From Methanocaldococcus jannaschii DSM 2661 (lineage in GTDB: Archaea > AGJL01 > Methanococci > Methanococcales > Methanocaldococcaceae), in contig NC_000909.1 of the NCBI RefSeq assembly GCF_000091665.1, positions 152,871 through 184,870 on the forward strand: a stretch of 32,000 nt of DNA, given 5' to 3'. Positions 1-32,000 of the stretch are shown piece after piece. A program made the translations under genes and the position numbers. The notes under the pieces are model-generated. The model made no database searches, was not told where the DNA came from, and saw only the letters and a list, made by a program, of their open reading frames with translations. The stretch's first letter is position 1. The number at the start of each line of letters is the position of its first letter.

Positions 1-177
1 GTTGCTCATAAATGCACCCTCTGCTTGGATGTTGATAGAATAACTCCAGCCTGTGTAGAGGCTTGTAAGGACAAAGCCCTCTTATTAGTATCAGAAGAAA
101 CACTTGACATGATGAAAGAAGAGAAAAGAAAAAAAATACTTAAAATTTTGAGAGAAGAAGCTAAAGAAAACCTATAA
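1..177 (+). CDS. C-terminal end of a 4Fe-4S ferredoxin-domain protein (5' end outside window)
   Basis: Frame 1 is open from nt 1 to TAA at 175-177. The translation VAHKCTLCLDVDRITPACVEACKDKAL... carries a CxxC...PxCxxxC iron-sulfur motif. It lies directly upstream of cdhC. Confidence 0.6.
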   Translation, partial: VAHKCTLCLDVDRITPACVEACKDKALLLVSEETLDMMKEEKRKKILKILREEAKENL

Positions 178-199
178 AAACACTTAAAGGTGAGAAAGC

Positions 200-1609
200 A
201 TGTTTGATGATATCCCTGTCTCTGTTGGGCCGATGAATGAGGGGGAGAGAGTTAGGGGCCCTGATATGTATGTTGAACTTGCAGGGCCGAAGAGTTATGG
301 TTTTGAGTTGGTAAAAGTTGTAAATAAAGCAGAGGATAAGGTTGAAATTATAGGAAAAGATATTGATGAGATGGAAGAGGGTAGTAGAAACCCATTCGCT
401 ATAATTGTTGAAGTTAGTGGAAGTAATTTGGAGGAAGATTTAGAAGGAGTTTTAGAAAGAAGAATCCATGAGTTTTTAAATTACATAGAAGGAGTAATGC
501 ACCTAAACCAAAGAGACCAAGTATGGATAAGAATAAATAAGGATTCTTTTAATAAGGGATTGAGATTAAAGCATATTGGAAAAGTCGTTCAAAGATTGTT
601 TAAGGCAGAGTTTCCGTTTATAGAAAAATGTGATGTAACCATCATAACAGACCCAGAAAAAGTTAAAGAAGAGTTAGAAAAGGCAAGAGAAATTTACAAC
701 AAAAGAGATGAGAAAACTAAGGCACTGCATGAAGAGGATGTTGATGTATTCTATGGTTGTGTGATGTGTCAAAGTTTCGCTCCAACACACGTGTGTGTTA
801 TAACTCCAGACAGACCAGCGTTGTGTGGAGGTATAAACTACTTAGATGCAAGGGCTGCTGCTAAAATAGACCCTAACGGACCGATATTTGAAATACCTAA
901 AGGAGAATGCTTGGATGAAAAGTTAGGAATTTACTCTGGAGTAAATGAAGTTGTTAGAGAAAGGTCTCAAGGAACTGTTGAAGAGGTAACCCTACATAGT
1001 GCATTAGAAAAACCTTGCACATCTTGCGGATGCTTTGAGGCTATTGTCTTCTACATCCCAGAGGTTGATGGATTTGGTATAGCACATAGGGGATATAAAG
1101 GAGAAACTCCAATGGGAATTCCATTCTCTACTTTAGCTGGGCAGTGTAGTGGTGGAAAGCAGGTTCCTGGGTTCGTTGGTATTTCAATATCTTATATGAA
1201 ATCCCCTAAGTTCTTACAGGGAGACGGTGGTTGGGAGAGGGTTGTTTGGTTACCGAAAGAGTTAAAAGAGAGAGTTAAAGATGCGATACCAGAAGAGTTG
1301 TATGATAAGATAGCTACAGAAGAAGACGTTAAAACAACTGATGAATTAATCAAGTTCCTAAAAGAAAAAGGACACCCATGTGCTGAAAGAATAGGTGCTG
1401 AAGTTGAAGAAGAGGCAATTGAAGAGGAAGAAGTAGAAGAAGAGATGGAAGAAGTTGAAGGAATTGAAGTACCAACTATGACTCTTCCAGGAACATTTGC
1501 TGGGCTTCCACCAGGAATAAAAATAGTCTTATACAATGCAGTAATTAAAGCAGAAAAAATAATTATTACAAAAGAAGAGCCAGAAAAGAAGAAGAAAAAG
1601 AAGAAGTAA
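200..1609 (+). CDS. cdhC: Acetyl-CoA decarbonylase/synthase complex beta subunit (A-cluster subunit)
   Basis: 469 aa ORF with a GGTGA SD 6 nt upstream. It has the conserved FYGCVMCQSFAPTHVCVITPDRPALCGG and CTSCGCFE cysteine motifs typical of CdhC/AcsB, and an acidic then poly-Lys C-terminal tail. Confidence 0.9.
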   Translation: MFDDIPVSVGPMNEGERVRGPDMYVELAGPKSYGFELVKVVNKAEDKVEIIGKDIDEMEEGSRNPFAIIVEVSGSNLEEDLEGVLERRIHEFLNYIEGVMHLNQRDQVWIRINKDSFNKGLRLKHIGKVVQRLFKAEFPFIEKCDVTIITDPEKVKEELEKAREIYNKRDEKTKALHEEDVDVFYGCVMCQSFAPTHVCVITPDRPALCGGINYLDARAAAKIDPNGPIFEIPKGECLDEKLGIYSGVNEVVRERSQGTVEEVTLHSALEKPCTSCGCFEAIVFYIPEVDGFGIAHRGYKGETPMGIPFSTLAGQCSGGKQVPGFVGISISYMKSPKFLQGDGGWERVVWLPKELKERVKDAIPEELYDKIATEEDVKTTDELIKFLKEKGHPCAERIGAEVEEEAIEEEEVEEEMEEVEGIEVPTMTLPGTFAGLPPGIKIVLYNAVIKAEKIIITKEEPEKKKKKKK

Positions 1610-1624
1610 TTTTTATCTCTTTTA
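1610..1624 (+). terminator. Oligo-T tract after cdhC
   Basis: TTTTTATCTCTTTT starts immediately after the TAA stop. Archaeal termination typically uses T-runs. Confidence 0.4.
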
Positions 1625-1740
1625 CAAAATTTTATTTTCAGTTTTATTTGTATATTTAAATTTATTGATATAATGTGATAAAATAAAATAATAACTATAC
1701 ACCCATATAACCCATTCAAGAATTTCCATTCCTTTTTTTG

Positions 1741-1764
1741 GGCCATGCATAGGCTTCCACATCC
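1741..1764 (-). other. 3' half of the 23S pre-rRNA processing stem
   Basis: GGCCATGCATAGGCTTCCACATCC is the perfect reverse complement of 4801-4824, so the two halves bracket the 23S rRNA. Confidence 0.85.
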
Positions 1765-1772
1765 GCTTAGTG

Positions 1773-4792
<3,020 letters not shown>

Positions 4793-4800
4793 TTTCACCG

Positions 4801-4824
4801 GGATGTGGAAGCCTATGCATGGCC
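4801..4824 (-). other. 5' half of the 23S pre-rRNA processing stem
   Basis: GGATGTGGAAGCCTATGCATGGCC is a perfect 24-nt complement of 1741-1764. Confidence 0.85.
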
Positions 4825-4834
4825 CTCATGTTTT

Positions 4835-4928
4835 TACGGGACTTTCGCAGTTTGTAATATTTATAAGGTAGTGAGATGCTGAAAGCATCAATTACCAAAT
4901 AAAAATTATTTCCTGCGAAAGTCCCGTA
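4835..4928 (+). repeat. TIR element copy A (94 bp) in the tRNA-Ala/23S spacer, antisense to the operon
   Basis: Perfect 16-bp terminal inverted repeat, TACGGGACTTTCGCAG (4835-4850) and CTGCGAAAGTCCCGTA (4913-4928). Central hairpin GATGCT-GAA-AGCATC at 4875-4889. Same layout as copies B and C. Confidence 0.8.
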
Positions 4929-4940
4929 TCAGGCCCTTCA

Positions 4941-4964
4941 CCTGCAACTCTTTGGAGTTGCAGG
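4941..4964 (-). other. Perfect 10-bp hairpin in the spacer just 3' of tRNA-Ala
   Basis: CCTGCAACTC-TTTG-GAGTTGCAGG, ending 12 nt from the tRNA 3' end. Confidence 0.7.
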
Positions 4965-4976
4965 CTGCATATATAG

Positions 4977-5049
4977 TGGACCCGGTGGGATTTGAACCCA
5001 CGGCCTCCGGCTTGCAAGGCCGGCGCTCTCCCAGCTGAGCTACGGGCCC
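4977..5049 (-). tRNA. tRNA-Ala (anticodon UGC), CCA not encoded
   Basis: The reverse complement is GGGCCCGTAGCTCAGCTGGGAGAGCGCCGGCCTTGCAAGCCGGAGGCCGTGGGTTCAAATCCCACCGGGTCCA. It folds as a cloverleaf with the G3:U70 alanine identity pair, a CTTGCAA anticodon loop and a GGTTCAAATCC T-arm. Confidence 0.95.
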
Positions 5050-5060
5050 ACTTTCCCTAT

Positions 5061-5102
5061 GAGGCAAGCCCACGACTGGTTTGGTGCCCCGCAGCAACCA
5101 GC
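5061..5102 (-). other. 3' half of the 16S pre-rRNA processing stem
   Basis: GAGGCAAGCCCACGACTGGT..CCCCGCAGCAACCAGC is complementary to 6634-6676. An unpaired middle segment (TTGGTG versus TTTCACC) is consistent with a bulge-helix-bulge site. Confidence 0.8.
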
Positions 5103-5113
5103 GCTTTTTTCTC

Positions 5114-6589
<1,476 letters not shown>

Positions 6590-6606
6590 TAAGTGGGAGG
6601 TACGGT

Positions 6607-6633
6607 CGCAAGAAAGGATAAACCTTTCTTGCG
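6607..6633 (-). other. Perfect 11-bp hairpin in the 16S leader
   Basis: CGCAAGAAAGG-ATAAA-CCTTTCTTGCG lies between the mature 16S 5' end and the processing stem. Confidence 0.7.
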
Positions 6634-6676
6634 GCTGGTTGCTGCGGGGTTTCACCACCAGTCGTGGGCTTGCCTC
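6634..6676 (-). other. 5' half of the 16S pre-rRNA processing stem
   Basis: GCTGGTTGCTGCGGGG..ACCAGTCGTGGGCTTGCCTC is complementary to 5061-5102. Confidence 0.8.
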
Positions 6677-6811
6677 AGCCCCAACCCCTCCGGATTGGGG
6701 ACGCATCCCTCAAGTGCATCCTATAACGAGAGGTTGTTATATGCAACGTTTTTAGGAATAGAACAATAATTTGAATAAATTATTAATACATGCTATGAGA
6801 GAAGATTATTG

Positions 6812-6909
6812 TAATAGGACTTTCGCAGGAATAAATTTTTTATTGCGTATTGACACCCTCTGGGTGTCTAAGTTCCAAATTCAATATATAAATTGCGAAA
6901 GTCCTATTA
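6812..6909 (-). repeat. TIR element copy B (98 bp) upstream of 16S, with its TATA box reading toward the operon
   Basis: TIR TAATAGGACTTTCGCAG (6812-6828) and TTGCGAAAGTCCTATTA (6893-6909), 16 of 17 positions complementary. Central hairpin GACACCC-TCT-GGGTGTC at 6852-6868. The minus-strand stretch TTTATATATTGAATTTGGAAcTTAGA is nearly identical to copy C. Confidence 0.8.
6885..6892 (-). promoter_or_regulatory. Candidate TATA box of the rRNA operon (inside TIR element B)
   Basis: The minus strand reads CGCAATTTATATATTG, an exact TTTATATA box and the best TATA match upstream of the 16S leader. The predicted start, about 23 nt downstream, falls in the hairpin loop near 6860. Confidence 0.5.
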
Positions 6910-6933
6910 TAAAATATTTGGAGCGTGGGATAC

Positions 6934-7215
6934 ATGGATGAAGTTAATATTAAAGTTGGAGATTATGTGGTTTATATAAATACTGGAACAAAAGGAAGAG
7001 TTGTAGATATAAGAAAAGACGAAAATGGAGACATTTGGGTTGTGTTAGATAACAATTTAATGTATAGACCGCACCTATTGAGAGTTATCGATAAGTCGAA
7101 GATAACAGAAAGAAAAGAAGATATTGATGAAGTCGTTAAGAAATTAGAAAAAGAAGAATTAGAAGAAGGAAAATTAATAGACCTGGATTTAGGAGATGCT
7201 TGTGGGGCTGGATAA
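6934..7215 (+). CDS. Small conserved hypothetical protein (beta-rich N-terminal half, acidic C-terminal half)
   Basis: The ORF track starts at GTG 6925. ATG 6934 has a GGAG SD 10 nt upstream. The protein is MDEVNIKVGDYVVYINTGTKGRVVDIRKDENGDIWVVLDN... Function is unknown. Confidence 0.6.
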   Translation: MDEVNIKVGDYVVYINTGTKGRVVDIRKDENGDIWVVLDNNLMYRPHLLRVIDKSKITERKEDIDEVVKKLEKEELEEGKLIDLDLGDACGAG

Positions 7216-7281
7216 ATCATTATTATTTTCCTTTTATTTTTTAAATTTTTTAAATTTTTATAAACTTGTATTGGTGATTTA

Positions 7282-8406
7282 ATGCTCTCCGACTATGAGG
7301 AGTTTTTAAGATTAGAGAAGGCAAGAAAAATTATCTTAGAAATATTAAATGAAAAGGGTAGAGATGCATTGTATGACTTAAGTGGATTGTCAGGAGGGTT
7401 TTTAATAGATGAAAAAGATAAAGCTTTATTAAATACCTACATTGGGTCATCTTACTTTGCAGAGAAGGTTAATGAATATGGGCTTAAACATTTAGGTGGA
7501 GATGAGAATGATAAATGTGTTGGTTTTAATAGAACATCATCGGCAATTTTAGCCACTATATTGGCATTAAAACCAAAAAAAGTTATCCACTATCTACCAG
7601 AACTTCCAGGACATCCATCAATAGAGAGAAGTTGTAAAATTGTTAATGCTAAGTATTTTGAATCTGATAAAGTAGGAGAGATTTTAAATAAAATAGATAA
7701 AGATACTCTAGTTATTATCACTGGTTCAACAATGGATTTGAAAGTTATTGAACTTGAAAACTTTAAAAAAGTTATTAATACAGCTAAAAATAAAGAAGCT
7801 ATTGTCTTTGTTGATGATGCCTCTGGAGCGAGAGTTAGGTTGTTATTTAATCAACCTCCAGCATTAAAATTGGGAGCTGATTTGGTAGTTACAAGCACAG
7901 ATAAGCTTATGGAAGGACCGAGGGGAGGTTTATTAGCTGGAAAAAAGGAACTTGTTGATAAGATATATATTGAAGGCACTAAGTTTGGCTTAGAAGCTCA
8001 GCCCCCTTTATTGGCTGGTATATATAGAGCTTTAAAAAACTTTAACTTAGAAAGAATTAGAAAAGCATTTGAAAGGGCTAAAAACTTTGATTTATCTAAG
8101 ATTGAAAAATTAAACAAAGAGCTTAAGGCAATAGATGATAATATAAATATTGTTTATGAAAGAACACCAACGGGATTTGTAATAAAAAGAGTTTATAAAG
8201 ATGACACTATAAATATTAAAAAACTCATTGAGATTGGGTTTAATTTGTTAAAAAATTATGGAATTATAACTATAACCGTGGCAGGTATGCCTGGGGCAAG
8301 TAAAAGTTTAAGGATTGATTTAACATCAAGGGATGCTGAAAGGATTGATGATAATTATATAATAAAGGCAATAGTTGAATCAATAAAAATGGCTTTTAAA
8401 TCTTAA
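7282..8406 (+). CDS. PLP-dependent SelA-like protein (aminotransferase fold, UPF0425-type)
   Basis: 374 aa with a GGTGAT SD. It has the motif [10 protein letters not shown]...[15 protein letters not shown] with a candidate PLP lysine. I recall this as the M. jannaschii MJ0158-type protein. Confidence 0.75.
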
Positions 8407-8440
8407 AAAGTTTAAAGTTCCTTTATATCACTAATTGTGG

Positions 8441-8467
8441 TTAAATATTTTTATAACTCTTTAAATC
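8441..8467 (-). pseudogene. 27-bp diverged duplicate of the nrpR 3' terminus (..DLKSYKNI*)
   Basis: TTAAATATTTTTATAACTCTTTAAATC matches 8554-8580 (TTAAATCTCCTTATAACTCTTTAAATC) at 24 of 27 positions, stop codon included. Confidence 0.75.
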
Positions 8468-8468
8468 C

Positions 8469-8524
8469 ATAGGGGAAGCCCCTATTGGGATACCCGAGCG
8501 GGGCTTCACTTCGTTCAGCCCCAC
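8469..8524 (-). ncRNA. Candidate small structured RNA: GC-rich double hairpin in the nrpR 3' flank
   Basis: This is the only sizeable GC-rich island outside the rRNA operon. Hairpins are ATAGGGG-AAG-CCCCTAT (8469-8485) and GGGGCT-11 nt-AGCCCC (8500-8522). Read on the minus strand, the second hairpin extends with a G-U pair and has the GA-AC-GAA-GT-GA core. Confidence 0.4.
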
Positions 8525-8553
8525 TTTAATGAGAGTATTTAGGATATATGAGT

Positions 8554-10173
8554 TTAAATCTCCTTATAACTCTTTAAATCTGAAAATCTAACAACTTCAT
8601 GCATTGCCTTTAACTCAATAGGTATTTCATTCTCTTTCAATAACACTAAGGGATTTATTCCCCCCATTGTTACAACTCCACACATGTCTTTATTCACGCC
8701 AATACCATAAAGTTCATTGTTTGGCTCTCCTATAGCTTTAATACCATTCCAATTTAATTTCTTTAAAACTTCTTCTAATTTCTCTCTTGCAACTCTATGC
8801 ACTTCCCTAAATCCTGCCAAAAATGTTTTTTCACAATCAACAAAATTAAAGAAAACTTCATGAGGGTCTAATGACGAACCATCATAACCAATTATATCAA
8901 TAAACCTCTCCTTATCTTCAGTTATCTCCAAAATCCCCCCATATTTTGGTATGAGAGGAACTGAGTTTCTTAAAAATATTCCATCTAAGGTTACAGCACA
9001 GATTGTTTGAATTTTTATCCTATCATTTTCTTCAACAATTCCAAATCTGTCGGATATGCCTAAACCTTTTTTATATGCCTCTTTTAGTATATCAAATGCC
9101 TCATCAAGGTATTTTTTATCGATAAATGCAGTATTTACTATAACATCTCCATCAGCTTCATCTATATCATAGGTTACCTTTGCCATTGCATTGAACATTT
9201 TTGATAAAGCGGTTTTTATTCTTATATTTGCCTTCTTTGTTACTATATCCCTTGGATTCTTTTTAAGCTTATGGAGAGATTCTAATCTAACAATTGATGA
9301 CATTGGACAAATTTCAACGCAGTAGTTGTTTTCAACAAATGGAGCTATTGGTGTTAGACCTCCAATTAAAGCGACTCCCACCTTATCATCTCCAACATCT
9401 AATCCTAAAACATTTTCTGTCCCATAACTAATAATACATTTTAATTCATCTATCTCCAATATAGTCTCAAATCTCTCCAAAAACTCAACTCCAAAGTATC
9501 TAAAGTTTGCTGGTAAATAACCCTCCCCATTCTCTATAATACCCATAACATCTGTTTCTTTCTTCTCAATAAATGCTCTCAATGGGTCTATAGATGTAGA
9601 TTTGTAATCTATAATTTCTTTAAATTCTACTGGTTTTCCATCCTCATATTTAACAACTCCAGCACATACATGGAGTGGAAAAATGCCATTTTGTAGTAGG
9701 ATATTATCAAAGTTTAATGAGCAGAGGGTATTTATTTCCACGAATTTTTCCCTATCTATAATTCCAACTCTATCCCCAACAGCCAAACCAGACTCATAGA
9801 CACTTTTTATTATTTTTAACACATCATTAAAGTCTGCATAAACCTGACATCTGTTGATAACTACATATCCAAACCTATAGTTGGCAGATATTGTTTTTTC
9901 CAATATATTCGAGTAAATACTCCCCAGTCTATAAGATATATTAGCTTTCTCCAACTCCTCTAAACCTCTCTCAGTTATAACCCTTCCAGCATAACCAACT
10001 TTTTTTGTTAATTTCATCCCATCCAATAACTTTAAATGATATCTCACAGCCCTCTCTCCAATTTTATAACCCCTCTTATTAAGTTCTTTAGCTATAATTT
10101 TAGCCCCTACAGGCTCTTTTGATTTAGATAAAATATCTAAAATTTCTATTAACTTCCTATCAAGGTCTGCCAT
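8554..10173 (-). CDS. nrpR: Nitrogen regulatory repressor NrpR (wHTH plus two NrpR regulatory domains)
   Basis: The N-terminal winged-helix region is LDRKLIEILDILSKSKEPVGAKIIAKELNKRGYKIGERAVRYHLKLLD, followed by two repeated roughly 230-aa domains. The start is moved from the GTG inside GGTGA to ATG 10173. Confidence 0.85.
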   Translation of the reverse strand: MADLDRKLIEILDILSKSKEPVGAKIIAKELNKRGYKIGERAVRYHLKLLDGMKLTKKVGYAGRVITERGLEELEKANISYRLGSIYSNILEKTISANYRFGYVVINRCQVYADFNDVLKIIKSVYESGLAVGDRVGIIDREKFVEINTLCSLNFDNILLQNGIFPLHVCAGVVKYEDGKPVEFKEIIDYKSTSIDPLRAFIEKKETDVMGIIENGEGYLPANFRYFGVEFLERFETILEIDELKCIISYGTENVLGLDVGDDKVGVALIGGLTPIAPFVENNYCVEICPMSSIVRLESLHKLKKNPRDIVTKKANIRIKTALSKMFNAMAKVTYDIDEADGDVIVNTAFIDKKYLDEAFDILKEAYKKGLGISDRFGIVEENDRIKIQTICAVTLDGIFLRNSVPLIPKYGGILEITEDKERFIDIIGYDGSSLDPHEVFFNFVDCEKTFLAGFREVHRVAREKLEEVLKKLNWNGIKAIGEPNNELYGIGVNKDMCGVVTMGGINPLVLLKENEIPIELKAMHEVVRFSDLKSYKEI

Positions 10174-10219
10174 TATTATCACCTAAAAAATAATTATTAA
10201 AAAAAAGAATAATAAAAAT

Positions 10220-11626
10220 TTATTTATCTAATCTCTCTTTCAATAACTCAATGACTCTCTTTGGATCTGCCCTTCCCCTTGTTAATCTCATTACTTGCCC
10301 CATTAAGAAGTTCAATGCCTCTTTTTTACCATTTAGATAATCTTCAACTGCCTTTGGATTGTTTTTAATAGCTTCCTCAACCGCTTTAACTAAAGCGTCT
10401 TCATCTCTAATAACTGTTAATCCAAGCTCCTCAACGAGTTCTTTAGGCATCTTCTTTCCTCTATTTATAACCAACAAATCAACAATCTCTTTAGCTATTT
10501 TTTGAGATATAACCCCCTCTTTAATTAGCTTTATTAATTCAACTATATGCTCTGCCTTAACCCCACTCTCATACAAATCTACTTTGTGATACTGTAAAGA
10601 CCTCCTCAACTCATTTCTAATCCATGTAACTGCCAAATCAACATTTTCCTTATTAACACCTAAGGATTTAACAACTTCCTCAAACATTTCAGCCATATCT
10701 AAGTCAGAAACTAATACCTTAGCATCCTCTTCATCAATACCATACTCTTCAACAAATCTTTTCTTCTTAGCTAATGGTGTTTCTGGCATTTTTTCCTCTA
10801 TTTCCTTAACCCATTTTTCAGAGATGACTATTGGCTGAATGTCTGGGTCTGGAATATATCTGTAATCTTCAGCAGTCTCTTTACTTCTCATTGCCTTAGT
10901 TATCATCTGACTTTCTAAGAATGCTCTTGTTTCTCTTTTAACCTCTCCCCCTCTTTTAATAATGTTTTTCTGTCTGATTAGTTCATATTTTAGAACTTTA
11001 TAAACCCCTTTAATTGAATTGACGTTTTTAACCTCAACCCTATTTCCTTGGACTCCCATATATTCAATGGAAATATTTACATCAGCCCTCATTGTTCCTT
11101 CTCCTCTTAAACAGCCAAGGTATCTGAATAATGTCATCAATTGCTTTAAAAATTCTCTTGCTTCTTCTGGGCTTTTTATATCTGGCTTTGTAACAATCTC
11201 AATTAGTGGGGTTCCGCTTCTGTTATAATCAACAATTCCAAAACTTGGGTTGTACTGCCCAGGGTCTTCCTCTAAATGAACCTCATGTATTCCAATACCC
11301 ATAAACTCTCCATCTACTCCAATAGGGGTTGAAGTTCTCTGATAACCGCTCGGTAAATCTGGATAATCATAATGCTTTCTTTGGAAGTAAATATCTTCAT
11401 CAACAACTATTTTACAACCAAGCATCTTTGCAACCATTATTGCAACTTCCACTGCCTTTTTATTTGGTGGGAGTGGTTTTGCTCCAGGCAATCCAAGACA
11501 GACAGGACAAACATTCGTGTTTGGCTCTGCATCTAAATAATTCGTTGAGCAGTTACAGAATAATTTTGATTTTGTATCAATTTGAACATGTATCTCCAAA
11601 CCACACTTCATTTTAACATCTTCCAT
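10220..11626 (-). CDS. gatB: Asp/Glu-tRNA amidotransferase subunit B
   Basis: KCGLEIHVQIDTKSKLFCNC...VCPVCLGLPGAKP and the rest of the sequence are typical GatB. The start is set at ATG 11626 (MEDVKMK) behind a GGTGGAAAT SD. The track start at 11638 includes the SD. Confidence 0.9.
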   Translation of the reverse strand: MEDVKMKCGLEIHVQIDTKSKLFCNCSTNYLDAEPNTNVCPVCLGLPGAKPLPPNKKAVEVAIMVAKMLGCKIVVDEDIYFQRKHYDYPDLPSGYQRTSTPIGVDGEFMGIGIHEVHLEEDPGQYNPSFGIVDYNRSGTPLIEIVTKPDIKSPEEAREFLKQLMTLFRYLGCLRGEGTMRADVNISIEYMGVQGNRVEVKNVNSIKGVYKVLKYELIRQKNIIKRGGEVKRETRAFLESQMITKAMRSKETAEDYRYIPDPDIQPIVISEKWVKEIEEKMPETPLAKKKRFVEEYGIDEEDAKVLVSDLDMAEMFEEVVKSLGVNKENVDLAVTWIRNELRRSLQYHKVDLYESGVKAEHIVELIKLIKEGVISQKIAKEIVDLLVINRGKKMPKELVEELGLTVIRDEDALVKAVEEAIKNNPKAVEDYLNGKKEALNFLMGQVMRLTRGRADPKRVIELLKERLDK

Positions 11627-11651
11627 ATTTCCACCCATTAAATTTTAATTT

Positions 11652-11679
11652 ACACCTCCGAGCGTAAGCGAGGAGGTGT
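11652..11679 (+). repeat. GA-bulged hairpin copy 2
   Basis: ACACCTCC-GA-GC-GTAA-GC-GA-GGAGGTGT has a perfect 8-bp outer stem and lies between the gatB start and the gatB 5' remnant. Confidence 0.8.
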
Positions 11680-11698
11680 TAGTTTTGATGAAACTTTA

Positions 11699-11764
11699 TT
11701 AAATTTTCACGTGCATTTCCAAACCACACTTCATTTTAACGTCATCGTTCATGTTTCCACCTTA
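11699..11764 (-). pseudogene. Diverged duplicate of the gatB 5' end (SD plus 17-codon mini-ORF MNDDVKMKCGLEMHVKI*)
   Basis: A 23-nt exact core (11718-11740 equals 11595-11617) has flanking similarity that includes the GGTGGAAA SD and the ATG (11752). It carries a one-codon indel and then a stop. Confidence 0.8.
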
Positions 11765-11782
11765 TTTTGGTCTTTTTAAAAC

Positions 11783-12289
11783 TTAGCTTTTTGGTTTTAA
11801 GATTTTTGGTCCCCTTGCTAAGGCAGTTATTCCAGTTCTTGCCATTTCTTTAATTCCTAATGGTTTAACTAAGTCAATAAATGCGTTTATTTTATCTTCA
11901 CTACCAGTTATCTCTACAATTAAAGATTCTGGACTTAAATCTACAACATTTCCTCTAAATATGCTTGTATATTGAATAACTTGTGATTTTGCACTCTCTG
12001 TTGGTGCATAAATCTTTATTAAACAGAGCTCTCTCTGAACGGATTTCTTTTCCTCTAACTCACTAACCTTTATAACATCAATTAATTTGTTGAGTTGTTT
12101 GATAACCTGCTCTAATATCTTATCATCTCCATTAACAACTATCGTAACTCTTGAAATTTGTGGATTCTCTGTTATTCCGACTGTAATACTTGAAATATTA
12201 AACCCTCTCCTTGTAAATAACCCTGAAATTCTCTGCAATACTCCTGGTTTATTTAAAACTAACGCGGAGATGACATGCCTATGTTCCAT
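11783..12289 (-). CDS. ilvH: Acetolactate synthase small (regulatory) subunit
   Basis: ACT-domain N-terminus [34 protein letters not shown]. The start is moved from the TTG in the SD to ATG 12289. Confidence 0.88.
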
Positions 12290-12663
12290 TATATTCACCA
12301 ATCCTTTTTATAGTAAGATTTAAAAATAATAAAATAGATATTTAGTAGAACTCACCATATAATAATTATGATACCTGAAATTTTTGATTTGCATATTTTT
12401 GATAGGATATGACAAGGCTTAATTTTTCTTTTGTTAATTAATTGGCATCTAAATTATTGGTTTTTGCAAATATTCTAAAGATAAAGGACATAATAAATGT
12501 CTTTCGATAGAGGGTGTTCAATTTTTCATAACTAAATTTAACAACTTTACGAAAAACTATGAAAATTTTCTTTTAATCTTAACTTAATTTTTGGTTTCCT
12601 ATTCTTTGCCTGGGTAATAGGATTTATCCAAATAAAATATATATAAATTTTTGGGATGGTAGT

Positions 12664-13929
12664 ATGGTTTTATTAAAGTTTCATGGTGGTTGCCAGCAAA
12701 TTGGGATGAGTTGTGTTGAGGTAGAAACACAAAAAGGGAGAGTTTTATTGGATTGCGGAATGTCTCCAGACACTGGAGAAATACCTAAGGTAGATGATAA
12801 AGCAGTAGATGCAGTTATTGTTTCCCATGCTCATCTTGACCATTGTGGAGCAATCCCATTTTATAAATTCAAAAAGATTTATTGCACACATCCAACAGCT
12901 GATTTAATGTTTATAACTTGGAGAGATACTCTAAATTTAACAAAAGCTTATAAAGAAGAAGACATTCAGCATGCTATGGAAAATATTGAGTGCCTAAATT
13001 ACTATGAGGAAAGGCAAATAACTGAAAACATTAAATTTAAATTTTACAATGCCGGGCATATATTGGGAAGTGCTTCCATATACTTGGAAGTGGATGGGAA
13101 AAAAATTCTCTATACTGGGGACATAAATGAAGGAGTTTCAAGAACATTACTCCCTGCAGATACAGATATCGATGAGATTGATGTCCTAATTATAGAATCT
13201 ACTTATGGATCTCCATTGGATATAAAGCCAGCAAGAAAAACTTTAGAGAGGCAATTAATTGAGGAAATATCTGAAACAATAGAAAATGGAGGAAAAGTAA
13301 TAATCCCAGTTTTTGCAATTGGTAGAGCTCAAGAGATATTGTTGATTATAAACAACTATATTAGAAGTGGAAAGTTAAGGGATGTGCCAATATATACTGA
13401 CGGCTCCCTAATTCATGCAACTGCTGTTTATATGAGCTATATAAATTGGCTAAATCCAAAAATAAAAAATATGGTTGAGAATAGAATTAATCCATTTGGT
13501 GAGATAAAGAAGGCAGATGAAAGCTTAGTATTTAATAAAGAGCCTTGTATTATTGTTTCAACTTCAGGGATGGTTCAAGGAGGACCGGTATTAAAATATT
13601 TAAAGTTATTGAAAGACCCAAAAAACAAGCTTATATTAACTGGTTATCAGGCAGAGGGAACATTAGGAAGGGAATTAGAAGAGGGAGCTAAAGAAATTCA
13701 GCCATTTAAAAATAAAATCCCTATAAGGGGAAAAGTTGTTAAAATAGAATTTTCTGCTCATGGTGATTATAATTCATTAGTTAGATATATAAAGAAGATT
13801 CCTAAACCAGAAAAAGCTATAGTTATGCATGGGGAGAGATATCAATCATTATCATTCGCTATGACTATTTGGAAGACATTAAAGATTCCAACCTTTGTTC
13901 CTGTTAGAGGAACAATATTGCCAATATAA
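12664..13929 (+). CDS. Metallo-beta-lactamase / beta-CASP family ribonuclease (aCPSF2 or RNase J-like)
   Basis: 421 aa with the HAHLDHCG motif II, later beta-CASP motifs and a C-terminal H (VMHGE). Confidence 0.8.
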   Translation: MVLLKFHGGCQQIGMSCVEVETQKGRVLLDCGMSPDTGEIPKVDDKAVDAVIVSHAHLDHCGAIPFYKFKKIYCTHPTADLMFITWRDTLNLTKAYKEEDIQHAMENIECLNYYEERQITENIKFKFYNAGHILGSASIYLEVDGKKILYTGDINEGVSRTLLPADTDIDEIDVLIIESTYGSPLDIKPARKTLERQLIEEISETIENGGKVIIPVFAIGRAQEILLIINNYIRSGKLRDVPIYTDGSLIHATAVYMSYINWLNPKIKNMVENRINPFGEIKKADESLVFNKEPCIIVSTSGMVQGGPVLKYLKLLKDPKNKLILTGYQAEGTLGRELEEGAKEIQPFKNKIPIRGKVVKIEFSAHGDYNSLVRYIKKIPKPEKAIVMHGERYQSLSFAMTIWKTLKIPTFVPVRGTILPI

Positions 13930-13941
13930 ATTATAAAATTT

Positions 13942-14505
13942 TTAAATACTCAATAATGCCTCCTCTGGAATTTCTTGCTCTATGGTTGTAATTGTTGAGA
14001 AATACTTTTTGAGAACTCCTGTTATTCTTTTCAGTATTTCTTTCTCTTCTATAACGTCAAGGGCTATTTTTGACTCTATTATAACATACAGATTTTCACC
14101 ATAAAGTTTTAATGGATAGATGTATAGATAACTATCTTCCTTAAATATAACGACCTTTTTTATATTTCCACATAGTTTTTTAATATATTCAAATATGCTC
14201 GATGCAGTAGCTCCAACTTCATCAGCATCCTTTAATGTAGTGGCTATAACTAAACCCTCATCATTAACAACAATAATATCTTCTATATCATAAGAAAGAG
14301 CTATTTCAACCAAATCAAATTCTTTTGTATATTCCCTACCTTCATCTGGAGCTACATAAGGTTTTAATTCTTTAAGATTTTCGATAATTTCCATTTCAAT
14401 AATCTTATACGTTTTCTTTCTTTCTTTCTCTTTATAGTAATACACTCCTACACCAATCAAGACCCCAACTATAAAAAGAATTAAAAAAATTATTATCGCA
14501 TCCAT
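13942..14505 (-). CDS. Membrane-anchored Roadblock/LC7-like protein
   Basis: It has an N-terminal TM helix (AIIIFLILFIVGVLIGVGVYYY). The C-terminal region IEDIIVVNDEGLVIATTLKDADEVGATASSIFEYIKKL...VVIFKEDSYLYIYPL...LYVIIES fits the Roadblock/MglB pattern. A GAGGT SD is present. Confidence 0.6.
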   Translation of the reverse strand: MDAIIIFLILFIVGVLIGVGVYYYKEKERKKTYKIIEMEIIENLKELKPYVAPDEGREYTKEFDLVEIALSYDIEDIIVVNDEGLVIATTLKDADEVGATASSIFEYIKKLCGNIKKVVIFKEDSYLYIYPLKLYGENLYVIIESKIALDVIEEKEILKRITGVLKKYFSTITTIEQEIPEEALLSI

Positions 14506-14553
14506 GTTAATACCTCTTCATTTCTTCTATTTGAATATTTGCTTTTTATTTTA

Positions 14554-15729
14554 TTACTCTATATTAATATTTATCCTTGAGGTATATTTGGATACATATT
14601 TTTTAATTGTATTGTCAATCTCAAATTTAACAATTGAAGGGTCTATATCTTTTTTGATAATTCCCAAGATTCTTTTTCTCTTTACATTAACATCCCCAAA
14701 TATATAGTATCTACCATTCTCCCACTTAATCTTAAGATTAACTAAAACATCACTAACACCTTCCATCCTCTTAACTTTATTAACAATCTCACTCTCAATT
14801 TTTTCTTTTAGTTCTTCCAATTCTTCATCTGAAGGTCTAAACACATCTTCTAATATTGTCTCTATCCAATTCTCATCTGGCTCTTTTATTCCCAATTTTT
14901 TTAGCAGTTCTTCTCTTGAGACTGTTGATTCTTCTTCTATTTCTTCAGCAGTTGTTATACTACCTTCACTTTCTAAACTATCCGCTTTTTCACTACTTTT
15001 ATTTTCGTTTTCATCCAGAATTTTCATTTGTGGGTATAGTTCTAATATAACATGTGTTTTTTTCTCATTATACTCATAGACATCAATAACTGTATTTTCA
15101 TCTTTCAACATTTCTTCCAATTTTTCATAGGCATCTTTTCCTAACAAAACTCCTAAGTCACATTCATAAGCCGCTGCTATTGGTGTTTGTCCTTTGTATA
15201 TTATATAACCGTTCTCAAATTTGCCATCTTTTTTTCTATAAGCATTTATAATAATATATTTATTATCTTCTAAGTATTTTTCAAAGTCCTTTGTATTTGC
15301 CTCTATTAAATTATCCAATGGTATGTCCAATTTTATGTTGAGATATTTTTCAACTATGTCTCTCTTCTCACTCATATCTTCATTTTTTTCAGATACTTTA
15401 TTTGTGTCTTTACATGCAAAAATCTCTGGATATAGCCATTTCATTAAATTTATTTTATCTTTATTATATTTGTAGATATCTATAACTTTGTTTTCGTAGT
15501 TTAACAGTTCAATAACTTTTTCTTTATTTCCAAAAACCTCTGTAGATTCACTATCGGTGTAGTAGCATCCAACAATTTTTCCATCTTCAACAAAGATATA
15601 ACCCTCATGTAATTTATTCCCTTCTTTAACTAAAATTAAAATATATCCAGTGTCTATCTCATTGATTATCTCTTCTAAATTTCCTTCATATAATGTCTTT
15701 ACATACTCTCCATCAACAACTTTTATCAT
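14554..15729 (-). CDS. Protein with two PATAN/DUF4388-like repeats, an acidic linker and a C-terminal beta-rich domain
   Basis: There are two internal repeats ([31 protein letters not shown]...VIDIYKY and [33 protein letters not shown]...VIDVYEY). The start is moved to ATG 15729 behind a GAGGG SD. Confidence 0.55.
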
Positions 15730-15750
15730 ATTTTCCCTCATCTATCTTTA

Positions 15751-16521
15751 TTACTTATGCATTATCTTAGCTATCAATCCTGCAAATACACCTGCTCCAA
15801 ATCCATTATCAATATTAACAACCGCTATTCCAGGAGAACATGAATGCAACATAGTTAACAGAGGCGTTATTTTTATCCCATAAGATGTCGATGTTGGAAC
15901 TCCAATAACAGGAATATCAACCATTGAGGCGATAACTGAAGGTAAAGCTCCCTCCATACCAGCAACAACAATAATACAGCAAACATCTTCCTCAATCATT
16001 CTTTTTAAAGCTGGAAACAGCCTGTGAATGCCTGCAATTCCTACATCATAAGCAGTTATTGCTTCAACTCCCATTATTTCTAATGTGTCTTTTGCCTCCT
16101 CTGCCACTGGAATATCTGAGGTCCCTGCTGTTAATATACCCACTTTACCTATTTTTTTTACTTCATAGTTTTTATTTTTTATTATTAATGTTTTCGCTTT
16201 TTTGTTAATTTTTATGTCGTAGTTTTTTAAATTCCACTTCCTAATTTCGTCACTAAGTTTTTCAATATCTTCTATTTTAGTTGCTAACGCTATGCCATTT
16301 TTTTCTACAAGTTTTAGCGTGGCTTTAATTATCTCATCTATATCTTTTCCCTTACCATAAACAACTTCTGGAACTCCTGTCCTAAACTGCCTGTTTATAT
16401 CCAACTTTAATCTTTCCTCAATCTCTTCATAATAGTTAAGCTTTATCTGTTTTTCAATTTCATCTAAGCTTATATCTCCATTTTTAAATGCTAAAAGTAA
16501 ATCTCTTAAATTTTTTCCCAT
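15751..16521 (-). CDS. LarB-like / PurE-related (AIR carboxylase family) protein
   Basis: The C-terminal domain GILTAGTSDIPVAEEAK...IIVVAGMEGALPSVIASMVDIPVIGVPTS is typical of the NCAIR-mutase-like LarB family. A GGAGGG SD is present. Confidence 0.75.
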   Translation of the reverse strand: MGKNLRDLLLAFKNGDISLDEIEKQIKLNYYEEIEERLKLDINRQFRTGVPEVVYGKGKDIDEIIKATLKLVEKNGIALATKIEDIEKLSDEIRKWNLKNYDIKINKKAKTLIIKNKNYEVKKIGKVGILTAGTSDIPVAEEAKDTLEIMGVEAITAYDVGIAGIHRLFPALKRMIEEDVCCIIVVAGMEGALPSVIASMVDIPVIGVPTSTSYGIKITPLLTMLHSCSPGIAVVNIDNGFGAGVFAGLIAKIMHK

Positions 16522-16553
16522 TCAATTCCCTCCAAAACTTTTAGAAAAAACAT

Positions 16554-17321
16554 TTAAACTCTTTCCCATTCGATTCCATTATTTTCAAAAAATTCAATAT
16601 ATCTCCTTTTATCATCTCCCCTACATCCCTTCCAATCAATAAGAGCTTTATCCACTTCCATCTTACTGATAAGTTGATTTAAAACATCCTCAGACACTGA
16701 GGCATATTTTGGAACTAAATAGCCAAAATAATATTTATCCTCTAAAGCAAGTTTTGTAAATTTTGGAGCATAATGCCCTCCACCAAAGCCAATAGCTCTA
16801 ACTTTTTTATCATAATTTTTGGATTTCATTGCATCTATTGTTTCCAAAACAGATTTAGCAATTATCTCTCCAGCCTCTTTTAAAATCCACTCTTTTTCAC
16901 TACTTCCAATTTCAACAAATACTGTTGGAGCTTTTAAACCGGTTGGAGAGTGATGAACTACCTCAAAAGAGACATCAAACTCTCCAATCTTCCCATCCTC
17001 ATAGTATGTTTTGTAATTTTTGTAAATGTTTTTTAATAAAAGAGTATTTAAAACAGCATCACATGGACAAACTTCCTTAGGATTTCCTCCAAAAGTATTA
17101 TCTTCAGTTAAATTTCCGGGCGTATGGACTGTTAGGGATGGTTTATTTGCAATACTTTTATGCTTTGATAAAAATATATAGTAATCTGCATACTCCAAAT
17201 CTTCTGCAGTTAGAGATAAAAGCTCCTTATCAGTTTCAAAAACATCAAAATACTCTTTTATATGATTAGCTATGTTTTTACTTGCTAAATCTTTATTTGA
17301 TGCTATTAACAAAAATTTCAT
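16554..17321 (-). CDS. dtdA: Archaeal-type D-aminoacyl-tRNA deacylase (DTD2)
   Basis: Motifs VVHHSPTG, VEIGSSEKEW, GGGHYAPK and DWKG match the archaeal DtdA family. Confidence 0.8.
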   Translation of the reverse strand: MKFLLIASNKDLASKNIANHIKEYFDVFETDKELLSLTAEDLEYADYYIFLSKHKSIANKPSLTVHTPGNLTEDNTFGGNPKEVCPCDAVLNTLLLKNIYKNYKTYYEDGKIGEFDVSFEVVHHSPTGLKAPTVFVEIGSSEKEWILKEAGEIIAKSVLETIDAMKSKNYDKKVRAIGFGGGHYAPKFTKLALEDKYYFGYLVPKYASVSEDVLNQLISKMEVDKALIDWKGCRGDDKRRYIEFFENNGIEWERV

Positions 17322-17322
17322 C

Positions 17323-17814
17323 TTATCCCTCTCTTAAATGTCCTAATATATGTCCTGTTTCTTCTTTAATTATCTTTAATGCTGTTCTACATGCATTTAC
17401 TGAGCCTGGGAGGGCATATATGATTTTTCCTTTATAAATTCCAGCCATAGCTCTTGATAGCATGGCTGAGAATCCAACTTCCTCATAACTTAGTTTTTGA
17501 AAAATAATTTTAAAGCCATCTAACTCTTTTTCAATAATTTCTTTCAATGCTTCTACAGTGACATCTCTCTCAGCTATTCCAGTTCCTCCTGTGAAAACAA
17601 TACAATCTACATCAAAAAATTCAACTATATGCTCAACTATTCCTTTAATCATATTTTTGTTGTCGGGGATTATTGTATATACTTTAGCGTTTAGTTCTTT
17701 TTTTAATAATTTTCCAGATTTATCATCTACTTCTTTTCCCTTAATTAAATCATTATATCTACTATCACTTACAGTAACTACCGCATATTTTATATTTTTT
17801 ATTCTTTTGTGCAT
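17323..17814 (-). CDS. moaB: Molybdenum cofactor biosynthesis protein B (MoaB/MogA family)
   Basis: 163 aa with VVTVSDSR...FTGGTGIAERDVT...PGS motifs and a GGTGG SD. The stop lies 1 nt from the dtdA start. Confidence 0.85.
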   Translation of the reverse strand: MHKRIKNIKYAVVTVSDSRYNDLIKGKEVDDKSGKLLKKELNAKVYTIIPDNKNMIKGIVEHIVEFFDVDCIVFTGGTGIAERDVTVEALKEIIEKELDGFKIIFQKLSYEEVGFSAMLSRAMAGIYKGKIIYALPGSVNACRTALKIIKEETGHILGHLREG

Positions 17815-17936
17815 ATTTCCACCGTTTAAATAAATATATAAATTAATGAATATAAATTAAAATAACAAAAGAATTCTAAAGTTTTGGAAGGAAGTAAAAT
17901 ATTAATAATAAAAATTAAAAATTTTAAAAATAAAAT

Positions 17937-18140
17937 TTATTTCTTCAAAGCCAATTTTATATCCTCAACTTTTACTGTTTTTCTTTTTGCGTGCTTAGCT
18001 AATTCAACTGCTTCTTTTGCAATTTCTAATGCAATCTCTTCAACAGCCTCTGCTAAGTATTCTGCAGCTGCTCTGCTAACTCTCTCAGCACCAGCCTTTT
18101 TCAATATTCTCTCAAATGGTGCAACTGGAAGCTCAGCCAT
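17937..18140 (-). CDS. Archaeal histone (HMf family)
   Basis: 67 aa: [67 protein letters not shown], a histone fold. A GAGGTGG SD is present. Confidence 0.93.
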
Positions 18141-18188
18141 AATACCACCTCACAATAGATTTCCAATAAATACTGTTATAAAATCCTT

Positions 18189-18196
18189 TATTTAAA
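18189..18196 (-). promoter_or_regulatory. Candidate BRE/TATA of the histone gene
   Basis: The minus strand reads AAAGTTTAAATAAAGG about 50 nt upstream of the ATG, leaving a roughly 25-nt leader with an SD. Confidence 0.45.
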
Positions 18197-18379
18197 CTTT
18201 TCGGTCATTTTCATTTTTTGTGAAAGTCTTTGGAAAATTTTCCCACACATAAAGAAGGTATTAAAAAGTGTGACACTAAAATTATAAAAAACACTATTTA
18301 TAATGTATGTCACAAATTTAAAATATAATTTTATGAAAGATAGATAAACATAAATTAATAGAGTTTAATTGTGATATTT

Positions 18380-19162
18380 ATGATAATTACTATAGCTTCG
18401 GGTAAAGGAGGGGTTGGAAAAACTACAACATCAGCATCTTTAGCAGTAGCACTTGCTAAATTGGGAAAAAAGGTTTTAGCTATTGATGGAGACATATCAA
18501 TGGCTAATTTAGGGATTCTATTCAATATGGAAAAGAAAAAACCCTCTTTACATGAAGTTTTGAGTGAAGAGGCAGATGTTAGGGATGCAATTTACAAACA
18601 TAAAACTGGAGTTTATGTATTGCCAACGAGTTTGTCTTTAGAAGGTTATAAGAAATCAGATATTGATTTACTTCCAGATGTGGTTAATGAGGTAGCTGAT
18701 GATTTTGATTATGTAATTATAGATGCTCCAGCTGGGTTAAATAGAGAAATGGCTACTCATTTAGCTATTGCTGATAAACTTTTACTTGTTGTCACCCCAG
18801 AGATGTTCTCAATTATTGACGCTGTTAGATTAAAAGAAAGTGCTGAAATGGCTGGAACACCTTTAATGGGTGTTGTGTTAAATAGGGTTGGTAGAGATTT
18901 TGGTGAAATGGGTAGAGATGAGATTGAAATGTTAATAAAAGGTAAAGTTTTAGTTGAAGTCCCTGAAGATGAAAATGTTAGGTCAGCAGCTTTAAAAAAG
19001 ATGAGTGTTATTGAATATAGAAAGAATTCTCCAGCTTCTCAAGCTTATATGAAGTTAGCTTCAATAATAGCAGGAGTTCCTATTTACATTGAAGATGAAA
19101 TTAAAATAATAAGGAAAGAAAGCTTTATAGATAAAATTAAGAGATTATTTAGGATGTATTAA
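18380..19162 (+). CDS. minD: MinD/ParA-family P-loop ATPase
   Basis: It has the deviant Walker A IASGKGGVGKTT. The start is moved from GTG 18371 to ATG 18380. Confidence 0.85.
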   Translation: MIITIASGKGGVGKTTTSASLAVALAKLGKKVLAIDGDISMANLGILFNMEKKKPSLHEVLSEEADVRDAIYKHKTGVYVLPTSLSLEGYKKSDIDLLPDVVNEVADDFDYVIIDAPAGLNREMATHLAIADKLLLVVTPEMFSIIDAVRLKESAEMAGTPLMGVVLNRVGRDFGEMGRDEIEMLIKGKVLVEVPEDENVRSAALKKMSVIEYRKNSPASQAYMKLASIIAGVPIYIEDEIKIIRKESFIDKIKRLFRMY

Positions 19163-19181
19163 TTATCTTGATTTAAAAATT

Positions 19182-19265
19182 TTAATTATCATCCTTTTCC
19201 AAATAAACCGTATATGTTGGGAACGCCCTCTCAATGAACCTTTCAGTAAAAGCTTCACCAAAAAT
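19182..19265 (-). pseudogene. Diverged duplicate of the MscS-channel gene 3' end (..GEAFTERFIERAFPTYTVYLEKDDN*)
   Basis: The core 19192-19232 aligns with 19308-19347 of the intact gene (..EEFEKEGIEMAFPTYTVYLEKDN*), with several substitutions and one extra codon. Confidence 0.8.
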
Positions 19266-19269
19266 GGAT

Positions 19270-19296
19270 GCATCATCTCGCTTTGCTCGATGATGC
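19270..19296 (-). repeat. GA-bulged hairpin copy 3
   Basis: The minus strand reads GCATCATC-GA-GC-AAA-GC-GA-GATGATGC, starting 3 nt after the channel gene stop. Confidence 0.8.
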
Positions 19297-19299
19297 CTC

Positions 19300-20352
19300 T
19301 TAGTTATCTTTCTCCAAATAAACAGTATATGTTGGGAATGCCATCTCTATCCCTTCTTTTTCAAATTCCTCTTTTATCTTCAAATTTATTTCATCAACGG
19401 CATTTAAATAGTAATCAAATCCCATGTTTCTAACAAAGTATTCTACCCTCAAATTTAAACTCCAATCTCCATATTCCCTAAAATGCACTCTATATGGAGG
19501 GAGAGTAGCTGGATGATTTTCAACAATCTCTTTTATTATCTCCTTAGCCCTCTTAATTTTCTCTACCGGTGTGTTATAAGTTAAACCGATAGTCATTAAA
19601 ACCCTTCTTCTATCTCTAACTGTTAAGTTTTCAATGGCTGAATCCAACAATTCTGAGTTTGGGATAGTTATTAAAGTGTAATCAAAAGTTCTAATTCGTG
19701 TGCTTCTTATTCCAATCTCCTCTACAATCCCTTCAGCCCCTTTAACTTTAACCCAATGGCCTAAACTAAAGGGTTTGTCAATCAATATTAAAATCCCAGC
19801 AATGAAGTTTTTTATGGTGTCTTGCATAGCCAAAGCTAAAGCTAAACCCCCTACTCCTAAACCAGCCAATAAAGCAGTGATATCATAACCAACAGAGCTT
19901 AAAGCCGTTAATATACCAAGAAGTATTGTTAATATCTTTACAACTTTTTTCAATGGCTTTATTATGTGTTCGTCCAACTCTGTTTCTGTCTTTTCGGTTA
20001 ATGGAATTAGGTAGTGTTCAAATATCCCATCAATAAATTTAACTGCAAAATATGTAGCCGATAAGATAACTACAACTTTTACTGCTTCATCTATCAACTT
20101 GAGTATATAATCTGGCAGAATTAAAAATCTTAACCCAAAATAGAAAAACAATGTAACTACTAACACAATAATTGGTAAATCAATAGACTCTAATATTATA
20201 TCATCGAATTTTGTTTTTGTTTTATCTATGATTTTTTTGAGATAATTTCTAACTATTTTATCCACAATTTTTCCAATGAAAATACCCAATAGAGTTATAA
20301 CAACAAAAATAAGTATATTAGATATGCTGTTCCCAAAAATTTCCATATTCAC
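19300..20352 (-). CDS. Small-conductance mechanosensitive channel (MscS family)
   Basis: It has N-terminal TM helices, the pore-lining GGLALALAMQDTIKNFIAG, and a beta domain. ATG 20346 behind GAGGTGA may be the true start. Confidence 0.88.
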   Translation of the reverse strand: MNMEIFGNSISNILIFVVITLLGIFIGKIVDKIVRNYLKKIIDKTKTKFDDIILESIDLPIIVLVVTLFFYFGLRFLILPDYILKLIDEAVKVVVILSATYFAVKFIDGIFEHYLIPLTEKTETELDEHIIKPLKKVVKILTILLGILTALSSVGYDITALLAGLGVGGLALALAMQDTIKNFIAGILILIDKPFSLGHWVKVKGAEGIVEEIGIRSTRIRTFDYTLITIPNSELLDSAIENLTVRDRRRVLMTIGLTYNTPVEKIKRAKEIIKEIVENHPATLPPYRVHFREYGDWSLNLRVEYFVRNMGFDYYLNAVDEINLKIKEEFEKEGIEMAFPTYTVYLEKDN

Positions 20353-20431
20353 ATCACCTCTTCTTTAAATTACCACTATAAAAATAAAATTGAAAAATTT
20401 AATTATTTATCAAAGATTTTTATATTAAAGA

Positions 20432-22153
20432 TTATTTCCTTCCTCTTTGGATTTCATATATCCTTTCAACATCCTCTATAGTGTTTATCTCATTAACTCC
20501 CTTATCAAATCTAAATCTTACAACCCTTGGGAATCTCAAAGCATAGCCACAAGGATATTTATCAGATTTTTGAATTTCTTCATAAGCAACTTCAATAACT
20601 ATCTTTGGTTCTACTTCAACCTCTTCACCTAAATCTCTAATAATAATTTTATCAATCTCTTCTTTCAAAAACTCTAAATCTGCCTCAGTTAGTCCAGTCC
20701 CTACATGTCCAATAGGGTAGAGGTTCCCTTCCTCATCTCTAACACATATTTCAAATGAACCATACCAATCCTTTCTCTTCCCCATCCCTCTCTTTGCCTT
20801 TGTAATTACGACATCTAAACTCTCAAGAGTTGGTTTAAATTTATACATTGTTCTAACTCTACTTCCTGGGGTATAAGGAGCCTTTAAATTTTTAATCATA
20901 ACTCCCTCATGCCCAATAGATAGAGACCAGTTATAAAATTCTCTTGCCTCTTTTGCATCGTTTGTGACTAATTTATAGGATATATCAATTATTTTATCTG
21001 ATTTAAGCTCTTTCTCTATCCTCTTTCTTTCAGTTCTCCAATCATTCTCATAACCAACAATTTCCTCTAAAACTTTTCTTCTCTTTTCAAATTCCTCATC
21101 TATAAATGATACTCCATCTTTATAAAGAATATCAAACAAATAAACTCTCAAATTTATTTCCTTCATCATCTTTCCAATATCATACTTTCTCCTAAATCTT
21201 CTAAGTATATCTTGGAAAGGTCTTGGCTTTCCTGTTTGTTTATCTATAGCTACACACTCCCCTTCAACAATTAATTTATCTACATTAATATTTTTTACCG
21301 CCTCAACAATCTCTGGAAGGGCATTTGTAACATCCTCCAATCTCCTGCTATATATCTTAACTTTATTTCCATCCTTATGTATTTGAACTCTTGCTCCATC
21401 ATACTTTGTTTCAAATTGAGCTCTGCCCATCTCCAATAATGCCTCTTCAATTGAAGGAGTTAATTGAGCCAACATTGGTTTTATTGGTCTAAATAATTTT
21501 AATTTTAGCTCCTCACTTTCTAAATCTCCCATTAATAATTTCTCAGCTAAAAGCCCAATATCATTGGTTATAGCATATATCTTCTCAAGTTTTTCCTTTG
21601 GAACATTGAAATAAACTGACAAAGCATCTAATATAGTTGGAACATTCATCCCTATCCTCATATCTTCCAAAATTAACCTTGCCAAATACCTGCACTCTAT
21701 TGGTGAAGCTCTTAAAAAGAGACTACTTATTAACCTCAACTTTTTCTTTTGAGAACCTTCTCCCTCTATCTCCCCAACCCTCTTTAAGGTTTCATAAACC
21801 TCATCTACAGTTAATGGCTGAAAAAATAAAGATGCTTGCTTAATCTTTGATTTTAATTGCTCTATTGCCAATCCAATATCTCCCGTCTCTTTAATTTTCT
21901 CTAACAATTCATCTTTCTTAATTCCTATAGATGTAACAGCATTTATTAAAAGTTTTTCTCCAATTCCTAACTCTCTCTCATCGTATTCGGGATAAACCCT
22001 CCCTATAGCCATATAACAAATCTTTTTTAAATCCTCTGGCTTCCCTTTCTCTTTAACCATGTCAATTAATTTTATAAAATAATCTCTCTTTTCCAACCTT
22101 TTTGTTGTTTTTTCAATTTTATTAAATATTTCACAAACATCTCTCCAAAGCAT
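20432..22153 (-). CDS. lig: ATP-dependent DNA ligase
   Basis: 573 aa with the adenylation motif ETKYDGARVQIH (KxDG), then EGECV and other ligase motifs. A GGTGA SD is present. Confidence 0.93.
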   Translation of the reverse strand: MLWRDVCEIFNKIEKTTKRLEKRDYFIKLIDMVKEKGKPEDLKKICYMAIGRVYPEYDERELGIGEKLLINAVTSIGIKKDELLEKIKETGDIGLAIEQLKSKIKQASLFFQPLTVDEVYETLKRVGEIEGEGSQKKKLRLISSLFLRASPIECRYLARLILEDMRIGMNVPTILDALSVYFNVPKEKLEKIYAITNDIGLLAEKLLMGDLESEELKLKLFRPIKPMLAQLTPSIEEALLEMGRAQFETKYDGARVQIHKDGNKVKIYSRRLEDVTNALPEIVEAVKNINVDKLIVEGECVAIDKQTGKPRPFQDILRRFRRKYDIGKMMKEINLRVYLFDILYKDGVSFIDEEFEKRRKVLEEIVGYENDWRTERKRIEKELKSDKIIDISYKLVTNDAKEAREFYNWSLSIGHEGVMIKNLKAPYTPGSRVRTMYKFKPTLESLDVVITKAKRGMGKRKDWYGSFEICVRDEEGNLYPIGHVGTGLTEADLEFLKEEIDKIIIRDLGEEVEVEPKIVIEVAYEEIQKSDKYPCGYALRFPRVVRFRFDKGVNEINTIEDVERIYEIQRGRK

Positions 22154-22309
22154 TATTTCACCATAAAAATATATATTATGAAATTTTATTATCTTGGCTC
22201 TAATTAAAATTGTTTCTCATTTTTAATCTTAGTTAATATGTCATTAACTATCCACTCAAAAATAAAACAGAATAAAATAAAAGAGATAATAATTTATCTT
22301 ATTATCATT

Positions 22310-22957
22310 TTACCCTTGGAATCCTTCTTTACCAACTAAAGGAACAAATGCCACTGGCCCACAGTCCTTTATTATTATCTCATCTCCTCTCTTTTCAGCT
22401 AAAACTAATCTTTGTAGATACCTACCAACAGGCATTAATAACTTTCCCCCATCTTTTAATTGCCTTATTAATGGTTCTGGGATTTTTGGACCTGCTGCAG
22501 TTGTATATATCCTATCATAAGGGGCTAATGGCTCATACCCTAAAGTTCCATCTCCCACTATTACAATAACGTTATCGTATCCCAATTTCCTTAAAGTTCT
22601 CTCTGCTTTTTCAGCCAATTCTGGAATTCTCTCAATACTAACAACTAAACCATCCTCCCCCACAATCTCAGCAGTTACTGCCGCGTGATAACCACAACCA
22701 GTCCCAATCTCTAAAACTTTCATTCCTGGCTTTAAATCTAAAAGCTCACACATCATTCCAACCATATGAATGGCTGAAATAGTCTGCCCATAACCAATCT
22801 CTAATGGAGTATCTACATACGCATATTCCTTTAAATGCTCTGGAAGAAATTCCTCCCTTGGAACTTTTAATAGAGCATCAATTACTCTTTTACTTTTTAT
22901 ATACCCCTCCCTAATTAATTTCTCAATTACTGCTTTCTTTTGTTCTTCTAAATCCAT
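22310..22957 (-). CDS. pcm: Protein-L-isoaspartate O-methyltransferase
   Basis: 215 aa with SAM motif [14 protein letters not shown] and the upstream QTISAIHMV. Confidence 0.92.
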
Positions 22958-23030
22958 AATTTCACCAAATATAATCTATATAAGGTAGCTTATATAAATG
23001 TTTAATATAATGTTAATTATAAGAAATTAC

Positions 23031-23051
23031 CACCAAAATAATTATTTGGTG
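23031..23051 (+). promoter_or_regulatory. Inverted repeat overlapping the tfx Shine-Dalgarno sequence
   Basis: In CACCAAA-ATAATTA-TTTGGTG, the right arm contains the GGTG SD 6 nt before ATG 23058. Confidence 0.35.
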
Positions 23052-23057
23052 TTATGC

Positions 23058-23471
23058 ATGGTTGAGGATTCATTCTTAACAGACACACAAATTAAGGTTT
23101 TAAAATTGAGAAAAAAAGGATTAACCCAAGAAGAAATAGCAAAAATGCTTGGAACAAGTAGAGCCAACATAAGTATGATTGAAAAAAGGGCAAAAGAAAA
23201 TATAAAGAAGGCATATAACACAATAAAGATTTATAATAGGATAATGGCTCCACTATCTATTGAAATTGAAGAAGGGACTGATGTTTTAGAAATTCCAGAT
23301 ATTGTATTTAAAAAAGCTGATGAAGAAGGTATAAAAGTGAAATACAATACCTTAGAGCTCATTGAGCTTATAAAAGAAAATGCTTCAGAATTTATAGAAA
23401 AAAGAACAGTTAAAAAGAAATTTAAAATATACATCCTTGAAAATGGGGACTTAGATGTTGGAGGGAGCTAA
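23058..23471 (+). CDS. tfx: Tfx-family DNA-binding transcriptional regulator
   Basis: It has the LuxR/sigma-70 region-4-like HTH FLTDTQIKVLKLRKKGLTQEEIAKMLGTSRANISMIEKRAKENI. The start is moved to ATG 23058. Confidence 0.8.
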   Translation: MVEDSFLTDTQIKVLKLRKKGLTQEEIAKMLGTSRANISMIEKRAKENIKKAYNTIKIYNRIMAPLSIEIEEGTDVLEIPDIVFKKADEEGIKVKYNTLELIELIKENASEFIEKRTVKKKFKIYILENGDLDVGGS

Positions 23472-24515
23472 ATGAAAATTATAGAAGAAATTCCACAGAA
23501 AAATATTATTAAGCTTATGCCTGAAAACTTAGATGATTTATGGGTCTTATATAACATTATTGAAGAAGGAGATAAGATATTTGCAGTTACTGAGAGAAGA
23601 GTGCAGGATAAAGGAGACGTTATTAGAGCAGACAGAGGAGCCAAAAGAAAAATGTTTTTAGGAATTGAAGTAAAAAACGTAGAATTTGATGAAAACACGA
23701 AAAGAGTTAGAATTTTAGGAACTATAATTCATGGCCCAGACGATGTTCCCCTTGGCAGTCATCATACAATTGAAATTAAACCATTTGATGAGCTTTCAAT
23801 TGAAAAAAATTGGAAAAAATGGCAGATAGAGAGAATAAAGGAAGCTATTGAATCATCTAAAAGACCTAAGGTTTTAGTTGTTGTTATGGATGATGAAGAA
23901 GCAGATATCTTTGAAGTTAGAGACTACAGCATAAAAGAAATTTGCTCAATAAAATCTCACACTTCAAAAAAATTGGATTATAAAATTAACGAAGAGTTAA
24001 AAAAAGAGTATTATCATGAAATAGCTAAGGTTTTGTCAGAGTATGATGTTGATAATATTTTGGTCGCAGGGCCAGGATTTGCAAAAAATAGCTTTTATAA
24101 TTTTATTTCCTCTCAATACCCAGAGCTTAAAAATAAAATAGTTGTGGAGAGCATATCAACAACCTCAAGAGCTGGATTAAATGAGGTTATTAAAAGAGGA
24201 ATTATTAATAGAATATATGCTGAATCAAGGGTTGCAAAAGAAACACAATTGATAGAAAAGCTTTTGGAAGAGATTGCTAAAAAGGGATTGGCTGTTTATG
24301 GTATTGATGAAGTAAAAAAAGCTTTAGAATATTCAGCTATAGACACATTATTAGTTTCAGATAGCTTAGTAAGAAATCATGAGATAGAAAAAATAATAGA
24401 TACTACTGAAGAGATGGGTGGGAAGGTAGTTATCGTTTCCTCTGAACATGATGCTGGAAAGCAATTAAAAGCCTTAGGAGGAATAGCCGGTTTATTAAGA
24501 TTCCCTATTGAATAA
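23472..24515 (+). CDS. pelA: Pelota (Dom34 homologue, ribosome rescue factor)
   Basis: 347 aa with an eRF1-like three-domain pattern and an N-terminus MKIIEE...LMPENLDDLWVLYNII. The start codon abuts the tfx stop. Confidence 0.9.
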   Translation: MKIIEEIPQKNIIKLMPENLDDLWVLYNIIEEGDKIFAVTERRVQDKGDVIRADRGAKRKMFLGIEVKNVEFDENTKRVRILGTIIHGPDDVPLGSHHTIEIKPFDELSIEKNWKKWQIERIKEAIESSKRPKVLVVVMDDEEADIFEVRDYSIKEICSIKSHTSKKLDYKINEELKKEYYHEIAKVLSEYDVDNILVAGPGFAKNSFYNFISSQYPELKNKIVVESISTTSRAGLNEVIKRGIINRIYAESRVAKETQLIEKLLEEIAKKGLAVYGIDEVKKALEYSAIDTLLVSDSLVRNHEIEKIIDTTEEMGGKVVIVSSEHDAGKQLKALGGIAGLLRFPIE

Positions 24516-24524
24516 TTACTCTTG

Positions 24525-24620
24525 AATAGGACTTTCGCAGTTTATATATTGAATTTGGAATTTAGATGCCTAAAAGGCATCATTTTCCTTATAGAGATTT
24601 ATTCCTGCGAAAGTCCTATT
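24525..24620 (+). repeat. TIR element copy C (96 bp) between convergent pelota and translin-like genes
   Basis: Perfect 16-bp TIR, AATAGGACTTTCGCAG (24525-24540) and CTGCGAAAGTCCTATT (24605-24620). TTTATATA lies at 24541-24548 and ATGC at 24566-24569. Hairpin GATGCCT-AAA-AGGCATC at 24565-24581 is followed by TTTT. Confidence 0.8.
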
Positions 24621-25216
24621 TGAACTCTTTTTAAATGTTCTCTAAGCTTAAGATTTTGAATAAAAGTAACAATATCTCCATGGGTTTTTTCTAAGATTCC
24701 TCTACTAATATCCTGCTTCCTTCTCAAATTATCCACTACGTGATAATAATCAAAGTTCATTAAAAATTCATATAAATCTTCCATAAATTTGAAATACCTT
24801 TCAACCTCTGCTAAATTATCATTTTTCATTGCCTCTAATACCTCTCTCCTCAACTCTCCAATCACATCAGCTAATCCTAAGATGTAGTTCTCTTCTTTAA
24901 TAAAATCAAGCTCTTTGAAACTTGGAATCTTATTATCAAACTTTATCATATACAAAGATAATGCCTCAACAAATTCCTGTTGAGGGGTAGATAAATATCC
25001 AACAAACTCTGGGAATGTTGCTAAACTATTTAGTTTTTTAATTTTTTCTGATATCTCATTTAATTTGTCTTTAAACTCATCTTTATCGTCTGATTTGTGA
25101 ATTTTTCTAATTAACATTGCACAATCTCTTGTTATTTCCCTTGATAACTTTAAAATTTCTTCTCTAACACTATCTTTATTTGCAAGGTAGTTTATTAGAT
25201 AATTTAGCTCATCCAT
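24599..25216 (-). CDS. Translin-family protein
   Basis: SVREEILKLSREITRDCAMLIRKIH... and NYILGLADVIGELRREVLEAM...YFKFMEDLYEFL parallel the translin helices. The start is set at ATG 25216 behind a GGTGGT SD. The last 7 codons and the stop lie inside TIR element C. Confidence 0.7.
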   Translation of the reverse strand: MDELNYLINYLANKDSVREEILKLSREITRDCAMLIRKIHKSDDKDEFKDKLNEISEKIKKLNSLATFPEFVGYLSTPQQEFVEALSLYMIKFDNKIPSFKELDFIKEENYILGLADVIGELRREVLEAMKNDNLAEVERYFKFMEDLYEFLMNFDYYHVVDNLRRKQDISRGILEKTHGDIVTFIQNLKLREHLKRVQIGLSQE

Positions 25217-25316
25217 TGCTACCACCAAAAATTTTATATACCCTATTGTTAGTATTTGTTTATACACTCCTTTTCTTTTATTACACTAATCCGTTATTAA
25301 TTTATACCTCAAATAA

Positions 25317-25358
25317 TGCAAACCTGAAAAGCCCGGGTAGGGCAATGACAGGTTTGCA
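25317..25358. other. Composite hairpin (10-bp stem, internal loop, GC clamp)
   Basis: TGCAAACCTG-AAAA-GCCC-GGGTA-GGGC-AATGA-CAGGTTTGCA. Confidence 0.6.
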
Positions 25359-25361
25359 AAA

Positions 25362-25465
25362 TATAGTGTCTTCCAAAATCAATAAAATTAATTTAAGGAA
25401 CATTGAACGCCTTTAAGGCGTTCATTAATACCTTAGTTATTTCAAAAGTTTTGAAAGACACTATA
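25362..25465. repeat. 104-bp long imperfect palindrome (MITE-like or cruciform)
   Basis: The outer arms TATAGTGTCTTCCAAAA and TTTTGAAAGACACTATA are complementary at 16 of 17 positions. The inner hairpin is TGAACGCC-TTTAA-GGCGTTCA (25404-25424), flanked by AAGG../..CCTT. Confidence 0.6.
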
Positions 25466-25474
25466 AAAAAGCTA

Positions 25475-25500
25475 TTTAGATATTAAACCAAACAAAACAC
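25475..25500 (+). promoter_or_regulatory. Candidate L3-operon promoter module (TTTAGATA box plus CAAACAAAACAC)
   Basis: TTTAGATATTAAACCAAACAAAACAC has a near-duplicate upstream of S19 (28473-28501). Confidence 0.4.
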
Positions 25501-25549
25501 TCAAATAAAAGATTTTAAAGATATCAATAAATATGCTGGAGGTTAGATT

Positions 25550-26557
25550 ATGGGGTTAAATATTAACAGACCAAGAAGAGGTTCATTAGCATTCAGTCCA
25601 AGAAAAAGAGCAAAAAGACCAGTTCCAAGAATTAGAAGCTGGCCAGAAGAGGATACAGTAAGGTTACAGGCATTTCCAGTATATAAAGCAGGAATGAGCC
25701 ATGCATTTATTAAAGAAGATAATCCAAAAAGTCCAAATGCTGGACAGGAGGTATTTACTCCAATCACAATATTAGAAGCTCCACCAATCAACGTATGTGC
25801 TATAAGAGTTTATGGAAGAAATGAAAGAAACTACTTAACAACATTAACAGAAGTTTGGGCAGACAACTTAGACAAAGAATTAGAAAGAAAAATTAAACTC
25901 CCTAAAAAAGAAGACAGAAAGACCGTTGAAGATTTAGAAGCATTAAAAGACAAAATTGAAGATGTTAGAGTTCTCGTTCATACAAATCCAAAATTAACAT
26001 GCCTTCCAAAGAAAAAACCAGAAATCTTAGAAATTAGAATTGGAGGAAAAGATATTGAAGAAAGATTAAACTACGCTAAAGAGATTTTAGGTAAGCAGTT
26101 AAACATTACAGATGTCTTCCAAGAAGGAGAGTTAGTCGATACAATTGGAGTTACAAAAGGTAAAGGATTCCAAGGACAAGTTAAAAGATGGGGAGTTAAA
26201 ATACAATTTGGTAAGCACGCAAGAAAAGGAGTAGGAAGACACGTTGGTTCTATTGGTCCATGGCAACCAAAGATGGTTATGTGGAGTGTTCCAATGCCAG
26301 GTCAAATGGGATACCACCAAAGAACTGAATACAACAAGAGAATATTAAAGATTGGAAACAATGGGGATGAAATTACACCAAAAGGTGGATTCTTACACTA
26401 CGGGGTTATAAGAAACAACTATGTTGTATTAAAAGGTTCAGTTCAAGGGCCTGCAAAGAGATTAATTGTATTAAGAAGAGCTATAAGACCACAGGAGCCA
26501 TTAATCAAAGTACCTGAAATTACATACATAAGTACAACATCAAAGCAAGGTAAGTAA
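25550..26557 (+). CDS. rpl3: 50S ribosomal protein L3 (uL3)
   Basis: 335 aa with a GGAGGT SD. It has typical archaeal uL3 sequence ([11 protein letters not shown]..., [13 protein letters not shown]). Confidence 0.95.
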
Positions 26558-26598
26558 ATAAAATACTTTAAAATAATTGAGAGAGAAGGTGAATAATA

Positions 26599-27357
26599 AT
26601 GAAGGCTGTTGTTTATAATTTAAATGGAGAGGCAGTAAAAGAAATTGACTTACCAGCAGTATTTGAAGAAGAATACAGACCAGATTTAATTAAGAGAGCT
26701 TTCTTATCTGCATTTACAGCAAGATTACAGCCAAAAGGTTCAGACCCATTGGCAGGATTAAGAACAAGTGCTAAAAACATTGGTAAAGGACACGGTAGGG
26801 CAAGAGTAGATAGAGTTCCACAAGGATGGGCTGCAAGAGTTCCACAAGCAGTTGGTGGAAGAAGAGCACACCCACCAAAAGTTGAGAAAATATTATGGGA
26901 AAGAGTAAATAAAAAAGAAAGAATTAAAGCAATAAAGAGTGCTATTGCAGCTACAGCAAACCCTGAATTAGTTAAAGAAAGAGGACATGTCTTTGAGACT
27001 GAAAATCTCCCAATTATTGTTGAAAGTTCATTTGAAGAGTTGCAAAAAACAAAAGATGTATTTGCAGTATTTGAAAAATTAGGAATCAGTGATGATGTTA
27101 TAAGAGCTAAGAACGGAATTAAGATTAGAGCTGGAAAAGGTAAGATGAGAGGAAGAAAATACAAAAAACCAAGAAGTATCTTAGTTGTTGTTGGAGATAA
27201 ATGCAACGCTATATTGGCTTCAAGAAACTTACCAGGAGTTGATGTTATAACTGCTAAAGATTTGGGAATTATCCATTTAGCTCCTGGGGGAGTTGCTGGA
27301 AGATTAACCGTATGGACTGAAAGTGCATTAGAGAAATTAAAAGAGAGATTTGAATAA
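26599..27357 (+). CDS. rpl4: 50S ribosomal protein L4 (uL4)
   Basis: 252 aa with an AAGGTGA SD and uL4 motifs ([13 protein letters not shown]..., [10 protein letters not shown]). Confidence 0.95.
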
Positions 27358-27390
27358 ATAAAATAAAAATGCAGAAACAAGGGGATAAAA

Positions 27391-27651
27391 ATGGATGCCT
27401 TCGATGTAATAAAAGCTCCAGTAGTTACAGAAAAAACTGTTAGAATGATTGAAGAGGAAAACAAATTAGTATTTTACGTTGATAGGAGAGCTACAAAGCA
27501 GGATATAAAGAGAGCTATGAAAGAGTTGTTTGATGTTGAAGTTGAGAAAGTAAATACATTAATAACACCAAAAGGGGAAAAGAAAGCTTACGTTAAGTTG
27601 AAAGAAGGATATGACGCAAGTAAAATAGCAGCAAGCTTAGGAATCTACTAA
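27391..27651 (+). CDS. rpl23: 50S ribosomal protein L23 (uL23)
   Basis: 86 aa: [45 protein letters not shown]. Confidence 0.95.
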
Positions 27652-27710
27652 ATTAAATAAATTTTTAAATAATTGAAACACTTAAAAATTTATCACAAGT
27701 GGTGGTGAAG

Positions 27711-28439
27711 ATGGGAAAAAGATTAATCTCTCAAAGAAGAGGTAGGGGTTCTTCAGTATATACTTGCCCTTCACACAAAAGAAGGGGAGAAGCAAAATAC
27801 AGAAGATTTGATGAATTAGAGAAAAAAGGAAAAGTTTTAGGTAAAATTGTTGATATATTACACGACCCAGGAAGAAGTGCTCCAGTTGCAAAAGTTGAAT
27901 ACGAAACAGGAGAAGAAGGATTGTTAGTTGTTCCAGAAGGTGTAAAAGTTGGAGATATTATTGAGTGTGGTGTCTCTGCAGAAATAAAGCCAGGAAATAT
28001 CTTACCATTGGGAGCTATTCCAGAGGGAATTCCTGTCTTCAACATAGAAACAGTTCCAGGAGATGGAGGAAAATTAGTTAGAGCAGGAGGTTGTTATGCA
28101 CACATATTGACACACGATGGAGAAAGAACTTATGTTAAATTGCCATCAGGACACATCAAAGCTTTACACTCAATGTGTAGAGCTACAATTGGAGTTGTTG
28201 CTGGTGGAGGAAGAAAAGAGAAACCATTCGTTAAGGCTGGTAAGAAGTATCACGCAATGAAAGCTAAGGCAGTTAAGTGGCCAAGAGTTAGAGGAGTTGC
28301 AATGAACGCTGTCGATCACCCATTCGGTGGAGGAAGACACCAACACACTGGAAAACCAACTACTGTTTCAAGAAAGAAAGTTCCACCAGGAAGAAAGGTT
28401 GGACATATATCTGCAAGAAGAACTGGAGTCAGGAAATAA
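27711..28439 (+). CDS. rpl2: 50S ribosomal protein L2 (uL2)
   Basis: The start is moved from GTG 27699 (inside the GGTGGTGA SD) to ATG 27711. It has the motifs MGKRLISQRRGRGS... and NAVDHPFGGGRHQH. Confidence 0.95.
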   Translation: MGKRLISQRRGRGSSVYTCPSHKRRGEAKYRRFDELEKKGKVLGKIVDILHDPGRSAPVAKVEYETGEEGLLVVPEGVKVGDIIECGVSAEIKPGNILPLGAIPEGIPVFNIETVPGDGGKLVRAGGCYAHILTHDGERTYVKLPSGHIKALHSMCRATIGVVAGGGRKEKPFVKAGKKYHAMKAKAVKWPRVRGVAMNAVDHPFGGGRHQHTGKPTTVSRKKVPPGRKVGHISARRTGVRK

Positions 28440-28472
28440 TTTCCTCTCTTATTTATTAAGTTTTTGAATAAA

Positions 28473-28501
28473 ATTAGATAAAATAAACACAAACAAAACA
28501 C
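28473..28501 (+). promoter_or_regulatory. Candidate internal promoter module upstream of S19
   Basis: ATTAGATAAAATAAACACAAACAAAACAC shares the box and an exact 12-mer, CAAACAAAACAC, with the L3 upstream region. It sits in an 85-bp gap after L2. Confidence 0.35.
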
Positions 28502-28524
28502 ATAATAATTTAAGGTGACTAAAT

Positions 28525-28983
28525 ATGGCATCTGCAAGGAGAAGAAGAATTAAAAAGAAAAAACAAGTAATTTCAAAAAAGATAGAGTTTAGATACAGAG
28601 GATACACATTAGAAGAACTTCAACAAATGCCTTTAAGAGAGTTTGCAAAGTTGTTGCCTGCAAGACAGAGAAGAACATTATTGAGAGGTTTAACCCCACA
28701 ACAGAAAAAATTAGCTATGAAAATTAAAAAAGCAAGAAGATTATTAAACAAAGGTAAAGAACCAAGAATTATAAGAACACACTGCAGAGACTTTGTTATA
28801 ACACCAGATATGGTTGGATTAACCTTTGGTGTCTATAACGGAAAAGAGTTCGTTGAAGTTAAAGTAACTCCAGAAATGATTGGACACTACTTAGGAGAGT
28901 TCTCATTAACAAGAAAACCAGTTCAGCACGGAGCTCCTGGTATGGGAGCTACAAGAAGCTCAATGTTCGTTCCAATCAAGTAA
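28525..28983 (+). CDS. rps19: 30S ribosomal protein S19 (uS19)
   Basis: 152 aa with an AAGGTGA SD and the motifs [42 protein letters not shown]. Confidence 0.95.
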
Positions 28984-28993
28984 ATTCTTTACC

Positions 28994-29007
28994 TTTCTTT
29001 TTTTATT
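28994..29007 (+). terminator. Oligo-T terminator after S19
   Basis: TTTCTTTTTTTATT includes a T7 run 15 nt after the stop. The next gene is convergent. Confidence 0.5.
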
Positions 29008-29041
29008 AATAGGGGATATTTACTTATTTGGATAAAAGATT

Positions 29042-30618
29042 TTATAAATAGGTTTCTACCATTTTAAAGAGATTTGTAAATGGATAAGGATTTGGATAAT
29101 TCTCTTCTATTAAATCTTCATAGTTGTTTTTAATATATTCCCAAAAATCTACTGTGATTCCGGCTTCTTTTAATTCTATACTTAATTCATTGGCTATATT
29201 GTAATCCTTATCTCTAATTTCCCTGTTTATTACTAATTTATAAAACTTTCTTCCTTTAATTTCATAGTTATATCTATAGCCCAGTTGTGAATACAACAGC
29301 ATTAAATTGGTGATGACTCTATCCATGTCATTAGCATTTCTATTTTTTATTACTTTCATAATTTGAGATAATAAAGAATAACGTTCAAAATAAGATTGTA
29401 ATCCTGTATTTGTTTGTAATCTACATTTATACCTCTTAACCTCCAAATATTTCCCATAATAAAACTCATAAAGAATTATAAAATACAAAACAAAAACTGT
29501 ATCAAATAAATATCCTTTTCTTTTTCTTTCTCCATTTTCAATTCTTATTATTTCAGGAATTAATCTCTCGTTATCAATTTTAGAATTTTTAAACTCAATA
29601 AGGATTGCATATTTATTTAAAACCTTCTTCAAATGTCTTGGATTCGTAAAATTGATAGCTTTAAAGAATCTCTCAAGCTTTTCAGCAATTTTATCATCAT
29701 TAAAGAAATCATATTGTTTAATAAAATCCTTTAATTCATAAGATTTTGGCATACTAAATGAAATATTAAAAATCTTTTCCAAATACTCTTCTGCTTTTAT
29801 AATATCTTTATATTTTGTTTTAATAGCCTTAGAAACAGCATCTTTATCAACAGCTACAAAATAAACAATATTTTTATTTCATCATCATTTTTGTTTTCGT
29901 CTTCATCTTCTCCGCCTAAACTAAAGAATAACTTAATTGATGCCAATAAATTTAAAATATTCTCTGCTTCGCACCTATCAAGTTCATCAATAAAAATAAT
30001 TAATTTTTTACCATTGTCGGCAAGTGTTTTTGATAACTCTTTAAAACAATTCTGTAATTCTTTAACTTTTTTATGGTAAGATTCTTCTTCATTTTCGTCT
30101 TCTTTTGATGCATTGACTACGTATCCAACAAATTTGCTTCCATCAAAACTTGCGTTTATTTTAATCCCAGATAGTTCTGTTATGGGAGAAGTCCCTGCTT
30201 TAATATTTGTTGCATTTATTGCTCCTAAAACCATGTTTTTCCAAAGATTAACTGACTTCTTTCCTAATTTTTTAATTTTATCTTTTATTTCTTTTGTAAT
30301 AGTTTCGTCCTTATTTAATTTAGCTTCTAATTCGTCCCAAATAAACTCCAATAATGAATAAGGCAAATTATCATCTTTTTCATAAAGCCAAGCATCAAAT
30401 TTTAAGCAAATAAATTCATTTTTATCCAATTTACTCATAATATGGTTTATAACGCTACTCTTCCCACTACCTCAATTTCCATAAAGGGCTATCATATTAT
30501 TCTTCTGCAAATAATCCCATCTATTTTCAATAAATCTTGCTATAGCATCTGCCTTCTTCTTTATTCCTAACCTATCATATTCATCCAAATTTTTTAAAGG
30601 CATGTCAGGGCTTAACAT
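29042..30618 (-). pseudogene. KAP-family P-loop NTPase, disrupted by an in-frame TGA and a 1-nt homopolymer frameshift
   Basis: The reconstructed reading is MLSPDMPLKNLDEYDRLGIKKKADAIARFIENRWDYLQKNNMIALYGN*GSGKSSVINHI...FDAWLYEKDD...LIIFIDELDRCEAENILNLLASIKLFF..(shift)..NIVYFVAVDKDAVSKAIKTKY...YLEKIFNISFSMP. TGA at 30472-30474 replaces the Walker A Trp. The frame changes in the A5 run at 29871-29875. Confidence 0.8.
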
Positions 30619-30732
30619 AACCCTCCCCCCACATAAGCTAATAATTTTGATACTGTTAGCTTAGATAACTTTTATTAATCCTAAAAAATATATATCCTTA
30701 ACCATATCAAAAGCTTAGGAGTTGTGAATATT

Positions 30733-30957
30733 ATGATAACTAAACAATTTGATAGACATTTAAAGTATTACACTACAATAGTTAAAGTTTTTGCTAATGG
30801 TATTATTTTGATAACTGCTTACTACTTAGTGTTTGAGCTTCCAGTAGGTTATTTAATAGGATTATACATCATTATGTTTGTTGTGTGGTTATTGGTGTCA
30901 ATGTTTTTCTTAGGTAGATTGTTGGATTTTATGGCTAAAATGGATTTAAAAAAATAA
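30733..30957 (+). CDS. Small hydrophobic protein (two predicted TM helices)
   Basis: 74-77 aa. NGIILITAYYLVFELPVGYLIGLYIIMFVVWLLVSMFFLG is strongly hydrophobic. An AGGAG lies 11 nt before ATG 30733. Confidence 0.45.
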   Translation: MITKQFDRHLKYYTTIVKVFANGIILITAYYLVFELPVGYLIGLYIIMFVVWLLVSMFFLGRLLDFMAKMDLKK

Positions 30958-31012
30958 ACAAAAAGCTAAATTTGATATTTTAACCAATTTTTGTGATACT
31001 GCCATTAATGCC

Positions 31013-31162
31013 ATGTGTTATGGTATAATAGTGATGATACTATTTAGTTTGTATAAGGGTTTAGCTCCAAACTCTGCCATAGTTGGAATAAGCATAATGA
31101 TAATAATAGCAATTGGAATATACTTAATAATAGAGTATGCTATAAAAAAGATTATTGGGTAG
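31013..31162 (+). CDS. Possible 49-aa hydrophobic ORF, or the downstream half of a frameshifted larger gene
   Basis: MCYGIIVMILFSLYKGLAPNSAIVGISIMIIIAIGIYLIIEYAIKKIIG has no SD. Its frame is open back to 30950, inside the A7 run that ends the previous ORF. Confidence 0.25.
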   Translation: MCYGIIVMILFSLYKGLAPNSAIVGISIMIIIAIGIYLIIEYAIKKIIG

Positions 31163-31274
31163 GTTTTGCTTCTAACTTTTTAGAGGCATAGAACAACCAC
31201 AAACAGCCAACCAAGACCATAGCCAATAAAAACAAACTAATCATAATTGATGCTATAATTATATCCGTTTCCAT
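31152..31274 (-). CDS. Possible 40-aa single-TM protein
   Basis: METDIIIASIMISLFLLAMVLVGCLWLFYASKKLEAKPTQ has a GAGGATGA SD 5-8 nt upstream. It is below the ORF-track size cutoff. Confidence 0.4.
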   Translation of the reverse strand: METDIIIASIMISLFLLAMVLVGCLWLFYASKKLEAKPTQ

Positions 31275-31344
31275 AACATCATCCTCTTTTTTGTGTTGTT
31301 ATATTCTTATGTAAGCAGTTAGTTATATAGATTGTGACAAACCA

Positions 31345-32000
31345 TTAAGTTGTATATTCAGCGTTTATTCTAACATACTCATAGCTTAAATCACATCCAT
31401 AACAAACGTTCTCAAACTCCCCCATCTTCAAATCAACAACTATCTTTATTTCATCACTTTTCATAATCTCCTCGGCCTTTTTTAGCTCTTCAGTTCCTTC
31501 ATCAGCCAATGGAATCCCATCTTTAACTAAATAAACCTCATCTTTATAGTTGCTCAATATAACATCAACAACTTCTGGGTTGAAATCAGCCCCACTATAT
31601 CCAACAGCAGCAACAATCCTTCCCCAATTTGGGTCTCCACCAAACACAGCAGTTTTAACTAACAAAGAATTAACTATAGCCTTTGATGCTTTAACTGCAT
31701 CCTCCTCAGTTTTAGCCCCTTTAACAACAACCTCCATAAATTTGGTAGCTCCTTCACCATCCTTAACAATCATCTTGGCAAGCTCTCTGCACACATACAA
31801 TAAGGCATTTTCAAACTCTTCTCCACATTCTTCATAATTAACTCCACTTAATCCATTAGCTAAAACAAAAACGGTATCATTTGTTGAAGTGTCTCCATCA
31901 ACGGATATGTTGTTGAATGTTTTATCTACAACCTTTTGCAAGATATTTGTTAAGCTTTCTTTATCAATCTCTATGTCTGTTGTTATAAAGCAAAGCATAG
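31345..32000 (-). CDS. argJ: Glutamate N-acetyltransferase / amino-acid acetyltransferase ArgJ (3' part; 5' end outside window)
   Basis: ..TMLCFITTD (autoproteolysis site region)...SVDGDTSTNDTVFVLANG...GGDPNWGRIVAAVG...CDLSYEYVRINAEYTT is canonical ArgJ. Confidence 0.92.
   Translation of the reverse strand, partial: MLCFITTDIEIDKESLTNILQKVVDKTFNNISVDGDTSTNDTVFVLANGLSGVNYEECGEEFENALLYVCRELAKMIVKDGEGATKFMEVVVKGAKTEEDAVKASKAIVNSLLVKTAVFGGDPNWGRIVAAVGYSGADFNPEVVDVILSNYKDEVYLVKDGIPLADEGTEELKKAEEIMKSDEIKIVVDLKMGEFENVCYGCDLSYEYVRINAEYTT

Follow-up and report, generated by a model that had tools for sequence, protein, structure and literature searches.

The region upstream of the rRNA operon analyzed here raises the question of where transcription of the operon starts, and of whether the repeated unit that carries the best-looking TATA box in that region is its promoter or an element that came to lie next to it. 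The window, i.e., the whole stretch of 32,000 nucleotides that was analyzed (contig NC_000909.1 of Methanocaldococcus jannaschii DSM 2661, positions 152,871 to 184,870), contains one of the two rRNA operons of a genome made up of three replicons (1,664,970, 58,407 and 16,550 bp); operon 2, at C1:638,334-643,315, is 99.7% identical to the operon in the window. An earlier note on this DNA had placed the rRNA promoter inside a 98-base repeat unit with inverted-repeat ends (copy B), and had proposed either that a MITE-like element carries a portable promoter or that the rRNA promoter region has been copied elsewhere together with such ends. The explanation that we favor, with a probability of about 0.85, is that the unit is an IS701-type MITE with lineage-specific copies A, B and C, and that the rRNA promoter is a separate sequence at 6759-6717.

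The repeat unit and its family

The features of the window that concern the operon and the repeat unit are as follows.

1782-4783, minus strand: 23S rRNA, from the annotation scan of the window
4836-4927, plus strand: MITE copy A, between tRNA-Ala and the 23S processing stem, transcribed in the pre-rRNA in antisense orientation of the element
4976-5049, minus strand: tRNA-Ala in the 16S-23S spacer
5114-6589, minus strand: 16S rRNA
6634-6677, minus strand: 5' strand of the 16S processing stem, pairing with 5060-5102
6810-6813, plus strand: left half of the 4-bp target duplication around copy B, reading TGTA on the plus strand, with TATA at 6908-6911 as its right counterpart
6814-6907, minus strand (the TATA-bearing strand): MITE copy B, 94 bp long, located 26 nt before the start of the DUF2098 gene
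6852-6868, no strand assigned: central hairpin of copy B with a 7-bp stem and a 3-nt loop, from folding and stem covariation
6885-6892, minus strand: exact TTTATATA of copy B, immediately internal to the TATA-proximal arm
6934-7215, plus strand: DUF2098 gene, divergent from the rRNA operon
24526-24619, plus strand: MITE copy C, between the convergent pelota-like and translin-like genes, with TTGA/TTGA at 24522-24525 and 24620-24623

What the earlier note had described of the unit itself was borne out. The unit is present three times, and the core said to be common to all six arms, the 11-mer GGACTTTCGCA, has exactly six occurrences in the window, forming three inverted pairs (4839/4914, 6817/6894 and 24529/24606), where 0.29 occurrences are expected by chance and where six were reached in 0 of 100 shuffles. 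For copy B, the 98-base unit could be refined to an element proper of 94 bp bounded by a 4-bp target duplication. The terminal inverted repeats are 15 bp long (ATAGGACTTTCGCAG), the 15-16-bp arms are 80-99% conserved over 43 copies of the genome, and the copies, 85-125 bp in length, contain no ORF of their own. Copies A, B and C each fold as a long hairpin with z-scores of -7.6 to -10.9 relative to shuffled sequence. The central hairpin had been said to keep its pairing despite changes in sequence, and indeed at least eight different perfect stems occur among the 43 genomic copies, with a central stem of at least 6 bp in 29 of the 43 as compared to 9% of shuffled controls. Also present are the exact TATA box attributed to copy B, TTTATATA on the minus strand, which is the best TATA match upstream of the 16S rRNA gene as claimed, and the promoter-like layout described for copy C, TTTATATA-N17-ATGC.

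The unit can be assigned an orientation, since the profile gives far higher scores on one of the strands (for copies A, B and C, 70-94 with the forward and 32-37 with the reverse HMM). At one end, TTTATATAT is located immediately internal to the arm, and at the opposite end AATAAAT and a T-run motif. The TATA strand of copy B is the rRNA sense strand; copy A has the opposite orientation relative to rRNA transcription. The genome-wide count that the note had called for, carried out with an iterated nhmmer profile, gave about 46 full-length and 17 partial copies, every one of them on the chromosome; 15 copies in the genome have perfect arms. The full family in M. jannaschii thus amounts to about 50 copies, all oriented. 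It is abundant (22-71 copies) in five of 17 Methanocaldococcus genomes and rare or absent in the others. Divergent, convergent and tandem spacers contain copies in numbers proportional to the length of the spacers.

Several copies lie in or close to genes. Three are in frame within long ORFs of 569, 541 and 496 aa, to which they add 31-32 codons and no stop (G000:C1:953494-953586, 1056872-1056965 and 1251127-1251219). Another copy (L001:1461-1590, G000:C1:31086-31215) starts about 2 nt past the GC-rich SECIS hairpin in the 3' UTR of fruA. The translin-family ORF next to copy C (24599-25267, minus strand) runs through the right arm of the copy and has its stop inside the element; therefore, the insertion replaced the last codons and the stop of this gene. 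The 3' end of the translin-family gene differs in relatives without copy C.

Empty sites and an IS701-family partner

Comparison with related genomes revealed the sites without the element directly. Among the upstream regions of 25 Methanocaldococcus rRNA operons, only that of the operon in the window has copy B, and in four close relatives (G001, G014, G002 and G013) its site is uninterrupted, with flanks about 95% identical on both sides and a single TACA/TGTA. Copy A is absent from the spacer of every relative in which both flanks were matched, the flanks abutting directly; a clean 4-bp duplication was not seen at copy A. Copy C is absent between the orthologous genes in three of the five sister genomes checked, and TTGA, present once at the empty site, occurs twice around copy C as a perfect duplication. 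Empty orthologous or paralogous sites were found for all of copies A, B and C as well as for the copy in the leader of operon 2. As judged from these alignments, copies A, B and C are recent insertions specific to the M. jannaschii lineage: copy A in the rRNA spacer, copy B upstream of what we take below to be the rRNA promoter, and copy C between convergent genes.

The target duplication is also visible in the family as a whole. Copy C and no fewer than three further copies have a perfect duplication, and flanks match at three or more of the four bases in 15 of 40 copies at the true boundary as compared to 2-5 of 40 at offsets shifted outward. Two other models of insertion were rejected: duplication of TA, as for IS630/mariner, since no TA is found at the junction of the empty sites of copies A and C, and insertion with zero duplication, as for IS200/IS605-like elements, since perfect 4-bp repeats flank copy C as well as copies of the IS described next.

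A partner was sought among DDE transposases across the genus, the loci of which were then scanned for arm-like ends. This search led to an IS of 1,135-1,137 bp, with nine near-identical copies in G013 and one in G011, the ends of which match the MITE arms at 14-15 positions and which encodes a protein of 332 residues. Perfect 4-bp duplications (CCAA, TATA and AATT) flank three of the nine IS copies, at a boundary identical to that of the MITE. The transposase matches the NCBIfam model NF049921 (IS701) with 293.6 bits (cut-off 250) and the Pfam families DDE_Tnp_1, DDE_Tnp_2 and DDE_5, and its nearest named relative is the IS701 transposase of Methanocaldococcus sp. 28A. Duplication of 4 bp of the target is a trait of the IS701 family (ISfinder).

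No such transposase is present in M. jannaschii, G001, G006 or G014, despite the fact that MITE copies are many in these genomes. When the M. jannaschii genome was searched for an intact homologue of the partner IS, only a relic was found: about 130 bp of the 3' end on the 58-kb extrachromosomal element (C2 ~56060-56190, minus strand), consisting of the last ~33 codons and a degenerate terminal repeat, which is the only trace of the partner in this genome. Orphan arms that could represent partner ends were sought in the M. jannaschii genome and none were found. Among other candidates for the partner, the long repeats of the genome proved to be CRISPR-leader-like or unrelated, and the two PF01609 genes present in the genome are part of another IS, which is degenerate and lacks matching ends.

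Since a matching IS exists and is represented here by a decayed fragment, the unit can be regarded as an orphan IS701-type MITE. We propose that it was moved in trans by the DDE transposase of the 1,137-bp IS701-family IS, which is intact in sister species and decayed in M. jannaschii, so that the ~50 copies of this genome would now be orphans, because only the 3' fragment of their partner survives. Sequence common to MITE and IS is confined to about 15 bp at the termini and an AT-rich subterminal motif, which limits the case for descent by internal deletion; a similar AT-rich motif lies just inside the terminal repeat at both ends of the IS. Of the proposal of a MITE-like element carrying the rRNA promoter, the first half is thus upheld by inverted repeats, 4-bp duplication, empty sites and IS701 partner, whereas the location assigned to the rRNA promoter is not, as described below.

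The very stable hairpins, together with compensatory changes in the arms and the central stem, could also be expected of a gene for a structured small RNA or of a palindrome selected for protein binding, neither of which would be mobile. We consider this very unlikely, as presence and absence differ between sister species at all three loci tested, target duplications flank the copies, the ends are common to a transposase-bearing partner, and copies occur in any context, including in frame inside three genes. Moreover, an Rfam scan of the window gave no match for the unit, the only matches above the gathering threshold being the rRNAs and tRNA-Ala.

A conserved rRNA promoter downstream of copy B

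Alignment of rRNA upstream regions revealed a single nearly invariant block about 180 nt before the 16S rRNA gene, followed by a variable stretch and a conserved ATGC. In the window, the corresponding features are the following.

6748-6759, minus strand: BRE-like block of the rRNA promoter, with the invariant CCTAAAAAC at 6756-6748
6740-6747, minus strand: TATA-like box GTTGCATA of the rRNA promoter, family pattern RWTRCAWW
6717, minus strand: inferred start of the pre-rRNA, at the G in ATGC, corresponding to a 5' external spacer of 128 nt

The sequence CCTAAAAAC, then exactly 30 nt, then the G of R-T-G-C-R was observed in 38 of 38 distinct rRNA upstream regions from five Methanococcales genera, so that the layout extends to four genera of the order beyond Methanocaldococcus. 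The 30-nt interval comprises the 8-nt TATA-like box and 22 nt before the G at which transcription would start. The sequence between CCTAAAAAC and the G varies, and the distance from the G to the 16S rRNA gene is 98-159 nt, or 225-226 nt where the leader carries an insertion. According to the published rules for M. jannaschii, the BRE (consensus MRCCGAAAAG) lies directly upstream of the TATA box, the initiator is TGC with the G as start, and 23 ± 2 nt separate the edge of the TATA box from the start (PMC2602779). The layout of the rRNA promoter is in accordance with these BRE/TATA/Inr rules. In two genomes with three rRNA operons (Methanococcus-like), the G lies 149 nt before the 16S rRNA gene, and the 5' spacer of M. 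maripaludis, defined by dRNA-seq and primer extension, is 149 nt. By homology to this mapped relative we infer that the pre-rRNA starts at G 6717. The resulting 128-nt leader includes the strand of the 16S processing stem at 6677-6634, and copy B occupies positions -97 to -190 relative to this start.

The rRNA operon would hence be transcribed from its own ancestral promoter, consisting of the BRE-like block at 6759-6748, the TATA-like box at 6747-6740 and the start G at 6717, 97 bp downstream of copy B. The earlier note had itself named the sequence at 6745-6760 as the alternative that would speak against its promoter, and it is there that the promoter block conserved across the order was found. 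That the principal promoter of the operon should nevertheless lie inside copy B is barely credible, even though copy B has the best TTTATATA match upstream of the 16S rRNA gene: the copy is missing from 24 of 25 Methanocaldococcus upstream regions, including those of relatives 95% identical over the flank, the ancestral promoter block is intact downstream of it, and the leader would measure about 273 nt as compared to 98-159 nt in operons without an insertion. Furthermore, operon 2, for which the presence of the same unit was checked as the note had suggested, has tRNA genes and a T-run terminator at the position equivalent to that of copy B. The other alternative, a copying of the rRNA promoter region to further places, is refuted, since the element and the conserved rRNA promoter have nothing in common.

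It speaks against this placement that the conserved rRNA box resembles TWTATATA poorly, whereas the TTTATATA of the element is perfect, and that the rRNA box has a low score on a PWM derived from 24 tRNA promoters of M. jannaschii, which recovers the published consensus. As the element and the rRNA promoter both score low, this matrix does not discriminate between them here. Because the rRNA box scores poorly on it, it seems to be the BRE-like block, and not the TATA box, on which Methanococcales rRNA promoters depend.

Further copies of the MITE are associated with the rRNA operons. Operon 2 carries a diverged copy at leader position +9 (G000:C1:638236-638329), and the insertion in the operon-2 leader is also found in one sister genome (G006). 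This leader insertion, with variant arms and at an identical site, is located in the DUF2098-side operon in G006 (L036/L045) and in the tRNA-side operon in M. jannaschii, and the 99.7%-identical tract of the two M. jannaschii operons stops exactly at it. The leader insertion was probably moved between operons by gene conversion. Altogether, five of the ~50 copies lie within or at most ~500 bp from the two rRNA operons (G000:C1:157706-157797, 159684-159777, 638236-638329, 640117-640208 and 643776-643869), far more than expected from the share of non-coding DNA at these places; they represent four independent events if the two spacer copies go back to one event spread by gene conversion. Both copies transcribed in pre-rRNA, i.e., those in the spacer of the window and in the leader of operon 2, display paired arm changes that raise the GC content, ATAGGAC/GTCCTAT to ACGGGAC/GTCCCGT and GGAC..TTTCGC to GGGC..TTACGC, with matching partners, and in both the consensus T-run is shortened or lost on the transcribed strand. 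This pattern points to selection that acts on the RNA hairpin and disfavors termination signals in transcribed copies.

The TATA box of the element and known repeat families

If the element does not harbor the principal rRNA promoter, the role of its TTTATATA has to be considered separately. The box is conserved at 80-90%, like the arms, which would also fit a selected promoter function. Most likely it derives from the subterminal region of the parent IS, where it would have belonged to the transposase-binding region or to the transposase promoter. Alternatively, it could work as an accessory promoter, directed inward (start ~6862) or outward through the arm (start ~6914, toward DUF2098), in which case the family would spread promoters like Correia elements. 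Arguments for such activity are the perfect TTTATATA at 6885-6892, followed by TGC about 19 nt downstream in most copies, and the conservation of the box; the published range from TATA to TGC in M. jannaschii is 19-24 nt, of which the ~19 nt of the element represent the lower limit. According to published work, archaeal TATA boxes are nearly symmetrical. Gene starts tend to be closer to the TATA-proximal than to the distal ends of copies (median 52 vs. 101 nt, Mann-Whitney p = 0.055), and ends lying 5-45 nt from a gene start are more frequent on the proximal side (14/29 vs. 4/22, Fisher p = 0.04, with the threshold chosen post hoc).

The arm at the BRE positions, however, misfits MRCCGAAAAG in both directions, and the PWM scores are -1.6 inward and 0.6 outward, values reached or exceeded at ~47,600 and ~23,200 genomic positions, respectively. 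In addition, the orientation of copies in tandem spacers is not significantly biased (15/23, p = 0.21), and the presence of the AT-rich subterminal motif at both ends of the parent IS suggests a role in transposition.

The DUF2098 gene provides a particular case. In relatives, its best plus-strand TATA candidate is TATTAATA at 6781-6788, with a predicted start at ~6811, the insertion point of copy B. Copy B thus coincides with the start predicted for the ancestral promoter of DUF2098, a start that the insertion would have disrupted. A role of the element as an outward promoter is therefore possible, and it may serve as a minor promoter. In view of the evidence on both sides, we regard an accessory promoter within the element as rather unlikely. 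The broader idea that the outward TATA box of the MITE takes over promoters, e.g., that of DUF2098, and that the inward one adds a minor rRNA promoter, remains similarly doubtful.

The element shares box A TTTATATA and, usually, a TGC about 19 nt further on with methanogen stable-RNA promoters (box A TTTATATA, box B ATGC; PMC2602779), but its BRE misfits and it lies at no stable-RNA gene in a manner conserved in relatives; the true rRNA promoter, as opposed to the element, combines a strong BRE-like block with a non-consensus TATA box. Correia/NEMIS elements of Neisseria are likewise palindromic MITEs, of about 100-150 bp, with promoter-like boxes near their ends and frequent location upstream of genes. 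Their promoter activity has been demonstrated, whereas here there is a resemblance in sequence in which the BRE is poor, and the two differ in transposase family as well as in domain of life. The closest likeness is to IS701-type and other prokaryotic MITEs (PMC10969869; Redder et al., 2001, for Sulfolobus), with which the unit has in common its size (94 bp) without an ORF, ends identical to those of an IS, a 4-bp duplication, tens of copies, insertion polymorphism between species and AT-rich targets. Unlike in those cases, the cognate IS is absent from four of the five copy-rich genomes, M. jannaschii among them, arms and central stem evolve by paired compensatory changes, and copies are tolerated in the rRNA spacer and leader of a hyperthermophile.

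The arm sequence was not found in the relevant literature searched. Suyama, Lathe and Bork reportedly described, in 2005, 141 palindromic repeats of about 100 bp (MJRE1-3) in M. jannaschii, most of them intergenic, and three MJRE2 repeats are said to lie within genes with the reading frame unbroken. In that work, the MJRE were reportedly not connected with the rRNA operons, with a target duplication of 4 bp or with a transposase of the IS701 family. MJRE1-3 and the MITE family agree in genome, in being palindromes of about 100 bp located mostly between genes, and in three in-frame copies. The MITE family is probably one of the MJRE1-3 groups, because exactly three of its copies are in frame inside genes, as reported for MJRE2.

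In the first archaeon to be sequenced, a long-known family of palindromic repeats would thus gain a probable origin in an IS701-family partner since lost from the genome. For annotation there is a risk to be noted, as the best candidate for a TATA box ahead of an archaeal rRNA operon is here part of the relic of a recently inserted transposon and not of the operon. The rRNA promoter is placed at 6759-6717 instead. Its layout is unusual in combining an invariant BRE-like block with a non-consensus TATA box and a fixed interval of 30 nt, and it holds for five genera. If the takeover of promoters by the element were true, IS701-type MITEs would have rewired promoters across Methanocaldococcus and would be an archaeal counterpart of Correia elements. 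Finally, the rRNA spacer and leader tolerate MITE insertions at 85°C, and paired changes have strengthened the stems of the copies located there.

Follow-up and report, generated by a model that had tools for sequence, protein, structure and literature searches.

A tandem-GA hairpin as the probable core module of small non-coding insertions at Methanocaldococcus gene boundaries

MITEs are small, non-coding, multi-copy and dispersed insertions with terminal inverted repeats and a transposase-bearing parent, which lie close to genes and show insertion polymorphism with empty sites; their target duplications are short, with a fixed length of 2-10 bp. REP/BIME are bacterial intergenic mosaics of short imperfect palindromes in variable combinations and orientations, in which structure is kept as sequence drifts and hairpin mismatches create strand asymmetry; RAYT (Y1 HUH) transposases mobilise them, and they carry a conserved GTAG-type tetranucleotide and have no target duplication. 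IS200/IS605-derived elements (PATE) and REP/RAYT have subterminal imperfect hairpins at either end, insert beside a fixed tetra- or pentanucleotide, show a strand bias tied to replication and make no target duplication. The duplications at att sites, where a tyrosine recombinase integrates an element into the 3' end of a gene or tRNA, are direct repeats of tens of bp containing a gene terminus, with the gene left intact and a redundant second copy. Among folds built on G-A pairs, K-turns and K-loops are bound by L7Ae; in a K-turn a 3-nt bulge on one strand separates the canonical stem from the G-A pairs, and in a K-loop these pairs open directly into the terminal loop; Y-GA-R tandem sheared G-A and GNA-GNRA mini-hairpins of the d(GCGAAGC) type are very stable in both DNA and RNA. 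Methanocaldococcus jannaschii itself, a polyploid organism, carries MJRE1-3, palindromic repeats of about 100 bp described by Suyama, Lathe and Bork in FEBS Lett in 2005, a paper cited in PMC2229807. The MJRE are reportedly non-coding and mostly extragenic, touch coding regions non-destructively in some cases and show low identity between copies; long target duplications are not known to have been reported for them.

The window analysed here, a stretch of 32,000 nucleotides from M. jannaschii DSM 2661 (NC_000909.1, positions 152,871 to 184,870), contains three GA/GA hairpins, on both strands within 11 kb and letter for letter as an earlier note on this DNA had written them:

8500..8522, minus strand: GA hairpin copy 1, GGGGCT-GA-AC-GAA-GT-GA-AGCCCC
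11652..11679, plus strand: GA hairpin copy 2, ACACCTCC-GA-GC-GTAA-GC-GA-GGAGGTGT, subfamily A
19270..19296, minus strand: GA hairpin copy 3, GCATCATC-GA-GC-AAA-GC-GA-GATGATGC, subfamily B

Judged by sequence comparison with relatives, the GA/GA hairpin is probably the conserved core of a mosaic insertion family at Methanocaldococcus gene boundaries, whose members are small, non-autonomous and without coding capacity; the elements look like mobile DNA and not like a dedicated regulatory RNA, because part of the adjacent gene end is duplicated around each insertion.

The architecture claimed for the three hairpins is present as written and is rare by chance. Scanning both strands of the window for the pattern stem-GA-2bp-loop(3-6)-2bp-GA-stem returns these three matches only, even with the outer stem reduced to 3 bp; after shuffling with dinucleotide counts preserved, a window has on average 0.08 matches for stems of at least 5 bp (maximum 2, 300 shuffles) and 1.47 for stems of at least 3 bp. 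The inserts that contain the hairpins fold much more strongly than their shuffles (z from -3.3 to -5.0; RNA fold z = -3.4 at the nrpR site and -5.0 at ilvN/gatB). Across 11 distinct copies 98.2% of the stem cells are paired, a percentage that is inflated by the origin of most copies in a scanner or model requiring pairing, which leaves the number of compensatory pair types unaffected; compensatory changes on both sides occur in 9/10 base pairs and the observed values are reached by 0/500 shuffles, so that the stems do covary as proposed. The GA dinucleotides, described as invariant, are nearly so: GA is found on both strands in 10/11 distinct copies, the remaining copy has GG, and one orthologous copy (pelota site, FS406-22) has another tip, TTCC-GTTA-GGAA.

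The GA context is always Y-GA-R on both strands (CGAG, TGAG, CGAA or TGAA), and the hairpin tip is a 2-bp G-C helix closing GAA, AAA, GTA, GTAA, ATAA or GTAT loops; in this context and in its small closed tip the hairpin is like the tandem sheared G-A mini-hairpins, a structural resemblance judged from the sequence. The outer stem is paired right up to GA on both strands, which leaves a symmetric 2x2 internal loop, and the conserved 2-bp helix stands between GA and the terminal loop; the proposal of a K-turn bound by L7Ae therefore fails, as the 3-nt bulge is absent. The outer stems of the three window copies have no common sequence, as was claimed, but with other genomes added they form sequence-related subfamilies: stems related to copy 3 are GCATCACC (L211), GCATTACC (L204) and GCATTGCC (L185), an unrelated M. 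bathoardescens locus (L214) has a hairpin identical to that of copy 2, and the hairpin at the orthologous nrpR site of MAG L002 is identical to copy 1.

The prediction of a structure-defined family with more copies elsewhere is borne out by pattern scans and a covariance-model (CM) search, which find related copies at five more gene junctions, in M. bathoardescens, M. vulcanius, FS406-22, strains 10A, 16A and 28A, and metagenomes. Copies occupy the ADSL-cbiC junction (16A, 28A, M. vulcanius, L189) and the TFX-pelota junction (M. bathoardescens, L208/L210, L211; degenerate in FS406-22), and further copies are found in L185 (10A), L082 and L214 (M. bathoardescens); the family of dispersed repeats thus covers eight loci, which score 50-92 bits with the CM, and is present in at least 8 genomes; empty sites are documented in relatives. 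Window sites 2 and 3 each stand for a sequence subfamily; in both, the flanks are conserved and a second, AT-rich hairpin is present. A model of both hairpins recovers copies with 88-92 bits. The model R1, run on about 890 kb of Methanococcales DNA, gave nothing further convincing, and in 1.2 Mb of other archaeal loci the strict hairpin definition matched only the orthologous L002 copy. Elements measure 66-95 bp (about 65 at least), with composites up to about 170 bp; their modules are the GA hairpin and an AT-rich hairpin, Hc, to which some copies add a further hairpin, Ha, and GGGTATCCC. The element ends are common to independent loci and are thereby defined. The ends of several short-read contigs fall within an element or directly next to one.

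Each window insert (66-86 nt) is bracketed by direct repeats of 27-60 nt from a gene terminus (nrpR 3', gatB 5', mscS 3'), and the three duplication pairs (8441-8467/8554-8580; 11579-11635/11702-11761; 19191-19235/19306-19350) are the three strongest local direct repeats of the window. The features are as follows:

8468..8553, minus strand: inserted element, 86 nt, nrpR 3' end; AT-rich left part, GA hairpin, GGGTATCCC mini-hairpin, second hairpin
8469..8485, minus strand: this second hairpin, Ha, ATAGGGG-CTT-CCCCTAT in minus-strand reading; adjoins the redundant nrpR copy
8554..8580, minus strand: duplication copy T1, intact nrpR 3' terminus (NrpR Pfam domains)
8441..8467, minus strand: duplication copy T2, redundant nrpR terminus; 24/27 identical, frame and stop kept
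11636..11701, plus strand: inserted element, 66 nt, ilvN/gatB; left arm, GA hairpin, right arm TAGTTTTGATGAAACTTTATTA
11690..11708, plus strand: second hairpin, Hc, GAAACTTT-ATT-AAATTTTC, degenerate, extending into the redundant copy (alignment A2)
11579..11635, minus strand: duplication copy T1, intact gatB 5' end with ribosome-binding region, 57 nt (GatB Pfam domains)
11702..11761, minus strand: duplication copy T2, redundant gatB 5' end; 49/60 identical, MNDDVKMKCGLEMHVKI followed by a stop codon, adjoining the ilvN stop region
19236..19305, minus strand: inserted element, 70 nt, mscS 3' end; left end CTAAGAG, GA hairpin, ATCCATTTTTGG, Hc hairpin
19236-19256, minus strand: Hc hairpin of the mscS element, GAAGCTTT-TACTG-AAAGGTTC
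19306..19350, minus strand: duplication copy T1, intact mscS 3' terminus (MscS Pfam domains)
19191..19235, minus strand: duplication copy T2, redundant mscS terminus; 39/45 identical

The elements are insertions, because sister genomes carry empty sites, and orthologous sites vary by presence and absence, not by conservation; as the target is duplicated, the invaded gene keeps an intact terminus beside the left end of the element and a redundant copy lies past the right end. Across loci the duplications are about 13, 24, 27-43, 35-44, 45, 57-60 and 67-75 bp long; they are identical at 36/36 positions in the youngest copy (L211) and nearly so in L002 (40/43) and M. vulcanius (67/72). In L211 a 38-aa Pelota_N fragment is called as an ORF. 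The redundant copies, which had been regarded as decayed duplicates, still keep reading frame and stop codon. At four loci the right end of the element is similar to the part of the gene that immediately precedes the duplication. The two ADSL terminus alleles of 16A and 28A have exchanged their 3' halves between the two positions, with identities of 32/34 and 31/34 from one position to the other and 28/34 within a position; the duplicates recombine with each other.

The ilvN/gatB element, read on the gatB-sense strand, starts with TAATAA, which puts an end to the redundant gatB start; it scores 88.7 bits with CM R1 (11643-11708) and shows 89.8% identity over 59 nt to the ADSL-cbiC junction copy of 16A. 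No element is present at the ilvN-gatB junction of any relative. Intact Hc is found in L183 and L187 as GAACCTTT-ATT-AAAGGTTC, and the true start of gatB is probably the second ATG, since relatives align from residue 5. At the nrpR site, which is empty in L001, L011, L204, L208 and L210, 16A (L003) and FS406-22 (L209) carry a homologous insert without the GA hairpin, while Ha persists there in compensatory variants, ATAGGGC-AAA-GCCCTAT in 16A and ATAGGGGG-TGAAA-CCTCTAT in FS406-22; modules related to Ha are also part of the composites in L185 and L214. The redundant nrpR copy of the window is shorter than the 43-nt copy in L002, and the nrpR insert has no homology to the adjacent coding sequence. 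The GA hairpin is replaced in the otherwise orthologous pelota insertion of FS406-22, and 'new-type' termini without the hairpin are seen in FS406-22 (ADSL) and M. vulcanius (pelota).

The mscS site is empty in L001, L003, L204, L205 and L207-L211; its element scores 66.5 bits with CM R1, its CTAAGAG left end provides a stop codon at the insertion, and both of its ends recur at the TFX-pelota junction of other genomes (CTAAGAG...AAAGGTTS). The 3' part of the redundant copy, together with the downstream flank, is identical to the single copy of L001, and relative to L001 the two copies form a mosaic in which the intact copy combines the ancestral 5' part with a new 3' end and the redundant copy a new 5' part with the ancestral 3' end. 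Between them 7/8 substitutions are synonymous, and there is one in-frame indel; this mosaic fits recombination with a diverged allele equally well.

The polarity proposed for the element, with the GA strand reading from the intact terminus to the redundant copy, is true for all three window copies, and orientation relative to the adjacent gene end is constant at 8/8 loci. The GA strand is mRNA sense at nrpR, mscS, ADSL and the L185 gene, where it lies just past the stop codon with T-runs next, and antisense to the flanking genes at ilvN>gatB, TFX>pelota, MarR-like>glycosyltransferase and upstream of ilvN (L082). The GA strand is sense only where it follows the final gene of a transcription unit, and antisense inside operons; orientation may thus be filtered by selection. 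In eight elements the GA strand has 11 runs of T4+ vs 4 runs of A4+, a modest asymmetry, and in most copies T4-T7 runs start 3-5 nt after the hairpin on this strand. Archaeal termination depends on oligo-T; the bacterial-type terminator/promoter consensus scan is uninformative for the hairpin sites and flags none of them as terminators.

With MITEs the GA-hairpin elements share small size, lack of coding capacity, dispersal in several copies, empty sites and gene-proximal positions, yet they are without terminal inverted repeats, in the youngest copy (L211, with the termini TTTCTAAGAG... and ...GGTTGTTATC) as in the others, and no parent transposon, transposase or other mobilising protein was seen linked to them in the loci examined; their target duplications, moreover, are variable at about 13-75 bp. 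They resemble REP/BIME as intergenic mosaics of imperfect hairpins with strand asymmetry, but neither RAYT nor a flanking tetranucleotide common to the copies was seen, and the target is duplicated; from PATE and REP/RAYT they differ in the long duplications, in the lack of a common flanking tetranucleotide and in the position of the three window copies on both strands within 11 kb. The duplicated gene termini are reminiscent of att sites, although the inserts are only 66-95 bp, non-coding, and have a different 'att' at every locus, which makes a site-specific recombinase unlikely. MJRE repeats, compared here by description only, come from the same organism and are also small, non-coding and hairpin-rich with low identity between copies; unlike that description, no GA-hairpin element is palindromic over its whole length, terminal inverted repeats are lacking and the target duplications are long. 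Other repeats of the window, clearly palindromic and MITE-like, do have long terminal inverted repeats and match the MJRE description of a 'palindromic element' better:

6808-6919 and 24527-24619: palindromic repeat, two copies, TAGGACTTTCGCAG...CTGCGAAAGTCCTA
about 25368-25467: palindromic repeat, TATAGTGTCTTCCAAAA...TTTTGAAAGACACTATA

No description of GA-hairpin elements was found in the literature searched.

Several simpler origins were considered and set aside. A tandem duplication of 113-126 nt with a decayed middle is rejected, as the spacers are no more like adjacent coding sequence or outer flank than shuffled controls; a constant unit of about 115-125 nt (insert plus duplicate, Okazaki- or nucleosome-sized) applies to the three window copies only, with other loci ranging from 111 to about 160 nt; and a CRISPR-like off-target unit (duplication of ~30-37 bp, insert of ~35-40 bp) is ruled out by inserts of 66-95 bp with conserved sequence and duplications of 13-75 bp. 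BLAST of the spacers against the retrieved DNA finds orthologous copies only. A box C/D sRNA is rejected because its candidate motifs, UGAUGA of the right arm and a CUGA that only one copy has, are incomplete, wrongly spaced and not conserved between copies. A viral origin is set aside on two viral-contig scans, whose matches lie in a phage-like contig of 50% G+C with genes of bacterial type, in a contig of 66% G+C and in AT-rich contigs that look unrelated to archaea, and are probably due to chance. One of the AT-rich contigs is eukaryotic giant virus-like.

A cis-acting structured RNA, serving as an untranslated-region site in mRNA (L7Ae-type or a 3'-end hairpin) with the duplications incidental, would account for the strong stem covariation, the nearly invariant GA/GA loop and the stability of the insert folds, as well as for the four sense loci with their downstream T-runs; we consider it quite unlikely, since the GA strand is antisense at the four other loci, the element is missing from orthologous junctions of close relatives, the hairpin can be absent or swapped out within orthologous insertions, and the symmetric loop is not a K-turn. 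Rfam at the gathering threshold returns rRNA and tRNA only, with no match at the three sites even at E <= 10, and the G-T wobbles and C-A mismatch of the stems fall on the non-transcribed strand about half the time. Of the functional RNA or single-stranded DNA structure suggested in the earlier note, the genuine structure-defined family stands, while the hairpin proves to be one module of a larger repeated insertion and not a free-standing RNA. That the hairpins are chance palindromes or lookalikes of terminator type is extremely improbable: a near-identical hairpin (ACACCTCC-GA-GC-AAAA-GC-GA-GGAGGTGT) in the unrelated 50% G+C phage-like contig means that such hairpins can arise independently, but 3 are observed against 0.08 expected, the strict definition matches nothing beyond the orthologous copy in other archaeal loci, every copy is tied to an insertion, and the homologous copies at eight loci, with conserved flanks and scores of 50-92 bits, leave this reading effectively refuted.

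It is also conceivable, though unlikely, that small circular or permuted DNA carrying the element and a gene terminus of another lineage integrates at gene ends by Campbell-type or homology-facilitated recombination, with the element spread by hitch-hiking. The reciprocal mosaic at mscS with its largely synonymous substitutions and in-frame indel, the swapped ADSL alleles of 16A and 28A, the 'new-type' termini without hairpin and the preserved frame and stop codon of the redundant copies all speak for such a route; however, it leaves the arrival at a new gene unexplained, as each locus would need a new terminus capture, a double-stranded circle of only 110-160 bp is physically awkward, the youngest insertions have identical or near-identical duplicates (36/36, 40/43, 67/72), as for duplication of resident sequence, and mosaics can form later by exchange between repeats or strains.

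For an insertion family of the kind preferred here, the target duplication is probably produced at insertion; breaks with a wide stagger that are then filled in, or a template switch guided by microhomology, could be the cause. On its covarying stems, the strand-asymmetric tandem G-A loop would be recognised as one folded single strand, DNA being likelier than RNA, by the machinery that mobilises or maintains the element, and such recognition could explain why the loop is maintained; the tandem-GA hairpin is thus probably read as a folded single strand and is a candidate signal. A bolder proposal, which we put forward tentatively and regard as rather unlikely, is that of a new type of archaeal mobile DNA: a hairpin-module mosaic without inverted-repeat ends that reaches gene boundaries by being copied there without a transposase, with duplications of up to 75 bp. 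The copying could be due to a stalled fork at which the template is switched, or to an integrase whose stagger is very wide; the signal for recognition or stalling would be the tandem-GA DNA hairpin, which is strand-specific, and the duplications would allow precise excision, re-integration and exchange of termini between strains. We know of no transposition mechanism with target duplications so long and so variable.

If the insertion reading preferred here is right, Methanocaldococcus genomes carry tiny insertions that, unlike classical MITEs, enter abutting or overlapping gene ends, and both genes survive because up to 75 bp of the target is duplicated; the elements would bring stop codons and leave repeat pairs that recombine later. 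This would account for recurrent 'decayed duplicate termini', for short spurious ORFs such as the Pelota_N fragment, for assembly breaks at element sites, and for the prying apart of the tightly packed operon junctions of hyperthermophile genomes. Should the GA elements prove to belong to an MJRE group of 2005, the module structure, long duplications and orientation rule would still be new. The nearly invariant tandem G-A loop on freely covarying stems provides a testable candidate for a single-strand recognition signal; to our knowledge no such recognition system has been described in this organism.

The GA hairpin most likely forms the core of a small mosaic element that inserts at gene boundaries and brings long target duplications with it; that a mobile insertion element lies at the center is fairly probable. 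The observed hairpin family is real and not a product of chance. The three hairpins described in the earlier note are all present exactly, and a scan of both strands of the window for stem, GA, 2-bp helix, 3-6 nt loop, 2-bp helix, GA and closing stem returned exactly three matches, even with the outer stem minimum lowered to 3 bp; dinucleotide-preserving shuffles give a chance expectation of 0.08 matches per window for stems of at least 5 bp. Each hairpin is flanked by two copies of a direct repeat, and these three repeats are the strongest local direct repeats of the whole window.

Hairpins, flanking repeats and rRNA operon of the window
1782-6589, minus strand: rRNA operon
8500-8522, minus strand: GA hairpin copy 1 (site 1), outer stem 6 bp
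8554-8580 and 8441-8467: repeat pair, nrpR 3' end
11652-11679, plus strand: GA hairpin copy 2 (site 2), outer stem 8 bp
11579-11635 and 11702-11761: repeat pair, gatB 5' end with ribosome-binding region
19270-19296, minus strand: GA hairpin copy 3 (site 3), outer stem 8 bp
19306-19350 and 19191-19235: repeat pair, mscS 3' end

The gene run encodes a UPF0425 protein, NrpR, GatB, the acetolactate synthase small subunit (ilvN), a beta-CASP RNase, a MinD-like ATPase, MscS and DNA ligase; the histone encoded in the window is histone A1 (100% identical to the M. jannaschii DSM 2661 protein). At all three sites one repeat copy is the gene terminus itself and the other duplicates it redundantly; the redundant copies still read MNDDVKMKCGLEMHVKI-stop, DLKSYKNI-stop and IERAFPTYTVYLEKDDN-stop. 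No relation was found between the 66-86 nt separating the repeat copies and either the neighboring coding sequence or the outer flank; the sites are therefore insertions with duplication, and large tandem duplications are ruled out as their origin.

Orthologous regions of relatives, located by anchoring on GatB, the beta-CASP protein and the histone, include empty sites for each insertion. Both mscS copies map to one single 45-47 nt stretch in L001 and L003 (strain 16A), and the mscS-minD gap is only 0-29 nt in M. bathoardescens, 16A, M. vulcanius, FS406-22 and three MAGs. The gatB element is absent from every relative examined; ilvN and gatB almost abut in L011, L082, L083, L085, M. indicus and FS406-22, while 16A and 28A hold an unrelated MITE-like insert in its place. 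The nrpR site is empty in L001, L011, M. bathoardescens and L208/L210, and in the MAG locus L002 it is occupied by the same insert, whose hairpin is identical and whose duplicate extends further (43 nt, 40/43 identical). In 16A and FS406-22 a homologous nrpR insert has kept its second hairpin and is missing the GA hairpin, which makes the latter a separable module; the second hairpin itself varies with compensation (ATAGGGG-CTT-CCCCTAT, ATAGGGC-AAA-GCCCTAT, ATAGGGGG-TGAAA-CCTCTAT). A 'new-type' gene end or flank, which adjoins the element in other genomes, occurs without hairpin or duplicate in FS406-22 (L186 7951-8034) and M. vulcanius (L207 4565-4599); such sequences derive from the element-bearing form by deletion or else are native to an allele-donor lineage.

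The search for copies in other genomes that the earlier note had proposed was made by scanning all Methanocaldococcus DNA collected for the comparison, and it located the hairpin at five further gene junctions. Metagenome contig L082 carries ATACCTCT-GA-GC-AAA-GC-GA-AGAGGTAT 14 nt upstream of the ilvN start region, and strain 10A (L185) carries GCATTGCC-GA-GC-GTA-GC-GA-GGCAATGC downstream of a methylase gene. At the ADSL-cbiC junction the hairpin directly follows the ADSL stop codon as ACACCTCT-GA-GC-ATAA-GC-GA-AGAGGTGT in 16A and 28A and as ACACCTCC-GA-GC-GTAT-GC-GA-AGAGGTGT in M. vulcanius; GG replaces the 3' GA in a metagenome relative, and the site is empty in M. bathoardescens, a jannaschii-like contig and L190. 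TFX-pelota junctions have stems GCATTACC/GGTGATGC in M. bathoardescens, GTATCACC/GGTGATGC in L208/L210 and GCATCACC/GGTGATGC in L211, and are empty in M. jannaschii, 16A and M. vulcanius. A hairpin identical to that of site 2 lies between MarR-like and glycosyltransferase genes in M. bathoardescens (L214), a site empty in 10A. The ADSL gene, which in 16A and 28A carries the element at its 3' end, borders a gene-free stretch, presumably a CRISPR array, beside cas2/cas1/cas4 in 16A (L183 2774-6504), 28A (L184 4863-6508) and FS406-22 (L186 4629-6604).

The elements disturb assembly and annotation. The site-2 element coincides with breaks in several independent Logan short-read contigs of the same strain (L167 begins within the hairpin; L169, L171 and L173 begin 12 nt before the right arm), and the L211 pelota-junction duplication left a gap in the scaffold and caused a 38-aa Pelota_N gene to be called spuriously.

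A fixed polarity relative to the duplication, noted earlier for the window, holds at 8/8 loci: the left end of the element (the 5' side of the GA strand) points to the gene that abuts it with an intact end. Downstream of nrpR, mscS, ADSL and the methylase gene of 10A the GA strand is sense, and each of these genes converges on its neighbor or precedes a 64-83 nt spacer; where co-directional genes are tightly joined (ilvN>gatB, TFX>pelota, MarR-like>glycosyltransferase), and also upstream of ilvN in L082, it is antisense. Oligo-T tracts terminate transcription by archaeal RNA polymerase, and runs of at least 4 T number 11 on the GA strand versus 4 on the other in eight elements; orientation may, very tentatively, have been filtered by selection against termination inside operons.

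Alignment of 11 distinct copies places 98.2% of cells in standard pairs, with changes on both sides at 9/10 pairs, values to be read with the caveat that most aligned copies came from tools requiring pairing; these values were reached in 0/500 shuffles, and slid registers drop to 25-50% paired. The compensation described for the window stands. The lack of common stem sequence holds among the three window copies only: with copies from relatives added, the stems form groups of related sequence (ACACCTCY, GCATYRYC, GGGGCT), so that part of the apparent 'covariation' is shared descent. The GA dinucleotides, thought invariant on both sides, are so on the 5' side (11/11) and for the 3' G; the 3' A is kept in 10/11. 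They always stand in a pyrimidine-GA-purine context on both strands, a context favorable, in DNA as well as RNA, to tandem sheared G-A pairs. At the tip a 2-bp helix carries a loop of 3-4 nt; the FS406-22 pelota-junction copy has a different, fully paired tip (GCATTGC-TTCC-GTTA-GGAA-GCAATGC). Stem irregularities comprise three G-T wobbles and one C-A mismatch, all transitions, and at the two loci that are informative they lie on the strand opposite the local mRNA, so they offer no argument for selection at the mRNA level. At site 1 (8475-8507, plus strand) the 3' arm of the GA hairpin, GAAGCCCC, is able to pair with GGGGCTTC of the neighboring hairpin, giving GAAGCCCC-TA-TTGGG-ATA-CCCGA-GC-GGGGCTTC with the same layout of outer stem, 2x2 loop and inner helix on the opposite strand; this may be either an alternative fold or a vestige of the GA module's origin from that hairpin.

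Similarity extends beyond the hairpin: site 2 and the 16A ADSL copy share 89.8% identity over 59 nt, and site 3 has the left end CTAAGAG and right arm ATCCRTTTT...AAAGGTTS in common with the pelota-junction copies. The right arm folds as a second, AT-rich, covarying hairpin (GAACCTTT-ATT-AAAGGTTC, CAACCTTTT-ATT-AAAAGGTTG, GAAACTTTT-TTT-AAAAGTTTC). The 10A and L214 copies are composites that join the GA hairpin to the 'Ha' (the second hairpin of site 1) and GGGTATCCC modules known from site 1; the family is thus a mosaic of hairpin modules. A covariance model, recommended earlier for the three window copies, was built from six copies and spans both hairpins; known copies score 50-92 bits, and about 890 kb of partly redundant Methanococcales DNA yielded no convincing copy beyond them. 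In the jannaschii/vulcanius group this amounts to about one copy every 30-40 kb; none was found in the sampled loci of M. indicus, M. lauensis, Methanothermococcus and Methanotorris-related genomes. An IMG/VR contig (L161 1180-1207; 50% G+C, HicA/HicB- and ComF-like genes) contains ACACCTCC-GA-GC-AAAA-GC-GA-GGAGGTGT, 26/28 identical to window copy 2; its context is unrelated and resembles bacterial phage. As roughly 10 pattern matches are expected in that collection, this is probably convergence or chance, although the extra matching stem pairs are curious.

Lengths of the duplications
L214: about 13 nt
L185: 24 nt
nrpR: 27-43 nt
TFX-pelota: 35-44 nt
mscS: 45 nt
gatB: 57-60 nt
ADSL: 67-75 nt

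Duplicates are identical in L211 (36/36), close in L002 (40/43) and M. vulcanius (67/72), and more divergent elsewhere. At the pelota junction the duplicated stretch is the last 13 nt of TFX plus the first 23 nt of pelota; the outer copy serves TFX and the inner copy pelota, so that insertion between these abutting genes is harmless to both. In ADSL and mscS the original last codons remain only in the outer copy, and the gene now stops at a TAA at or beside the left end of the element. Such an arrangement would be expected if the target had been duplicated at insertion, and the identical young copies support such an origin. The repeats also appear to recombine with each other: between 16A and 28A the 3' halves of two ADSL terminus alleles occupy opposite positions, and relative to the single copy of L001 the mscS site forms a reciprocal mosaic. 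Both fit a later exchange between repeats or between strains; they fit no less well a rival account in which the element integrates by homologous recombination and brings a foreign terminus copy with it. At four loci the right end closes with 6-10 nt that resemble, on inspection, gene sequence just upstream of the duplicated stretch, hinting at a microhomology-guided joint. Under the preferred account of a mobile insertion element, the duplication would arise at insertion and a folded single strand of DNA would be recognized, two steps held with far less confidence than the mobile core.

Several described systems do not fit the element. A described RNA is ruled out, as no Rfam family matched, and so is a K-turn or K-loop: the 3-nt bulge is absent, and between the G-A pairs and the loop stands a conserved 2-bp helix; this weighs against the suggested L7Ae binding. 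Of the proposal of a functional RNA or single-stranded DNA structure, the structural description survives and the stand-alone RNA does not, the hairpin being a module of an insertion element. Classical MITEs are excluded by the lack of terminal inverted repeats and by long, variable duplications; IS200/IS605- or REP-type elements by the presence of duplications and the lack of a common target tetranucleotide, and, unlike those, GA-hairpin copies lie on both strands within 11 kb. A CRISPR-like unit was also rejected. The 141 'palindromic repetitive elements' of M. jannaschii reportedly fall into three groups, MJRE1-3 (Suyama et al. 2005, a paper cited in PMC2229807). Compared by description only, GA-hairpin elements differ in not being whole-element palindromes. 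Their stems are too divergent for simple similarity searches, and their being one of these groups is less likely than not.

Ordinary MITE-like palindromic repeats, unlike the GA-hairpin elements, also occur in the window and match the MJRE description well.

MITE-like repeats
6808-6919 and 24527-24619: family 1, window
L003 2970-3062, 4857-4950 and 11446-11556; L010 5030-5125: family 1, relatives
~25368-25467 (central hairpin 25404-25424): family 2, window
L083 ~105-225: family 2, relative

Family 1 ends in long inverted repeats, TAGGACTTTCGCAG ... CTGCGAAAGTCCTA, and has at its center a small hairpin with compensatory variation in the stem (GACACCC/GGGTGTC, GATGCC/GGCATC); it lies at differing places among Methanocaldococcus genomes, inserted apparently at TA, and is probably one of the published MJRE groups. 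Family 2 has the ends TATAGTGTCTTYCAAAA ... TTTTGRAAGACACTATA, and a separate 41-nt hairpin, TGCAAACCTG...CAGGTTTGCA (25318-25358), lies just upstream of its window copy. A perfect 11-bp hairpin, CGCAAGAAAGG-ATAAA-CCTTTCTTGCG (6607-6633), just upstream of the 16S rRNA gene of the minus-strand operon, may be part of an rRNA processing stem. Finally, a 31-nt direct repeat (16499-16529 / 16547-16577; 81% identical, spacing 48) sits where a D-aminoacyl-tRNA deacylase-like gene (PF04414) meets a PurE-like (AIRC) gene, with a TAGGAC-type repeat between the same two copies in 16A and 28A; it looks like a stop/start overlap resolved through duplication.
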